Shown here piece after piece: positions 1 to 64,000 of a DNA stretch of 64,000 nt. A model generated the notes under the pieces. It did no database searches, was not told the origin of the DNA, and saw only the letters and a list, made by a program, of their open reading frames with translations. Each line of letters starts with the position of its first letter. Position 1 is the first letter of the stretch. Origin of the DNA: Alphaproteobacteria bacterium (GTDB lineage: Bacteria; Pseudomonadota; Alphaproteobacteria; Bin95). The stretch lies in NCBI GenBank assembly GCA_965205265.1, contig CBDBGH010000003.1, forward strand, positions 2,176,001-2,240,000. Reading direction: 5' to 3'. Both the position numbers and the translations under genes were made by a program.

Positions 1-152
1 AAGGGAATGGCGAGCGTGACGCCCAGCAGCGGCCCGAGGCCCGGCAGCACGCCCACGATGATGCCGAGCACGAGGCCGATCAGCAGCGCGCCCACCTGCG
101 CCAGCCCGACAAGGCCGCCCAGCTCCGCCAGGAGCGCGCCGAACTCGGCCAT
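1..152 (-). CDS. tctA: Tripartite tricarboxylate transporter permease TctA, 5' part (runs off window)
   Basis: Manual translation MAEFGALLAELGGLVGLAQVGALLIGLVLGIIVGVLPGLGPLLGVTLAIP has the TctA GxxPGLG motif; ATG overlaps the tctB stop. Confidence 0.85.
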   Translation of the reverse strand, partial: MAEFGALLAELGGLVGLAQVGALLIGLVLGIIVGVLPGLGPLLGVTLAIP

Positions 153-748
153 CAGGGGCTGATTCCCCTGAGCAGCCCCTCCGGCAGCACGATGTTCACG
201 CCATAGCGGAAGAAGACGAAAATGGCGGCCGTGAAGGCGACGGCCGCATGCAGGACCCCGCGTCCGCCGGTAATACGCAGCAGCACGCCGACGGCCAGCG
301 GCGTTGCCAGCAGGAAACCCAGCGGTTCGAGCAGGAGCGTGTAGAGCAGGAGGACCGCGAAGGAGAGGGCGGCGCGGACCTTGCCGCCGCCCTGCCCCTC
401 TGCGCCGGCGGCGGGCGGAGTCGCTGCCCGCGCCGCCCGCCATTTCCAGAGCGCGCGAGCGGCAAGCGCCAGGCCGAGCGCCATGGTGAGGCCCGCAAGC
501 AGGCGCGGATAGCCGGCCGCGTCGATGCCGCCGCCGACCCGCTCCGACGCCGTGACGGAGAACGAGAAGGTCTCCCGGAAGAGCCAGGCGCCGAGGCCCA
601 CGCTCGCAAGGCTGGCGGCGAGATCGGTCCGCCAGCCGGGCTCCCGTTCCGGTTCCGCGCCGGAATGCGTATCGGACTGCGGTTCAGCCACCGGCTGCAG
701 AGGCTCCCGGCGGAACCGGACCGGACCGCCCACCGTCGCCCCGGCCAC
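152..748 (-). CDS. tctB: Tripartite tricarboxylate transporter TctB family protein (true start may be GTG near 691)
   Basis: About 4 hydrophobic segments, YP motif, LGF and C-terminal LPEG motifs; lies between tctC and tctA. Confidence 0.85.
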   Translation of the reverse strand: MAGATVGGPVRFRREPLQPVAEPQSDTHSGAEPEREPGWRTDLAASLASVGLGAWLFRETFSFSVTASERVGGGIDAAGYPRLLAGLTMALGLALAARALWKWRAARAATPPAAGAEGQGGGKVRAALSFAVLLLYTLLLEPLGFLLATPLAVGVLLRITGGRGVLHAAVAFTAAIFVFFRYGVNIVLPEGLLRGISP

Positions 749-764
749 GCCGCGCTCCCCGCTC

Positions 765-899
765 CGTCATGCCGGAACGCCCCCCTTCGATTAGCTCAGG
801 ACAGGCTCTTCCGTCATGCCCGGACTTGTTCCGGGCATCTCTGTCCACTACCTCCGCCAAGCGCCCGCATGGATGCCCGGAACAAGTCCGGGCATGACG
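765..899. repeat. Cluster of CGTC-type palindromic repeats (REP-like)
   Basis: Perfect 28-bp inverted repeat CGTCATGCCCGGACTTGTTCCGGGCATC at 812-839 / 872-899 with 32-bp spacer; preceded by a degenerate CGTCATGCCGGAA unit containing CCCTTCGATTAGCTCAGGACAGGC. Confidence 0.9.
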
Positions 900-962
900 A
901 CGAAGAGGGCCGGGGTAACGGGGATAGCCCGGTTTGCAAGTCAACTCGGCCGGTCCCCCGCC

Positions 963-1949
963 CTACTCCTTCTTCTCTTTGAGCAGACGCTGGACGGCCG
1001 GCTCCAGAAGCTCCGCAGAACGGGTCCAGAGCGCCCGGAACTCGTCCGGTCCGCTATATTCTATCGGGATGAACTGCGCCGTCATCTTGTCGAGGAATGC
1101 CGGCGTCCGGACGTGCTTGCCGAGCACGGCCCGGAGCTTCTCCAGCGCCGCTTCCGGCGTTCCCGCGGGCGCCACGAGGCCGGCCCAGCCCTGCGAGGTC
1201 TTGCCCCAGCCGATATCCACGCCCTGCTCCTTCGCCGTCGGGAGATGGTCGGCGAAGGAGACCCGGTCGTCGGTCAGCACCGCCAGCGTCCTGATGGCGT
1301 CGCCGAAGATCTTCTCGGCGATCAGCACGCCCGTCGTCGCGTCCAGCGAGCCGTCGAGCAGCGCCTTCACATTGTCCGGCATGCAGCCGTTGAAGGGCAC
1401 GGGCTTGTAGTTTTCGACCCCCGAGGTGCGCAGGAACTCCTCCATCACCATGCGCGGCACCGAAAGCGCGGCGCAAATGCCGACATTCACCGGCCGGTCC
1501 TGGGCGTTCGCCCATGCGACGAAGCTCGCCACGTCGGTCGCCGGGTGGTCGGCGCGCACGGCGAGCGTGAAGGGCAGCGCGATCAGGCCGAAGAGCGGCG
1601 CGAAGTCGTCGTCGTTGTAGCCGATCTCCGGGTTGAAGAGCCGGGCCACGACATGCGGGGCCACCCAGTTGTTGAGCAGCGTGTAGCCGTCTGCCGCCGC
1701 GTTCTTCACCGCCAGCGTGCCGACCGAGCCGGACCCGCCGACGATGTTCTGCACCACGATGGGCTGGCCGAGATCGTCGCTCGCCAGCGAGGCCAGGGTA
1801 CGCATGGCGACGTCCGGGCTGGAGCCGGCCTGCCAGGGCACGACGATGGTGACCGGCTTTTCCGGGAACTCCGCCTGGGCGGGTCCGACGGCGAATGCGG
1901 CCAGAAATGCACAAGCGGCAATACCGAATCTCGCAATGGTCCTGTTCAT
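963..1949 (-). CDS. tctC: Tripartite tricarboxylate transporter substrate-binding protein (Bug/TctC)
   Basis: Signal peptide followed by FPEKPVTIVVPWQAGSSPD, ADGYTLL and PTAKEQG, all typical of TctC; GGAG upstream of ATG 1949. Confidence 0.9.
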   Translation of the reverse strand: MNRTIARFGIAACAFLAAFAVGPAQAEFPEKPVTIVVPWQAGSSPDVAMRTLASLASDDLGQPIVVQNIVGGSGSVGTLAVKNAAADGYTLLNNWVAPHVVARLFNPEIGYNDDDFAPLFGLIALPFTLAVRADHPATDVASFVAWANAQDRPVNVGICAALSVPRMVMEEFLRTSGVENYKPVPFNGCMPDNVKALLDGSLDATTGVLIAEKIFGDAIRTLAVLTDDRVSFADHLPTAKEQGVDIGWGKTSQGWAGLVAPAGTPEAALEKLRAVLGKHVRTPAFLDKMTAQFIPIEYSGPDEFRALWTRSAELLEPAVQRLLKEKKE

Positions 1950-2216
1950 CACATCTCCTCCCCTTGCCCCGGAACGGCAGGCGCGGACGGAGAGCCCAAG
2001 CCGCGCTCCGTCCCGGCGTCTTCCGGGGATGCTTGCCGAAGGGCGCCAAAGGCGGCCCGATGCGATTAACCGCCGCATGGCGGGCGGGAGTCAAGGCCGG
2101 CCGGCTACGGCGTCTCCCGCTCCAGGCGGTACCACGCGCCGGGATTGCTCCGCGCGAAGACCCCGATCCTCGTTTCCGGGTTCACGACCGCCCCGGACGC
2201 ATGCGGAACCGGGACG

Positions 2217-3989
2217 TTACAGAGCGGCCTCGGCAGGGGCTGCGTCCGACACGACCAATTGGACCGCGCGCCCGCCGCGCCAGTCGTCGGCCCTGAGCGT
2301 CCCGGCCACATGCAGCGCGCGTCCGTCCGTCTCCAGCAGCGCCCGGCCGAGCGGCGTTTCCGCGGCGCGGAAGGCGATGGCCGCAAGCCGCCCGCCGCCG
2401 GCGTCGGCGAGGTCGGCGCGGACATGGTTCCTGCCGACGATGCGGGCATGGCGCGAGCGCACCGCCGGCAGCGCGAAGACGGGCTCCGGATTGCCGCGGC
2501 CGAAGGGCTCGACGGCCGCCAGATGCTCCAGCAGGGCGCCGGATGCCCCCGCAATGGAAAGGCCGGCGTCGATGTCGAGCGGCGGCGCATGCCCCTCAGC
2601 CGGCACCAGCGCGCCCAGCCGTTCGGCGAGGAACGCCTCGAAGGCCGCGCGCTTGCCGATGTCGAGCGTGAAGCCGGCCGCCATGTCGTGGCCGCCGCCC
2701 GCCTCCAGCAGGCCGGCGTCCCGGGCGGCCAGGATCGCCGGGCCTATGGGCGCGCCCGGCACCGAGCGCGCGGAGCCGCGTATCCGGGCACCTTCGAGCG
2801 CGCCGACCAGCGCCGGACGGCGGTAGCGCTCCACCAGGCGGCTCGCAACGATGCCGACGACGCCCGGATGCCAGCCCTCGCCGACCGCCAGCACGAAGGG
2901 CGCGCCTTCCTCCGGCTTCATGGCGAGGGCGGCGGCGAGGACATCCGCCTCGACTTGCCGACGTTCGCCGTTGAGCCGCTCCAGCACCTCCGCGATGCGG
3001 CGCGCTTCCTCCGCATCGCCGGAAGCCAGCAGCCGGGCCCCCAGCCCCGCCTCGCCGACGCGCCCGCCGGCATTGATCCGGGGACCGAGCACGAAGCCCA
3101 GATGGTAGGCGCCCGGCTGCCGCTCGACGCCGGCGGCCGCCAGCAGGGCCGCGATGCCGGGATTGCTCCTGCGCGCCAGCACTTCGAGGCCGCGCGCCAC
3201 GAACGTCCTGTTGAGGCCGGTCAGCTCCATCACGTCGGCGACCGTGCCGAGCGCCACGAGGTCGAGCCACTCGCGCAGGTCCGGCTCCGGGCGGAAGCGG
3301 TAGTGGCCGCGCCGGCGGAGCGCGCGGTTCGCTGCCACGACCAGCAGGAAGACGACCCCGACCGCCGCCAGGCCGCCGAGCTCCCCCGTCTCATCCATGC
3401 GGTTGGGGTTCACCACGGCCAGCGCTTCCGGCAGCCGGGCTTCGGGCAAGTGATGGTCGAGCACGACGCATTCGAGGCCGAGGCCGGCGGCATGGGCGAG
3501 CGGCCCGAAGGCCGTGGTGCCGCAATCGACCAGCAGCACGAGCCGGCGGCCCTCCGCCGCAAACCGGTCGAACGCCGCTTCGTTCGGGCCGTAGCCCTCG
3601 GCGATGCGGTCCGGCACATGGACGCTCGCCTTGCCGCCCGCCGCCTCGAGGAACCGGGCGAGCAGGGCGGCCGAGGTCGCGCCGTCCACATCGTAGTCGG
3701 CGAACACGGCGACGGTCTCGCCGGCCTCGGCCGCGTCGGCGAGCCGCTCGGCCGCCATGTCCATGTCCTTGAGGCAGGAAGGGTCCGGCAGGGTGGTTCG
3801 GAGTTGCGGCCGGAGGAAGGCGGGCGCCGCCTCCGGCGTCACGCCCCGGTTGGCGAGCACGCGCGCGGCGATGTCCGGCAGCCCTTCCCTCTCGGCTATC
3901 GCCGCCGCGGCCCTGGCGTCGCCGGGCCGCTCGCGCCAGGCCCGCCCCCTGAGCGAGCGCGCAACGCCGAGGAAAGGCTCAGCCTCCAT
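2217..3989 (-). CDS. recJ: Single-stranded-DNA-specific exonuclease RecJ
   Basis: DYDVDG, DHH, PRINAGGR, RGSARS and GGHDMAAG motifs. Confidence 0.97.
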   Translation of the reverse strand: MEAEPFLGVARSLRGRAWRERPGDARAAAAIAEREGLPDIAARVLANRGVTPEAAPAFLRPQLRTTLPDPSCLKDMDMAAERLADAAEAGETVAVFADYDVDGATSAALLARFLEAAGGKASVHVPDRIAEGYGPNEAAFDRFAAEGRRLVLLVDCGTTAFGPLAHAAGLGLECVVLDHHLPEARLPEALAVVNPNRMDETGELGGLAAVGVVFLLVVAANRALRRRGHYRFRPEPDLREWLDLVALGTVADVMELTGLNRTFVARGLEVLARRSNPGIAALLAAAGVERQPGAYHLGFVLGPRINAGGRVGEAGLGARLLASGDAEEARRIAEVLERLNGERRQVEADVLAAALAMKPEEGAPFVLAVGEGWHPGVVGIVASRLVERYRRPALVGALEGARIRGSARSVPGAPIGPAILAARDAGLLEAGGGHDMAAGFTLDIGKRAAFEAFLAERLGALVPAEGHAPPLDIDAGLSIAGASGALLEHLAAVEPFGRGNPEPVFALPAVRSRHARIVGRNHVRADLADAGGGRLAAIAFRAAETPLGRALLETDGRALHVAGTLRADDWRGGRAVQLVVSDAAPAEAAL

Positions 3990-4067
3990 GTCCCCGTTGC
4001 AGCATAGGGGCGGGTATCGTTTTTCCGAAGTTCGTACCGCTTCGTCCGGAGCACCCGACTACTCCCG

Positions 4068-4155
4068 CGTCATGCCCGGACTTGTTCCGGGCATCCCTCT
4101 CAACCGTTTCTGCCGGGCGGCTGCATGGATGCCCGGAACAAGTCCGGGCATGACG
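4068..4155. repeat. CGTC-type palindromic repeat, second copy
   Basis: Arms 4068-4095 and 4128-4155 identical to 812-839 / 872-899; 32-bp spacer. Confidence 0.92.
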
Positions 4156-4211
4156 GGATGGAGACACCGGAACGGTCACTTTGCAATGCAACGCATTTCA
4201 GTTTCAGGACG

Positions 4212-5222
4212 CTAGCTGTCCACGGCGTCGAAGCCGGTCTTGCGATCGAAATTGTGCCAGGCCTCGACGGTCCGCACCGTGCCGCTCTTGGAGCGCATGA
4301 TCATGGAGTGCGTGTAGCCGCCGCCCGCGAAACGGCGCACGCCGCGCAGCATGGTGCCGGAGGTCACGCCCGTCGCCGCGAACATCACGTCGCCGCTCGC
4401 GAGCTCCAGCAGGTCGTATTTGCGGTTCAGGTCCTCGATGCCGATACGCTGCGCGCGGGCGCGCTCGTCGTCATTGCGGAACAGCAGCCGGCCCTGGAAC
4501 TGGCCGCCGATGCAGCGCAGCGCCGCCGCCGCCAGCACGCCCTCCGGCGCACCGCCGGAGCCCATATAGATGTCGATGCCGCTGTCGGGCCGCGAGGTCG
4601 CGATGACGCCGGAGACATCGCCGTCCTGGATAAGCTGGATGCGCGAGCCGGCGTCGCGCACCGCGCCGATCAGGTCCTCGTGCCGCGGCCGGTCGAGGAT
4701 GCAGACCACGAGGTCGGCGACCGCCACGCCCTTGGCGCCGGCCAGTGCGGCCAGATTGTCGGCCGGGTTGCGGTCGAGATCGACGACGCCCTCCGGCAGG
4801 TCCGCGCCCACGGCGATCTTGTCCATATAGACGTCCGGCGCATGCAGGAAGCCGCCCTCTTCCGCCATGGCGATGACGGCGAGCGCGTTCGATCCGCCCT
4901 TGGCGGTGATCGTCGTGCCTTCCAGCGGGTCCAGCGCGATGTCGATCTTGGGTCCGCCGGCACCGACCCGCTCGCCGATATAGAGCATCGGCGCCTCGTC
5001 GCGCTCGCCCTCGCCGATCACGACGGTGCCGTCGATGGTCAGGTCGTTCAGCGCGCGGCGCATGGCGTCCACCGCCGCCTGGTCGGCGGCCTTCTCGTCG
5101 CCGCGGCCCATCAGGCGCGAGGCCGCGAGCGCGGCGGCCTCGGTCACGCGCACCGCTTCCAGTGCAAGGTTGCGGTCCATGGCGGCCCTGGCGCTGTCGG
5201 TTGAGGACAATGTGTCTGACAT
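4212..5222 (-). CDS. glpX: Class II fructose-1,6-bisphosphatase
   Basis: VVIGEGERDEAPMLYIGE, DPLEGT, YMDK and GGAPEGV motifs; GGAGGAGG ribosome-binding site upstream. Confidence 0.97.
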   Translation of the reverse strand: MSDTLSSTDSARAAMDRNLALEAVRVTEAAALAASRLMGRGDEKAADQAAVDAMRRALNDLTIDGTVVIGEGERDEAPMLYIGERVGAGGPKIDIALDPLEGTTITAKGGSNALAVIAMAEEGGFLHAPDVYMDKIAVGADLPEGVVDLDRNPADNLAALAGAKGVAVADLVVCILDRPRHEDLIGAVRDAGSRIQLIQDGDVSGVIATSRPDSGIDIYMGSGGAPEGVLAAAALRCIGGQFQGRLLFRNDDERARAQRIGIEDLNRKYDLLELASGDVMFAATGVTSGTMLRGVRRFAGGGYTHSMIMRSKSGTVRTVEAWHNFDRKTGFDAVDS

Positions 5223-5246
5223 CGGGCAGGCCTCCTCCCGGTTTCG

Positions 5247-6536
5247 CTACAGGGCCTCGATGCGGATCGAAAGCGGCGGCTCGGCCACCGCCTCCTGGCG
5301 CGCGATTTCGGCAAGCGCCGCCTTCAGTTCGCGCTCCCCGGTCTCATGGGTAACGATTACGACGGGGACGCGCTCCTCCGGCGCGCGGCCCCGCTGGAGC
5401 ACGGATTCGATGGAAATGCCGTGCGCGCCGAGGCTGGCGGCGACCGACGCGAGCACGCGCGGCCGGTCCACCACCATGAGGCGGATGTAGTAGGCGCCGC
5501 GATGGGCGTCCATCGGCGCCGCCTGCAGGGGCCGGAGCGCCGCGGCCGGCACGCCGAAGGCCGGCGCCCTGTTGCCGCGCGCGATGTCGATGATGTCCGC
5601 GGCGACGGCCGAAGCGGTCGGGCCCGCTCCGGCGCCGGGGCCTTCGAGCACGGCGCGGCCGACCTGGCTGCCCTCGACGACAACGGCGTTGAGCACCCCG
5701 TCCACATGCGCGATCGGCGCCTCGACCGGCACCATGCAGGGATGGACGCGCTGCTCCAGCCCGGCCTCCGACTGCCGTGCGATACCCAGGAGCTTGATCC
5801 GGTAGCCCAGCTCCCCGGCGAAGGCGATGTCGAGCGCGGAGACGCTGCGGATGCCCTCGACATGCACGGCCGCCAGATCGACCTCCACGCCGAAGGCGAG
5901 GCTGGCGAGGATGGCGAGCTTGTGGGCCGCGTCCACGCCGTCGATGTCGAAGCCGGGGTCCGCCTCCGCATAACCCAGGTCCTGGGCTTCCTTCAGCACG
6001 GTCGCGAAGTCCCGCCCCGTGCGGCGCATGTCCGAGAGCATGTAATTGCAGGTGCCGTTAAGAATCCCCATCACGCGCTGGATGTCGTTGCCGGCGAAGC
6101 CCTCGCGCACCGCCTTGATCGCGGGGATGCCGCCCGCGACCGCGGCTTCCCAGCAGAGCGTCGCGCCGGCTGCCTCCGCCGCGCGGGCAAGGTCTGCGCC
6201 GTGATGGGCGAGCAGCGCCTTGTTGGCCGTGACCACATGCCGGCCGGCGCCGAGCGCTGCTTCGCAAACCGCCTTGGCCGGCCCGTCGGAGCCGCCGATC
6301 AGCTCGACCACGACATCGGCGTCGGCGCCGCGCGCCATGGCGATGGCATCGTCGTGCCAGCGATAGCGGTCCAGCGCCACGCCCCGGTCGCGGCCGCGCT
6401 CGCGCGCAGACACATCGACGATCTCTATCCGGCGCCCGGCCCTGAGCTCCAGCAGGTCCGCCTCGCGCTCGACGAGCCGGACGAGGCCGGCGCCGACCGT
6501 GCCGAGACCGGCGACCGCAATCCTGAGCGCCGTCAT
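5247..6536 (-). CDS. hom: Homoserine dehydrogenase with C-terminal ACT domain
   Basis: GLGTVG, VVTANKA, EAAVAGGIP, GILNGTCNY and GYAEADP motifs; start ATG overlaps the alaC stop. Confidence 0.97.
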   Translation of the reverse strand: MTALRIAVAGLGTVGAGLVRLVEREADLLELRAGRRIEIVDVSARERGRDRGVALDRYRWHDDAIAMARGADADVVVELIGGSDGPAKAVCEAALGAGRHVVTANKALLAHHGADLARAAEAAGATLCWEAAVAGGIPAIKAVREGFAGNDIQRVMGILNGTCNYMLSDMRRTGRDFATVLKEAQDLGYAEADPGFDIDGVDAAHKLAILASLAFGVEVDLAAVHVEGIRSVSALDIAFAGELGYRIKLLGIARQSEAGLEQRVHPCMVPVEAPIAHVDGVLNAVVVEGSQVGRAVLEGPGAGAGPTASAVAADIIDIARGNRAPAFGVPAAALRPLQAAPMDAHRGAYYIRLMVVDRPRVLASVAASLGAHGISIESVLQRGRAPEERVPVVIVTHETGERELKAALAEIARQEAVAEPPLSIRIEAL

Positions 6537-7759
6537 CGCGCGGCTCCGGCGGCGCGCCGTTCCGCCTCCCCGGCAAAGGCCTCGGCCTCCGTCAGGAACT
6601 GCCTGACGCCGCGCGCCGCCTGCCGGATGCGCTGCCGGTTCTCCACCAGCGCCAGGCGCACGAACCCCTCGCCATGCTCGCCGAAGCCCACGCCCGGCGA
6701 GACGGCCACCTTCGCCTCGCGCAGCAGCAGCTTGGAGAATTCCAGCGAACCCATGCCGGCCAGCGCCGGCGGCAGCGGCGCCCAGGCGAACATGGTCGCC
6801 GGCGGCGGCGGCACCTCCCAGCCGGCCTGCCCGAAGGCGTCCACCAGCGTGTCGCGCCGCTCCCGATAAAGCGCGCGGACCTCCTCCACGCAGTCCTGCG
6901 GACCGTTCAGCGCCGCGACCGCCGCGACCTGGATCGGCGTGAAGGCGCCGTAATCGAGATAGGACTTCACCCGCGTGAGCGCGCCGACGAGCCGCCGATT
7001 GCCCACACAGAAGCCGACCCTCCATCCCGGCATGGAGTAGGTCTTCGAGAGCGAGGTGAACTCGACGGCTATGTCGCGGGCCCCCGGCACCTGCAGCACG
7101 GAAGGCGGCGGCGCCCCGTCGAACCAGATTTCCGCATAGGCGAGGTCGGAGATGATCCAGATTCCGCGCCGGCGGCAGAAATCGACCACCTCGCCATAGA
7201 AGTCGAGATCGGCCACCTCGGCCGTCGGGTTGGACGGGTAGCTCAGCAGGAGCGCCGTCGGCGGCGGCACGGAATGGCGCGCCGCGCGCTCGAGCTCGGC
7301 CATGAAGTCGTGGTCCGGCCCTACGGGGATATGCCGGGCCGACGCGCCAGCGATGATGAAGCCGTAGGGGTGGATCGGGTAGGACGGATTGGGCACCAGC
7401 ACGATGTCGCCCGGCGAGGAGATCGCCTGGGCGAGATTGGCGAGCCCTTCCTTGGAGCCGAGTGTGACGACCGCTTCCCTTTCGGGGTCGATGTCCACGC
7501 CGAAGCGCCGGCTGTAATAGGCCGAAATTGCCCGGCGCAGCCCCGGTATGCCCCGCGAGGTCGAGTAACGGTGGGCCCGGGGGTCGCGCGCCGTCTCGAT
7601 CATCTTCTCGACGATATGGGGCGGCGTCGGCCGGTCGGGATTGCCCATGCCGAAGTCGATAATGTCTTCGCCGTCGGCGCGGGCGCGGGCCTTCATCTCG
7701 TTCACCTCGGCGAAAAGATAAGGCGGCAGGCGCCGGATTCGGTGGAAGTCGCGGTCCAT
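6533..7759 (-). CDS. alaC: PLP-dependent class I/II aminotransferase (AlaC / LL-diaminopimelate aminotransferase-like)
   Basis: RLPPYLFA, DFGMGNPD, YPSNPT, DLAY and SLSKTYSMPGWRVG motifs; conserved position upstream of hom. Confidence 0.88.
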   Translation of the reverse strand: MDRDFHRIRRLPPYLFAEVNEMKARARADGEDIIDFGMGNPDRPTPPHIVEKMIETARDPRAHRYSTSRGIPGLRRAISAYYSRRFGVDIDPEREAVVTLGSKEGLANLAQAISSPGDIVLVPNPSYPIHPYGFIIAGASARHIPVGPDHDFMAELERAARHSVPPPTALLLSYPSNPTAEVADLDFYGEVVDFCRRRGIWIISDLAYAEIWFDGAPPPSVLQVPGARDIAVEFTSLSKTYSMPGWRVGFCVGNRRLVGALTRVKSYLDYGAFTPIQVAAVAALNGPQDCVEEVRALYRERRDTLVDAFGQAGWEVPPPPATMFAWAPLPPALAGMGSLEFSKLLLREAKVAVSPGVGFGEHGEGFVRLALVENRQRIRQAARGVRQFLTEAEAFAGEAERRAAGAAR

Positions 7760-7813
7760 GGCCTCCGGTCTCCGGAAAGGGGAAGGCGGCGCGTTTATAG
7801 CAAGTGCGCCGCG

Positions 7814-8113
7814 CTATTCCATGCACTTCCCGTCATCGCCGGCCCGGCCCTGCGGACAGGCGCGCCCGGCGTCATGCGCCTTGAGCGCCGCGATGGCGGC
7901 GCGGGACGAACCGGGGCGCGGTTCGGAGGGAACATCGGCGAGATTGGGCCAGGGACGCTCCTGCCGGATGCGTTCTTCGTCCGCCACGCGGCTTTCCCGC
8001 GGCGGCTCGCCCTCCAGCACCGCGCAGCCGGCGAGCAGCACGATCGTTCCGCACTGCGACAATTTTATGCTGCGATGCAACAAAGCGCTCGGCCTATAGT
8101 AGCGGCGGATCAT
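7814..8113 (-). CDS. Putative small lipoprotein (start uncertain, about 8080-8113)
   Basis: Lipobox-like VLLAGC followed by WPNLADVP; fills the gap between the divergent alaC and phaC genes. Confidence 0.45.
   Translation of the reverse strand: MIRRYYRPSALLHRSIKLSQCGTIVLLAGCAVLEGEPPRESRVADEERIRQERPWPNLADVPSEPRPGSSRAAIAALKAHDAGRACPQGRAGDDGKCME
8068..8079. promoter_or_regulatory. Putative PhaR (AniA) binding site upstream of phaC
   Basis: Minus strand reads TGCATCGCAGCA, fitting the TGC-N3-GCA type PhaR box as I recall it; 50 bp upstream of the phaC ATG. Confidence 0.55.
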
Positions 8114-8129
8114 TGCTGGAGGCGGACCC

Positions 8130-9908
8130 ATGACCGGCACCCCCGACCAGGATGCGCTTGCCGAACGCTTCAGGGAAATCACGGAACGCAGCCAGCGCGT
8201 GGCGGCGGAGTTCGCCGCCCGGCACGGCGCGGAAGCGGGCGGAACCGACCCGGACCCGCTCGGCATCGGCAAGGCCTTTCTGGAAATGACCGCGCGGATG
8301 ATGGCCGACCCGGCGCGCATGATGACGGCCCAGGCGGAGCTCGCCCAGCAATACGCCAGGCTCTGGCAGGACACGGCGCGCCGGATGATGGGCGGCGAAC
8401 CCGTGCAGCCGGTTGCCGAGCCCGAGCCGGGAGACCGCCGGTTCAAGGACACGGCCTGGCGGGAGAATTTCGTCTTCGACTTCATCAAGCAGTCCTATCT
8501 GCTTTCGTCGCGCTTCCTGCTCGGCAGCCTGCCGGATGCGGAAGGTGCCGACCGGCACGAGGCCGACAAGGTTGCCTTCTACACGCGCCAGTTCGTCGAT
8601 GCGATGGCGCCGACCAATTTCGCCGCCACCAACCCCAGGGTGCTGCGCGAGACGCTCGACAGCAATGGCGAGAACCTGCTGCGCGGCTTCGAGAACATGC
8701 TGCGCGACCTGGAGGCGGGCAAGGGGCAACTCCGCATCGCGCAGACCGACATGTCGGCCTTCGAGGTTGGGCGCAATGTCGCCGTAACGCCGGGCAAGGT
8801 GGTGCTGCGCAACGACCTCATGGAGCTCATCCAGTACGAGCCCGCGACGGAGACCGTCCACGAGGTGCCGCTGCTGATTGTCCCGCCCTGGATCAACAAA
8901 TTCTACATCCTGGACCTGACGCCGGAAAATTCCTTCGTGCGCTGGGCGGTCGAGCAGGGCCACACCGTGTTCGTCATCTCCTGGGTCAATCCGGATTCGC
9001 GGCTCTCCGACAAGGCGTTCGAGGACTACATGGCCGAGGGCCCGCTGGCCGCGCTCGACGCCATCGAGCGGATCGCCGGGGCGCGGCGCGCGAACGCCAT
9101 CGGCTATTGCCTCGGCGGCACGCTGCTGGCGGTGACGCTCGCCTGGCTGGCCGCGCGCGGCGAGGCGCCCGTCGAGAGCGCCACCTATTTCGCCTCGCTG
9201 GTCGATTTCAGCGAGGTGGGCGAGCTCGGCGTGTTCATCGACGAGGAGCAGGTGGCGGCGCTGGAAGCGCGCATGGACAAGGCCGGCGGCGTCCTCGAAG
9301 GCGCCGACATGGCGACGACCTTCAACATGCTGCGCGCGAACGACCTGATCTGGTCCTTCGTCATAAACAACTACCTGCTCGGCCGCGACCCGGTGCCGTT
9401 CGACCTCCTGTTCTGGAATGCCGATTCGACGCGGATGCCGAAGCGCATGCACAGCTTCTACCTGCGCCGCATGTATATGGACAATGCGCTGGCGGAGCCG
9501 GGCGCGCTGGAGATCGCCGGCGAACGGCTGGACCTCTCGGCGGTGAAGACCCGCACCTATGTCGTCGGCACCCGCGAAGACCACATCGCGCCCTGGCCGG
9601 GCGTCTATCGGGGCGCCAGGCACTATGGCGGGCCGGTGCGCTTCGTGCTGGCGGCGTCGGGCCATATCGCCGGCATCGTCAACCCGCCGGCGGCCGGCAA
9701 ATACAGCCACTGGACCCATCGGCAGATGCTGAAGGACAGCGAGTCCTGGCTGGAGCGCGCGGCGGAGAAGCCGGGCTCCTGGTGGCCGGACTGGGCTGCG
9801 TGGGTGGCGCGTTCCGCCGGCGGCAAGGCGCCCGCGCGCGTCCCCGGCGAAGGCCCGCTGCCGGCGCTCTGCGACGCCCCCGGCACCTATGTTGCGGAGC
9901 GGGCCTGA
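8130..9908 (+). CDS. phaC: Class I polyhydroxyalkanoate synthase
   Basis: PPWINKFYILDL, lipase box GYCLGG, MLRANDLIW, DHIAP, SGHIAG and GSWWPDW motifs. Confidence 0.97.
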   Translation: MTGTPDQDALAERFREITERSQRVAAEFAARHGAEAGGTDPDPLGIGKAFLEMTARMMADPARMMTAQAELAQQYARLWQDTARRMMGGEPVQPVAEPEPGDRRFKDTAWRENFVFDFIKQSYLLSSRFLLGSLPDAEGADRHEADKVAFYTRQFVDAMAPTNFAATNPRVLRETLDSNGENLLRGFENMLRDLEAGKGQLRIAQTDMSAFEVGRNVAVTPGKVVLRNDLMELIQYEPATETVHEVPLLIVPPWINKFYILDLTPENSFVRWAVEQGHTVFVISWVNPDSRLSDKAFEDYMAEGPLAALDAIERIAGARRANAIGYCLGGTLLAVTLAWLAARGEAPVESATYFASLVDFSEVGELGVFIDEEQVAALEARMDKAGGVLEGADMATTFNMLRANDLIWSFVINNYLLGRDPVPFDLLFWNADSTRMPKRMHSFYLRRMYMDNALAEPGALEIAGERLDLSAVKTRTYVVGTREDHIAPWPGVYRGARHYGGPVRFVLAASGHIAGIVNPPAAGKYSHWTHRQMLKDSESWLERAAEKPGSWWPDWAAWVARSAGGKAPARVPGEGPLPALCDAPGTYVAERA

Positions 9909-10007
9909 GCGGGGCAGCTTCTTGCAGGCTGCGCTTGCCCGGCCGCCTCCCGCCGATATACTGGCGTTGTCGGCCATGAGCGGCGGGTTCGATGGAGCCA
10001 TGGGTAA

Positions 10008-10334
10008 ATGACGCCTGAGATGATCGCGATTCTGGCGGTTGGCGCGAGTCTGGCCGTGCTGATCTGGCAGGGGCAGCGCGCAGCGAAGGAAGACCGCGCG
10101 AGGCTGGAGACGAGTCTGCGGGGCGAGTTGCAAGCCGGGTTGCGCGAGGCAAAGGAAGACCGTGCGCGGCTGGAGACGAGTCTGCGAGGCGAGTTGCAGG
10201 CCGGGTTGCGCGAGGCGAAGGAAGACCGCGCCCGCCTCGAAATCCGATTGCAGGCGGTGGAGCACGGTATGGCCAAGCTCGAGGGCCTTCTGGAAGGATT
10301 GCGCGAAGCCATTGCGGGCCGCCGCGCCGCCTGA
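10008..10334 (+). CDS. Small N-terminally anchored coiled-coil protein with 22-aa tandem repeats (paralog 1)
   Basis: Hydrophobic N-terminus; the 66-bp repeat units differ only synonymously; paralog at 41975. Confidence 0.8.
   Translation: MTPEMIAILAVGASLAVLIWQGQRAAKEDRARLETSLRGELQAGLREAKEDRARLETSLRGELQAGLREAKEDRARLEIRLQAVEHGMAKLEGLLEGLREAIAGRRAA
10083..10241 (+). repeat. 66-bp coding tandem repeat, about 2.4 copies (AKEDRARLETSLRGELQAGLRE)
   Basis: Units start at 10083, 10149 and 10215. Confidence 0.95.
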
Positions 10335-10480
10335 TGCAGGTTGAGCGCGCGGGCCGGTCCTGCGACGCAATTGTTCCCTCTAGAGAGTCGCGCAGGGAAT
10401 TTTTTTCTGTTATTGAGGCGCCGTTGCGCCTCCGCGCAGACGTGCGGGGGCACTTTAACTGGCACCAGGGAGGCATACAC

Positions 10481-11530
10481 TTGTTCAAGAAACTCCTCAC
10501 AGTAGCCGCGGCCGGACTTGTCGGCGCTGCGGCATTCGGCGTGGCGGGCGACGCCGAAGCGCAGAAAGTGCGCTGGAAAATGCAGAGCGCCTTCGCATCC
10601 AAGCTCTCGATCATCGGCGAGGTCGCGGCGCGTTACGAGGACATCGTCAAGGACATGTCCGCGGGCGATCTGAACATCAAGTTCTATGAGCCGGGCGCGC
10701 TTGTGCCGACGCTCCAGGGCTTCGACGCTGTCGAGGCGGGTTCCGTCGACGCCATGTGGGGCACCGCCGGCTACCACACCGGCAAATATCCCGCGCTCTC
10801 GTTCTTCACCGCAGTGCCGTTCGGGCCGCGCGCCGGCGAATTGCTGGCCTGGATGGGTTATGGCGGCGGCGACGAGCTCTACAACGAGCTGTATGCCAAG
10901 CACGACCTGATCGGCCTGCATTGCGCGGCAATCGCTCCGGAGACCTCCGGCTGGTTCCGCTCGAAGCTGAATTCGATCGACGACCTGAAGGGCAAGAAGA
11001 TGCGCTTCTTCGGTCTCGGCGCGAAGGTGATGACCAAGCTCGGCGTCTCCACCCAGTTGCTGGCGGGCGCGGACATCTATCCGGCACTTGAGCGCGGCGT
11101 CATCGACGCAACCGAGTTCTCCATGCCGTCCATCGACCTCGACCTCGGCTTCTACCAGATCGCCAAGTTCAACTACTTCCCGGGCTGGCACCAGCAGTCG
11201 TCGATCGGCGAACTGTTGATGAGGAAGTCGGCCTTCGAGGGACTGTCCGGCCAGCACCAGGCGATCATTCGCCATGCGTGCGATGCGTCGATCACCTGGT
11301 CGTTCGTCCGGTCGGAGGCCAAGCAGTTCGAGGCTATGCTGGCGCTGAAAGAGAAGGGCGTCGAGAGCGTGCGCTGGAGCGATGACGACCTCGCCAAGCT
11401 CGCCAAGGCCTGGGACGAGGTGGTCGCCGAGGAAAACGCGGCCGATCCGCTCTTCGCCAAGTTCCATGCTTCCTACCAGGCCTTCCGCGACAAATACGCG
11501 ATCTGGAAGGAACACGGCTATCTCGACTGA
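10481..11530 (+). CDS. dctP: TRAP transporter substrate-binding protein (TakP-like DctP)
   Basis: TTG start after GGAGG; signal peptide; RWKMQS, VPFGP, GWF, DIYPALERGVIDATEF and YFPGWHQ motifs. Confidence 0.93.
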   Translation: MFKKLLTVAAAGLVGAAAFGVAGDAEAQKVRWKMQSAFASKLSIIGEVAARYEDIVKDMSAGDLNIKFYEPGALVPTLQGFDAVEAGSVDAMWGTAGYHTGKYPALSFFTAVPFGPRAGELLAWMGYGGGDELYNELYAKHDLIGLHCAAIAPETSGWFRSKLNSIDDLKGKKMRFFGLGAKVMTKLGVSTQLLAGADIYPALERGVIDATEFSMPSIDLDLGFYQIAKFNYFPGWHQQSSIGELLMRKSAFEGLSGQHQAIIRHACDASITWSFVRSEAKQFEAMLALKEKGVESVRWSDDDLAKLAKAWDEVVAEENAADPLFAKFHASYQAFRDKYAIWKEHGYLD

Positions 11531-11573
11531 CCGTCGGGCCAACTAGCTAACCGGCCCTGCGAGGGGCCGACTT

Positions 11574-11610
11574 GCCGCCGGGGCGGAGCCAAGTCCGCCC
11601 CGGCGGTTTC
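11574..11610 (+). terminator. GC-rich stem-loop after dctP (partial terminator or mRNA stabiliser)
   Basis: CCGCCGGGGCGGA-gccaag-TCCGCCCCGGCGG followed by TTTC. Confidence 0.55.
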
Positions 11611-11697
11611 TCTTGCCTGCCGGCCCCGGTTCCGGCAGGCTGCCCGGCAGCCGATTTCGGCATTCGGGGATTTCCAGGGAGGTTGCGAGCGAATCCA

Positions 11698-12330
11698 ATG
11701 GAAAAGCTCGTGCAGATCAGCGACCGGCTGAACAAGATCGTGTCCTTTGTCGGCAAGCTGGGCTCAATCGCCATCATCCCGTTGATCGTCGTGACGATGT
11801 GGGATGTCGTGACACGCAAGTTCACCACGTTCCAGATATGGATCATCGAAACGCTGGGCGACCAGCTGGAATCGACCGTGCTTCAGGAATGGGAGTGGCA
11901 CTTCCATACTGCGCTGTTCGCTTCCGCGCTTGGATACGGCTATGTGGCGAACAGCCATGTCCGGGTGGACGTGATTCGCGAGCGCCTGCCGATCCGCAAG
12001 CAGGCCTGGATCGAGTGGATCGGCGTCACCATCGCGATGATCCCCTATTGCTGCGTGCTGATCTGGTTTTCCTGGGATTTCGCCTACAAATCCTATATCC
12101 AGAACGAGATTTCCTATTCCCTGGTCGGCCTCAGCAACCGCTGGATCATCAAGGGCATCCTGTTCCTCGGCTTCGTCTTCGCCCTGCTCGCAGGCATCAG
12201 CGTGTGGCTCCGCAAGACCGCCTACCTGTTCGGTCCGCCCGGTCTGAACGTGCCCCTGCTCACCGTGCAGGAACCGATGACCGAACGGGTCGTGATCGCT
12301 TCGGGCGGCGCGCAGGCGGAGGACCGCTGA
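11698..12330 (+). CDS. dctQ: TRAP transporter small permease
   Basis: QEWEWH and HVRVDV motifs, 4 TM segments, lies between dctP and dctM. Confidence 0.92.
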   Translation: MEKLVQISDRLNKIVSFVGKLGSIAIIPLIVVTMWDVVTRKFTTFQIWIIETLGDQLESTVLQEWEWHFHTALFASALGYGYVANSHVRVDVIRERLPIRKQAWIEWIGVTIAMIPYCCVLIWFSWDFAYKSYIQNEISYSLVGLSNRWIIKGILFLGFVFALLAGISVWLRKTAYLFGPPGLNVPLLTVQEPMTERVVIASGGAQAEDR

Positions 12331-12333
12331 ACC

Positions 12334-13716
12334 ATGTGGCAGGAAATCTACTGGCACCTCCAGGAATACATCGCGATCTACATGTTCATCGGGCTGGGCT
12401 GCCTGTTGTTCACGGGCTTCCCGGTCGCCTTCGCGCTCGGCGGCGCGTCGCTGGCATTCGGCCTGATCGGCACCGCTCTCGACGTCTTCGCGCCCATCGA
12501 GTTCTTCAACATCCTGCCGCGCGTCTGGGGCGGAGCGGCGGAGAACCTCGTGCTGGTCGCGGTGCCGCTCTTCGTCTTCATGGGCACCATGCTGGAGCGC
12601 TCCGGCGTCGCCCACGACCTGCTGCACTGCCTCCAGGTGCTACTGCGGCGGGTCCCGGGCGGGCTGGCGCTCGGCGTCACCGTCATGGGCACCATCATGG
12701 CGGCCAGCACCGGCATCATCGGCGCCTCGGTGGTGATGATCACGCTGATGGCGTTGCCGATCATGCTGGAGCGCAGATACAACCAGGAGCTCGCGACCGG
12801 CACCATCGCCGCCGCCAGCACGCTCGGCATCCTGATCCCGCCGAGCATCATGCTGGTCATCATGGCGGACCTGCTGTCGATCTCGGTCGGCAACCTGTTC
12901 GTTGCGGCGGTGTTCCCCGGCCTGCTGCTCTCCGGGCTCTACTTCGTTTACATCATGCTGCTAACGCTGATCTGGCCGCAATTGGGACCGCCGCTGCCGG
13001 ACGAGCGCGGCCCCGGCAGCATGGCCGAACTGGGGACCATGGTGCTGCGCGGCTTCATCCCGCCGGTCTTCCTGATCGTGCTGGTGCTGGGGTCGATCAT
13101 CGCCGGTTGGGCCACGCCCTCCGAGGCGGCGGCGGTGGGCGCGTTCGGGGCGACGCTGCTGGCGTTCATCAACCGCAACCTCACCATCGAGGCGCTGGGC
13201 GACGTGCTGAACCGCACATCGCTCACCGTTGCGATGATCTTCTTCGTCTTCATCGGCGCAACGGCCTTCTCCTACGTCTTCCGCTCGCTCGGCGGCGACG
13301 ATGTGGTGGAAGAGCTGATCTTCTCGCTCGGGCTCGGCAATTGGGGCCTGCTGATCGTGCTGATGGCGACGGTCTTCTTCCTGGGTTTCTTCTTCGACTT
13401 CCTGGAGATCACGCTGATCGTGCTGCCGGTCTTCACGCCCATCGTGCAGGAGCTCGATTTCGGGGACCATGTGATCGATGCGGAAAAGATCTACTGGTTT
13501 GCGCTGCTGGTGGCGGTCAATCTCCAGACCTCCTTCCTGACGCCGCCTTTCGGCTTCGCGCTCTTCTACATGAAGGGCGTAGCCCCGCCGGAGGTGCAGC
13601 TTGTGTCGATCTATCGCGGCATCATCCCGTTCGTGTGCCTGCAGCTCATCGGCCTCGGCTTCGTGCTCGCCTGGCCCGATATCGCGCTCTGGCTGCCGAG
13701 AGTGCTGCTCGACTGA
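12334..13716 (+). CDS. dctM: TRAP transporter large permease
   Basis: GFPVAF, AVPLFVFMG, TLGILIPPSI and NLQTSFLTPPFG motifs. Confidence 0.95.
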   Translation: MWQEIYWHLQEYIAIYMFIGLGCLLFTGFPVAFALGGASLAFGLIGTALDVFAPIEFFNILPRVWGGAAENLVLVAVPLFVFMGTMLERSGVAHDLLHCLQVLLRRVPGGLALGVTVMGTIMAASTGIIGASVVMITLMALPIMLERRYNQELATGTIAAASTLGILIPPSIMLVIMADLLSISVGNLFVAAVFPGLLLSGLYFVYIMLLTLIWPQLGPPLPDERGPGSMAELGTMVLRGFIPPVFLIVLVLGSIIAGWATPSEAAAVGAFGATLLAFINRNLTIEALGDVLNRTSLTVAMIFFVFIGATAFSYVFRSLGGDDVVEELIFSLGLGNWGLLIVLMATVFFLGFFFDFLEITLIVLPVFTPIVQELDFGDHVIDAEKIYWFALLVAVNLQTSFLTPPFGFALFYMKGVAPPEVQLVSIYRGIIPFVCLQLIGLGFVLAWPDIALWLPRVLLD

Positions 13717-13722
13717 CGCGGA

Positions 13723-13756
13723 ACCCGTCTCCGCTGCGGAAGCGGTGGAGACGGGT
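13723..13756. terminator. Hairpin between convergent dctM and otnI
   Basis: ACCCGTCTCCGCTGC-ggaa-GCGGTGGAGACGGGT. Confidence 0.65.
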
Positions 13757-14535
13757 CAGCCGATCCCGTAAGCCTTCGCCCAGCCGAGTCCTTCCACGGT
13801 GCCGGCGCGCGGGCGGTATTCGCAGCCGATCCAGCCTTCGTAGCCCAGTTCGTCGATCAGCCGGAACAGGTAGGGGTAGTGCATCTCACCGACGGAGGGC
13901 TCGTGGCGCTCCGGCACGCTGGCGATCTGCATGTGGCCTACCCCGCCGCCCGGCAGGAATTCGCGAAGCCGCATGGCGACATCGCCCTCGACGATCTGGC
14001 AGTGGTAGAGGTCCATCTGCACCTTGACGGTCTCCGCCCCGACCGCGGCGCGGATGCGGTGGGCATGGTCCTGGCGGTTGAGGAAGAAGCCCGGAATGTC
14101 CCGCCGGTTGATCGGTTCGATGGAGACATGGCGCGCGCCGAGCCGGGCGGCGGCGCGCTTCAGGTTCGCCACATAGACCGCCTCGGCCTCCGCTTCCGCC
14201 TCTTCGCCCGGAATGCCGGCCATGACATGCAGGCGGGGACTCTCCAGCACATCCGCCCATGCCGCCGCCATCTCCAGCGCGTCGGCGAACGCCGCCTCGC
14301 GCCCCGGCACCGCCGCCAGCCCGCGCTCGCCCGCCTCCCAGTCGCCCGCCGGCATGTTGAACAGCACGATCTCGACGCCGGCATCCGCCTTCGCCCTCGC
14401 CACCTCCTCCGGCGAAAAATCGTAGGGAAACAGGAACTCGACCGCCCGGAAGCCCGCCCTGGCGGCGGCGTCGAAGCGGTCCAGGAACTCGTGCTCGTTG
14501 AACATCATCGAGAGATTGGCGGCGAAACGCGGCAT
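13756..14535 (-). CDS. otnI: Hydroxypyruvate isomerase family protein (2-oxo-tetronate isomerase-like)
   Basis: [37 protein letters not shown] and WIGCEY motifs; hyi versus otnI cannot be resolved by eye. Confidence 0.85.
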
Positions 14536-14591
14536 GGGCTGCGGCCTTTCCTGAGGTTGCGGAACGCGGGCAGGCTTCCATAGCATAGGTC

Positions 14592-16060
<1,469 letters not shown>

Positions 16061-16064
<4 letters not shown>

Positions 16065-17287
16065 CCGGCGATGAAATCCTGATCGCCGGCGGCGGCATCG
16101 GAGGGCTGACGGCGGCGCTCTGCCTGGCCGCGAAGGGCTTGCCTGTGCGCGTGTTCGAGGCGGCGCCGGCATTCGGCGAGATCGGCGCGGGCATCCAGCT
16201 CAGCCCCAATTGCAACCGGGTGCTGCACCGGCTCGGCCTGGCGGAGGCGCTGGAGGCGGTCGCCTTCCTGCCCGCGAGCGGCCAGATGCGCGACTGGTCG
16301 AGCGGCGAGACCATTTTCGAGGCGGAACTGGGCGACGGGGTGCGGCGGCGCTACGGCTATCCCTACTACCATATCCACCGCGCGGACCTGATCGGCGCTC
16401 TGGCCGAGGCCGCTCGGGCAGAGCCGCGAATCGCGCTGCACACCGCGGCGGAAGTCCGCGGCATCGAACAGGCCGCCGGCGGGGTCTCGCTTTCGGCGGG
16501 CGGCAGGCGTTACCGGGGCCGGGCGCTGATCGGCGCGGACGGCATCCATTCGGCGGTCCGCGCCTTCCTGTTCGGCCCGGAGGCCCCGGCCTTCACCGGC
16601 ACGGTCGCCTGGCGCGGCCTGGTGCCCGCAGACCGGCTGCCGGAGGGCTTCGTGCGCCCGGTGTCCTCCAACTGGCTCGGGCCCGGCGGGCATGTCGTCC
16701 ACTACTATGTCCGCAGCGGCCGGCTGGTGAACTGCGTCTGCGTGGTCGAGAAGGAAGGCTGGGAGCGCGAATCCTGGACCGAGCGCGGCGATATCGGGGA
16801 ACTGAAGCAGGACTTCGCCGGCTGGCATGACGGCGTGCGCCGCCTGATCGGGGCGATGGACCCGGAGGCCTGCTACAAGTGGGCGCTGTTCGACCGGCCG
16901 CCCATGGCTGAATGGGGCAAGGGCCGGGTGACGCTGCTGGGCGACGCCTGCCATGCGACGCTGCCCTTCATGGCCCAGGGCGCCGCCATGGCGATCGAGG
17001 ACGGCGCCGTGCTGGCGGAATGCCTGGCGGCGGGCGGCGATGTGCCGGCAAGCCTGAAACGCTATGAGGACCTGCGCCGCGCCCGGACGGCCCGCATCCA
17101 GACCGGCTCGCGCCGCAATGCGGAACTCTTCCACATGCGCGGCGCGGCGGCGGCCCGGCGCAACCGGACGCTCGGCGCATCGCGCAGCCGCACGCTCGAC
17201 TGGCTCTACCGCTACGACGCCTTCGACCTCGAAGCGGCGGAAGCGGCGGAAGCGGCGGCGGAAGCGGAGACGCCGGACCTCTGCTGA
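16061..17287 (+). CDS. FAD-dependent monooxygenase (salicylate hydroxylase / 3-hydroxybenzoate 6-monooxygenase family) with anomalous start
   Basis: Rossmann motif [10 protein letters not shown] lies in frame upstream of the ORF-track start; GADGIHS and [17 protein letters not shown] motifs. Confidence 0.88.
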
Positions 17288-17394
17288 CGGCGCGGCGCAG
17301 GATTCCGGGTTGGAAATCGCGCCGGGGCGGCCGATGTTATCCTCGAGCCATCCCCTCCCGGCGGGACACCGGCCGCCGCAACAGGAGAGACGCC

Positions 17395-18078
17395 ATGAAC
17401 AAGCTCGAAGGCCTGCACCACCTCGCCATTACCACTGCCGACATCAAGACCCAGATCGAGTTCTTCACCGACAAGCTCGGCATGGAGCTGGTCGCGCTCT
17501 ACTGGATGCACGGGGTCGAGAACACCTTCCACGGCTTCCTGCGCCTGAATGACGAAAGCTGCATTGCGCTGGTGCAGAACGAGGCCATCGGGGACATCCC
17601 GGCCGAGATCGGGCGCACCCATGCCGGCAATCCGGGCGCCAACAGCGCCGCCGGGACCATGCAGCATGTGGCCTTCCGCGTGCGCGGCGAGGCGGAGCTG
17701 ATGGCGATGAAGGACCGGCTGCGCGCCAAGGGCGTGCCGGTGATCGGGCCCAGGGACCACGGCTTCTGCAAGTCGATCTATTTCGCCGGGCCGGAGAACC
17801 TCGCGCTGGAGCTCTCCTGTTCCGAGGGGCCGATAGACGCCGAGGCGTGGATCGACCCGGAAGTGGTCGCGCTCGCCGGCATCGGCGCGGACGAGCTTGC
17901 GCGCTACAAGCGGTCCTCGGACTTCGCGGACAGCGGCGGCGCGATGCCGTAGCCCGGCCCCGACGCGCCCGGCCCGCACATGACCAACTATCCGCCGGGC
18001 CGCTACGAGACGATCCTCGCCATGACCGACGCGGAGATGCTGGCGACCAGCGAGACCGAACCGCCGGTTAGGGTCTGA
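17395..18078 (+). pseudogene. VOC/glyoxalase-family protein with in-frame TAG at 17950-17952
   Basis: GLHHLA, MQHVAF and SIYFAGPENLALE motifs; the frame continues 41 codons past the TAG to TGA at 18076-18078. Confidence 0.7.
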
Positions 18079-18109
18079 CGCTGGCCCGAACGCATAGAGG
18101 GAGGCAGAG

Positions 18110-18685
18110 ATGGTTGCGCCCAGCAAGTTCGCCCACATCGTTTACAACACCCACCGCCACGCGGAGATGATCGATTGGTATGCTCGCGTCTTCGAGGCGC
18201 GCATCCAGCACCGGGACGAGAGGCTGGCCTTCCTCACCTATGACGACGAGCACCACCGCTTCGCCTTCATCAATCTCGGGCCCGCGCCGGAGGGCGCGGC
18301 GGAACGCCGGCCGGACGAGGCGGGCGTCCACCATGTCGCCTACACCTGGCGGGACCTCGGCGAACTGCTCGACACCTACAGGCGGCTGAAGGGCATGGGC
18401 ATTCTGCCTTACCGGCCCATCCGCCACGGGCTCACGCTCTCGATGTATTACCGCGACCCGGACGGCAACGGGCTCGAATTCCAGATCGACGTGATGGACC
18501 TGGCCGCCGCCGGGGCGTTCATGCGCAGCGAAACCTTCGCGCGCGACCCCGTCGGCCAGCTCTTCGACCCGGACGAACTGCTGGCCCGCTACGAGTCGGG
18601 CGACCCCGTGGACGACCTCATCTTCCGCACCGACCAGCCCGAACACACCGGCCAAGCCTTCCGCCGCGAGGGGCAGGCGGCGTAG
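18110..18685 (+). CDS. VOC family protein (extradiol dioxygenase / glyoxalase-like)
   Basis: KFAHIV, FLTYDDEHHR, GVHHVAY and SMYYRDPDGNGLEFQ motifs; GGAGG ribosome-binding site. Confidence 0.9.
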   Translation: MVAPSKFAHIVYNTHRHAEMIDWYARVFEARIQHRDERLAFLTYDDEHHRFAFINLGPAPEGAAERRPDEAGVHHVAYTWRDLGELLDTYRRLKGMGILPYRPIRHGLTLSMYYRDPDGNGLEFQIDVMDLAAAGAFMRSETFARDPVGQLFDPDELLARYESGDPVDDLIFRTDQPEHTGQAFRREGQAA

Positions 18686-18746
18686 GGCCGAACCCGGTCC
18701 GTGCGGACCGGCTGCTTTCGCCGGGCCGCACCGCTCCGGGACGGGT

Positions 18747-19547
18747 TCAGTGGTGATACCGGTCCGCGAATTCCAGAAGCGCTTTTTCCGTTCGCCCGAA
18801 GACCGCATGGCTCTTGACGACCGCCTTGCGGGGGATCGCCATACAATGCCATCTGAGGCGATACCACCGGCGCGCCAGCCCCTCGGGCTGCATCGCTTTC
18901 TTCATCGCCTCGATATCGGAACCGGCTTCCTCCGCCCGCTGGCGCACCAGGCCCGGCAGAACCTGCACGGGGCGAAGCCTGCGCGCGAGCCGGGACACGC
19001 GGAGGTCGAATAGCACATGGTCTATGGGCATCGCCGCATTGCGGCACAGGTCCAGGATGTCGCGGGCGGCGGCCCGGTTGACCATGTAGCCCGCGCTGCC
19101 CGCCGTCCAGAGCGCGATGGGCCGCAATTGCCGCCCCCGGCGGCGCGGGGCGCATTCCCGGCCGAAAAACAGCTCCCTCCGCCCGAAGGCCTCGAACTTC
19201 ACCAGCCCGAACGGCTCCGGCCACCAGTCCAGCGACCGGAGGAAATGGGGGAGGTCGCCTGCGGGCTCCGCATCGTCCTCCAGGATCAGGGCCGCCGGGC
19301 TGGAGGTGCCGAGGAAGGTTTCCAGCGCGCGGCAGTGGCTGAGCACATTCGCTTCCGAGCCCCGCCCCATCTTGCCGAGCTGGAAGTCGAGGTTCACCCG
19401 CTCGCGCAACTCCCCGTCCGTCACCGTTGCGGCGTCCACCGCCGGCGCCCGCTCGACCTCGAAGCCCAGCCTGCCGAAATCGCCGGCGACGATCCGGAGC
19501 CGGTCCGGGCGGCGGTCGAGGTTGATGACATAGATCGGCAGGGCCAT
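18747..19547 (-). CDS. Glycosyltransferase family 25 (LPS/LOS biosynthesis)
   Basis: YVINLDRRPDR, AVD, LSH, LILEDDA, GSAGY and PID motifs. Confidence 0.92.
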   Translation of the reverse strand: MALPIYVINLDRRPDRLRIVAGDFGRLGFEVERAPAVDAATVTDGELRERVNLDFQLGKMGRGSEANVLSHCRALETFLGTSSPAALILEDDAEPAGDLPHFLRSLDWWPEPFGLVKFEAFGRRELFFGRECAPRRRGRQLRPIALWTAGSAGYMVNRAAARDILDLCRNAAMPIDHVLFDLRVSRLARRLRPVQVLPGLVRQRAEEAGSDIEAMKKAMQPEGLARRWYRLRWHCMAIPRKAVVKSHAVFGRTEKALLEFADRYHH

Positions 19548-20365
19548 GCGCCGCGCATCCGGCCTCGGGACGGGGGCGATTCGGCGAACTCGACCCGAAG
19601 CCGCCGCCCGCCGCCGGCTGCCCAGGCCGCCGTCTGCGCCAGCTTGCGCAGCGCCAACCCCAGCCGGCGGGCCCTGGCGCCGCCGGGACGGGCGGACGGT
19701 CCCTGCCGCGCGGCGCGCGCGGTGGGCTGGATGTCGGAGCCGAACTCCTCGTGCCGCTGCCGGATCATGGTTGGCGCGACCAGGAGGGGCCGGAGTTTTC
19801 GCGCCGCCCGCGATGCGCTTATGTCGAACAGAAAGCGGTCGATGGATATGTCCACCTCGACGCACAGGCCCAACGCGGCCTCGGCGGCTGCACGGTCGAT
19901 CAGGTATCCCGCCGAGCCCCCGGCGAAGCGGAACAGCGGGTAGAGCCGGCGCCCGGCCGGCGTCCGGCCGCGCTCGGGCCCGAGCCAGCGCTTCTTGGCG
20001 CCGGCCGACTCCAGCTTCACCAGCCCGGCGCCGTCGGGCCGCCAGCCGTCGGGGTCGAGCACCGCCGCGATGTCGGCTGCGAAATGCGCATCGTCCTCCG
20101 CGACCAGAGCGGCCGGGTAGGGCGAGGCGAGCAGCGTTTCCCACGCCTTGCAGTGGCTCAGAATGTTCGCCTCCGAGCCCCGGCGCAGGGACTGGAACGG
20201 TCTGTCGAGCGCCACCCGCTTCCGGAGCTCGCGGTCGGGTACGATCCCAGCGTCTATCGCTGCGATCCGCTCAGGCGCCAGGCCGAGTCGGCCCAGGTTT
20301 TCCACTACCGCCTCCCACCGGTCCGGGCGGCGGTCGAGGTTGATGACATAGATCGGCAAGGTCAC
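19421..20365 (-). CDS. Glycosyltransferase family 25 (extended 3' end overlapping the next gene)
   Basis: YVINLDRRPDR, AID, LSH, VAEDDA and GSAGY motifs; GTG start overlaps the upstream TGA. Confidence 0.9.
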   Translation of the reverse strand: MTLPIYVINLDRRPDRWEAVVENLGRLGLAPERIAAIDAGIVPDRELRKRVALDRPFQSLRRGSEANILSHCKAWETLLASPYPAALVAEDDAHFAADIAAVLDPDGWRPDGAGLVKLESAGAKKRWLGPERGRTPAGRRLYPLFRFAGGSAGYLIDRAAAEAALGLCVEVDISIDRFLFDISASRAARKLRPLLVAPTMIRQRHEEFGSDIQPTARAARQGPSARPGGARARRLGLALRKLAQTAAWAAGGGRRLRVEFAESPPSRGRMRGAWPCRSMSSTSTAARTGSGSSPAISAGWASRSSGRRRWTPQR

Positions 20366-21254
20366 TGCCGGCCCTCGGCCTCCCTGCCGCATACCGACGC
20401 CGGTCCTGCCCGCCTCCGTTCGGTCACGGCGCGAAGCACGGCCATCGCCTCGTCGCAATTAGGATCGACAGCGCGGAAATCGGAGGGCCGGCCGAAGCCG
20501 GCGATGTCGAAATCGCCTATAGATCCCTGCGCATAGTGGCGCTTGTAATCCCGGTAGTCGGCCACGCCGGATTTGAGCCGGCGCCGGACTGCCCGGCGGA
20601 GCCGTTGGTAGAGGAAGCGCTCTTTGTAAAGCTCCGCCGGGTTCTTGCGGCCGAATTCACTGCCGGCGAGTTCTCCCGCTTCATCCATGGAGGAGCGGGG
20701 CATGAAGCAAAGATGGAGGCAACGGAAAACCGATTCGCTCCATGTCTCCTGCTTCCAAAGACTGAGTTCGGTTGCGTCGTATCCGGGCTTGAAGACAATT
20801 TTGCCGCCATGCAACCGCTCGTTCCTGCTCTGCCAGCTTTCGATGGCATAGAAATTGTACAGCCTGCAATCCCCGAGTGCCTCCGGTCTGGAATAGCCTG
20901 AAACAACGCCCTCTTCGGCGTGAAAACCCGTAACATTGACCATGTACCCGGTGACCTGCCAGTAGCGGTCGTAGCATCCCGCCAGAAGGCGCCGCCGCAT
21001 TACCGCCAGCCCGGCCGGGTCGTGGATTTCGTCGCCGTCAATGGCGAATACCCATGTCGGCGTGCCGGCGAGCGGCTCCAGATATTTGTGCGTGCGGCGC
21101 GAATGGCGGACATCCATGATCTCGATATGGGGATGAACGCCGGCGACGGCCTCGACGATGCGCCGCGTCCGGTCCTGCGAACGGTTGTCCATGACGATGA
21201 TGCGGTCGCAGAAAGCCGCCGCATTCATCAGCGCCCAGGCCGCGAAATACTCCT
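20362..21254 (-). pseudogene. GT2-like glycosyltransferase, 3' part; interrupted by IS1634 copy 1 and fused in frame to IS-derived ATGs at 21306 / 21279
   Basis: EEYF...DRIIVMDNRSQDRT and WVFAIDGDE (DxD) motifs; visibly lower GC than its neighbours. Confidence 0.85.
21188..21254. repeat. 67-bp target-site duplication of IS1634 copy 1, left copy
   Basis: Identical to 23171-23237. Confidence 0.95.
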
Positions 21255-23170
21255 CCTGACTTCGACGGTTGATTCGCATAAGTAGTTGATATTGCCTGGT
21301 TCTCATTTCGGCTAGGCACTACATCCGGCATTTCTTCGAGCCGTGCTTCGTCGACGGTCAGGCGAGTTGATACGGGGTGATCGTCAGGGGCAGCCCCATG
21401 GTTGCGTAAATCTGCTCCGCCGCCGGTGTCGGCTTCGAGGGGATGACGTAGCGGTTGCCCGATTGCCGACAGCGCAGCAGGGAGCACTGGCGGTGGACGA
21501 GGGCGGAGCGGATGACCTCCGGGGACATCCGCCGCTTCTGGATGGCGACGCGGTACGCAAGGTGTCGAACGCAGGCGAAGGCCAGGAAGGCGATGGCGAT
21601 GTGAGCGCGGATCCGGTCCGGGTTCCAGTGCCAGATGGGACGTATCTTCAGGTCGTGTTTGGTGATCCGGAAGCTCTCCTCGACCTGCCAGAGCCCCTGG
21701 TAGTGAGCCATCACTTCGGTGACGCGCGCGTCGCGCAGATTGGTGATGACGCCGGTGAGCCCGTCCCATCGTGCGGCCTCGGCGATCTTCTCCGGGTTCA
21801 CCGTGAGCCGTGCGTCGCCCTCGACGGCGATGAAGCGCTTCGCCCCGTGATTGGAGAGCAGTTCCCTGGGATTGTCGCTGCGGGCCAGCCTGTCGAGCAG
21901 GCGTTCCACCTGATGGCGGCGCTCGTGCGCGTCCTTGCGTGCGCGCTGGGGGCAGAAGACGACGATCAGGCGACGGCCCTTGTACTCCCACTCGCCGACC
22001 CGGCGGTCCTGTGAGCCCTCCAGCGGGGCATAGGTCCCGGGGTCGAGAACCTGCCCCAGCAGCGCGAGCGGCAGCTTGCGCAGCCGCGCGCCGACGACAT
22101 ACTCGCCGCCGATGGCGTCCATGGCGTCGAGGTTGTCGGCGCTCAGCATGCCCCGGTCGGCCACGCATACCGTGCGCTCCACCTGGTGGCGGCGCTGCAT
22201 GTCCTGCAGGACCGGGACCATGCTGTGTCCCTCGTAGGTGGCGCCGGGGAAGACCTCGTAGCTGATCGGCAGCCCTTCGCGCGTCACCATCAGCGCCAGC
22301 AGAACCTGCGAGTCCTTGTGTTTGCCGTCCTTGCTGAAGCCGTGCTGGCGAAGCTCGTCCTCGGCGGCCGTCTCGAAGTAGAGCGTGGTGCAATCGAAGA
22401 AGAGGATCGCGACCGGCTCCGGCAGCAGCGACCGGCTCGCCTCGCCGACGCGCGTGCGCAGTCGCTCGATCACCGTCGCGTCGAGCTGATCCATCATCCG
22501 GTAGACCTTCTCGAGCGGAAGACTCACGCCGAAGTCCTCCTCGAGCCGGCGCACGCTGCCCCGCTTGCTGTCGGGGTTGGCTACCCGCGCCATCACCACA
22601 TGGAACAGCGCGTCATGGGAGGCCCGGTAGCGCGAGCGCGGCAGCAGCGCGTCGAGGCCCAGCAGCCGGTAGATCTCGCCATAGACCTCGTGGATGCCTG
22701 TGATCAGGCGCTGCTCCTCTTCAAGCTGCTTGAGGTCGACCGGGAGTTCCTCCTTGCCGTCCCCCCGGCGGCCGACACGGATCGCCTGCTCAGCGATCTT
22801 CTCGGGCGCAAACAATGCCGGCTGACGCTCGTCCTCCAGCTTCGCCTTGACGTACTCGCCGAGCTGCCTCAGGCGCTCGAGCTCGTCCTCGTCCATGGCC
22901 ACGCCGACATGGCGGACGATGCGCTGTCGGACCTTGCCGCCGTCGCGCACGGCCTCGACGATCTGGACCGAGCGTCGCGGGCTGTTGGGGGAGGTCTTGA
23001 TGCGCACGAACATGGGGGGAGTGTAGCGCGTGGCGGAGGCATTGACAGTCTCAAAGATTTACTAGGCACTACAACGCAGCTTGACCGCACCGCAACTGCC
23101 AACTCATTGGCTTTACTGAAAACTCCAGACGCGAGATCGGTCAGAAGTCAGCCCAACCGTCGAAGTCAGG
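21255..23170 (-). mobile_element. IS1634-family insertion sequence, copy 1 (1916 bp, intact)
   Basis: 17-bp terminal inverted repeats CCTGACTTCGACGGTTG / CAACCGTCGAAGTCAGG; single DDE transposase; long flanking direct repeat. Confidence 0.93.
21358..23013 (-). CDS. IS1634-family DDE transposase (551 aa)
   Basis: N-terminal VQIVEAVRDGGKVRQR; FFDCTTLYFE, GFSKDG, VADRGM, Y-x2-LWQVEESFR-x2-K and RPIWHW motifs. Confidence 0.93.
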   Translation of the reverse strand: MFVRIKTSPNSPRRSVQIVEAVRDGGKVRQRIVRHVGVAMDEDELERLRQLGEYVKAKLEDERQPALFAPEKIAEQAIRVGRRGDGKEELPVDLKQLEEEQRLITGIHEVYGEIYRLLGLDALLPRSRYRASHDALFHVVMARVANPDSKRGSVRRLEEDFGVSLPLEKVYRMMDQLDATVIERLRTRVGEASRSLLPEPVAILFFDCTTLYFETAAEDELRQHGFSKDGKHKDSQVLLALMVTREGLPISYEVFPGATYEGHSMVPVLQDMQRRHQVERTVCVADRGMLSADNLDAMDAIGGEYVVGARLRKLPLALLGQVLDPGTYAPLEGSQDRRVGEWEYKGRRLIVVFCPQRARKDAHERRHQVERLLDRLARSDNPRELLSNHGAKRFIAVEGDARLTVNPEKIAEAARWDGLTGVITNLRDARVTEVMAHYQGLWQVEESFRITKHDLKIRPIWHWNPDRIRAHIAIAFLAFACVRHLAYRVAIQKRRMSPEVIRSALVHRQCSLLRCRQSGNRYVIPSKPTPAAEQIYATMGLPLTITPYQLA

Positions 23171-23237
23171 TCCATGACGATGATGCGGTCGCAGAAAGCC
23201 GCCGCATTCATCAGCGCCCAGGCCGCGAAATACTCCT
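23171..23237. repeat. 67-bp target-site duplication of IS1634 copy 1, right copy
   Basis: Identical to 21188-21254. Confidence 0.95.
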
Positions 23238-23271
23238 CGTTCCTGAGCAGGCTCACGCCGACAATGCGCAC
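23171..23271 (-). pseudogene. GT2-like glycosyltransferase, 5' part (VRIVGVSLLRNEEYFAAWALMNAAAFCDRIIVMD)
   Basis: Removing the IS and one duplication restores a 308-aa frame; alternative TTG start at 23283 with a GGGAGG site. Confidence 0.85.
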
Positions 23272-23310
23272 ATTCTCTTCCAACGGCCCCCTCCCCCGGT
23301 CGCCGCGCCG

Positions 23311-24093
23311 TTATTCGCCGGCGTTTCGTTTCGGCTTGCCGCCGGAGCGGTAGCCGACCGCCGCCCGCTCCGACTCGCCTTTCACTGTGGCCCCGATCCA
23401 TGCCGTCCTGAGCAACAGGCGGGTCATGCAGCCGGGCTTCCAGAGCTTCCGTCCGTCGATCCGGCTCTCTCCCGTGTCCGAGCCGAACTTCTCGTAGGGC
23501 AGATGGCGGATTGCGCCCGGCGTCATCTGCAGCGGAGCGAGGCTGTGCGCGAGATGCGAGTTGCCGAGATTGAACAGCAGATGGTCTATCGGCATGGGCG
23601 TCGCCGGGGCGGTCTCAAGCACCTCCAGGGCGGCATCGTGGTCGATCAGATATCCGTATGCGCCCAGGTGGTTGTGCATGATCGGCCTCAGCGCGCGGCC
23701 GCTCGGCGTGGCGCCGACGGCGGGGCCCAGCCATATCCGCCTGTCCGGCGCGATCGTGTTTTGCAGTTTCACCAGCCCGTGCCCGCCGGGCCACCATTCC
23801 GGCGACGCGATAAGCGCCGGGACTTCCTCGCCGACCTCGACATCGTCTTCGAGAATGAGCGCGGCGGGCGCGCCGCAATCGACGAGGGCCTGCATCGCCC
23901 TGTAGTGGCTGCGGGCGCAGGCGACATGGCCCGCCCCCATGCTGCGAAGCGCCGCGTCGCCCGCCAGGCTTTCCTTGTCGATTGCCGGGATGCGCACCGC
24001 CTCCATGCCGAGCCGGTCCAGTTGCGCGCGCATGGCCGTCCAGCGGTCCGCCCGGCGGTCGAGATTGATGACATAGACGGGCAGTTGGGCCAT
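23311..24093 (-). CDS. Glycosyltransferase family 25
   Basis: YVINLDRRADR, AID, ACARSH, LILEDDV, GAYGY and PID motifs. Confidence 0.92.
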   Translation of the reverse strand: MAQLPVYVINLDRRADRWTAMRAQLDRLGMEAVRIPAIDKESLAGDAALRSMGAGHVACARSHYRAMQALVDCGAPAALILEDDVEVGEEVPALIASPEWWPGGHGLVKLQNTIAPDRRIWLGPAVGATPSGRALRPIMHNHLGAYGYLIDHDAALEVLETAPATPMPIDHLLFNLGNSHLAHSLAPLQMTPGAIRHLPYEKFGSDTGESRIDGRKLWKPGCMTRLLLRTAWIGATVKGESERAAVGYRSGGKPKRNAGE

Positions 24094-24385
24094 TCCCGCG
24101 CCTCGCTTCGACACAAAGACCCGAAGCTGGCGTCGGGCCGTTGCAAGCAACACGCGGATGCGTAAAGCCCCGCCTATTTGCCAAGCGCGGGGAGCTACCC
24201 CTTGCCGGGTATCAGGCTGTTCTATTCAGCGGGCGGCCCGACAGAGCGGGTGTCCGCGTATTGCTTGCGGGGAGCAGTCTGCGTTTTGAGAAAGCTCAAT
24301 GCAAGGGCGGCATGGGTCGCGCGCTATGGCGGGCGCGGCGGGGATTTGGTATGGGCTGGGGGGTGGATACGGGAGCCCTTCCCTC

Positions 24386-25657
24386 ATGGCCGATTTCTTC
24401 ACCGCGCCGCTGGCCGACGCCGACCCGGACCTCGCCGCCGCCATCGGCGGGGAGCTGGCGCGCCAGCGCGACCAGATCGAGCTGATCGCGTCGGAGAACA
24501 TCGTCTCGCGCGCCGTGCTGGAGGCGCAGGGCTCGGTGCTGACCAACAAATATGCCGAGGGCTACCCGGGCCGGCGCTATTACGGCGGCTGCGAATGGGT
24601 GGACCGCGCGGAGAAGCTCGCCATCGAGCGCGCGAAGCGGCTCTTCGGCGCGGCGCATGTCAATGTCCAACCGCATTCCGGCGCGCAGGCCAACCAGGCG
24701 GCCTTTATGGCGCTCTGCAAGCCGGGCGACACCGTGCTCGGCATGTCCCTTGCCGCCGGCGGCCACCTGACCCACGGCGCGGCGCCCAACCTCTCCGGCA
24801 AGTGGTTCGACGCCGTGCAATACGGCGTGCGCCGCCAGGACAGCCGGATCGACTTCGACGAGGTTGCCCGCCTGGCCGACGAGCGCCGGCCCGCGCTCAT
24901 CATCGCCGGCGGCTCGGCCTATCCGCGCGAGATCGACTTCCGGCTCTTCCGCGAGATCGCGGACGCCTCGGGCGCGAGGTTCATGGTCGATATGGCGCAT
25001 TTCGCCGGGCTGGTGGCGGCGGGCGTGCATCCGAGCCCGCTGCCCTGGGCCGACATCGTCACCACCACCACTCACAAGACCCTGCGCGGCCCGCGCGGCG
25101 GCATGATCCTCACCAATGACGAGAGCCTCGGCCGGCGGATCGACTCGGCGGTGTTCCCCGGCCTCCAGGGCGGACCGCTGATGCACGCCATCGCCGCCAA
25201 GGCGGTCGCCTTCGGCGAGGCGCTGCAGCCCGGATTCCGCGACTATGCCGAGGCCGTGGTCGCCAATGCCCGCGCCCTTGCGGAGACCTTGCAGGAAGGC
25301 GGGCTGGAGATCGTCTCGGGCGGCACGGACACCCATCTCCTGCTGGTGGACCTTCGCCCGCTCGGCCAGACCGGCAATGTCGCGGAGAAGGCGCTGGAGC
25401 GCGCGCGCATCACCTGCAACAAGAACGGCATCCCGTTCGACCCGGAGAAGCCGACCGTGACCTCCGGCCTGCGCCTCGGCTCGCCGGCCGCGACCACGCG
25501 GGGCTTCGACGAGGCGGCGTTCCGGGAGGTCGGGCGGCTCATCGTGGAGGTGCTGAAGGGCGGCGAGGCGGCGGAGGCGCGCGTGGCGGCGAAGGTCGAG
25601 GCGCTGCTGGCGCGCTTCCCGATCTACGGGCCGCGCACGGGGGAGGCAGCGCCATGA
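24386..25657 (+). CDS. glyA: Serine hydroxymethyltransferase
   Basis: [31 protein letters not shown] and [14 protein letters not shown] motifs. Confidence 0.98.
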
Positions 25658-26130
25658 GGTGCCCGTTCTGCGCCCATGAAGACACGCAGGTGAAGGACAG
25701 CCGGCCGACAGAGGACAACACCGTCATCCGCCGCCGCCGCTCCTGCCCGGCCTGCAATGCGCGCTTCACCACCTTCGAGCGGGTGCAGCTGCGCGACCTC
25801 ACCATCCTCAAGTCCAGCGGCAGGCGCGAGACTTTCGACCGCGACAAGCTGAAGCGCTCCGTGGCGATCGCGCTGCGCAAGCGGCCCGTGAACGACGACC
25901 GGCTGGAGCGCATGATCTCCAGCCTCGTGCGCCAGCTCGAAGCCTCGGGGCAGAGCGAGTTCCCCTCCGACCGGCTCGGCGAAATGGTGATGGAGATGCT
26001 CGCCGACCTCGACCAGGTCGCCTATGTCCGCTTCGCCTCCGTTTACCGCGATTTCCGGGAGGCCAGGGATTTCGAGGAATTTGTCGGACAGCTCGCCGAG
26101 CAGGATGACGACGGACGCTCGCAGCGTTGA
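25654..26130 (+). CDS. nrdR: Transcriptional repressor NrdR
   Basis: [21 protein letters not shown] and [10 protein letters not shown] motifs. Confidence 0.98.
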
Positions 26131-27220
26131 CGAGGCGCATATGGGCGCCGCGCTCGCGCTCGGCCGGCGGGGCCTGGGCAGGGTCTGGCCCAACCCTGCG
26201 GTCGGCTGCGTGATCGCGCACGGGCCCCGCGTCGCCGCGCGGGGCTGGACTCAGCCGGGCGGCCGGCCCCATGCCGAGGCCGAGGCGCTGGCCCGCGCGG
26301 GCGCGGCCGCCAGGGGGGCGGCCTGCTATGTGACGCTGGAGCCGTGCAGCCATCGCGGCCGCACGCCGCCCTGCGCCGACGCGCTCATCGAGGCCGGCGT
26401 CGCCCGCGTCGTCGCCGCAACCGGGGACCCGGACCCGCGCGTCGCCGGACAGGGTTTCGCGCGGCTGGAGGCGGCGGGCATTGCGGTGGAAACGGGCCTC
26501 GGCGAGGCGGAGGCGCGGTTCGACAATGAAGGCTTTCTCACCCGTGTCGGCTCGGGCCGGCCGCTGGTCGCGCTCAAGACCGCAACCACGCTGGACGGCC
26601 GGATCGCGGCGCCGGGCGGCGAGAGCCGCTGGATCACCGGCCCGGCGGCCCGCGCGGCCGCGCACCGGCTCAGGGCAAGCCACGACGCCATCATGGTCGG
26701 CGCCCGCACCGCGCTTCTCGACAATCCGCGCCTCGACTGCCGGCTGGACGGGCTGCGGGACCGCTCGCCGCTCCGCATCGTGGCGGACGGCAGCCTCGGC
26801 CTGCCGCCGACGCACCGTCTGGCCGCCGACGGCCGGCCCTGCTGGGCGCTCTGCCGGGAAGACGCGGACCGGGACCGGGCAAGCCGGCTGGAGGACGCCG
26901 GCGTCCGGCTCATCCGCGTGCCGGCGGGCGGGGACGGGCGGATGGACCTGGCGGCCGGCCTCCGGCGGCTCGGCGAGGCCGGGCTGACCCGCCTGCTGGT
27001 GGAGGGCGGCGGCCTGCTGGCGGCGGCGCTGCTGAAGGCGGACCTCGTGGACCGGATACACTGGTTCCGCGCGCCCGCCGTCATGGGCGGGGACGGCCTG
27101 CCGGCCGTGGCGGCGCTGGACGTGGAGCACCCCGGGGACGCCCCGCGCTTCAGCCTTCACGCCCGGCGCGAGGCCGGCGGCGACACATGGGAGGTCTGGC
27201 GGCGATGTTCACCGGAATAG
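26105..27220 (+). CDS. ribD: Riboflavin biosynthesis deaminase/reductase
   Basis: PNPAVG, HAE, TLEPCSH-x3-TPPC, SRWITG and VEGGG motifs. Confidence 0.96.
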
Positions 27221-27801
27221 TCACCGATATCGGGCGGGTCGAGACAATCGAGCAGCGCGGCGACACCCGCTTCGGGATTGCGACGGCCTGGGACACATCG
27301 GGCATTGCGCTCGGCGCGTCCATCGCGTGCTCCGGGGCCTGCCTCACGGTCGTCGCCGTCAAGCCGGGCGCCTTCGCCGTCGAGGCCTCGGCCGAAACGC
27401 TCGCCTGCACGACGCTCGGCGGCTGGCGGGAGGGAACCGCTGTCAATCTCGAACGCGCGCTTTGCGTCGGCGACGAGCTGGGCGGGCATATCGTCTCCGG
27501 GCATGTGGACGGCGTGGCCGGAACGGTGTCGCGCCGCCCGGAAGGGGACAGCGTGCGCTTCACCTTCGAGGCCCCCGACGCGCTCGCCCGCTTCGTCGCG
27601 TCGAAAGGCTCGGTCGCGCTCGACGGCGTGTCGCTCACGGTCAACGAGGTGGACGGCGCGCGCTTCGGCGTCAACATCATCCCGCACACGCTTTCGCACA
27701 CGACGCTCGGCGCACTTCGGCCCGGCGATGCGGTCAACATGGAAATCGACATGCTGGCGCGCTACCTTGCCCGCCAATTGGAGGAACTGGGCCGTGGCTA
27801 G
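27205..27801 (+). CDS. ribE: Riboflavin synthase
   Basis: MFTGIV, GASIACSGACLTV, VNLERA, GGHIVSGHVD and KGSVALDGVSLTVN motifs. Confidence 0.97.
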   Translation: MFTGIVTDIGRVETIEQRGDTRFGIATAWDTSGIALGASIACSGACLTVVAVKPGAFAVEASAETLACTTLGGWREGTAVNLERALCVGDELGGHIVSGHVDGVAGTVSRRPEGDSVRFTFEAPDALARFVASKGSVALDGVSLTVNEVDGARFGVNIIPHTLSHTTLGALRPGDAVNMEIDMLARYLARQLEELGRG

Positions 27802-28978
27802 CAATCTCGACGGGCTCACGCGGGCGCCGGCGCCGCGCACGACGGACGACCTCGGTTATCTCTCGTCCATCGAGGAGATCATCGAGGAAGCCCGCAACGG
27901 GCGCATGTTCATCCTCGTCGATGACGAGGACCGCGAGAACGAGGGCGACCTCGTGATCCCGGCGCAGATGGCGACGCCGGACGCGATCAACTTCATGGCG
28001 AAATACGGGCGCGGGCTCATCTGCCTGGCGCTGACCCCGGCGCGCGTGAAGGAGCTGCGCCTGCCGCTGATGCCGCGCGAGAACGAGCAGCGCCAGTCCA
28101 CCGCCTTCACCGTGTCCATCGAGGCGAAGGAGGGCGTGACTACCGGCATTTCCGCCCCGGACCGGGCGCGCACCATCGCGGTCGCCATCGACCCGGACCG
28201 GAACGGCAGCGACCTTTCCACGCCGGGCCATGTCTTCCCGCTGGAAGCGCGCGAGGGCGGCGTGCTGGTACGCGCCGGCCACACCGAGGCCGCGGTCGAT
28301 ATCGCGCGCCTTGCGGGACTGAATCCGTCCGGCGTGATCTGCGAGATCATGAACGATGACGGCACCATGGCGCGGCTGCCGGACCTCATCCCCTTCGCGC
28401 AGTTCCACAATCTCAGGATCGGCGCCATCGAGGACCTGATCGCCTGGCGCCGGCGGCAGGACATTCTGGTCGAGCAGGTTATCGAGTCGGAGTTCGAAAG
28501 CCGTTACGGAGGGCATTTCAGGCTCATCATCTACCGCAACAAGATCGACGGCGTGGAACACCAGGTGCTCGTGAAGGGCGAGCTTTCGGGCGACGAGCCG
28601 GTGCTCGTCCGCGCGCACGCCTTCAACATTCTCGAAGACGTGCTGGGCGACCAGCACCGGGGGCGCGGCGGCGAATTGCAACGCTCCATGATGGCCATCG
28701 GCCGGGAAGGCCGGGGCGTGGTGATGCTGCTGCGCGAACGCCACTCGGCGCTGCTCTCGGCGCGGATCAAGGCGGAGCTCGACAGCCGCGAGGCGCGCGG
28801 CCGGCCGCCGCTGCGCGATTACGGCGTCGGCGCGCAGATCCTGCGCGACCTCGGCGTCGTCAACATGATTCTTCTGTCCGACAGCGACCGGCATATCGTC
28901 GGCCTCGACGGCTACGACCTGCATATTGCCGGCCGGCGCCCGATTCCCAAGGAGGAGAGCCTGTGGCCCACATCATGA
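27794..28978 (+). CDS. ribB: 3,4-dihydroxy-2-butanone-4-phosphate synthase fused to a degenerate GTP cyclohydrolase II domain
   Basis: DDEDRENEGD, FTVSIEA, GVTTGISA, PGHVFPL and RAGHTEA motifs; C-terminal domain has RDYGVGAQIL. Confidence 0.95.
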   Translation: MASNLDGLTRAPAPRTTDDLGYLSSIEEIIEEARNGRMFILVDDEDRENEGDLVIPAQMATPDAINFMAKYGRGLICLALTPARVKELRLPLMPRENEQRQSTAFTVSIEAKEGVTTGISAPDRARTIAVAIDPDRNGSDLSTPGHVFPLEAREGGVLVRAGHTEAAVDIARLAGLNPSGVICEIMNDDGTMARLPDLIPFAQFHNLRIGAIEDLIAWRRRQDILVEQVIESEFESRYGGHFRLIIYRNKIDGVEHQVLVKGELSGDEPVLVRAHAFNILEDVLGDQHRGRGGELQRSMMAIGREGRGVVMLLRERHSALLSARIKAELDSREARGRPPLRDYGVGAQILRDLGVVNMILLSDSDRHIVGLDGYDLHIAGRRPIPKEESLWPTS

Positions 28979-29397
28979 TGGTCGTCGCGCCCTATTACGA
29001 GGACATCTGCGACGAGATGATTGCCGGGGCCGGCGCCGTTATCGAGGAAGCCGGCCACAGCTGGGACCGCTACGATGTCGCCGGCGCATTCGAGCTTCCG
29101 GTTGCGATCTCGATTGCGCTCGATTCGCCGAAGCGCTTCGACGGCTTCATCGCCATCGGCTGCGTCATCCGCGGCGAGACGACCCATTACGACCATCTCT
29201 GCGCGGAGGTGAGCCGCGCGCTGCAAACGCTGGCGGTGGAGCGCAAGCTGGCGCTCGGTTTCGGCCTGCTCACCTGCGAGAACGGCGACCAGGCGCGGGT
29301 CCGCGCCAGCGTCTCCGGCAAGAACAAGGGCGCCGAGGCGGCCCATGCCTGCCTCAAGACCATCGTGCTGAAGCAGGCGCTCGGGCGGGCGGATTGA
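28963..29397 (+). CDS. ribH: 6,7-dimethyl-8-ribityllumazine synthase
   Basis: GAFELP, GCVIRGETTHYD and NKGAEAA motifs. Confidence 0.96.
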   Translation: MAHIMMVVAPYYEDICDEMIAGAGAVIEEAGHSWDRYDVAGAFELPVAISIALDSPKRFDGFIAIGCVIRGETTHYDHLCAEVSRALQTLAVERKLALGFGLLTCENGDQARVRASVSGKNKGAEAAHACLKTIVLKQALGRAD

Positions 29398-29909
29398 CCG
29401 CGGCCGACCGCGAGGCCGGACCCCGGGAGGCCGAAGACGCCGGGGAGGCGCCTCCGAGCCGGCGGCGGCTGGCGCGCCTCGCCGCCCTCCAGGCGCTCTA
29501 CCAGGCGGAGATGAACCGCGAGACGGCCGAAGCGGTGTCCGCCCAGTTCCTGCGCCACCGCCTCGGCCGGGACATCGAGGGCATCAGGCTCGACGCCGAC
29601 CGGCGCTTCTTCGACCGCCTGCTCCGCTCCGTGGCGGAGCATCGGCGCGACATCGACAACGCGGTCTCGGCGGCGCTCGCCCGGGGTGACGGGCTCGGGC
29701 GGCTGGAGCCGGTGTTGCGCGCCGCGCTCAGGCTGGGAGCGGCCGAACTGCTTTATCAGCCCGACGTGCCGCCGCGCGTCGCGATCCGCGAATATACGGA
29801 CCTTGTGGGCGATTTCTTCGATGAGCCGCAGGCCCGGTTCGCGACCGCCGTGTTCGACCGGATCGCCCACAGCGCGCGGCCCGGCGAACTCGACGGCCCG
29901 GCGGCATGA
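29394..29909 (+). CDS. nusB: Transcription antitermination factor NusB
   Basis: RRRLARLAALQALYQ, LRLGAAEL and VPPRVAIREY motifs; follows ribH; TTG start overlaps the ribH stop. Confidence 0.93.
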   Translation: MTAADREAGPREAEDAGEAPPSRRRLARLAALQALYQAEMNRETAEAVSAQFLRHRLGRDIEGIRLDADRRFFDRLLRSVAEHRRDIDNAVSAALARGDGLGRLEPVLRAALRLGAAELLYQPDVPPRVAIREYTDLVGDFFDEPQARFATAVFDRIAHSARPGELDGPAA

Positions 29910-30796
29910 GCCGGTCGGGCGAATTCGAGCTGATCCGCCGCTTCCTGGCGCCGCTCGCGACCGCCGCCGGCGCGGGCGGGCTGGAGGACGACGCCGCGCT
30001 CATCGACGCGCCCGAGGGCCGGCAACTGGTCGTCACCACGGACACGATGGTCGAGGGCGTGCATTTTCCCGGCGGCGGCCCGCCCGGCCCGATTGCGCGG
30101 CGGCTCCTGCGGAGCAACCTTTCCGACCTCGCCGCCACGGCCGCCAGGCCGGAAGGCTACCTGCTCAACCTCGCCCTTCCCGAACGGATCGACGACCTGT
30201 GGCTGGAAGGCTTCGCAGCCGGCCTCGCCGCGGACCAGGAGGAATTCGGCCTCTCGCTGCTCGGCGGCGACACGGTGGCGACGCCGGGCGCGCTCACGCT
30301 CACCGTTACCGCCTTCGGCTCGGCCGCCGCCCCGGTTCGCCGCTCCGGCGCAAGACCCGGCGAGCGCGTGTTCGTCACCGGGCCCGTCGGCGATGGCTGT
30401 TTCGGGCTGAAGGCCGTCCGGGGCGAACTCGACGCGCCGCGCCTCGCGGACCGCTACTGGCTGCCCACGCCGCGTTTCGGCGCGGCAGAGGACGCCACGG
30501 CGGCGGCCGACATCTCCGACGGGCTCATCGCCGATCTCGGCCATATCTGCCGGGCTTCCGGCGTCGGCGCCGTCATCGACCTCGAGGCGGTGCCGCTCTC
30601 GCCGGAGGTGGCCGCGCTCGGAGCGCAAGCCCGGCTGGAGGCGCTGACCGGCGGCGACGACTACGAGCTGGTGTTCACCGCGCGGGAGAGCGCGGCCATC
30701 CCCGTCGGGCGCATCGTTACGGGCGGGGGCGTAACCGTCCTCGACGCGGCGGGGGAACCCGTCCCGCTCGATCGGCAGGGCTACACGCATGATTGA
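29906..30796 (+). CDS. thiL: Thiamine-monophosphate kinase
   Basis: GEFELI, DDAA, DTMVEGVHF, NLSDLAA, GGDT, DISDGL and GGDDYEL motifs. Confidence 0.96.
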   Translation: MSRSGEFELIRRFLAPLATAAGAGGLEDDAALIDAPEGRQLVVTTDTMVEGVHFPGGGPPGPIARRLLRSNLSDLAATAARPEGYLLNLALPERIDDLWLEGFAAGLAADQEEFGLSLLGGDTVATPGALTLTVTAFGSAAAPVRRSGARPGERVFVTGPVGDGCFGLKAVRGELDAPRLADRYWLPTPRFGAAEDATAAADISDGLIADLGHICRASGVGAVIDLEAVPLSPEVAALGAQARLEALTGGDDYELVFTARESAAIPVGRIVTGGGVTVLDAAGEPVPLDRQGYTHD

Positions 30797-31544
30797 CGCA
30801 ACGGCGCCGGAAACGCTCGCCGCCGTCGCTGCCGCTTTCCTCATCGCCGCTTTCGTCAAGGGGGCGACCGGGCTCGGCTTCTCGACCTGCGCGCTACCGC
30901 TGCTGGCGCTTTCCATCGGCATACGCGAAGCGCTGCCGCTGGTGCTGGCACCGTCCATTGCGAGCAACCTGCTGGTGATGCGCGGGGCGGGCCATTTCCG
31001 CGAGACGGTGCGGCGGTTCTGGCCGCTCTGCCTGGCGGTGCTGCCGGGCATTGCGCTCGGCGTCATGCTTCTGGTCCGGGTCGATCCGCTGGCCGCCGGG
31101 GCCGTTCTCGGGGCGGTGCTTGCGGGCTATGCCGCCTTTGCGCTCGGGCGCCCGGCGCTCATGCTCCCCGCCCGTCTGGAGCGTCCGCTGCAATGGCCCG
31201 TCGGGCTCATCAACGGCGCGGTGAACGGCCTCACCGGCTCGCAGGTGATGCCGCTGCTGCCCTATCTACTGGCGCTGCAGCTGGACCCGAACCGCTTCGT
31301 GCAGGCGATCAACTGCGTCTTCACCTTCTCCAGCCTCGCCATGGCGGCGGGGCTGTCGGAAGCGGGGCTGCTGACCGGCCCGGCGGCCATGGTCTCGGTG
31401 CTGGGCCTGCTGCCGGTCTGGGCGGGGGTGAAGCTCGGCGAGGCACTGCGCCGCCGCCTCCCGGCCGAGACCTTCCGCAAGGCCGTGCTGGCGTTCCTGA
31501 TCCTGCTCGGCGCCATCCTCGCCGCCCGCTTCCTGCTCGGCTGA
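30789..31544 (+). CDS. Sulfite exporter TauE/SafE family membrane protein
   Basis: AAFVKGATGLGF motif, about 8 TM segments, C-terminal FRKAVL. Confidence 0.85.
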   Translation: MIDATAPETLAAVAAAFLIAAFVKGATGLGFSTCALPLLALSIGIREALPLVLAPSIASNLLVMRGAGHFRETVRRFWPLCLAVLPGIALGVMLLVRVDPLAAGAVLGAVLAGYAAFALGRPALMLPARLERPLQWPVGLINGAVNGLTGSQVMPLLPYLLALQLDPNRFVQAINCVFTFSSLAMAAGLSEAGLLTGPAAMVSVLGLLPVWAGVKLGEALRRRLPAETFRKAVLAFLILLGAILAARFLLG

Positions 31545-31623
31545 AATTGCTCAGTATCCGTTTGAGAATTGGCGCCGGGGCGTTTCGAGACAGGGCCGAA
31601 GGCGCTGCCCCGTCCCCTAATAT

Positions 31624-31678
31624 CGTCATGCCCGCAAATCCTAAACCGGACAGCAATGGAACAAGTCCGGGTATGACG
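31624..31678. repeat. Degenerate, internally replaced copy of the CGTC palindromic repeat
   Basis: CGTCATGCCCG ... GGAACAAGTCCGGGTATGACG with an unrelated 23-bp interior. Confidence 0.75.
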
Positions 31679-31770
31679 AAAGGGACGTTGAGATGTGACG
31701 GAAAAATACCGTTGATTTCCCTCGTCAACCTATCTTTGTCATCCCCCAATCTTGCCCTCGACTGCTTGCA

Positions 31771-33219
31771 TTACGCACCCTCGCGAATGACAGTGCGGTA
31801 GATGTCGAGAGCCCGCTCGCGCGCTTGCCCGTGGTCCACGATGGGCCGCGGATACGTCTCGCCGAGCCTTACCCCGGCATCGGCGAGGACGGCCGCCGGC
31901 GCTTCCCAGGGGGCGTGTATCCATTTGTCGGGCAGCAGCCGCAGTTCCGGGAGCCACTTGCGGAGATAGCCGCCTCCGGCGTCGAAGCGCCTGGACTGCG
32001 CGACAGGGTTGAAGATGCGGAAATACGGCGCGGCGTCGGTGCCGCTGCCGGCGACCCATTGCCAGCCGGCGCTGTTGTTGGCGAGGTCGGCATCGACAAG
32101 CGTGTCGAGGAACCATCCGGCGCCGAGCCGCCAGTCGACCAGCAGGTGCTTGGTCAGGAAGGAGGCGGCGATCATCCGCACCCGGTTGTGCATCCAGCCC
32201 GTCGTCCAGAGCTCCCTCATGCCGGCATCGACCAGCGGATAGCCGGTACGGCCGCGCTGCCAGGCCTGCAAACCCTCGGGGTCGTCGCGCCAGGGCATGC
32301 GGTCGAAGGCGCGCTGGAGATTGGCCCTGTCCATGCCGGGATTGTGGAAGAGCAGGTGGTAGCTGAACTCGCGCCAGCCAAGTTGCCGGAGAAAGGCATG
32401 GGCGCCGCTGCCGGGTTCGGCCGGGCCGAGCGCGGCCGCGACCTGCCGGGGGCCGATCTCGCCGAAATGCAGATGCGGCGATAGCCTGCCCGTGCCCTGC
32501 TCCGCCGGGAACTCGCGCCCTTCCGCATAGCCCGAGACGCGCCTGCCCAGGAACTCTTCGAGCCGCGAGCGGGCGCCCGCTTCGCCCGGCCGCCACGCCT
32601 CGCGCAGGCCGGAAGCCCGGTCCGGGGCAGTCGGGCGGAGCCGCCAGCCGGCCAGCTCCTCGCTTGCAGGCCAACGGGCCGGCGGCAACAGGCGCCGCAC
32701 TGCGCCCCAAGCCGGCTCGAAGCCCTGTTTCAGGCAGGCGTGCCAGAAGGGCGTGAACACACGGTAATGCCCGCCCGTCTGCGTGCGAACGGTCCAGGGC
32801 TCGAACAGCAGCGCCGCATTGAACGACCGGGGCGCCAGGCCCGCATCCCGGCACCGCGCCTCCACACCCTCGTCCCGTTCGACAAGGGCCGGTTCGTACA
32901 GCCTGTTCCAGACGATGTCCGCCGCGCCGGTTTCCTTCGCCAGCGCGGTAATCGCCTCACCGACAGGACCGCTGCGCAGGACCAGCCGGCTGCCGAGGCG
33001 CGCGAGGCTGCCGCCGAGCGCGCCCAGGCTTCCATGCAGCCACCATTGCGACGCCCCGCCCCTCCGGCGCTCCTTGTCGTCCAGCAGGAAGAAGGGAATG
33101 ACCGGCCGGCCCGTCTGCGAGGCCCAGGCAAGCGCGGGATTGTCGGCAAGCCGGAGATCGCGCCGGAACCACATGAGCACCGGGCCGCTGCGGCGTTCAT
33201 CGCGGTCCACCAAAGCCAT
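31771..33219 (-). CDS. phrB: Deoxyribodipyrimidine photolyase (class I CPD photolyase)
   Basis: WFRRDLRLADNPAL, LSPHLHFGEI, WREF, TGYPLVDAGMREL, MHNRVRM and DAAPYFRIFNP motifs. Confidence 0.95.
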   Translation of the reverse strand: MALVDRDERRSGPVLMWFRRDLRLADNPALAWASQTGRPVIPFFLLDDKERRRGGASQWWLHGSLGALGGSLARLGSRLVLRSGPVGEAITALAKETGAADIVWNRLYEPALVERDEGVEARCRDAGLAPRSFNAALLFEPWTVRTQTGGHYRVFTPFWHACLKQGFEPAWGAVRRLLPPARWPASEELAGWRLRPTAPDRASGLREAWRPGEAGARSRLEEFLGRRVSGYAEGREFPAEQGTGRLSPHLHFGEIGPRQVAAALGPAEPGSGAHAFLRQLGWREFSYHLLFHNPGMDRANLQRAFDRMPWRDDPEGLQAWQRGRTGYPLVDAGMRELWTTGWMHNRVRMIAASFLTKHLLVDWRLGAGWFLDTLVDADLANNSAGWQWVAGSGTDAAPYFRIFNPVAQSRRFDAGGGYLRKWLPELRLLPDKWIHAPWEAPAAVLADAGVRLGETYPRPIVDHGQARERALDIYRTVIREGA

Positions 33220-33333
33220 TCTCCCTTCCGGCGCGCCTGTCCCCGGCGGCCGGGCGCGCGGCGGTCCATGCCGCCGCCGACCGGCTCTATAATGCTTTCG
33301 CAATTCGTAAGGACAGGGAAGAGACAGCCCGTC

Positions 33334-34869
33334 ATGCCCGGACGCTTTCGCCCGCTCGCTTTTGCCGTTGCGCTTCTGGCTCTCATCCCGGCCGTCTGGA
33401 CGCATGCGAGTGCCGAGCCGCTGTCCATAACGCTCGTGCATGTCAACGACTGGGACCGGATGGAGGGCGTGGACGGCCGGGGCGGCGCGGCGAAGATTGC
33501 GACGGTCGTTGCCGAAGAGCGCGCCCGCGCCGAAAAGGCGGGCGGGCTCGTCATCGCCACCTTCGGCGGCGATATGATCTCGCCCTCCCTGCTCTCCGGG
33601 CTGGATAGGGGCGAACACATGATCGAGCTTGCGAACGCCATCGGGTTCGATATCGCGGTGCTCGGCAACCACGAATTCGATTTCGGCCCGGAAGTCCTCA
33701 AGGAGCGGCTCGAACAGTCGGAGACGGCCTGGCTCGCCGGCAATGTCCGCTACCGCGGCGAGCCGGGCTTTCCCGGAGCCGGGACCGTGAAAGTCGTCGA
33801 GCATGGCGGATACCGGATCGGGTTTCTCGGCCTGGTCACGCCGGAAACCGCGAATATCTCGTCTCCGGGCAGGGATGTCGCCTTCGCCCCCTTCGTCGAA
33901 ACGGGCGCCGCCCTTGCCGCCGAACTGAGAGAGGCCGGAGCCGACCTTGTGGTCGCGCTGACCCACAACAACATGGCACAGGATCTGGAGCTTCTGCGCG
34001 TGTCGAGCGGGATCGACGCCGTTCTCGGCGGCCACGACCATCTGGCCGTCGCCTGGTACGACGGGCGGCAAACGGTCCTGAAGGCCGGTTCGCAGGGCGT
34101 CCATGTCGGCGTGCTCAGGCTGACGCTCGACCGTGTCGAAGACCGGCGCGGCAATCTCCGGCCGGTCTGGACGCCGGATTACGAACTGCGTTCGACCGAA
34201 GGCGTGAAGGACCAGCCTGCGCTCGCCGCCGCTGTCGAGAAGCGCCGGAAGCAGCTCGACAGCAGCCTGGGCATTGCGGTCGGCAGGACGACGACCGAAC
34301 TGGATACGCGCCGCGCGTCGGTGCGTTCGGGCGAGACCGCCTTCGGCAATCTGGTGGCGGACGCCATGCGCATCGCCGTCGGAGCGGACATCGCGCTGAC
34401 CAATGGCGGCGGCATTCGCGGGGATACCGTCTATCCCGCGGGCTCCGACATCACGGGCAAGCTGGTGCTGACGGAACTGCCGTTCGGGAACAGGACCGTG
34501 AAGCTCGCCCTCACCGGCGCCGTGGTCCGCGAAGCCCTTGAGCACGGCGTCGCCGGGGTCGAAAACGCCAGCGGGCAGTTTCCGCATGTGTCGGGACTGA
34601 GGTTCTCGTTCGATGCGAGCCGGCCGAAGGGCGGGCGGGTCGTCGAGATACTCATCGGCGATGCGCCGCTGGAGCCGGAGAAGACCTATACGCTCGCGAC
34701 CAACGACTTCCTCGCCGGGGGCGGGGACGGCTACGCCATGTTCGAGGAAGCCGAGCGGCGCATCGGCGCGAAGGACGGCTCCTTCATGGCGGCGCATGTG
34801 ATGGAGTTCCTCGAGACCGTCGGCACGGTCTCCCCGGCCGTCGAGGGGCGAGTCACCCGGCTGGACTGA
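33334..34869 (+). CDS. Periplasmic 5'-nucleotidase / UDP-sugar hydrolase (UshA family)
   Basis: Signal peptide; HVND, GGD, GNHEFD, GGHDH, NGGGIRG, LPFGN and FLAGGGDGY motifs. Confidence 0.92.
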   Translation: MPGRFRPLAFAVALLALIPAVWTHASAEPLSITLVHVNDWDRMEGVDGRGGAAKIATVVAEERARAEKAGGLVIATFGGDMISPSLLSGLDRGEHMIELANAIGFDIAVLGNHEFDFGPEVLKERLEQSETAWLAGNVRYRGEPGFPGAGTVKVVEHGGYRIGFLGLVTPETANISSPGRDVAFAPFVETGAALAAELREAGADLVVALTHNNMAQDLELLRVSSGIDAVLGGHDHLAVAWYDGRQTVLKAGSQGVHVGVLRLTLDRVEDRRGNLRPVWTPDYELRSTEGVKDQPALAAAVEKRRKQLDSSLGIAVGRTTTELDTRRASVRSGETAFGNLVADAMRIAVGADIALTNGGGIRGDTVYPAGSDITGKLVLTELPFGNRTVKLALTGAVVREALEHGVAGVENASGQFPHVSGLRFSFDASRPKGGRVVEILIGDAPLEPEKTYTLATNDFLAGGGDGYAMFEEAERRIGAKDGSFMAAHVMEFLETVGTVSPAVEGRVTRLD

Positions 34870-35078
34870 ACGCGGGCCCGGCGCGGCGGCAAGGCCCGAT
34901 TTTTCGCACGGATGCGATTTTCAGCTTCCGCCCTGCGCCCGAACGGAGGATGATGCGTCCGGCTGGACAAGGAAGCGCGGCGGGCCGACGGACGCCGGCG
35001 CGAGTCCTGCAATGTTCATTTGCGGCGCGCGGCGTCGAGGCGCCGCGCAGAGGTCCGCAGAACGGGAGAACGGAACCC

Positions 35079-36119
35079 ATGATGTCACGCTGTCTTCGCC
35101 TTCTCCGACCGAGCCGCGGAGGCGCCGCGCTCTTCTCGGCCGCCGCACTTGCGCTCTCGGCCCATGCCGCAGCCGCGGAAACCGCGGTCAAGTTTGCGCT
35201 CGACTGGAAATTCGAAGGGCCGTCGGCCCCCTATTTCGTCGCCATAGACAATGGCTACTACGCCGATGCAGGGCTGGACGTCACCATCGACTCGGGCCCG
35301 GGCTCCGTGAAGGGCATCACGCGCATCGCCGCCGGGACCTATCCCATCGGCTTCATGGACATCAACTCGCTGGCGAAGTTCCTCGACCAGAACCCGGGCG
35401 CGCCCGTGACCGCCGTTCTGATGGTCTATAACCGCCCGCCCTTCGCCATCGTCTCGACGACCGAGCGCGGCGTGCTCAAGCCCAAGGACCTCGAAGGCCG
35501 CATCCTCGGTGCGCCGGCGCCGGACGGGGCCTACGCCCAGTGGAAAGCCTTCGTGAAGGAGAACGGCATCGACGCCTCCAAGGTGCAGATCGAGAATGTC
35601 GGCTTCCCGGTGCGCGAGCCGATGCTGGCCCGCGGCGAAGTCGATGCGATCACCGGCTATTCCTTCTCGTCCCACTTCAACCTGATCCGCAACGGCATCG
35701 CGCCCGAGGACGTGAAGGTCATGATGATGGCCGACTACGGGCTGCAGCTCTACGGGAATGCGATCATGGTCAACACGGACTACGCCGAGGCGAATCCGGA
35801 TGTCATCAAGGGCTTCGTCGCCGCCACCATCAAGGGCGTGCAGGCCGCCGTTGCGGATCCCGAAACCGCGATCAAGTCGGTGATGAAGCGCAACGAGATC
35901 GCCGATGAGTCGCTTGAGCTGGCGCGGCTCAAGATGGCGATCCGCGACAATATCGTGACCGACGAGGTGAAGAAGAACGGCTTCGGCGGCGTGGACGCGG
36001 CGAGGCTGGCGATGTCGCTCGACCAGATCGGCGTCACCTACGAGTTCACCAACCGACCGGAGCCCTCGGCGGTCTTCGATTCGTCCTACCTGCCTCCCGC
36101 GGCGGACCGCCAGCTTTAG
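35079..36119 (+). CDS. NitT/TauT family ABC transporter substrate-binding protein (NMT1/THI5-like)
   Basis: Signal peptide; FALDWKFEGP and GYYADAGLDVTI motifs; operon with an ATPase and a permease. Confidence 0.9.
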   Translation: MMSRCLRLLRPSRGGAALFSAAALALSAHAAAAETAVKFALDWKFEGPSAPYFVAIDNGYYADAGLDVTIDSGPGSVKGITRIAAGTYPIGFMDINSLAKFLDQNPGAPVTAVLMVYNRPPFAIVSTTERGVLKPKDLEGRILGAPAPDGAYAQWKAFVKENGIDASKVQIENVGFPVREPMLARGEVDAITGYSFSSHFNLIRNGIAPEDVKVMMMADYGLQLYGNAIMVNTDYAEANPDVIKGFVAATIKGVQAAVADPETAIKSVMKRNEIADESLELARLKMAIRDNIVTDEVKKNGFGGVDAARLAMSLDQIGVTYEFTNRPEPSAVFDSSYLPPAADRQL

Positions 36120-36157
36120 CGCCCGGCCGGACGCCCGCCAAAGGGGGAGGACGCGCC

Positions 36158-36937
36158 ATCGTCATTGTCGAGGACGTGACCCTCACCTATGCGGGCGCTT
36201 CCGGCGGAGGCGTCACCGCGGTTCGGGGGCTGGACCTGAATGTCGAGCGGGGCGCCTTCGCCGCCGTGGTCGGCCCGTCGGGGTGCGGCAAGTCCACACT
36301 GATGAAGCTCGCCACCGGCCTCGTCCGGCCGACCGCCGGGCGCATAGCGGTGGACGGGGCCGCTGTGGAGGGGCCCGTCAAGATCGCCGGCATGGCCTTC
36401 CAGAACGCCAATCTGCTGCCCTGGCGGACCATCCGGGACAATGTCCTGCTGCCGCTGGAGATCGTCGAGCCGCACCGCCGGCGTTTCCGCAGAAACAAGG
36501 CCGAATACGCCGAGCGCGCGGACAGGCTGCTCGCCCTGGTCGGGCTCGACGGCTTCGCCGAACGCTTTCCCTGGGAACTTTCGGGCGGCATGCAGCAGCG
36601 GACCTCGCTCTGCCGGGCGCTCATCCACGAACCGGCGCTCCTGATGCTGGACGAGCCTTTCGCAGCCCTCGACGCCTTCACCCGCGAGGAGCTCTGGTGC
36701 GTGCTGCGCGACCTCTGGGCGCGAATCGGCTTCACCGTGATTCTCGTCACGCACGACCTCAGGGAAGCCGCGTTCCTCGCCGACACGGTCCATGTGATGA
36801 GCGCGCGGCCGGGCCGGATCGTGGCCTCCCGCGCCATCGACCTGCCGAGACCGCGCGAGCTCGATGTCTGCTTCGAGCCCGAGTTCGTGGATATCGTGCA
36901 TGACCTGCGCAGCCGCATCTCCGAGGTCCGGCAATGA
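36158..36937 (+). CDS. NitT/TauT family ABC transporter ATP-binding protein (first canonical start GTG 36176)
   Basis: GPSGCGKS, LLPWRT, LSGGMQQR, DEPF and VTHD motifs. Confidence 0.93.
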   Translation: MVIVEDVTLTYAGASGGGVTAVRGLDLNVERGAFAAVVGPSGCGKSTLMKLATGLVRPTAGRIAVDGAAVEGPVKIAGMAFQNANLLPWRTIRDNVLLPLEIVEPHRRRFRRNKAEYAERADRLLALVGLDGFAERFPWELSGGMQQRTSLCRALIHEPALLMLDEPFAALDAFTREELWCVLRDLWARIGFTVILVTHDLREAAFLADTVHVMSARPGRIVASRAIDLPRPRELDVCFEPEFVDIVHDLRSRISEVRQ

Positions 36938-37710
36938 CGCCGGTGTCGTTCTTCGAACGGACGGCCCCGTTCGCGTTCACGCTCGGCCTGTTCGTCTTCT
37001 GGGAGGCGGTCTGCCAGATCTTCGGCGTCAATCCGATCATCCTGCCCGCGCCTTCCGCCATAGTCGAGGCCACGGTAACGCATTGGAAACCGCTGCTCCG
37101 GCATTCGGGGGCGACCATGTGGACGACGCTTGCCGGTTTCGCGATCGCGGTCGCTTTCGGCGTCGTCCTCGGCATGATCGTCGGCTGGTCGCGGACGATC
37201 TACCGGGGGCTCTACCCGGTTATGGTCGGCTTCAACTCCATCCCCAAGGTCGCGGTGGTGCCGATCCTGGTCATCTGGTTCGGCATCGGCGAAATCCCGG
37301 CGATCCTGACCGCCTTCCTGATTTCCTTCTTTCCCATCGTGGTGAATGTCGCGACGGGGCTCGCCACCACGGAGCCCGAACTGGAAGACGTGCTGAGGGC
37401 GCTCGGGGCGCGCAAGCTGGACATCATCCTCAAGGTCGGCATCCCCCGCGCCCAGCCCTATTTCTACGGTTCGCTGAAGGTCGCGATCACGCTCGCTTTC
37501 GTCGGCTCGGTCGTCTCCGAGACCATCGCCGCGAATTCCGGCATCGGCTACCTGATGAGCGTCGCCGGCACCAACTTCCAGATGCCGCTCGTCTTCGCCG
37601 GGCTGATCGCGCTCGCCATAGAAGGCATCGCCATGTATGCGCTGTTCGCCTTCATCGAGATGCGCACCACCCGCTGGGCGTTCCGCTCCTCCTTCGCCGC
37701 CGGCGGCTGA
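36934..37710 (+). CDS. NitT/TauT family ABC transporter permease
   Basis: ILPAPS, SIPKVAVVP, FFPIVVN and GIGYL motifs. Confidence 0.92.
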   Translation: MTPVSFFERTAPFAFTLGLFVFWEAVCQIFGVNPIILPAPSAIVEATVTHWKPLLRHSGATMWTTLAGFAIAVAFGVVLGMIVGWSRTIYRGLYPVMVGFNSIPKVAVVPILVIWFGIGEIPAILTAFLISFFPIVVNVATGLATTEPELEDVLRALGARKLDIILKVGIPRAQPYFYGSLKVAITLAFVGSVVSETIAANSGIGYLMSVAGTNFQMPLVFAGLIALAIEGIAMYALFAFIEMRTTRWAFRSSFAAGG

Positions 37711-37808
37711 GGGAACGCCCAAGGCTGTCTGCGGACTTTGGCGGATAATACCAGCGGCGGCATGTCACGACTCATCGCGAAAGCTGGGCGCGCCCGGTCC
37801 CCCTTCGG

Positions 37809-37923
37809 CATCACCCCGGCCGGAATGGAGCGAAGCGGAGTGGAGAGCCGGGGTCTTCCCGCGGTGCTACCCCAAATGCGGGAGGTCCCGGATCGACGCT
37901 GACGCGCCGTCCGGGACGACGAC
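37809..37923. repeat. Second class of REP-like palindromic element (two hairpin arms)
   Basis: TCACCCCGGC...GAGCGAAGCG...GCCGGGGTC, then GGTCCCGGATC...GTCCGGGACGAC. Confidence 0.6.
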
Positions 37924-38006
37924 AGGGGCTTGTCGGTCCTTGCTTGCGGCGCTGGTATCGCCGACCGCCGGTATCGTGTTCCTCGGTACGGAAAGTGGGG
38001 TTTGCA

Positions 38007-38243
38007 ATGATCGAGTCCGCCATAACCTCGAAAGGTCGGACGACTCTGCCAAAGGCCGTGCGCGAAGCGCTCGGGGTCTCGTCCGGGGACCGTTTACGCT
38101 ATGTCATCATGGATAATGGCAACGTGCGCCTGTTGCCTGTCCAACGGCTTTCCGAACTTTTCGGCATGCTCGCATATGACGGTCCGCCGGTGACGCTTGA
38201 GGATATGGACCGGGCCGTCGCCGAAGGGGCATGCGACAACTGA
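38007..38243 (+). CDS. AbrB/MazE/SpoVT-family antitoxin-like DNA-binding protein (orphan)
   Basis: [27 protein letters not shown] motif; C-terminal [10 protein letters not shown]. Confidence 0.88.
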
Positions 38244-38301
38244 TCGGACACGCCGCGTTTTCCTCTCGACAAGGGCAGCGCCCGGTCCCAAATTGCGAGC
38301 C

Positions 38302-39291
38302 ATGTACACGCAGGGATTGAACCAGTCGGTCGAGGAGGGCGGACCCGAGGATGCGGAACTGCTGGCCCGCTTCCAGGCGAAGATCGACCGCGAGGAGAAG
38401 ATCGAGCCGAACGACTGGATGCCGGCGGCCTACCGGCAGACGCTGATCCGCCAGATCAGCCAGCACGCCCATTCCGAGATCGTCGGCATGCTGCCGGAGG
38501 GCAACTGGCTGACGCGCGCGCCGAGCCTGCGCCGCAAGGCGATCCTGCTCGCCAAGGTGCAGGACGAGGGCGGGCACGGCCTCTATCTCTACGCGGCGGC
38601 GGAAACGCTCGGCATTTCGCGGGCGGAAATGGTGGAACGCCTGCTGGACGGCCGGGCGCGCTACTCCTCGATCTTCAACTACCCGACGATCACCTGGGCG
38701 GATATCGGCGCGGTCGGCTGGTTGGTGGACGGGGCGGCGATCATGAACCAGATCCCGCTCTGCCGCTGCTCCTACGGCCCCTATGCGCGCGCGATGATCC
38801 GCATCTGCAAGGAGGAGAGCTTCCACCAGCGCCAGGGCTACGAGGCCATTTCCCGCCTCGCAGGGGGAACGGCGGCGCAGAAGCGCATGGCCCAGGACGC
38901 GCTCGACCGCTGGTGGTGGCCGTCGCTGATGATGTTCGGCCCCTCGGACGCCGACTCGCCGCACACCTCGCGCTCCATGCGCTGGAAAATCAAGCGCTTC
39001 ACCAATGACGAGCTGCGGCAGAAATTCGTGGACGCCACGGTCCCGCAGGCGCGGCTGATCGGCCTGGAGCCGCCGGACCCCGAGCTCCGCTGGGACGAGG
39101 AGAGCGGCCACTGGCGCTTCGGCGAGATCGACTGGACCGAGTTCAACGAAGTGCTGGCGGGCAACGGGCCCTGCAACCGCGAGCGCATGGCCGCGCGCCG
39201 CAAGGCCCATGCCGACGGCGCCTGGGTGCGCGACGCCGCGACCGCCCACGCGCGCAGGAAGCAGGCGCGCGCCGCCGCGGCGGCGGAATAG
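38302..39291 (+). CDS. paaA: Phenylacetyl-CoA epoxidase subunit A
   Basis: [23 protein letters not shown] and [13 protein letters not shown] motifs. Confidence 0.97.
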
Positions 39292-39310
39292 CGCCCGGCG
39301 GACGGAGCGC

Positions 39311-39622
39311 ATGTCGGACGGCGAGAGAAGAGGCGGGAACGAGCGGGACTGGCCGCTGTTCGAGGTGTTCATCCGCGCCCGCACCGGGCTGCACCACCGC
39401 CATTGCGGCTCGCTGCATGCGGCCGACCCCGAAATGGCGCTCGCCCGCGCGCGCGATGTCTATACAAGGCGCGGCGAGGGCACGAGCATCTGGGTCGTCC
39501 CGTCGGACCGCATCCACGCTTCCGACCCCGCCGACAAGGACATGCTGTTCGAGCCGGCGATGTCGAAGATCTACCGCCATCCGAGCTTTTACGACCTCCC
39601 CGACGACGTCGAGAACATGTAG
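39311..39622 (+). CDS. paaB: Phenylacetyl-CoA epoxidase subunit B
   Basis: WPLFEVFIR, GSLHAAD, ARDVYTRR, SIWVV and KIYRHP motifs. Confidence 0.96.
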   Translation: MSDGERRGGNERDWPLFEVFIRARTGLHHRHCGSLHAADPEMALARARDVYTRRGEGTSIWVVPSDRIHASDPADKDMLFEPAMSKIYRHPSFYDLPDDVENM

Positions 39623-40378
39623 ATGGCGGATGCGCTGACTGCCGCCTATGCGCTGCGCCTCGGCGACGATGCGCTCATCCTGAGCCACCGCCTCTCCGAA
39701 TGGGTCGGGCACGGGCCTGAGCTGGAAGAGGATATCGCGCTCGCCAACACCGCCCTCGACCTGCTCGGGCAGGCGCGGCTGCTGCTCGCCTGCGCCGGCG
39801 AGCGGGAAGGCCGGGGCCGGGACGAGGACGCGCTCGCCTACGAGCGCGACGTGCTGGACTTCTCCAACCTGCTGCTGGTCGAGCAGCCGAACGGCGACTT
39901 CGCGCAGACCATGGTGCGCCAGTTCCTGTTCGACGCCTATGCGGTCGAGCTCTGGCCGCGCCTTTCCGCCTCCCGCGACGAAGTGCTGGCCGGCATCGCC
40001 GGCAAGGCGGCGAAAGAGGCCGCGTACCATGTCGAGCAGAGCGCCGCCTGGGTGGTCCGCATGGGCGACGGCACGGAGGAAAGCCACGCCCGCGCCCAGG
40101 CCGGCCTCGACCTGCTCTGGCCCTATGCCGGCGAGATCTTCGAGGCGGACGGGGTGGAAGCGGCCCTGGCGGAGAAGGGCATCGCCGTTGCGCCCTGCGA
40201 ATTGCATGCGCCCTGGCAGGCAAGGGTCGAGCCGGTGCTGGACGAAGCCGGGCTCGCGCCGCCGGAAGGCACCGGGGTCCGCAAGGGGGGCAGGCAGGGC
40301 CGGCACAGCGAGCATCTGGGGCATCTGCTGGCGGAGTTCCAGTTCATGCAGCGCGCCTATCCGGGAGCGGAATGGTGA
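39623..40378 (+). CDS. paaC: Phenylacetyl-CoA epoxidase subunit C
   Basis: LGDDALILSHRLSEW, LEEDIAL, PNGDFA, HSEHLG and QRAYPGAEW motifs. Confidence 0.96.
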   Translation: MADALTAAYALRLGDDALILSHRLSEWVGHGPELEEDIALANTALDLLGQARLLLACAGEREGRGRDEDALAYERDVLDFSNLLLVEQPNGDFAQTMVRQFLFDAYAVELWPRLSASRDEVLAGIAGKAAKEAAYHVEQSAAWVVRMGDGTEESHARAQAGLDLLWPYAGEIFEADGVEAALAEKGIAVAPCELHAPWQARVEPVLDEAGLAPPEGTGVRKGGRQGRHSEHLGHLLAEFQFMQRAYPGAEW

Positions 40379-40824
40379 GCCGCGCGGCGGAAGCGCGCCG
40401 GCTCGCAGAGGCGGTGCCGGACCCCGAAATCCCGGTGCTGACGGCCGGCGACCTCGGGCTGGTGCGCGCGGTGGAGGAAGACGGCGGCAGGCTGGTCGTG
40501 CGGCTGACGCCGACCTATAGCGGCTGCCCGGCAAGCGAGGCGATCCGCCGCGATGTCGAGGCGGCGCTCGCTTGCGCCGGGTTCGCCGACGCCGTCGTCG
40601 AGACCTGCCTTGCGCCCGCCTGGACGACGGACTGGATGTCGGAGGCCGGCAAGGCCAAGCTCGCCGCCTACGGCATTGCGCCGCCGGTGCGGGGGCCGGT
40701 CGCCTGCCCGCATTGCGGCGGCGGCTCGGTGGAGGAGCTCAGCCGGTTCGGCTCCACGCCCTGCAAGGCGCTCTGGCGCTGCCTCGGATGCCGCGAGCCG
40801 TTCGAGCGCTTCAAGTGCCTGTAA
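40372..40824 (+). CDS. paaD: Phenylacetyl-CoA epoxidase subunit D (PaaJ/PaaD)
   Basis: DPEIPVL, TPTYSGCP, PAWTTDW, CPHCG, FGSTPCKAL and EPF motifs. Confidence 0.95.
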   Translation: MVSRAAEARRLAEAVPDPEIPVLTAGDLGLVRAVEEDGGRLVVRLTPTYSGCPASEAIRRDVEAALACAGFADAVVETCLAPAWTTDWMSEAGKAKLAAYGIAPPVRGPVACPHCGGGSVEELSRFGSTPCKALWRCLGCREPFERFKCL

Positions 40825-41900
40825 GGCCGCGTTTCCACGATCTCACCGTCGCTGAGGTCCGCCGGGAGACGGCCGGTTGCGTGTCGGTCGCCTTCGAGGT
40901 GCCTGAGGCGCTGGCCGGGGCCTACCGCTTCGTGCAGGGCCAGTTCCTGACGCTGCGCCGGGACTTCGACGGGGAAGAAGTCAGGCGGTCCTACTCGATC
41001 TGCTCCGGCCTGGAAGACGGCGAGCTTCGCATCGCCGTGAAGGAAGTGCCGGACGGGCGCTTCTCCGGCTGGATCAACAGGGAGCTCGAGGCCGGGGACA
41101 CGCTCTCCGTCATGACGCCGGACGGCCGCTTCCACCGCCCGCTCGCGCCGGGGGGAAGGGGCCGCTATGCGCTGTTCGCGGCCGGCAGCGGCATCACGCC
41201 GGTCATCTCCGTCGCGCGCACCGTGCTCGCCTCGGAGCCGGAGAGCGAGCTGCTGCTGTTCTACGGCAACCGGAACGCCGGGGACGTAATCTTCCGGGAC
41301 GAGCTGGACGACCTGAAGAGCCGGCATCTCGGCCGTTTCTCCGTGCTCCATGTCCTCTCCGGCGAGGACCAGGAGGTGCCGCTCTGCCACGGCCGCCTCG
41401 ACGCGGGCAAGACGCAGGCGCTGATGGAGGCGTTCGGCCCGGCGGAAACCTTCGACGAGGCGCTGGTCTGCGGGCCGGGCGACATGGCCGAGGCCGTGCC
41501 CGGGGCGCTCACGGCTGCCGGCATGGCCGCGGCGCGCGTCCGCACCGAGCGCTTCACCGGCAATCCGGGCCAGGTCGTCGCGCCCCAGGCAGTCGGCCGG
41601 AAAGAGCGCGCCGCCGGCGCGGCCGAAGTCACCGTGGTACTGGACGGCGCCCGGCGCCGCTTCGCCATGGGCTTCGACGGCGAACGCATCATCGACGCCG
41701 GGCGCCGCCACGGCCTCGACCTGCCCTTCTCCTGCAAGGGCGGCATGTGCTGCACCTGCCGGGCCAGGCTCGTCTCCGGCCGGGTCGATATGCTGCAGAA
41801 CTACTCGCTGGAGCCCTGGGAACTCGAAGCCGGCTTCGTCCTCACCTGCCAGTCCCGCCCGCTCACCCGCGAAGTGGTTCTCGACTACGACGCACTTTGA
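40815..41900 (+). CDS. paaE: Phenylacetyl-CoA epoxidase reductase subunit E
   Basis: RRSYSIC, AAGSGITP, LFYGNR and the [2Fe-2S] motif CKGGMCCTC...LTCQ. Confidence 0.95.
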   Translation: MPVRPRFHDLTVAEVRRETAGCVSVAFEVPEALAGAYRFVQGQFLTLRRDFDGEEVRRSYSICSGLEDGELRIAVKEVPDGRFSGWINRELEAGDTLSVMTPDGRFHRPLAPGGRGRYALFAAGSGITPVISVARTVLASEPESELLLFYGNRNAGDVIFRDELDDLKSRHLGRFSVLHVLSGEDQEVPLCHGRLDAGKTQALMEAFGPAETFDEALVCGPGDMAEAVPGALTAAGMAAARVRTERFTGNPGQVVAPQAVGRKERAAGAAEVTVVLDGARRRFAMGFDGERIIDAGRRHGLDLPFSCKGGMCCTCRARLVSGRVDMLQNYSLEPWELEAGFVLTCQSRPLTREVVLDYDAL

Positions 41901-41974
41901 GGAAGACCGGGCTTGTTGCCCGGCCGGCGAGGATATACGGTCCATATCGAATTTGTAGATGGACAGGCGGAACG

Positions 41975-42259
41975 ATGACGCCGGAGATGATTGCGATACT
42001 GGCCGTTGGGGCCAGTCTGGTCGGTATAGGCGTCACCCTGGGCGGCTTGGTCTGGCAGGGTCACCGTGCATTACGCGCCGATCTGGGCGGTCGGATGGAC
42101 CGGATCGAAGGCGTAATGAAGGAACAAGGCGGTCGGATGGACCGGATCGAAGGCGTAATGAAGGAACAAGGCGAGCGTATCGCGCGGATCGAAGGGATGC
42201 TGCATCTGCATCTCGGCCGGAACGCGGACATCGCCCCGCCGGCGGCGCCGGCCGAATAG
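41975..42259 (+). CDS. Small N-terminally anchored coiled-coil protein with 14-aa tandem repeats (paralog 2, 94 aa)
   Basis: First 15 aa identical to the 10008 protein; hydrophobic anchor followed by (GGRMDRIEGVMKEQ)x2. Confidence 0.8.
   Translation: MTPEMIAILAVGASLVGIGVTLGGLVWQGHRALRADLGGRMDRIEGVMKEQGGRMDRIEGVMKEQGERIARIEGMLHLHLGRNADIAPPAAPAE
42086..42169 (+). repeat. Perfect 42-bp coding tandem repeat x2
   Basis: GGCGGTCGGATGGACCGGATCGAAGGCGTAATGAAGGAACAA at 42086 and 42128. Confidence 0.97.
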
Positions 42260-42275
42260 ACTGCCCCGCCCGCCG

Positions 42276-43175
42276 TCACCCGAACACCGCCATCACCTCC
42301 TCGAAGGCCTTCATTTGGCCGCCGGCGGCCGACGACGGGACGAGAACGGGCGTGCGGACGCCGGCGGCGCGCAACTCCTCCACCCCCTCGCGAACCCTCG
42401 CCGGCGGACCGAACAGTGTGACATCGGCAAGCCAGCGGTCCGAGAGGCAGGCGGCGACCGCTGCGTCGCCCCCGGGCATGGCGCGTTCCACCGCCTCCAT
42501 CTCCTCCCGGTAGCCCGCGTCCTTCCAGTAGTTCCGGTAATAGGGAAGCTGCGCATAGCGCGTGAGCGTCTTGCGGTTGACCGCTTTCGCGGCCTCCAGG
42601 TCGTCGGAAACGCAGGTAGGCGTCATACAGGCGATCTCGAAGCCAGCATCCGCGCGCTTCTTCGCCGGCAGCGCTTCCAGCGACGCCGGGATGTGGCGGC
42701 GCGCGGCATTGGCGAACACGATGCCGTCGGCGATCTCCCCGGCGAGCGCGATCATGCGCGGGCGCATCGCCGCCAGCACCACCGGCGGCAACCCGCCCGT
42801 GCGCGGGACGCCCCGGATTTCCTCGACGAAAGCGCGGATATCGCCGAGCGGCTTGCCGGGCCTGATTCCCATGCGCTCATGGGTCGGCTGGTGAGACACA
42901 CCGATGCCGAAGCGGAACCGCCCGCCCGAGACCTCGTGGATAAAGGCCGCCGCCTGAGCGAATTCCTCGGCCTGCTGAAAGTAGATCGGCGCGATCGAGG
43001 TGGCGAAGACCGCGCGCTCTGTGACATGGGCGAGCGCATGGCAGAGCCCGAGGCCGCTGAACGGGCTCGGGACCCACATGCCGGCGAAGCCGCGGCGCTC
43101 GATCTCGCGGGCAAGCTCCAGCGTGGCAAGGCGGCGGCCGGGGACGGCGGTGAGGCTGAGGGCAGGCAAGTCCAT
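42276..43175 (-). CDS. LLM-class flavin-dependent oxidoreductase
   Basis: ERRGF, TSIAPIY, SGGRFRFGIGVSH and LAAMRPRMIALAGEIADG motifs. Confidence 0.88.
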   Translation of the reverse strand: MDLPALSLTAVPGRRLATLELAREIERRGFAGMWVPSPFSGLGLCHALAHVTERAVFATSIAPIYFQQAEEFAQAAAFIHEVSGGRFRFGIGVSHQPTHERMGIRPGKPLGDIRAFVEEIRGVPRTGGLPPVVLAAMRPRMIALAGEIADGIVFANAARRHIPASLEALPAKKRADAGFEIACMTPTCVSDDLEAAKAVNRKTLTRYAQLPYYRNYWKDAGYREEMEAVERAMPGGDAAVAACLSDRWLADVTLFGPPARVREGVEELRAAGVRTPVLVPSSAAGGQMKAFEEVMAVFG

Positions 43176-43262
43176 CGGGTGGAATCCTTCCATTGCGAAG
43201 GGCGCAAGACTGGCACGGTTCCGCTTCCGGCGGGAAGCGTTCCCGCCTAGACTTTTCCCGTT

Positions 43263-45674
43263 ATGGCCCCCCTCCCCTCCCACGCCTCCATCGTCATCGT
43301 CGGCGGCGGCATTGTCGGGCTGAGCCTCGCCTACCACCTGGCGAAGGCCGGGCGCGACGGCATATTGCTGCTGGAACGCAAGCAGTTCACCTGCGGCACC
43401 ACCTGGCACGCGGCGGGCCTTGTGCGCTCCGCCGCGCCGCATCCGACGCTGGCCGCCATCCTCGCCGATTCGTCGCGGCTCTACGCCGAACTGGAGGCCG
43501 AGACCGGCCAGACCACCGGCTACCGGCGGACGGGCTCGATCTACACCGCCGGCAATGCAGAGCGCTGGGAGGAGCTCAAGCGCTCGGCAGCAAGCGCGCG
43601 GGCCTATGGCGCCGAGATCGAATTCTGCACGCCGGCGGACCTGAAGCGCCTCTGGCCGCTCCTGCATGTCGATGACCTGATCGGCGGCAGCTTCTATGCC
43701 GGCGACGGCCAGACCAACCCGGCGGACACCGCCGCTGCGCTCGCCAGGGGCGCGCGGCAGGCCGGCGCCGTGCTGCTGGAGAATGTGAAGGTCACGGGCA
43801 TCCGTGCGGCAGGCGGGCGCATCACCGGCGTCGAGACCGAGGCCGGGCCGGTCGCGACGGAGTGCGTCGCCAACTGCGCCGGCATGTGGGCGCGCGAGGT
43901 CGGCCTGATGGCCGGAACGCCCGTGCCGCTCCACGCGGCGGAGCATTTCTACATCGTCACCGAGCCGATGGAGGGCGTCGAGGCCGGCCTTCCGGTCATG
44001 CGCGACCAGGACAGTTCCGCCTACTACAAGGAAGACGCCGGCAAGCTGCTCGTCGGCGCGTTCGAGCCGGTGGCGAAGCCCTGGGGCATGGACGGCATCC
44101 CGGAGGATTTCTGCTTCGACCAGCTACCCGACGACTGGGACCATTTCGAGCCGATACTGGAAGGCGCGCTGCACCGCGTGCCGGCACTGAGGGAGACGGG
44201 CATACGCCTCTTCTTCAACGGCCCGGAGAGCTTCACCCCGGACCAGGCGTTCCATCTGGGCCCCGCCGGCAATGTCGAGGGCTTCTGGATCGCGGCCGGT
44301 TTCAATTCCATCGGCATCCAGGCGGCGGGCGGCGTCGGCCAGCGGCTCGCGGCCTGGATCGAGGACGGCGCGCCGCCCTGCGACCTCTCGGCCTTCGACC
44401 CGCGCCGGATGCAGCCCTTCCAGAACGGCAGGACCTACCTCAAGGCGCGCGTCAGCGAGGCGCTGGGCCTCCTCTACGCCATGCACTGGCCCTACCGGCA
44501 ATTCGAGACGGCGCGCGGCGAGCGGCGGTCCCCGGTGCATGGCGCGCTGGCGGAAGCGGGCGCCTGCTTCGGCGAGGTCGCCGGCTGGGAGCGCGCCAAC
44601 TGGTTCGCGCGGCCGGGCGAAGAGCCCGTCTATGAATACAGCTACGGACGGCAGAACTGGTTCGGGGCGAGCGCCGCCGAGCACCGGAGCGTCCGCGAGG
44701 AAGCCGGCGTGTTCGACCTCACCTCCTTCGGCAAGATCCTGGTCGAGGGGCCGGACGCCGAGGCGCTGCTGCAATGGGTCTCGGCCAACGACATGAGCCG
44801 CCCGCCCGGAAGCGTGGTCTACACCCAATGGCTGAATGCGGCGGCCGGCATAGAGGCGGACCTGACCGTCACCCGGCTCGACGAGGCCCGCTACATGGTG
44901 GTGACGGCCGCGGCCGCCGCAGCGCGGGACCTGGCCCGGCTCCGCATGGAGGCTCGCGACCGGCGCGTGGACCTGGCGGACATAACGGACGAGCTGGCCG
45001 TGTTCGCCGTCATGGGGCCGAAGTCGCGCGCCCTGCTCGCGCCGCTGACATCGGCCGACCTTTCGGACAATGCCTTCCCGTTCGGAACCTCGCGGGAGAT
45101 CGAGCTGGCGGGCGCGCCGCTCAGGGCGTCGCGCATCAGCTATGTCGGCGAGCTCGGCTGGGAGCTGTATGTGCCCTGGAGCGAGGCGAGAGGGGTGTTC
45201 GCGGCGCTGCGGGACGCAGGCGCTGCGCCCGTCGGGATGCACGCGCTGGACAGCCTGCGCATCGAGAAGGCCTACCGCCACTGGGGCCACGACATCGCGC
45301 CTTCGGACAACCCGGTCGAGGCCGGCCTCGCCTTCGCCGTGAAGCCCGACGCCAAGGACTTCCTCGGCCGCGAGGCCTATCTCCGCGCGCGCGACGCCGG
45401 CCCTTCGCGCCGCCTGATGCAGTTCCGCCTGCTCGACCCCGAACCGCTGCTCTACGGCCATGAGCCGATCCTGGCGGACGGGCGCATGGTCGATACGCTG
45501 ACCTCCGCCAATTACGGGCACGCGCTGGGCGGGGCCGTAGGCCTCGGCTATGTGCCGGTGCAGGCGCTCGATGCCGGCGCATTCGCGATAAATGTGGCGG
45601 GCGTGGCCGTTCCGGCCGAGGCTTCGCTCAGGCCGCTCTACGACCCGGGGAACCGCAGGATGCGGGGTGTCTGA
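43263..45674 (+). CDS. GcvT-family FAD-dependent oxidoreductase (sarcosine / dimethylglycine dehydrogenase-like)
   Basis: GGGIVG, GTTWHAAGL, NGPESFTPD, GWERANWF, YVGELGWEL and SLRIEKAY motifs. Confidence 0.93.
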   Translation: MAPLPSHASIVIVGGGIVGLSLAYHLAKAGRDGILLLERKQFTCGTTWHAAGLVRSAAPHPTLAAILADSSRLYAELEAETGQTTGYRRTGSIYTAGNAERWEELKRSAASARAYGAEIEFCTPADLKRLWPLLHVDDLIGGSFYAGDGQTNPADTAAALARGARQAGAVLLENVKVTGIRAAGGRITGVETEAGPVATECVANCAGMWAREVGLMAGTPVPLHAAEHFYIVTEPMEGVEAGLPVMRDQDSSAYYKEDAGKLLVGAFEPVAKPWGMDGIPEDFCFDQLPDDWDHFEPILEGALHRVPALRETGIRLFFNGPESFTPDQAFHLGPAGNVEGFWIAAGFNSIGIQAAGGVGQRLAAWIEDGAPPCDLSAFDPRRMQPFQNGRTYLKARVSEALGLLYAMHWPYRQFETARGERRSPVHGALAEAGACFGEVAGWERANWFARPGEEPVYEYSYGRQNWFGASAAEHRSVREEAGVFDLTSFGKILVEGPDAEALLQWVSANDMSRPPGSVVYTQWLNAAAGIEADLTVTRLDEARYMVVTAAAAAARDLARLRMEARDRRVDLADITDELAVFAVMGPKSRALLAPLTSADLSDNAFPFGTSREIELAGAPLRASRISYVGELGWELYVPWSEARGVFAALRDAGAAPVGMHALDSLRIEKAYRHWGHDIAPSDNPVEAGLAFAVKPDAKDFLGREAYLRARDAGPSRRLMQFRLLDPEPLLYGHEPILADGRMVDTLTSANYGHALGGAVGLGYVPVQALDAGAFAINVAGVAVPAEASLRPLYDPGNRRMRGV

Positions 45675-45834
45675 CGGATCCGGCTTCCGGCAATCGTCGA
45701 AATCACGAGCTCCGGAACCGCGGAAAGCCCCAGTCCCCACAGTTTCCGGATCAGCTTCCCGATATGCCATTCGCGCATAAATGTTATCCGATTATGCACT
45801 TACCTTTCCGATTCCATGCTTCTAGAGACTATTT
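45674..45834. repeat. 161-bp target-site duplication of IS1634 copy 2, left copy
   Basis: Identical to 50547-50707. Confidence 0.95.
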
Positions 45835-45937
45835 CCTGACTTCGACGGTTGATTCGCATAAGTAGTTGATATTGCCTGGTTCTCATTTCGGCTAGGCACT
45901 ACATCCGGCATTTCTTCGAGCCGTGCTTCGTCGACGG

Positions 45938-47253
45938 TCAGGCGAGTTGATACGGGGTGATCGTCAGGGGCAGCCCCATGGTTGCGTAAATCTGCTCCGC
46001 CGCCGGTGTCGGCTTCGAGGGGATGACGTAGCGGTTGCCCGATTGCCGACAGCGCAGCAGGGAGCACTGGCGGTGGACGAGGGCGGAGCGGATGACCTCC
46101 GGGGACATCCGCCGCTTCTGGATGGCGACGCGGTACGCAAGGTGTCGAACGCAGGCGAAGGCCAGGAAGGCGATGGCGATGTGAGCGCGGATCCGGTCCG
46201 GGTTCCAGTGCCAGATGGGACGTATCTTCAGGTCGTGTTTGGTGATCCGGAAGCTCTCCTCGACCTGCCAGAGCCCCTGGTAGTGAGCCATCACTTCGGT
46301 GACGCGCGCGTCGCGCAGATTGGTGATGACGCCGGTGAGCCCGTCCCATCGTGCGGCCTCGGCGATCTTCTCCGGGTTCACCGTGAGCCGTGCGTCGCCC
46401 TCGACGGCGATGAAGCGCTTCGCCCCGTGATTGGAGAGCAGTTCCCTGGGATTGTCGCTGCGGGCCAGCCTGTCGAGCAGGCGTTCCACCTGATGGCGGC
46501 GCTCGTGCGCGTCCTTGCGTGCGCGCTGGGGGCAGAAGACGACGATCAGGCGACGGCCCTTGTACTCCCACTCGCCGACCCGGCGGTCCTGTGAGCCCTC
46601 CAGCGGGGCATAGGTCCCGGGGTCGAGAACCTGCCCCAGCAGCGCGAGCGGCAGCTTGCGCAGCCGCGCGCCGACGACATACTCGCCGCCGATGGCGTCC
46701 ATGGCGTCGAGGTTGTCGGCGCTCAGCATGCCCCGGTCGGCCACGCATACCGTGCGCTCCACCTGGTGGCGGCGCTGCATGTCCTGCAGGACCGGGACCA
46801 TGCTGTGTCCCTCGTAGGTGGCGCCGGGGAAGACCTCGTAGCTGATCGGCAGCCCTTCGCGCGTCACCATCAGCGCCAGCAGAACCTGCGAGTCCTTGTG
46901 TTTGCCGTCCTTGCTGAAGCCGTGCTGGCGAAGCTCGTCCTCGGCGGCCGTCTCGAAGTAGAGCGTGGTGCAATCGAAGAAGAGGATCGCGACCGGCTCC
47001 GGCAGCAGCGACCGGCTCGCCTCGCCGACGCGCGTGCGCAGTCGCTCGATCACCGTCGCGTCGAGCTGATCCATCATCCGGTAGACCTTCTCGAGCGGAA
47101 GACTCACGCCGAAGTCCTCCTCGAGCCGGCGCACGCTGCCCCGCTTGCTGTCGGGGTTGGCTACCCGCGCCATCACCACATGGAACAGCGCGTCATGGGA
47201 GGCCCGGTAGCGCGAGCGCGGCAGCAGCGCGTCGAGGCCCAGCAGCCGGTAGA
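45938..47253 (-). pseudogene. IS1634 transposase, 3' fragment
   Basis: Matches the copy 1 transposase from IYRLLG to the stop. Confidence 0.93.
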
Positions 47254-47514
47254 TATAGCGCGACAATCTGGGTGAGAGCCGCGCGTCAATCAGGATGAGA
47301 TTCCCCGGCGGCATCGGCGAGTTGATGATTGTCGCGCGGGGCGCGGATTGCAAGCGGTTTCGGATTTTGATTGTCGCGGCGCGACAAACAGGGTTTTCGG
47401 AGAGCGTTTTGATTGTCGCGGGGGGGCCGTCGGGTCGGAGAAGAGACGGCCCGCGGAGGCGATTCCCGCGGGCTGTGAGTGTTGTGGCCGCTGGGCCGAT
47501 CTGGCGGCAGCGGT

Positions 47515-49862
<2,348 letters not shown>

Positions 49863-50043
49863 CTACTCGGAAAAACGTCACCGTTCGCCCAGCCGACCGA
49901 CCCCGCCAGAAGGTCCAGGAAAAATTTTTGAGGCGGCGGCCCGGAACTCCGGTCGGGCTACGCCCTCCCTCCGTTCCGGGCCGCCGCCTTCCCCCGTCTC
50001 ATCCTGATTGTCGCCAGCGTCTCAAGCTGATTGTCGCGCCGCA

Positions 50044-50389
50044 GGTAGATCTCGCCATAGACCTCGTGGATGCCTGTGATCAGGCGCTGCTCCTCTTCAA
50101 GCTGCTTGAGGTCGACCGGGAGTTCCTCCTTGCCGTCCCCCCGGCGGCCGACACGGATCGCCTGCTCAGCGATCTTCTCGGGCGCAAACAATGCCGGCTG
50201 ACGCTCGTCCTCCAGCTTCGCCTTGACGTACTCGCCGAGCTGCCTCAGGCGCTCGAGCTCGTCCTCGTCCATGGCCACGCCGACATGGCGGACGATGCGC
50301 TGTCGGACCTTGCCGCCGTCGCGCACGGCCTCGACGATCTGGACCGAGCGTCGCGGGCTGTTGGGGGAGGTCTTGATGCGCACGAACAT
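50044..50389 (-). pseudogene. IS1634 transposase, 5' fragment
   Basis: Matches the copy 1 N-terminus up to YGEIY, then runs into the IS21 end. Confidence 0.93.
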
Positions 50390-50546
50390 GGGGGGAGTGT
50401 AGCGCGTGGCGGAGGCATTGACAGTCTCAAAGATTTACTAGGCACTACAACGCAGCTTGACCGCACCGCAACTGCCAACTCATTGGCTTTACTGAAAACT
50501 CCAGACGCGAGATCGGTCAGAAGTCAGCCCAACCGTCGAAGTCAGG

Positions 50547-50707
50547 ACGGATCCGGCTTCCGGCAATCGTCGAAATCACGAGCTCCGGAACCGCGGAAAG
50601 CCCCAGTCCCCACAGTTTCCGGATCAGCTTCCCGATATGCCATTCGCGCATAAATGTTATCCGATTATGCACTTACCTTTCCGATTCCATGCTTCTAGAG
50701 ACTATTT
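50547..50707. repeat. 161-bp target-site duplication of IS1634 copy 2, right copy
   Basis: Identical to 45674-45834. Confidence 0.95.
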
Positions 50708-50802
50708 CTTGCGGTGAAGGAGGAGACTTCGCGTGCGGCGATGCTTGGGCAACCGGGCCTTGCCGGCAGGCAAATCGACACGGTTGTACCGGGACTGAAC
50801 CC

Positions 50803-51075
50803 ATGAAAAAATCGGATGTTGTCGGCCGGGTTGCCGACAGGACGGGTTTGAGCAGGGGCACGGCGGAAGAGGCGGTCAATGCCATGCTGGCTGCGATAGG
50901 AGAAGCGCTGGCCCGCGGCGAAGCCGTGCGCATATCGGGCTTCGGCAGGTTCTCCGTAAGGACCCGGCCGGCCCATACCGGGCGCAATCCGGGCACTGGC
51001 GAACCGATTCGGGTCGGCGTCTCGAAAACACCGCTCTTCAAGGCCGGCAAGCGTCTCAAGGAGGTTGTGAACTAA
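50803..51075 (+). CDS. hup: HU-family DNA-binding protein
   Basis: MKKSDVV, GFGRF, TGRNPGTGE and FKAGKRLKE motifs. Confidence 0.93.
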   Translation: MKKSDVVGRVADRTGLSRGTAEEAVNAMLAAIGEALARGEAVRISGFGRFSVRTRPAHTGRNPGTGEPIRVGVSKTPLFKAGKRLKEVVN

Positions 51076-51149
51076 TGGGTTCCCGGCGGCCGGGCCTTTC
51101 GGAGCCCCAGGGACGGAACCCGGAGCCGCCCCCGTCCCGCCGGCTTGCC

Positions 51150-51177
51150 TTGACCGCCGGCCCGGCCGTGCTATCCA
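51150..51177 (+). promoter_or_regulatory. Putative sigma70 promoter of the ccm operon (near-leaderless ccmD)
   Basis: TTGACC-N16-TATCCA with a TG extension, 9 nt upstream of an ATG that lacks a Shine-Dalgarno. Confidence 0.4.
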
Positions 51178-51186
51178 GCGGCGGCG

Positions 51187-51399
51187 ATGAGCGGGCTCGG
51201 CGAACTCTTCCATATGGGCGGCTATGCGGCCTATGTCTGGCCGGCCTATGGCGCGGCTGCGGCCGTGCTGGCCGGCCTGCTTGCCGAGAGCGTGCTGAGG
51301 CTGCGCCGCGCCCGGCGCCGTCTGGCGGCGCTGGAAGCCGTCGGCGGCGGAGTGGACAGTGCAGCTGCCGCCGGCGGCGGCGCGGACAATGCGGCCTAA
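51187..51399 (+). CDS. ccmD: Heme exporter protein D
   Basis: MGGYAAYVWPAYG motif, one TM segment, basic tail; precedes ccmE. Confidence 0.92.
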   Translation: MSGLGELFHMGGYAAYVWPAYGAAAAVLAGLLAESVLRLRRARRRLAALEAVGGGVDSAAAAGGGADNAA

Positions 51400-51820
51400 G
51401 CGCCGGCGCCTTCTGCTGCTGGTCTCCGCGCTGGCGCTTCTCGGCGGGGCGGCCGCGCTGGCGCTCACGGCGCTCGACGACACGATGCGCTTTTTCCACT
51501 CGCCGAGCGAGGTCGCGGCAGGGGCCGTGGCGCCGGGCCGGGAGTTCCGCATCGGCGGGCTGGTGGAAGAAGGTTCGCTGACACGGTCCGGCACGACTGT
51601 CAGCTTCCGCATCGCGGACGGCGCGCACGCTGTCACCGTTCGCTATACGGGGCTGCTGCCGGACCTGTTCCGCGAAGGACAGGGCGTGGTGGCGACCGGC
51701 GCGCTCGACGGCGGGAGGACCTTCCAGGCGACGCAGATACTCGCCAAGCACGACGAGAACTACATGCCGCCGGAGGCTGCGGAGGCGCTGCGGCGCGCAG
51801 GCAAGGCGGACGGGTCGTGA
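51389..51820 (+). CDS. ccmE: Cytochrome c maturation heme chaperone CcmE
   Basis: RIGGLVEEGS, YTGLLPDLFREGQGVV and LAKHDENYMP motifs. Confidence 0.97.
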   Translation: MRPKRRRLLLLVSALALLGGAAALALTALDDTMRFFHSPSEVAAGAVAPGREFRIGGLVEEGSLTRSGTTVSFRIADGAHAVTVRYTGLLPDLFREGQGVVATGALDGGRTFQATQILAKHDENYMPPEAAEALRRAGKADGS

Positions 51821-53781
51821 CGGCGGAACTCGGCAATTTCGCGCTCGCGCTGGCGCTGGGCCTCGCGTTGTTGCAGGCGGCATTGCCGCTCTACGGCGCC
51901 GCCAGGGAGAAGCCGGCGCTGATGGACCTCGCCCGGCATACGGCGCTCGGGCAATTCGTCCTCATCGCAATCGCGTTCGCTGCGCTCACGAGAGCCTATG
52001 TCGTCTCCGACTTCTCGGTCGCGGCGGTCGCGCAGAACTCGCATTCGCTGAAGCCGCTGCTCTACCGCCTGACCGGCGTGTGGGGGAATCACGAGGGCTC
52101 GCTGCTGCTGTGGCTGCTGATACTCACGCTGTTCGGCGCGATGGTGGCGGTGTTCGGCGGCAGCCTGCGGAAAACTTTCCAGGCCCGCGTGCTCGCCGTC
52201 CAGGCGATGATCGGGTCCGGTTTCCTCGCTTTCACCCTGTTCACCTCCAACCCGTTTCAGCGCGTCTGGCCGCCGCCGCTGGACGGCGCGGGCCTGAACC
52301 CGTTGCTGCAGGACCCCGGCCTCGCCTTCCATCCGCCGCTTCTCTATTTCGGCTATGTCGGCCTGTCGGTCGCCTTCTCCTTCGCCGTTGCCGCCCTTAT
52401 CGAAGGGCGGGTGGACCGGGCCTGGGCGCGCTGGGTGCGGCCCTGGACGCTTGCGGCCTGGGCGGGGCTGACCGCCGGCATCGCACTGGGGAGCTGGTGG
52501 GCCTATTACGAGCTCGGATGGGGCGGCTTCTGGTTCTGGGACCCGGTGGAAAACGCCTCCTTCATGCCCTGGCTCGCAGCCACGGCGCTCCTGCATTCCG
52601 CCATCGCGGCCGAGCGGCGCGAGGCGCTCAGGTCCTGGACCGTCCTGCTCGCCATCCTCGCCTTTTCGCTGAGCCTGCTCGGCGCCTTCCTGGTGCGCTC
52701 GGGCGTGCTCACCTCCGTGCACGCCTTCGCCACCGACCCCGAGCGCGGCGTCTTCATCCTCCTGCTGCTCGGCGTCGCGACGGGCGGCGCGCTCGCGCTG
52801 TACGCATGGCGGGCGCCGGCGCTCGGAGCGGGCGCGCCGTTCCGTCCGGTGTCGCGGGAGGGCGCGCTGTTGCTGAACAATCTCGTGCTGGTCACCGCCT
52901 GCGCGACGGTGCTGCTCGGCACGCTCTACCCCCTGTTCCTCGATGCGCTCGACGCCGGCAAGGTCTCGGTCGGGCCGCCCTATTTCACCGCAACCTTCGT
53001 GCCGCTGGTCGCTCCGGCGCTGGTGGCGATGGCGGTAGGACCGATGCTTGCCTGGAAGCGCGGCGATGTCGCGGGCGCGCTCGGGCGGCTCTGGCTGGCG
53101 GCGCTCGGGGCCGCGCTCGCCGCCGGTGCGGCGCTTTCGTACGGAGAGACGCTGGCGGCGCTGGGGCTTGCCGCCGCCGCCTGGATCGGGCTCGGCGCGC
53201 TGGTCGAGTGGGGGGAGCGCCTGCGCCTCGGCCGCGCGCCGGCCGGCGAGGTCTGGCGGCGGGCCCGCACCATGCCCCGCGCCGCCTGGGGCGGCGGCCT
53301 TGCGCATCTGGGCGTGGCCGTCGTCGTCGCCGGCATCACCGCCTCGCAGTGCTTCCAGTCCGAACTCATCCTTGCGATGAAGCCGGGCGACAGCGCCCGC
53401 ATCGCCGGCTACACGATCCGCTATGACGGGACCGCCCGCGTCGAGGGGCCGAACTACCGGGCGGACCGCGCCACGCTCTCCGTGCTGCGCGACGGCGCGC
53501 CGGCGGCCGTCCTCGCGCCCGAGCGGCGCTTCTATCCGGTCGAGCGCCAGCACACGACGGAGGCGGCGATCCGCACGACCGTCCTGGCCGACCTCTATGC
53601 GGTGATCGGCGAGGACGATCCGCAAGCGGGCCGCACGGTCCGCCTCTACCACAACCCGCTGGTGCCCTGGATCTGGATCGGCGCCATCGTCATGGCGCTC
53701 GGCGCGCTGGTCTCGCTGAGCGACCGCCGCCTGCGCCTCGCCGTTCCGGCCGGGCGCCGCCGGCAGCCGGCGGCCGCCTGA
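51817..53781 (+). CDS. ccmF: Heme lyase CcmF
   Basis: WGNHEGS, LNPLLQD, HPP, WAYYELGWGGFWFWDPVEN and SVHAF motifs. Confidence 0.98.
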   Translation: MTAELGNFALALALGLALLQAALPLYGAAREKPALMDLARHTALGQFVLIAIAFAALTRAYVVSDFSVAAVAQNSHSLKPLLYRLTGVWGNHEGSLLLWLLILTLFGAMVAVFGGSLRKTFQARVLAVQAMIGSGFLAFTLFTSNPFQRVWPPPLDGAGLNPLLQDPGLAFHPPLLYFGYVGLSVAFSFAVAALIEGRVDRAWARWVRPWTLAAWAGLTAGIALGSWWAYYELGWGGFWFWDPVENASFMPWLAATALLHSAIAAERREALRSWTVLLAILAFSLSLLGAFLVRSGVLTSVHAFATDPERGVFILLLLGVATGGALALYAWRAPALGAGAPFRPVSREGALLLNNLVLVTACATVLLGTLYPLFLDALDAGKVSVGPPYFTATFVPLVAPALVAMAVGPMLAWKRGDVAGALGRLWLAALGAALAAGAALSYGETLAALGLAAAAWIGLGALVEWGERLRLGRAPAGEVWRRARTMPRAAWGGGLAHLGVAVVVAGITASQCFQSELILAMKPGDSARIAGYTIRYDGTARVEGPNYRADRATLSVLRDGAPAAVLAPERRFYPVERQHTTEAAIRTTVLADLYAVIGEDDPQAGRTVRLYHNPLVPWIWIGAIVMALGALVSLSDRRLRLAVPAGRRRQPAAA

Positions 53782-54278
53782 TGCGCCGCCTGCTGTTCCT
53801 GGCGCCCCTGGCGGTCTTCGCCGCGCTCGCCGCCTGGCTGTATGCCGGCCTCGGCGGCGACCCGGCGCGCATTCCTTCGCCGCTGGTCGGGCGGCCTGCG
53901 CCGGCTTTCGCCGTGGACGGCCTCGCAACGGCCGACCTCGAAGGCCCGGCGCTCGTGAACATCTTCGCGTCCTGGTGCGTGCCCTGCCGCGCGGAGCATC
54001 CCCTGCTCACGCGCCTGGCGGAGGAGCGGGGAGTCGCGATTTACGGCATCGCCTACAAGGACAAGCCCGAGGCCGCGAACGCCTTTCTCGCCGAACTCGG
54101 CAACCCCTACCGCAAGGTCGGCTACGACGAGGACGGCCGGGCCGGAGTCGAGTGGGGCGTGACGGGCGTGCCTGAGACCTTCGTGCTCGACGCCGGGGGC
54201 GTGGTGGCGTTCAAGCATACCGGCCCGCTGACGCCCGACGCCGTGCGCCGCGACCTGCTGCCTGCGCTCGGGCGATGA
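53781..54278 (+). CDS. ccmG: Thiol:disulfide interchange protein CcmG/DsbE
   Basis: FASWCVPCRAEHP, YKD, GNPY and GVTGVPETF motifs. Confidence 0.96.
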   Translation: MRRLLFLAPLAVFAALAAWLYAGLGGDPARIPSPLVGRPAPAFAVDGLATADLEGPALVNIFASWCVPCRAEHPLLTRLAEERGVAIYGIAYKDKPEAANAFLAELGNPYRKVGYDEDGRAGVEWGVTGVPETFVLDAGGVVAFKHTGPLTPDAVRRDLLPALGR

Positions 54279-54670
54279 TGCGGCCTCTGGCGATACTGGC
54301 GTTTCTGCTGGCGTTGCTGTCCGCTCCGGCCCAGGCGGCGCTCGATGCGAGCGAGATGCTCGCGGACCCGGCGCTGGAGGCCCGCGCCCGCGCGCTCGCC
54401 AAGGGATTGCGCTGCGTGGTCTGCCAGAACCAGTCCATCGACGATTCGGGCGCCGACCTGGCAAGGGACCTCCGCCGGTCGCTGCGCGCAAGGCTGCTGG
54501 CCGGCGACAGCGACGAGGAGGCGATCGGCTATCTGACGAAGCGCTACGGCGACTATGTGTTGCTGGAGCCGCCGCTCAAGCCCGCGACCTGGGCGTTGTG
54601 GTTCGCGCCGGCCGGCTTCGCCATCGTCGCCCTGCTGCTGGCGCTGCGCTACTTCCGGCGGCGGGAGTGA
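54275..54670 (+). CDS. ccmH: Cytochrome c biogenesis protein CcmH (CycL)
   Basis: LRCVVCQNQSIDDS and RYGDYVL motifs. Confidence 0.96.
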   Translation: MMRPLAILAFLLALLSAPAQAALDASEMLADPALEARARALAKGLRCVVCQNQSIDDSGADLARDLRRSLRARLLAGDSDEEAIGYLTKRYGDYVLLEPPLKPATWALWFAPAGFAIVALLLALRYFRRRE

Positions 54671-55389
54671 CCGGCGGCCTCTGGCTCTGGCTCGCGGTCG
54701 GCGCGCTGGCCGCGGCGGCGGCCCTGCTGGTGCTGCGGCCGCTGGCGCGGGCGGGCATGGGCGCGCTGCCGGCCGCCCTGCTTGCCGCCGCGCCCGTCGC
54801 GCTCGCCTTCGCGCTCTATCTCTGGATCGGCCGGCCGGGCCTGCCGGACATGCCCATCGGCGAGCGCGCCGAGGAAGCCGCGCAGCATGCGGAGCTGGTC
54901 GGCCTCGCCGCGCGTCTCGAGGACCATCTCGAAACCAATCCGGGCGATGCGCGCGGCTGGCGGGTGCTTGCGGGGGCCTGGCGCGGCCTCGGGCGAACGG
55001 AGGAAACCGCACATGCGCTAGGCCGCGCGGTGCAGGCGGAAGGCGGCCTGGGCGCCGCGCCGGCCGGCCTCCTCGCGGATTACGGCGAAGCGCGCGCCGC
55101 CGCGGCGGCCGGGATGGTCACGCCGGACGCGCTGGCCGCGTTCCGGGCCGCGCTCCTGCGGGAAGCCGGGCAACCCAAGGCCTGGCACTATCTCGCCGTC
55201 GAGCGCCTGCAGTCCGGCGACGAAGCCGGCGCGCTCGCGCTCTGGCGAGGCCTGGAGGCCGCCTCCGAACCCGGCGCCCCCTGGCTTGGCATTGTGCGGA
55301 CCCGCATAGAAGGGCTGGCGCAGCGCCTCGGCCCCGCCGCAGCGGATGTCGCGCCTGCCGCCCCCGCGGGGGCGTCACCTGACGGATAG
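54667..55389 (+). CDS. ccmI: Cytochrome c biogenesis protein CcmI/CycH-like (short, TPR-like)
   Basis: Two TM segments, YLWIGRPGLPD, NPGDARGW and APW motifs; follows ccmH. Confidence 0.85.
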   Translation: MTGGLWLWLAVGALAAAAALLVLRPLARAGMGALPAALLAAAPVALAFALYLWIGRPGLPDMPIGERAEEAAQHAELVGLAARLEDHLETNPGDARGWRVLAGAWRGLGRTEETAHALGRAVQAEGGLGAAPAGLLADYGEARAAAAAGMVTPDALAAFRAALLREAGQPKAWHYLAVERLQSGDEAGALALWRGLEAASEPGAPWLGIVRTRIEGLAQRLGPAAADVAPAAPAGASPDG

Positions 55390-55785
55390 CCGCTTCGCCA
55401 GCGCCTGGATGTAGCGCCGGTCCATATCCGAAAGCCCCTCCTCGGAAGCCGCATCGCGGCGCATCTCCTGCAGCTCTTCCTTCAGCGCGCGCGACGCGCC
55501 CTTGCGCTCCAGCAGCTTCTGCAGGAGCTGGACCTCGGCCGAACCGTCGCCCTCGAGCGGCGGGCCGCCCTCGGCATCGTCTTCGCCCTCTTCTTCGAGG
55601 TCGAGGTCGGGCTCGGTGAAATCGCTTTCCGGCGGGTCTTCCGGCGCGATCAGCTCGTCCCAGTCCAGGCCGCCGTCGGAGACGCGCGCCGCGAGTTCCC
55701 GCGCCGCCTGCAGCGCCTCGGCATCGTCTTCCGCGCCCAGGCGCTCCAGGCGCTCCAGCAGGTACATGCGTTCGGATTCGTTCAT
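55375..55785 (-). CDS. Hypothetical acidic protein
   Basis: Protein-like composition and codon use; directly downstream of the S1C gene. Confidence 0.75.
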   Translation of the reverse strand: MNESERMYLLERLERLGAEDDAEALQAARELAARVSDGGLDWDELIAPEDPPESDFTEPDLDLEEEGEDDAEGGPPLEGDGSAEVQLLQKLLERKGASRALKEELQEMRRDAASEEGLSDMDRRYIQALAKRLSVR

Positions 55786-55798
55786 CGCGGAAACCCGG

Positions 55799-56815
55799 TC
55801 AATGTCGGTTGGGTGTCTTCAGGAAGCTGCGGCGGTCGGCCGACCGGACGGCGACATGCACCAGTTCGCCGTCGCGATAGACATCCAGCGGCACTTCCAC
55901 GCCGGCCGGCCCGAGCGACCACACGGCGCGGTAGAAGTCCGACAGGCCTCCCACCGGCTCGCCGGCAACGCCCAGCACAAGGTCGCCGACCTTGAGTCCG
56001 GCATCGTCGGCCGGTCCGTCGTCGGTCAGGCCGGCGATGACCACCCGGTCCTCGACCTCCGCGCCGAACATGCCGAGCCAGGGGCGCGGCGGGCGCGCGG
56101 CCCGGCCCGTGGCCGCCATGTCCTCGAAGATCGGGTGCAGCAATTCGACCGGCACGAACATGTTGCCGGGCCGCGTCTGCTCGCCGGGCAGGCTGTCCTG
56201 CACATAGAGCGAACCGACCGCCGCCAGCATCCCTTGCCGGGTTATCAGCGCCGCGCCGCTCCAGCGGGGATGCGGCGGCGAGGTGAACACCGCCTCGTCG
56301 AGGAGATATTCCCAGTAGCCGGCGAACTCGCGCTTCGAGACCACCGACACCACCATGGCGAAATCGCGGCCGCCGCCGGCCGCCGCGACCGCATTGTCGC
56401 CCACGCTGAGGTCGTCCACGCTGCCGAGCGTCAGCGGCCGGCAGTCCAGCGGCCGGTCGGCCCGCAGCAGGCCGAGGCCGGTCACCTGGTCGTATCCGAC
56501 CACGCGCGCCGGGCATTGCGCGCCTTCGACATCGGTCAGCGTCACCTCGTCGGCCTCGGTCGCCAGGTAGCCGATGGTCAGCAGATGGCCCTTCTCGTCG
56601 ATCAGGACCGCATTGCCCTCGCGTTCGTTCCCCAGGGTCGAGGCCGTGAAGGCGTCTTCCGGAATGTCGGCGTGGTAGCCGAACACCGCCCTCAGCGTCT
56701 CGTCGAGGTCGAAGGACCATTCGGCCGGGTCGGGCCGCAGCTTCTCCGGCACGCCGCTTTCGGCCGTCTGGAAGCCTTTGAAGCGGTGGCCGTTGGCCCG
56801 GGAAACACCAGCCAT
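55799..56815 (-). CDS. S1C/HtrA-like trypsin-fold plus PDZ protein with non-canonical catalytic motifs
   Basis: TLGNEREGNAVLI, VVGYD, EFAGYWEYLLD, PRPWLG and GPADDAGL motifs. Confidence 0.85.
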   Translation of the reverse strand: MAGVSRANGHRFKGFQTAESGVPEKLRPDPAEWSFDLDETLRAVFGYHADIPEDAFTASTLGNEREGNAVLIDEKGHLLTIGYLATEADEVTLTDVEGAQCPARVVGYDQVTGLGLLRADRPLDCRPLTLGSVDDLSVGDNAVAAAGGGRDFAMVVSVVSKREFAGYWEYLLDEAVFTSPPHPRWSGAALITRQGMLAAVGSLYVQDSLPGEQTRPGNMFVPVELLHPIFEDMAATGRAARPPRPWLGMFGAEVEDRVVIAGLTDDGPADDAGLKVGDLVLGVAGEPVGGLSDFYRAVWSLGPAGVEVPLDVYRDGELVHVAVRSADRRSFLKTPNRH

Positions 56816-56846
56816 AATCATTCCCATCCGGATCGGAGCGCACAAG

Positions 56847-56873
56847 CTAGCCCGGATTTCTCGCCAATGTCAC
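56847..56873 (+). repeat. 27-bp direct repeat, copy upstream of ppk1
   Basis: CTAGCCCGGATTTCTCGCCAATGTCAC; 25/27 identical to 59130-59156. Confidence 0.9.
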
Positions 56874-56991
56874 GGGCCCGCGTCGCCTCCGCGCGTAACG
56901 CCGCAGGAGTTGGTGTATAACTCCGCTGGAATTCCGGGTTGCCGGAGAGGCGGGGACGCTCGTTCGGGGCCGAAAGGAGCCGCAGAGGGCC

Positions 56992-59133
56992 ATGCCGATA
57001 GACGGTGGCGCATTCGAGTGGTCGGATCTGGAGTCGCCGGCGCGGTTCATCAACCGCGAGGTGTCCTGGCTGGCCTTCAACGAGCGCGTGCTGGAAGAGG
57101 CGTCGAACCCGGTTCACCCGCTTCTGGAGCGGCTGCGCTTCCTGTCCATCTCCGCGCAGAATCTCGACGAGTTCTACATGGTCCGCGTGGCCGGCCTGAA
57201 GGGCCAGGAAGCCGCCGGCGTGCGCACGCCGAGCGCCGACGGGCTGACGCCGGCGCAGCAGCTCGAGGCCATCGACAGCCGCGCGCGCATCCTTGTGGAA
57301 GGCCAGCAGGCCTGCTGGCGGCGCCTGCAGCCGGAACTGCGCCGGGCCGGCATCGACCTCGTGGACGGCCGCACCCTTTCCGGCGAAGACCGCAGCTGGC
57401 TCGAAACCTATTTCATGAGCGACGTGTTTCCGGTGCTGACGCCGCTTACGGTCGATCCGGCGCATCCCTTCCCGTTCATTCCCAATTCGGGCTTCGGGCT
57501 GGCCGTGGACCTCCACAGCCCCTCGGACGGACGCGACTTCGAGGCGCTGGTGCCGATTCCCGGCAAGCTGGACCGCTTCGTCGCCCTGCCCGGGCCTGCG
57601 CGGCGCTATCTGGCCATCGAAGACCTGGTCGCGCTCTTCCTTGGGCATCTCTTCCCGAGATTCGAGCTGCGCGGCGCCGGCTCCTACCGCGTCATCCGCG
57701 ACAGCGAGATGGAGATTGAGGAGGAGGCCGAGGACCTTGTCCGCCTGTTCGAGTCGGCGCTCAGGCGGCGCCGGCGCGGCAATGTGGTGCAGCTCTCCAT
57801 CGATTCGAGGATGCCGCAGGCGCTCTCCGTCGCGCTGACAAGGCGGCTCGGCGCCGAGATTGGCGACGTGTTCACGCTCGAAGGCCCGGTCGGCCTCGGC
57901 GACATGGACCAGCTCATCGACGGGCGGCGGCCGGACCTTCTGTTCCAGCCCTTCGAGCCCCGCTTCCCGGAGCGCATCCGCGATTTCGGCGGCGACTGCT
58001 TCGCCGCCATCCGCGCCAAGGACATCGTCGTCCACCACCCCTACGAGAGCTTCGATGTCGTCGTGCGCTTCCTGCGCCAGGCGGCCCGCGACCCGGATGT
58101 GGTGGCGATCAAGCAGACGCTCTACCGGACCTCGGAGGACTCGCCCATTGTCGCCGCGCTGATCGAGGCCGCGGAGGCAGGCAAGTCGGTGACCGCGCTG
58201 GTGGAGCTCAAGGCGCGGTTCGACGAGGAGGCCAATATCCGCTGGGCCCGGAACCTGGAACGCGCCGGCGCGCTGGTGGTTTACGGCTTCATCGACCTCA
58301 AGACGCATTGCAAGCTTTCGCTGGTCGTGCGCCGCGAGGCCGACGGGCTGCGCAGCTACGCCCATTACGGCACCGGCAACTACCACCCGGTCAATGCGCG
58401 CATCTACACGGACCTGTCCTTCTTCACGACGGACCGGGCGCTCTGCAACGACGCAACCCTCCTCTTCAACTACACGACCGGCTATGCGGAACCGAAGCGC
58501 TTCGACAGGATCGCCGTCTCCCCGCTGTCTCTGGCGCCCCGGCTGCTGGAGCTGATCGAAGACGAGAGCGCCCACGCCCGGGCCGGACGCCCGGCGCAGA
58601 TCTGGGCCAAGATGAATGCGCTGGTCGATCCCGAAGTCGTGGACGCGCTCTACCGCGCATCCGCCGCGGGCGTGGAGATCGACCTCGTCGTGCGCGGCAT
58701 TTGCTGCCTCCGGCCGGGCGTTCCCGGCCTCTCGGACAATATCCGGGTGAAGAGCATCGTCGGGCGGTTCCTGGAGCATGCGCGCATCGCCTGCTTCGGG
58801 GCCGGCCACGGCCTGCCCTCCCCCCATGCCAGGGTGTTCATCGGGTCTGCCGACTGGATGCCGCGCAACCTCCACCGCCGCGTCGAGGCGTTCGTGCCGA
58901 TCGACAACCCGACCGTCCACCGGCAGATACTGGACCAGATCATGGTCGCCAATCTGAACGACACGGAGCAGAGCTGGGTGCTGGGCCCGGACGGCAGCTA
59001 TACCCGCACGGAGGCCGGCCAGGCGCCCTTCTCCGCGCACCAGTACTTCATGACGAACCCGAGCCTTTCCGGACGCGGCAGCGCCCTCGAACGCTCGGCC
59101 AAGAAGCCCGAACCCTTGCCTGCGCCCGTCTAG
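56992..59133 (+). CDS. ppk1: Polyphosphate kinase 1
   Basis: [60 protein letters not shown] and SADWMPRN motifs. Confidence 0.98.
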
Positions 59134-59156
59134 CCCGGATTTCGCGCCAGTGTCAC
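59130..59156 (+). repeat. 27-bp direct repeat, copy spanning the ppk1 stop and ppx start
   Basis: CTAGCCCGGATTTCGCGCCAGTGTCAC. Confidence 0.9.
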
Positions 59157-60610
59157 AGCAGACGCGGGCCTCACGCCGGGTCGGCATTGTCGATATCGGC
59201 TCCAATTCCGTGCGGCTGGTTGTCTATGGCAACCGGCTGGACAGCTTCCGCCCGCTCTTCAACGACAAGGCGACCTGCCAACTCGGCGCAGACCTGAACC
59301 GCACCGGCAGGCTGAACCCGGCGGGCTGCGCGCTTGCCGAGCAGGCGTTCCTGCGGTTCGTCAATATCGCCGCGCTGCTGCGGGTGGACCGGTTCGAGGC
59401 CTATGCGACCGCCGCGATGCGCGACGCCAGCGACGGGGCCGAATTCGCCCGCCATCTGGAGGAAGTCAGCGGACGGGCGATCGAGGTACTGAGCGGCGCC
59501 GACGAAGCGATGGCGGGCGCGCGGGGGGTCCTCGGCGCCATACCCGATGCGGCCGGCGTGGTGGCCGACCTCGGCGGCGGCAGCCTCGAACTCGTGCGCG
59601 TCGGGGGCGGCCGGGCCGCCGACAACGACAGTTTCCCGCTGGGCGTGCTTCGCCTCGCCGACAATGGGAGCCGCGAGGAAGCCGCCCGGCATGTCGCCTC
59701 GAGCCTGGACCGAACCCGCTGGCTGCAGCCCTCCGACCCGCCGGGCAGCCTTTACTGCATCGGCGGGTCGTGGCGGGCCTGGGCGCGGCTTCACCTGACC
59801 CACAGCCGCCACCCGCTCGACATCATCCACCAATATGCGGTGGCGGCACCGGAGGCGCACGCATTCTGCGGCATGTTGACCCGGATGAGCCGCAACAGCC
59901 TGGCCGAGCTTACCCCGGTCTCCTCGCGCCGCCGGCCGCATCTGCCGGCAGCGGCCGAAATCATGCTGCAGTTGATCGACCGGACCGGAGCGGAGCGGGT
60001 TGTCTTTTCAAGCGCCGGCCTGCGCGAAGGCCTGATGCTGCACCGCCGGCGCAAGAAGCAGCGCAAGCGGGACCCCCTGCTGGCCGTCTGCACCCGCATC
60101 GGGCGCAGCGGCGCCCGCCAGCGCATGACTCCGGACACCCTCATGGCCTGGGTCTCCGCGCTGGGCCTGGGCCTCCCGCCGGCCGAGGAGCGCATCGCGG
60201 AAGCGGCCTGCCGCCTCGTCGATATTGCCGGCATGGAGCATCCGTCCTATCGCGCGGAGCACGCCTTCATGCGGGCCTTCCGCCTGCCCGCCGTCGCTAT
60301 CGAGCACCCGGAACGCGCCTTTCTCGGCCTCGTCATGGCCGCGCGTTACGACGGGCGCATCGACCGGGACTGGACCGGGCCGGCGCGCATGCTGATAGCG
60401 GAGGACGCCCGCAACAGGGCGCTCGCGGTGGGCCTTGCGCTCCGGCTGGCCATGACGCTCGCGCCCGGCATCGAGGGCGCGCGGCTCAGGCGCCAGTCGA
60501 AAACGCTCACGCTTTCCGTACACCGGGACTTTATCAGCCCGGAAGTCGAACGCCGGCTGGCCACGCTCGCCGCCGTGCTCGACCTTTCCCCGGAGCTACG
60601 GGAGCTCTGA
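59150..60610 (+). CDS. ppx: Exopolyphosphatase Ppx/GppA family
   Basis: DIGSNSVRL, ATAAMRDA, DLGGGSLEL, GLREG and HPSYR motifs. Confidence 0.95.
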   Translation: MSQQTRASRRVGIVDIGSNSVRLVVYGNRLDSFRPLFNDKATCQLGADLNRTGRLNPAGCALAEQAFLRFVNIAALLRVDRFEAYATAAMRDASDGAEFARHLEEVSGRAIEVLSGADEAMAGARGVLGAIPDAAGVVADLGGGSLELVRVGGGRAADNDSFPLGVLRLADNGSREEAARHVASSLDRTRWLQPSDPPGSLYCIGGSWRAWARLHLTHSRHPLDIIHQYAVAAPEAHAFCGMLTRMSRNSLAELTPVSSRRRPHLPAAAEIMLQLIDRTGAERVVFSSAGLREGLMLHRRRKKQRKRDPLLAVCTRIGRSGARQRMTPDTLMAWVSALGLGLPPAEERIAEAACRLVDIAGMEHPSYRAEHAFMRAFRLPAVAIEHPERAFLGLVMAARYDGRIDRDWTGPARMLIAEDARNRALAVGLALRLAMTLAPGIEGARLRRQSKTLTLSVHRDFISPEVERRLATLAAVLDLSPELREL

Positions 60611-61771
60611 CACCTCGACCCGGCCCCGCTTCAGGGTCAGCGCCAGTTCGCCCCGAAGCAGGCGCTGGGCGTCCGCGCCGAACAGCTCCCTGCGCCATCC
60701 CCTGAGCAGCGGCCCGTCCTCAGCGCCGCCCGCCAGGTCTTCCAGGTCCTCGCTGCTGGCGACCAGTTTCTGCGCCACGCCCTCATGCTCCACGCGCGCC
60801 TTGAGCAGCACGCGCAGCAGCTCCATCGCGGGGCCGACGCCCCGGGGCCGTTCCCGCTGCGGCGCCGGCTGCGGGCGGTCCTCCGGCGGCACGGCCTTGC
60901 CCTCGACCACCGCCGCCAGCAGGCCCGGACCGAGCCGCCCGTTCGCCATGCCGCGCGTCACGCCCCGGCAATGGGCCAGCGCGTCCGCGTCCGCCGGCGC
61001 CTGGGCCGCCACATCGAGCAGGGCGTCGTCGCGCAGCACGCGGTTGCGCGGCAGGTCGAGCCGCTGGGCCTCGCGCTCCCGCCAGGCCGCGACCGCGCGG
61101 ACGACCGCAAGATAGGCCGGGTCTCCGCTGCGGGTCTTGAGGCGCTTCCAGGCATGCTCGGGATCGAGCCTGTAGGTCTTGGGGTTCAGCAGCACGGCCT
61201 CTTCCTCCTCCACCCAGTCGGCCCGGCCGTTGCGGCGCAGTTCCCCTGCGAGACCCTCATAAACGGCACGCAGCCAGACGACATCGGCGAGCGCATAGTC
61301 GATCTGCCGTTCGGGAAGGGGGCGGCGCGACCAGTCGGCGAAGCGCGCGCGCTTGTCGAGCCGCCGCCCGGCGAAGTGCTTTACCAGCGTGTCATAGGCC
61401 GCCTGGTCGCCGAAGCCGCAGACCATGGCGCCCACCTGCGTGTCGAGCAGCGGCTCGGGGATGACCCCGCCCATATGGAAGAAGATCTCGATGTCCTGGC
61501 GCGCGGCGTGCATGACCTTGGGCACGGGCGAGGCCAGCAGCCGCCATACGGGCCCCAGGTCGAGGCCGGGCACCAGCGTATCGACCGCCCGCGCGGTCTC
61601 CGCGTCCGCAAGCTGGATCAGGCAGAGCTGCGGCCAGTAGGTCGATTCCCGCATGAACTCGGTATCGACCGTCACATAGTCCGCATCCTGCAGCCGGGCG
61701 CAGAACGCCTCCAGCTCCGCCTGCGTGTCGATGAGGCGCGGGTCGGGGGTCGGCGATGTCGAAGAGGGCAT
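60596..61771 (-). CDS. rnd: Ribonuclease D
   Basis: VDTEFMRESTYWP, HAARQD, DTQV, DWSRRPL and YALADV motifs; HRDC-like region. Confidence 0.96.
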   Translation of the reverse strand: MPSSTSPTPDPRLIDTQAELEAFCARLQDADYVTVDTEFMRESTYWPQLCLIQLADAETARAVDTLVPGLDLGPVWRLLASPVPKVMHAARQDIEIFFHMGGVIPEPLLDTQVGAMVCGFGDQAAYDTLVKHFAGRRLDKRARFADWSRRPLPERQIDYALADVVWLRAVYEGLAGELRRNGRADWVEEEEAVLLNPKTYRLDPEHAWKRLKTRSGDPAYLAVVRAVAAWREREAQRLDLPRNRVLRDDALLDVAAQAPADADALAHCRGVTRGMANGRLGPGLLAAVVEGKAVPPEDRPQPAPQRERPRGVGPAMELLRVLLKARVEHEGVAQKLVASSEDLEDLAGGAEDGPLLRGWRRELFGADAQRLLRGELALTLKRGRVEVSELP

Positions 61772-61801
61772 GGGGCGGGCTCATAAGGTGCGCCACGCGG
61801 C

Positions 61802-61831
61802 TTGACAAGCCAGCCCGCTCATCCCATTCCC
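61802..61831 (+). promoter_or_regulatory. Putative sigma70 promoter of aspS
   Basis: Perfect TTGACA in the rnd/aspS divergent gap; -10 element weak. Confidence 0.35.
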
Positions 61832-61862
61832 GCGCGACCTTCGCGAGACGAGCCCGAATCCC

Positions 61863-63644
61863 ATGCACCCCTACCGCACACACGATTGCGGCGCGCTGCG
61901 CCGCGCCGATGTCGGCAGCACCGTCCGCCTCTCCGGCTGGGTCCACCGCAAGCGCGACCATGGCAGCCTCCTGTTCGTGGACCTGCGGGACCGCTACGGG
62001 CTGACGCAATGCGTGATCGATTCGAGCCGCGCGGAAACCTTTGCGGTGCTGGATACAGCGCGCAACGAGACGGTGCTCACCGTCACCGGCGAATGCGTGG
62101 AGCGGGACGCCGATACGGTCAATCCGGCGCTGCCGACGGGCGAGGTCGAGGTCTCCATTCGCGAAATCGCCGTGCAGGGCGCAGCCGAGCCGCTGCCGCT
62201 CCAGGTGAACAGCGAGGAGGATTACGGCGAGGAGGTGCGGCTGCGCTACCGCTTCCTCGATCTGCGCCGCGACAAGATGCAGCGCAACATCGCGCTGCGC
62301 TCGGACATCATCGCCTCGATCCGCCGCCGGATGATCGAACAGGGCTTCCGCGAGTTCCAGACGCCGATCCTGACGGCGGAGAGCCCGGAGGGCGCGCGCG
62401 ACTTCCTGGTGCCCTCGCGGCTGCATCCGGGCAGGTTCTACGCCCTGCCGCAGGCGCCGCAGCAGTTCAAGCAATTGCTGATGGTCGCGGGCTTCGACCG
62501 CTACTTCCAGATCGCGCCCTGCTTCCGCGACGAGGACGCGCGCGCCGACCGCTCGCCCGGCGAGTTCTATCAGCTCGACTTCGAGATGGCGTTCGTGACG
62601 CAGGAGGACGTGTTCGACGCCATCGAGCCGGTTCTGGCCGGCGTGTTCGAGGAGTTCGCGGACGGGCGCGAGGTCACGCCGCCGCCCTTCCCGCGCATCG
62701 GCTTCGACGAGGCCATGCTGAAATACGGCAGCGACAAGCCGGACCTGCGCAACCCCATCGAGATCGCCGAAGCGACGGAGATATTCCGGGGCTCGGGCTT
62801 CTCCATCTTCGAGCGCGGCATCGCGGCGGGCGGCGCGGTGCGCGCCATTGCCGCGCCCGGCGGGGCGGCGCAGCCGCGCAGCTATTTCGACCGCATGCAG
62901 GACTGGGCAAAGGCGCAGGGCGCCGGGGGCCTCGCCTATGTCACGCTCGACGAGAGCGGGGCGCGGGGGCCCATCGCCCGCTTCCTGGACGAGCCGCGCG
63001 TCGAGGCCTTGCGCGCGGCGACCGGCGCCGGCCCCGGCGACGCCGTGTTCTTCGCCGCGGACAAGCCGGACAAGGCGGCGGACCTTGCGGGCGCGGCGCG
63101 CACGAAGCTCGGCGAGGACCTGGACCTGCTGGAGAAAGGCGCCTTCCGCTTCTGCTGGATCGTCGATTTCCCGATGTATGAGCGGGACGCGGCCACAGGG
63201 CGGGTCGGCTTCAGCCACAACCCCTTCTCCATGCCGCAGGGCGGGCTGGAAGCGCTCGAAAGCATGGACCCGCTGGCGGTCAAGGCGTTCCAGTACGATA
63301 TCGTCTGCAACGGCGTGGAGCTTTCGTCCGGGGCGATCCGCAACCACGACCCGGCCATCATGTACAAGGCGTTCGAGATCGCCGGATACGGGCCGGAAGT
63401 GGTGGAGGCGCGCTTCGGCGGCATGCTCTCGGCGCTCAAATTCGGCGCGCCGCCGCATGGCGGCTCCGCCCCCGGCATAGACCGCATCGTCATGCTGCTC
63501 GCCGACGAGCCCAATATCCGCGAAGTGATCGCCTTCCCGATGAACCAGCAGGGCCAGGACCTGATGATGGGCGCTCCCGCCCCGGTCGAAGCCGCCCGGC
63601 TGAAGGAGCTCGCGGTCCGCCTCGACCTGCCGAAGAAGCGCTGA
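61863..63644 (+). CDS. aspS: Aspartate--tRNA ligase (likely non-discriminating Asp/Asn type)
   Basis: [44 protein letters not shown] and GIDR motifs. Confidence 0.98.
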
Positions 63645-63655
63645 GGCGGGCTGAG

Positions 63656-63811
63656 CTATCGTCCGAGGACGATGTCGAGGCCGGCAAGCAGTAAATCGAT
63701 CTTCGCCGGCGGGATCCGGCCTGTGCGTTCTTCGAGAAGCGTCCGGTCGAGAGCGACGACCTGCGATACGTTCGCGACAGAATCCTTCGGCAAACCCGTC
63801 ATTCCCGCGGT
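63656..63811 (-). pseudogene. mazF: 3' part of a PemK/MazF-family toxin gene interrupted by IS1634 copy 3
   Basis: Manual translation TAGMTGLPKDSVANVSQVVALDRTLLEERTGRIPPAKIDLLLAGLDIVLGR* fits the MazF C-terminus. Confidence 0.85.
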
Positions 63812-64000
63812 CCTGACTTCGACGGTTGGGCTGACTTCTGACCGATCTCGCGTCTGGAGTTTTCAGTAAAGCCAATGAGTTGGCAGTTGCGGTGCGGTCA
63901 AGCTGCGTTGTAGTGCCTAGTAAATCTTTGAGACTGTCAATGCCTCCGCCACGCGCTACACTCCCCCCATGTTCGTGCGCATCAAGACCTCCCCCAACAG
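63812..64000 (+). mobile_element. IS1634-family copy 3 (partial, opposite orientation; transposase starts at 63969)
   Basis: Reverse complement of 22982-23170. Confidence 0.95.

What the first reader, a model, noticed from the sequence alone, without database searches (positions are those of the whole stretch)
9935..10334. Dispersed cassette-like family of anchored coiled-coil mini-proteins: conserved head, interchangeable repeat stalk (copy 1)
Seen: the genes at 10008 and 41975 share 15 identical N-terminal residues (MTPEMIAILAVGASL) with 6 nucleotide differences, all synonymous. Both have WQG after the hydrophobic segment and a C-terminal A[KR][LI]EG[LM]L motif. Their middles are unrelated tandem repeats: 22 aa here (hendecad-compatible) and 14 aa in copy 2 (heptad-compatible). 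Both sit just after the stop of an unrelated metabolic gene (phaC, paaE). Both share the upstream motif order TTGCCCGGCCG...GATATAC...GATGGA-N11-ATG. Inference: a multi-copy, self-promoted gene family under purifying selection on the anchor, diversified by repeat gain and swap. Possible roles are variable membrane/surface modules or membrane-acting toxin/defence proteins. I cannot assign it to a named family.
Basis: partly seen in the sequence, partly recalled or inferred. Interest (0 to 1): 0.75.

Follow-up and report, generated by a model that had tools for sequence, protein, structure and literature searches.

The report
Membrane-tethered coiled-coil mini-protein family
Two small genes in this window belong to a large, unnamed family of membrane-anchored helical proteins whose middle part grows and shrinks by short repeats while the tail end stays almost unchanged in distant bacteria; what the proteins do is still unknown.

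Summary
Genes at 10008..10334 (108 aa) and 41975..42259 (94 aa) share 15 identical N-terminal residues. Their 6 nucleotide differences are all synonymous, and both carry the reported upstream motifs and repeat periods.

They are paralogues (hhalign 99.5%) in a large unnamed family: 2161 clusters at E<=0.01, none above a Pfam or NCBIfam cut-off.

Anatomy:
- A short hydrophobic head with a strong positive-inside bias, so N-out and C-in (171 of 172).
- A coiled-coil stalk of tandem units that are almost always 7, 11, 14, 18 or 22 residues (196 of 197).
- A nearly invariant tail, KLEGLLEGLREAI, conserved as protein and not as DNA.

Orthologues at fixed sites differ in repeat number (64 to 130 aa). 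Copies form arrays in other genomes, and no partner gene recurs.

The closest known kind is the phage Mu releasin (DUF2730). Architecture matches; homology is inconclusive.

Best reading: a membrane-tethered cytoplasmic coiled-coil adaptor whose tail docks or caps. The function is inferred, not shown.

The parts
9935..9962 (+). Promoter-like site of copy 1: TTGCCC, 16 nt, TATACT
   Evidence: 1 site found against 0.0 expected in shuffles; both hexamers are the conserved blocks of the intergenic region in the window, L001, L002 and L008 (TATGCC in L008).
9991..9997 (+). GATGGAG, a likely ribosome-binding site (GGAG), 10-11 nt before the ATG
   Evidence: Sequence. The four orthologues and copy 2 all have a purine-rich block at this place. 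48 of 67 family genes have an SD-like word at -18..-4. The assignment is an inference.
10008..10334 (+). Copy 1 coding sequence, 108 aa (P0001), stop codon included
   Evidence: GC by codon position is 0.76/0.48/0.80. 2161 relatives. AlphaFold2 gives one helix, residues 3-107, mean pLDDT 89.
10020..10067 (+). Hydrophobic head (residues 5-20), the predicted membrane anchor, N-terminus outside
   Evidence: the uncharged segment is 16 residues here. Across the family K+R is higher on the C-terminal flank in 171 of 172 proteins, with a median of 4 residues before the segment.
10086..10231 (+). Tandem repeat of the stalk, 66 nt (22 aa) x 2.2 copies
   Evidence: 61 of 66 nt identical between units, with identical peptides.
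10245..10331 (+). Conserved tail RLQAVEHGMAKLEGLLEGLREAIAGRRAA (residues 80-108)
   Evidence: every invariant and nearly invariant column lies here; 52 exact KLEGLLEGLREAI instances are encoded by 43 distinct 39-nt strings, with consensus share 0.95/1.00/0.65 by codon position.
41913..41939 (+). Upstream motifs of copy 2: TTGTTGCCCGGCCG ... GATATACG
   Evidence: The consensus scan found no promoter here. TTGCCC lies only 12 nt from TATACG. TTGTTG-15-TATACG is my own alternative reading.
41958..41963 (+). GATGGA, 11 nt before the ATG of copy 2
41975..42259 (+). Copy 2 coding sequence, 94 aa (P0002), stop codon included
   Evidence: 65 relatives. hhalign of its subfamily against the copy 1 subfamily gives 99.5%, E 2e-22. 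AlphaFold2 gives a helix at 3-85 and low confidence for 86-94.
42086..42195 (+). Tandem repeat of the stalk, 42 nt (14 aa) x 2.6 copies
   Evidence: 42 of 42 nt identical between the two full units.
42173..42256 (+). Tail of the copy 2 subfamily, ERIARIEGMLHLHLGRNADIAPPAAPAE
   Evidence: R68, R71, I72, G74, L76, H77, H79, G81, R82, N83 and E94 are invariant in 32 sequences.

Best explanation
The two genes are real paralogues that are each transcribed on their own. They belong to a large unnamed family of small bitopic inner-membrane proteins.

Each protein is one long helix with three parts:
- A short N-terminal hydrophobic segment anchors it in the membrane. About four residues lie outside and the rest lies in the cytoplasm.
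- The middle is a coiled-coil stalk built of tandem units of 7 or 11 residues, or sums of these. Units can be gained and lost by slippage or unequal recombination without breaking the helical register.
- The last 25 or so residues form a nearly invariant helix. It is (V/L)EHGQAKLEGLLEGLREAI.GR in the copy 1 subfamily and R(I/V).RIEGMLHLHLGRN in the copy 2 subfamily.

I infer that the protein oligomerises along the stalk and works as a membrane-tethered cytoplasmic adaptor. The invariant tail would be the working end, either a docking site for a conserved partner or the cap that sets the oligomer. The stalk would set how far from the membrane the tail sits.

This is the same kind of thing as the phage Mu releasin gp25: a membrane-tethered cytoplasmic protein acting on another membrane protein.

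Shown here: the anatomy, the selection, the repeat dynamics and the lack of a fixed partner gene. Inferred: membrane insertion, oligomerisation, and the adaptor role.
For: The genes are real.
- Third-position variation with a constant peptide is seen in the head (6 of 6 differences synonymous).
- The same holds for the tail: 43 distinct 39-nt strings encode one 13-residue peptide.
- The promoter-like hexamers are conserved in 4 orthologous loci.

Topology.
- Mean K+R is 0.07 on the N flank and 4.08 on the C flank. The C flank is higher in 171 of 172 proteins, and a median of 4 residues precede the segment.

One continuous helix.
- AlphaFold2 gives helix 3-107 at pLDDT 89 for copy 1 and helix 3-85 for copy 2.

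Register-keeping stalk.
- Repeat units are 7 (100 proteins), 11 (70), 14 (2), 18 (14) or 22 (10) residues. That is 196 of 197 proteins that have a repeat; one has 15.
- Length differences inside the hydrophobic head are also 7 residues (alignment columns 14-20 and 27-33).

Tail as the constrained end.
- All invariant and nearly invariant columns of 42 diverse members lie in residues 80-108.
- The motif ends 6-7 residues before the C-terminus in 157 of 190 proteins.

Fast repeat turnover at fixed sites.
- At phaC-X-dctP the lengths are 108, 126 and 130 aa, plus a repeat-less form.
- Close relatives range from 64 to 130 aa.
- At guaA-X-DUF3891 the lengths are 86, 96, 128 and 142 aa.

Stand-alone gene.
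- No neighbouring family is shared by more than 5 of 73 loci.
- No small partner ORF recurs.

Releasin parallel.
- gp25 is 99 aa and N-out/C-in, with four periplasmic residues and a cytoplasmic domain (PMC9239132, passages read).
- BLASTP of copy 2 against gp25 gives E 4e-6 for the pair, collinear from the N-terminus.
- hhalign of the copy 2 subfamily against gp25 gives 87.5% and score 36.0. 150 segment-shuffled controls gave mean 11.2 and maximum 18.5.
Against: - No experiment or expression data exist for any member.
- The hydrophobic segment of copy 1 has only 16 uncharged residues, which is short for a membrane span.
- Topology rests on the charge rule alone.
- The similarity to DUF2730 is not consistent. 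The other three phage DUF2730 proteins score 12.6-16.6 against both family profiles, no better than the Mu i-spanin control (12.8-16.9). The copy 1 profile against gp25 alone gives 5%. No member reaches the PF10805 cut-off (best 21.1 against 24.9 bits).
- No partner for the tail is known, and no endolysin or Mu-like phage genes lie beside the genes.
- The 197 repeat-bearing proteins are not independent of each other, and 7- and 11-residue duplications are what any amphipathic helix would tolerate.
Confidence: 0.5

Rival explanations
1. The protein is a membrane-acting toxin or anti-phage effector. It would oligomerise in the membrane and damage it when triggered, and the variable stalk would reflect an arms race.
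For: - Arrays of copies occur in some genomes: L042 with 5 genes and L017 with 4.
- The nearest neighbours include a transposase, integrase, resolvase, relaxase or TrbL at 12 of 73 loci. Toxin-antitoxin or restriction-modification genes lie next to 4 of 73.
- A DUF433 + DUF5615 pair is inserted right beside the gene in L008.
- P0001 gives a weak PADLOC hit to a '4TM effector' model (E 7e-5, 20.1 bits).
Against: - No antitoxin-like or sensor partner recurs.
- Most neighbours are metabolic or housekeeping genes.
- Copy 1 is kept at one syntenic site in genomes 78-96% identical.
- The promoter-like site is of the ordinary sigma-70 type.
- The other PADLOC and PHROG hits are scattered coiled-coil matches to many unrelated models.
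- The most conserved part is a charged cytoplasmic tail, not the membrane segment.
Confidence: 0.17
2. The protein is a lipid-surface or PHB-granule coat protein, like a phasin or apolipoprotein. The 11/22-residue amphipathic repeats would lie flat on a lipid or polymer surface, and the head would dip into it.
For: - Copy 1 lies directly after phaC in the window and in L001, L002 and L008.
- The family profile hits apolipoprotein A-IV in the PDB (E 2.9e-8).
- 25 of 42 members give weak Pfam Apolipoprotein matches.
- That 11-residue amphipathic repeats are typical of lipid-binding helices is recalled, not tested.
Against: - Among the nearest-neighbour ORFs of the 73 loci that were scanned, none carried a PHA domain. 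The phaC gene beside L001, L002 and L008 was not among the ORFs scanned.
- Apolipoprotein scores are 21-29 bits against a cut-off of 90.
- More members with a repeat have 7-residue units (100) than 11-residue units (70).
- This reading does not explain the invariant tail.
Confidence: 0.1
3. The topology is the opposite (N-in, C-out). The stalk would stand in the periplasm as an envelope spacer or tether, like an i-spanin, FtsB or Lpp-type coiled coil, and the tail would contact the wall or outer membrane.
For: - The architecture (N-terminal span plus coiled coil) is shared with periplasmic coiled-coil proteins.
- Weak PHROG hits to Rz-like spanins occur for some members (E 0.002-0.04).
- Weak Pfam DivIC hits occur for 4 of 42 members.
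Against: - The N flank is almost free of K/R (mean 0.07) and has net charge -1.0. The C flank has 4.08 K+R, and this bias holds in 171 of 172 proteins.
- Stalk length ranges from 18 to 148 residues, and it differs between orthologues at one site. That fits poorly with a fixed periplasmic width.
Confidence: 0.08

Closest known systems
Phage Mu releasin gp25 / DUF2730 (PF10805)
   Same: - About 100 aa, with an N-terminal membrane segment.
- Predicted N-out/C-in topology with about four residues outside.
- Basic residues at the membrane-cytoplasm junction, and a helical cytoplasmic domain (PMC9239132, passages read; for this family).
- Copy 2 aligns to gp25 collinearly from the N-terminus (32% over 73 aa, pairwise E 4e-6).
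- hhalign of its subfamily against gp25 gives 87.5%, with 0 of 150 shuffles as high.
- The protein database's own precomputed labels put PF10805.15 on some members.
   Different: - No Mu-like phage genes and no endolysin gene lie nearby.
- No member reaches the PF10805.13 cut-off.
- Three other phage DUF2730 proteins score at noise level.
- This family has tandem-repeat stalks, an invariant LEGLLEGLREAI tail, and many chromosomal copies.
Bdr (Borrelia direct repeat) proteins.
   Same: Small, multi-copy paralogous membrane-anchored helical proteins with conserved ends and a middle made of a variable number of short tandem repeats.
   Different: The anchor is at the C-terminus, the genes are plasmid-borne in one genus, and no sequence similarity was seen or tested here.
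   Same: Short coiled-coil proteins with one membrane segment. Weak matches occur in 18, 10 and 18 of 42 members respectively.
   Different: All scores are below the cut-offs: best 28.6 against 33.5, 26.0 against 34.7, and 30.4 against 40 bits. The matches cover only the repeat stalk. In DUF1640 and XhlA the membrane segment is C-terminal (recalled).
PspB and other N-terminally anchored cytoplasmic coiled-coil proteins (architecture recalled)
   Same: A small protein with an N-terminal span and a cytoplasmic coiled coil.
   Different: The only hit is a noise-level NCBIfam match (E 3.7, 7.9 bits against 51.7), and no psp genes lie nearby.

Membership tests
DUF2730 / Mu releasin (PF10805) | Match to the Pfam model above its gathering score | tested here: not met
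   P0001 and P0002 have no PF10805 hit at E<=10. The best of 10 members is 21.1 bits against 24.9. 8 of 42 members match at E<=0.1. PF10805 is not among the 25 most-matched families for the 32 copy 2 relatives. The database's precomputed labels (model version .15) do tag some members.
DUF2730 / Mu releasin (PF10805) | N-terminal transmembrane segment, N-out/C-in, about four periplasmic residues, cytoplasmic C-terminal domain | tested here: met
   Charge bias in 171 of 172 proteins, with a median of 4 residues before the segment. The gp25 features are from PMC9239132 and the annotation of AF083977. This is prediction only.
DUF2730 / Mu releasin (PF10805) | Profile-level sequence similarity to phage DUF2730 proteins | tested here: inconclusive
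   A4 against gp25: 87.5%, E 3.6e-6, with 0 of 150 shuffles as high. A4 against the 4-sequence DUF2730 profile: 74%. A2 against that profile: 54%. A2 against gp25: 5%. Three other DUF2730 proteins taken singly score 12.6-16.6, like the i-spanin control.
DUF2730 / Mu releasin (PF10805) | Gene lies within a few genes of an endolysin in a transposable (Mu-like) phage | tested here: not met
   The window neighbours are PhaC/DctP and a PaaE-type reductase/luciferase-like oxidoreductase. None of the 129 nearest-neighbour ORFs at the 73 loci carries a lysozyme-type domain. tblastn of P0001 against 50,697 phage records gives no match.
CCDC90-like / DUF1640 (PF07798) | Match above the gathering score | tested here: not met
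   Best score 28.6 bits against 33.5 (P0046). P0001 and P0002 have no hit.
XhlA haemolysin (PF10779) | Match above the gathering score | tested here: not met
   Best score 26.0 bits against 34.7 (P0034). P0001 and P0002 have no hit.
Apolipoprotein A1/A4/E (PF01442) / phasin-like | Match above the gathering score | tested here: not met
   21.3-29.2 bits against 90. The PDB profile hit to ApoA-IV covers the repeat region only (profile positions 26-102).
Toxin-antitoxin or defence module | A conserved adjacent partner gene, or a match to a defence model | tested here: not met
   No neighbour family is shared by more than 5 of 73 loci. No small ORF recurs. PADLOC gives only weak hits spread over unrelated coiled-coil models.
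   The phaC-dctP site is occupied in the window and in 3 of 3 relatives. Paralogues share only the gene plus about 100-150 nt upstream, a unit of about 430-520 nt. Loci were fetched through the gene itself, so empty sites could not be seen. No search for attC-like ends was made.
Bdr (Borrelia direct repeat) | C-terminal anchor, Borrelia plasmid location, Bdr repeat motif | not tested
   The features are recalled only. The anchor here is N-terminal.

The most novel reading that the evidence does not exclude
The family is a length-variable membrane tether. Its invariant C-terminal peptide would dock one partner common to bacteria of at least six phyla, perhaps a phage-borne, mobile-element-borne or habitat-specific factor rather than a housekeeping protein. 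The 7/11-residue repeat turnover would work as a contingency mechanism that retunes the reach of the tether within populations. On this reading it is a cellular, expanded cousin of the phage releasins.
Probability: 0.15. Interest if true: 0.75.

Novelty: new variant of a known kind. Interest (0 to 1): 0.47.

Why it matters
Small membrane proteins are badly under-annotated. Here is a family of thousands of sequence clusters with no Pfam or NCBIfam home.

It has three clear modules and two unusual properties:
- A 13-residue peptide is kept letter for letter in Acidobacteriota, Pseudomonadota and other phyla, while the DNA that encodes it drifts.
- The stalk changes length between orthologues only in steps that keep the coiled-coil register.

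If the tail has a single partner, finding that partner would assign a function to the whole family at once. It might also explain how phage releasins, whose mechanism is open, work. Naming the family would also remove many 'hypothetical protein' labels.

Tried and rejected
- Homo-dimer prediction: no verdict (score 0.12 against a mark of 0.42). It says nothing either way.
- tblastn of P0001 and of the repeat-less relative P0015 against plasmids, and of P0001 against phages: no match. For a 64-108 aa query in databases of this size, only close relatives could have passed.
- Protein Atlas: the nearest clusters are unnamed 'hypothetical protein' clusters (0.92-0.93). The nearest named ones are DUF2730 at 0.83-0.85, which is a lead only.
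- Rfam on 9500..10700: only a sub-threshold radC RNA match.
- Longer or fused forms: 3 proteins only. The two that were read look like read-through past the normal stop.
- PDB search with the tail peptide alone: one chance-level hit (E 0.25).
- Literature:
  - The string LEGLLEGLREAI: 0 papers.
  - 'Versatilivorator': 0 papers.
  - Keyword search on sponge symbiont, coiled-coil, tandem repeat and small membrane protein: nothing relevant in the 6 papers listed.
  - DUF2730: 2 papers, both on phage lysis.
  - Bdr: nothing usable.
  - On these searches I found no paper on this family; subscription journals are not covered.
- A recurrent neighbour or small partner ORF was looked for and not found.
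- The tree of 69 family members (83 columns) is too poorly resolved to show transfer between phyla. Phylum labels are clustered (12 changes against 24.8 in shuffles), yet Acidobacteriota need 8 changes and Pseudomonadota 9.
- Cluster look-up for source names could not be made.

Full report
**Observation.**
- Their first 15 residues are identical. The 45 nt differ at six sites, all third codon positions and all synonymous. The chance of that is about 3e-4, because only 35 of 135 possible single changes are synonymous.
- BLASTP joins the two heads at E 3e-11 for the pair.
- WQG follows the hydrophobic segment in both. The tails hold AKLEGLL and ARIEGML.
- Tandem Repeats Finder gives 66 nt x 2.2 and 42 nt x 2.6 copies.
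- The upstream words TTGCCCGGCCG, GATATAC and GATGGA-N11-ATG are present in both.
- The upstream genes are a PhaC and a PaaE-type reductase. The downstream genes are a DctP solute-binding protein and, convergent, a luciferase-like oxidoreductase.
- A phmmer scan of 907 six-frame ORFs finds no third copy in the window.

**The genes are real and each has signals of its own.**
- GC by codon position is 0.76/0.48/0.80 for copy 1 and 0.74/0.46/0.72 for copy 2.
- For copy 1 the consensus scan finds one sigma-70-like site, TTGCCC-16-TATACT at 9935..9962, against 0.0 expected.
- In an alignment with the three syntenic relatives, these two hexamers and a purine-rich block before the ATG are the conserved parts of an otherwise diverged spacer.
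- For copy 2 the scan finds nothing. TTGCCC is only 12 nt from TATACG, so a shared promoter is not shown for it.
- In 67 family genes from other genomes, all start with ATG and 48 have an SD-like word. Each lineage has its own promoter-like block close to the start.

**A large family without a name.**
- P0001 finds 2161 clusters at E<=0.01 among proteins of 59-189 aa.
- It finds 111 representatives at E<=0.001 in the exhaustive search of 1.84 billion representatives.
- P0002 finds 65.
- The two subfamilies are homologous over their length (hhalign 99.5%, E 2e-22).
- Neither protein reaches any Pfam or NCBIfam cut-off. None of 10 further members does either.
- The many weak hits cover the repeat stalk and are what coiled coils give: Apolipoprotein 25 of 42 members, DUF1664 20, DUF7310 18, CCDC90-like 18, XhlA 10, DUF2730 8.
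- PADLOC and PHROGs give only scattered weak matches.
- The nearest Atlas clusters are unnamed.

**Anatomy.**
- AlphaFold2 models each protein as one helix: residues 3-107 at pLDDT 89, and residues 3-85 with a low-confidence end.
- Head. It is an uncharged segment of 16-23 residues, preceded by a median of four residues. The N flank has 0.07 K+R on average and net charge -1.0. The C flank has 4.08 K+R and net charge +1.4. The C flank is the more basic in 171 of 172 proteins. By the positive-inside rule, the bulk of the protein lies in the cytoplasm.
- Stalk. It is 18 to 148 residues long. In the 197 of 313 stalks with a clear internal repeat, the unit is 7 residues (100), 11 (70), 14 (2), 18 (14), 22 (10) or 15 (1). 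So 196 of 197 are sums of 7 and 11, although only 15 of the 35 lengths tried are such sums. These proteins are related to each other, so the count is not a probability. Length differences inside the head are also seven residues.
- Tail. In 42 diverse members of the copy 1 subfamily, all 3 invariant and 15 nearly invariant columns lie in residues 80-108. The motif ends 6-7 residues before the C-terminus in 157 of 190 proteins. The last two residues are AA (61), AS (60) or AG (13).
- Tail selection. In the loci and the window, 52 exact copies of KLEGLLEGLREAI are encoded by 43 different 39-nt strings. The consensus share is 0.95, 1.00 and 0.65 at codon positions 1, 2 and 3. Selection is therefore on the peptide, not on the DNA.
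- The copy 2 subfamily has its own invariant tail, R..RI.G.LH.H.GRN.

**Dynamics.**
- Window 2.2-18.3 kb is collinear with L001 (89% identity), L002 (78-85%) and L008 (91-96%).
- At the phaC-dctP site the protein is 108 aa here, 126 aa in L001 and 130 aa in L002. In L008 it has no repeats and has lost one base in the head codons.
- Other close relatives are 64, 86, 93, 104, 108, 115, 126 and 130 aa.
- At a guaA-X-DUF3891 site in four other alphaproteobacterial genomes, the orthologues are 86, 96, 128 and 142 aa and differ in the number of MDERFDR units.
- The units inside the window genes are young: 61 of 66 and 42 of 42 nt identical.
- Relatives of copy 2 carry one to three AGLREAKEDRD.L units like those of copy 1. 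The two stalks therefore draw on one pool of units. Common descent with loss explains this as well as exchange does.
- 18 of 73 loci hold two or more matching ORFs. Some are pieces of one broken gene (L003, L023). Others are true arrays: L042 with five genes, L017 with four, and pairs in L015, L022, L043, L039 and L053.
- Between paralogues, similarity usually covers the gene plus about 100-150 nt upstream. In one Bryobacterales genome the gene instead rides in a repeat of more than 10 kb.

**Context and spread.**
- All 73 loci carry MAG titles. By phylum they are Acidobacteriota 33, Pseudomonadota 31, Ca. Binatota 4, Spirochaetota 2, Ca. Tectimicrobiota 1, Ca. Latescibacterota 1, and unassigned 1.
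- No neighbour family is shared by more than 5 loci, and no small ORF recurs.
- Of the 129 nearest-neighbour ORFs, most are metabolic or housekeeping genes. A transposase, integrase, resolvase, relaxase or TrbL lies next to the gene at 12 loci, and toxin-antitoxin or restriction-modification genes at 4.
- A tree of 69 members is poorly resolved.

**Closest known.**
- The best architectural match is the phage Mu releasin gp25 (DUF2730). It is 99 aa and N-out/C-in, with four periplasmic residues and a cytoplasmic domain. It is needed to free a signal-anchored endolysin from the membrane, by a mechanism that is still open (PMC9239132, passages read; annotation).
- For homology: copy 2 aligns with gp25 from the N-terminus (pairwise E 4e-6). 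Its subfamily profile scores 36.0 against gp25, while 150 segment-shuffled controls gave mean 11.2 and maximum 18.5. A four-sequence DUF2730 profile gives 74% and 54%.
- Against homology: the three other DUF2730 proteins taken singly score like the i-spanin control. The copy 1 profile against gp25 gives 5%. No member passes the Pfam cut-off. The phage context is absent.
- I therefore do not file the family under DUF2730. I use it as the best model of how such a protein can work.

**Mechanism.**
- I commit to a membrane-tethered, cytoplasm-facing coiled-coil adaptor. The head anchors it and may pair in the membrane. The stalk oligomerises and sets the reach. The tail is the working end.
- The a/d/e-type hydrophobic pattern and the G-x-x-x-G spacing in LEGLLEGL suit tight helix packing (my reading of the sequence). 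That fits either a docking site or an oligomer cap.
- The frequent small C-terminal residues (AA, AS) could also mark the protein for proteolysis. This is recalled knowledge of ssrA-like ends and was not tested.
- The toxin/defence, phasin-like and periplasmic readings are kept as rivals, with the evidence given in their sections.

**Left open.**
- The copy number in this organism's whole genome.
- The synteny of copy 2.
- Empty sites.
- Source names of the relatives: the look-up could not be made.
- Any experimental fact about any member.

Noticed in passing
L008:7200-7880 (the site that corresponds to window 9908-9935): In a relative 91-96% identical to the window, a DUF433 + DUF5615 gene pair (toxin-antitoxin-like) is inserted between the phaC stop and the mini-gene promoter. 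About 35 nt of the phaC 3' end are repeated at the far side of the insert, so the second gene ends with a copy of the phaC C-terminal codons.
   Followed up: partly
L008:7967-8159: The copy 1 orthologue here has no 22-aa repeat and lacks one base in the head codons. The frame therefore breaks after 16 codons. This is either a pseudogene or an assembly error in the MAG.
   Followed up: partly
L042:13400-16050: The array of family genes is interleaved with nine copies of a 27-nt direct repeat (AGTAATCCAGGACACCCATAAATCA, 78-100% identical). Its meaning is unknown.
   Followed up: no
L004, L005, L006, L020, L024 (one Bryobacterales genome) and L009: The family gene lies inside a mosaic repeat of more than 10 kb, 91-99% identical between loci. 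The repeat includes ORFs of up to 2359 aa. The 1172-aa ORF that was scanned has no Pfam match.
   Followed up: partly
Alignment A4, columns 14-20 and 27-33 (window 42020-42040 in copy 2): Length differences inside the hydrophobic head are blocks of exactly seven residues. Copy 2 carries the block SLVGIGV, which most relatives and copy 1 lack. The helical register therefore seems to be kept from the membrane segment onward.
   Followed up: partly
L001-L073 (record titles): All 73 loci carry MAG titles; none names a cultured strain. Many isolate labels share prefixes, so the sample may come from few studies or one kind of habitat. I did not trace them.
   Followed up: no
window 10492-10626 (+): A weak match to the Rfam radC RNA family (21.7 bits against a gathering score of 40, E 0.097), inside the start of the DctP gene. 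It is probably chance.
   Followed up: no
P0185 (3006 aa), P0201, P0225, P0253, P0254, P0240: Very long proteins contain 7-14 stretches similar to the copy 1 repeat unit (residues 26-85 of P0001). This may be coiled-coil repeat convergence or a shared repeat module.
   Followed up: no
P0291 (251 aa), P0292 (217 aa): These are two longer forms in which a normal head, stalk and tail are followed by unrelated sequence. They look like read-through or frameshift fusions rather than true domain fusions.
   Followed up: partly
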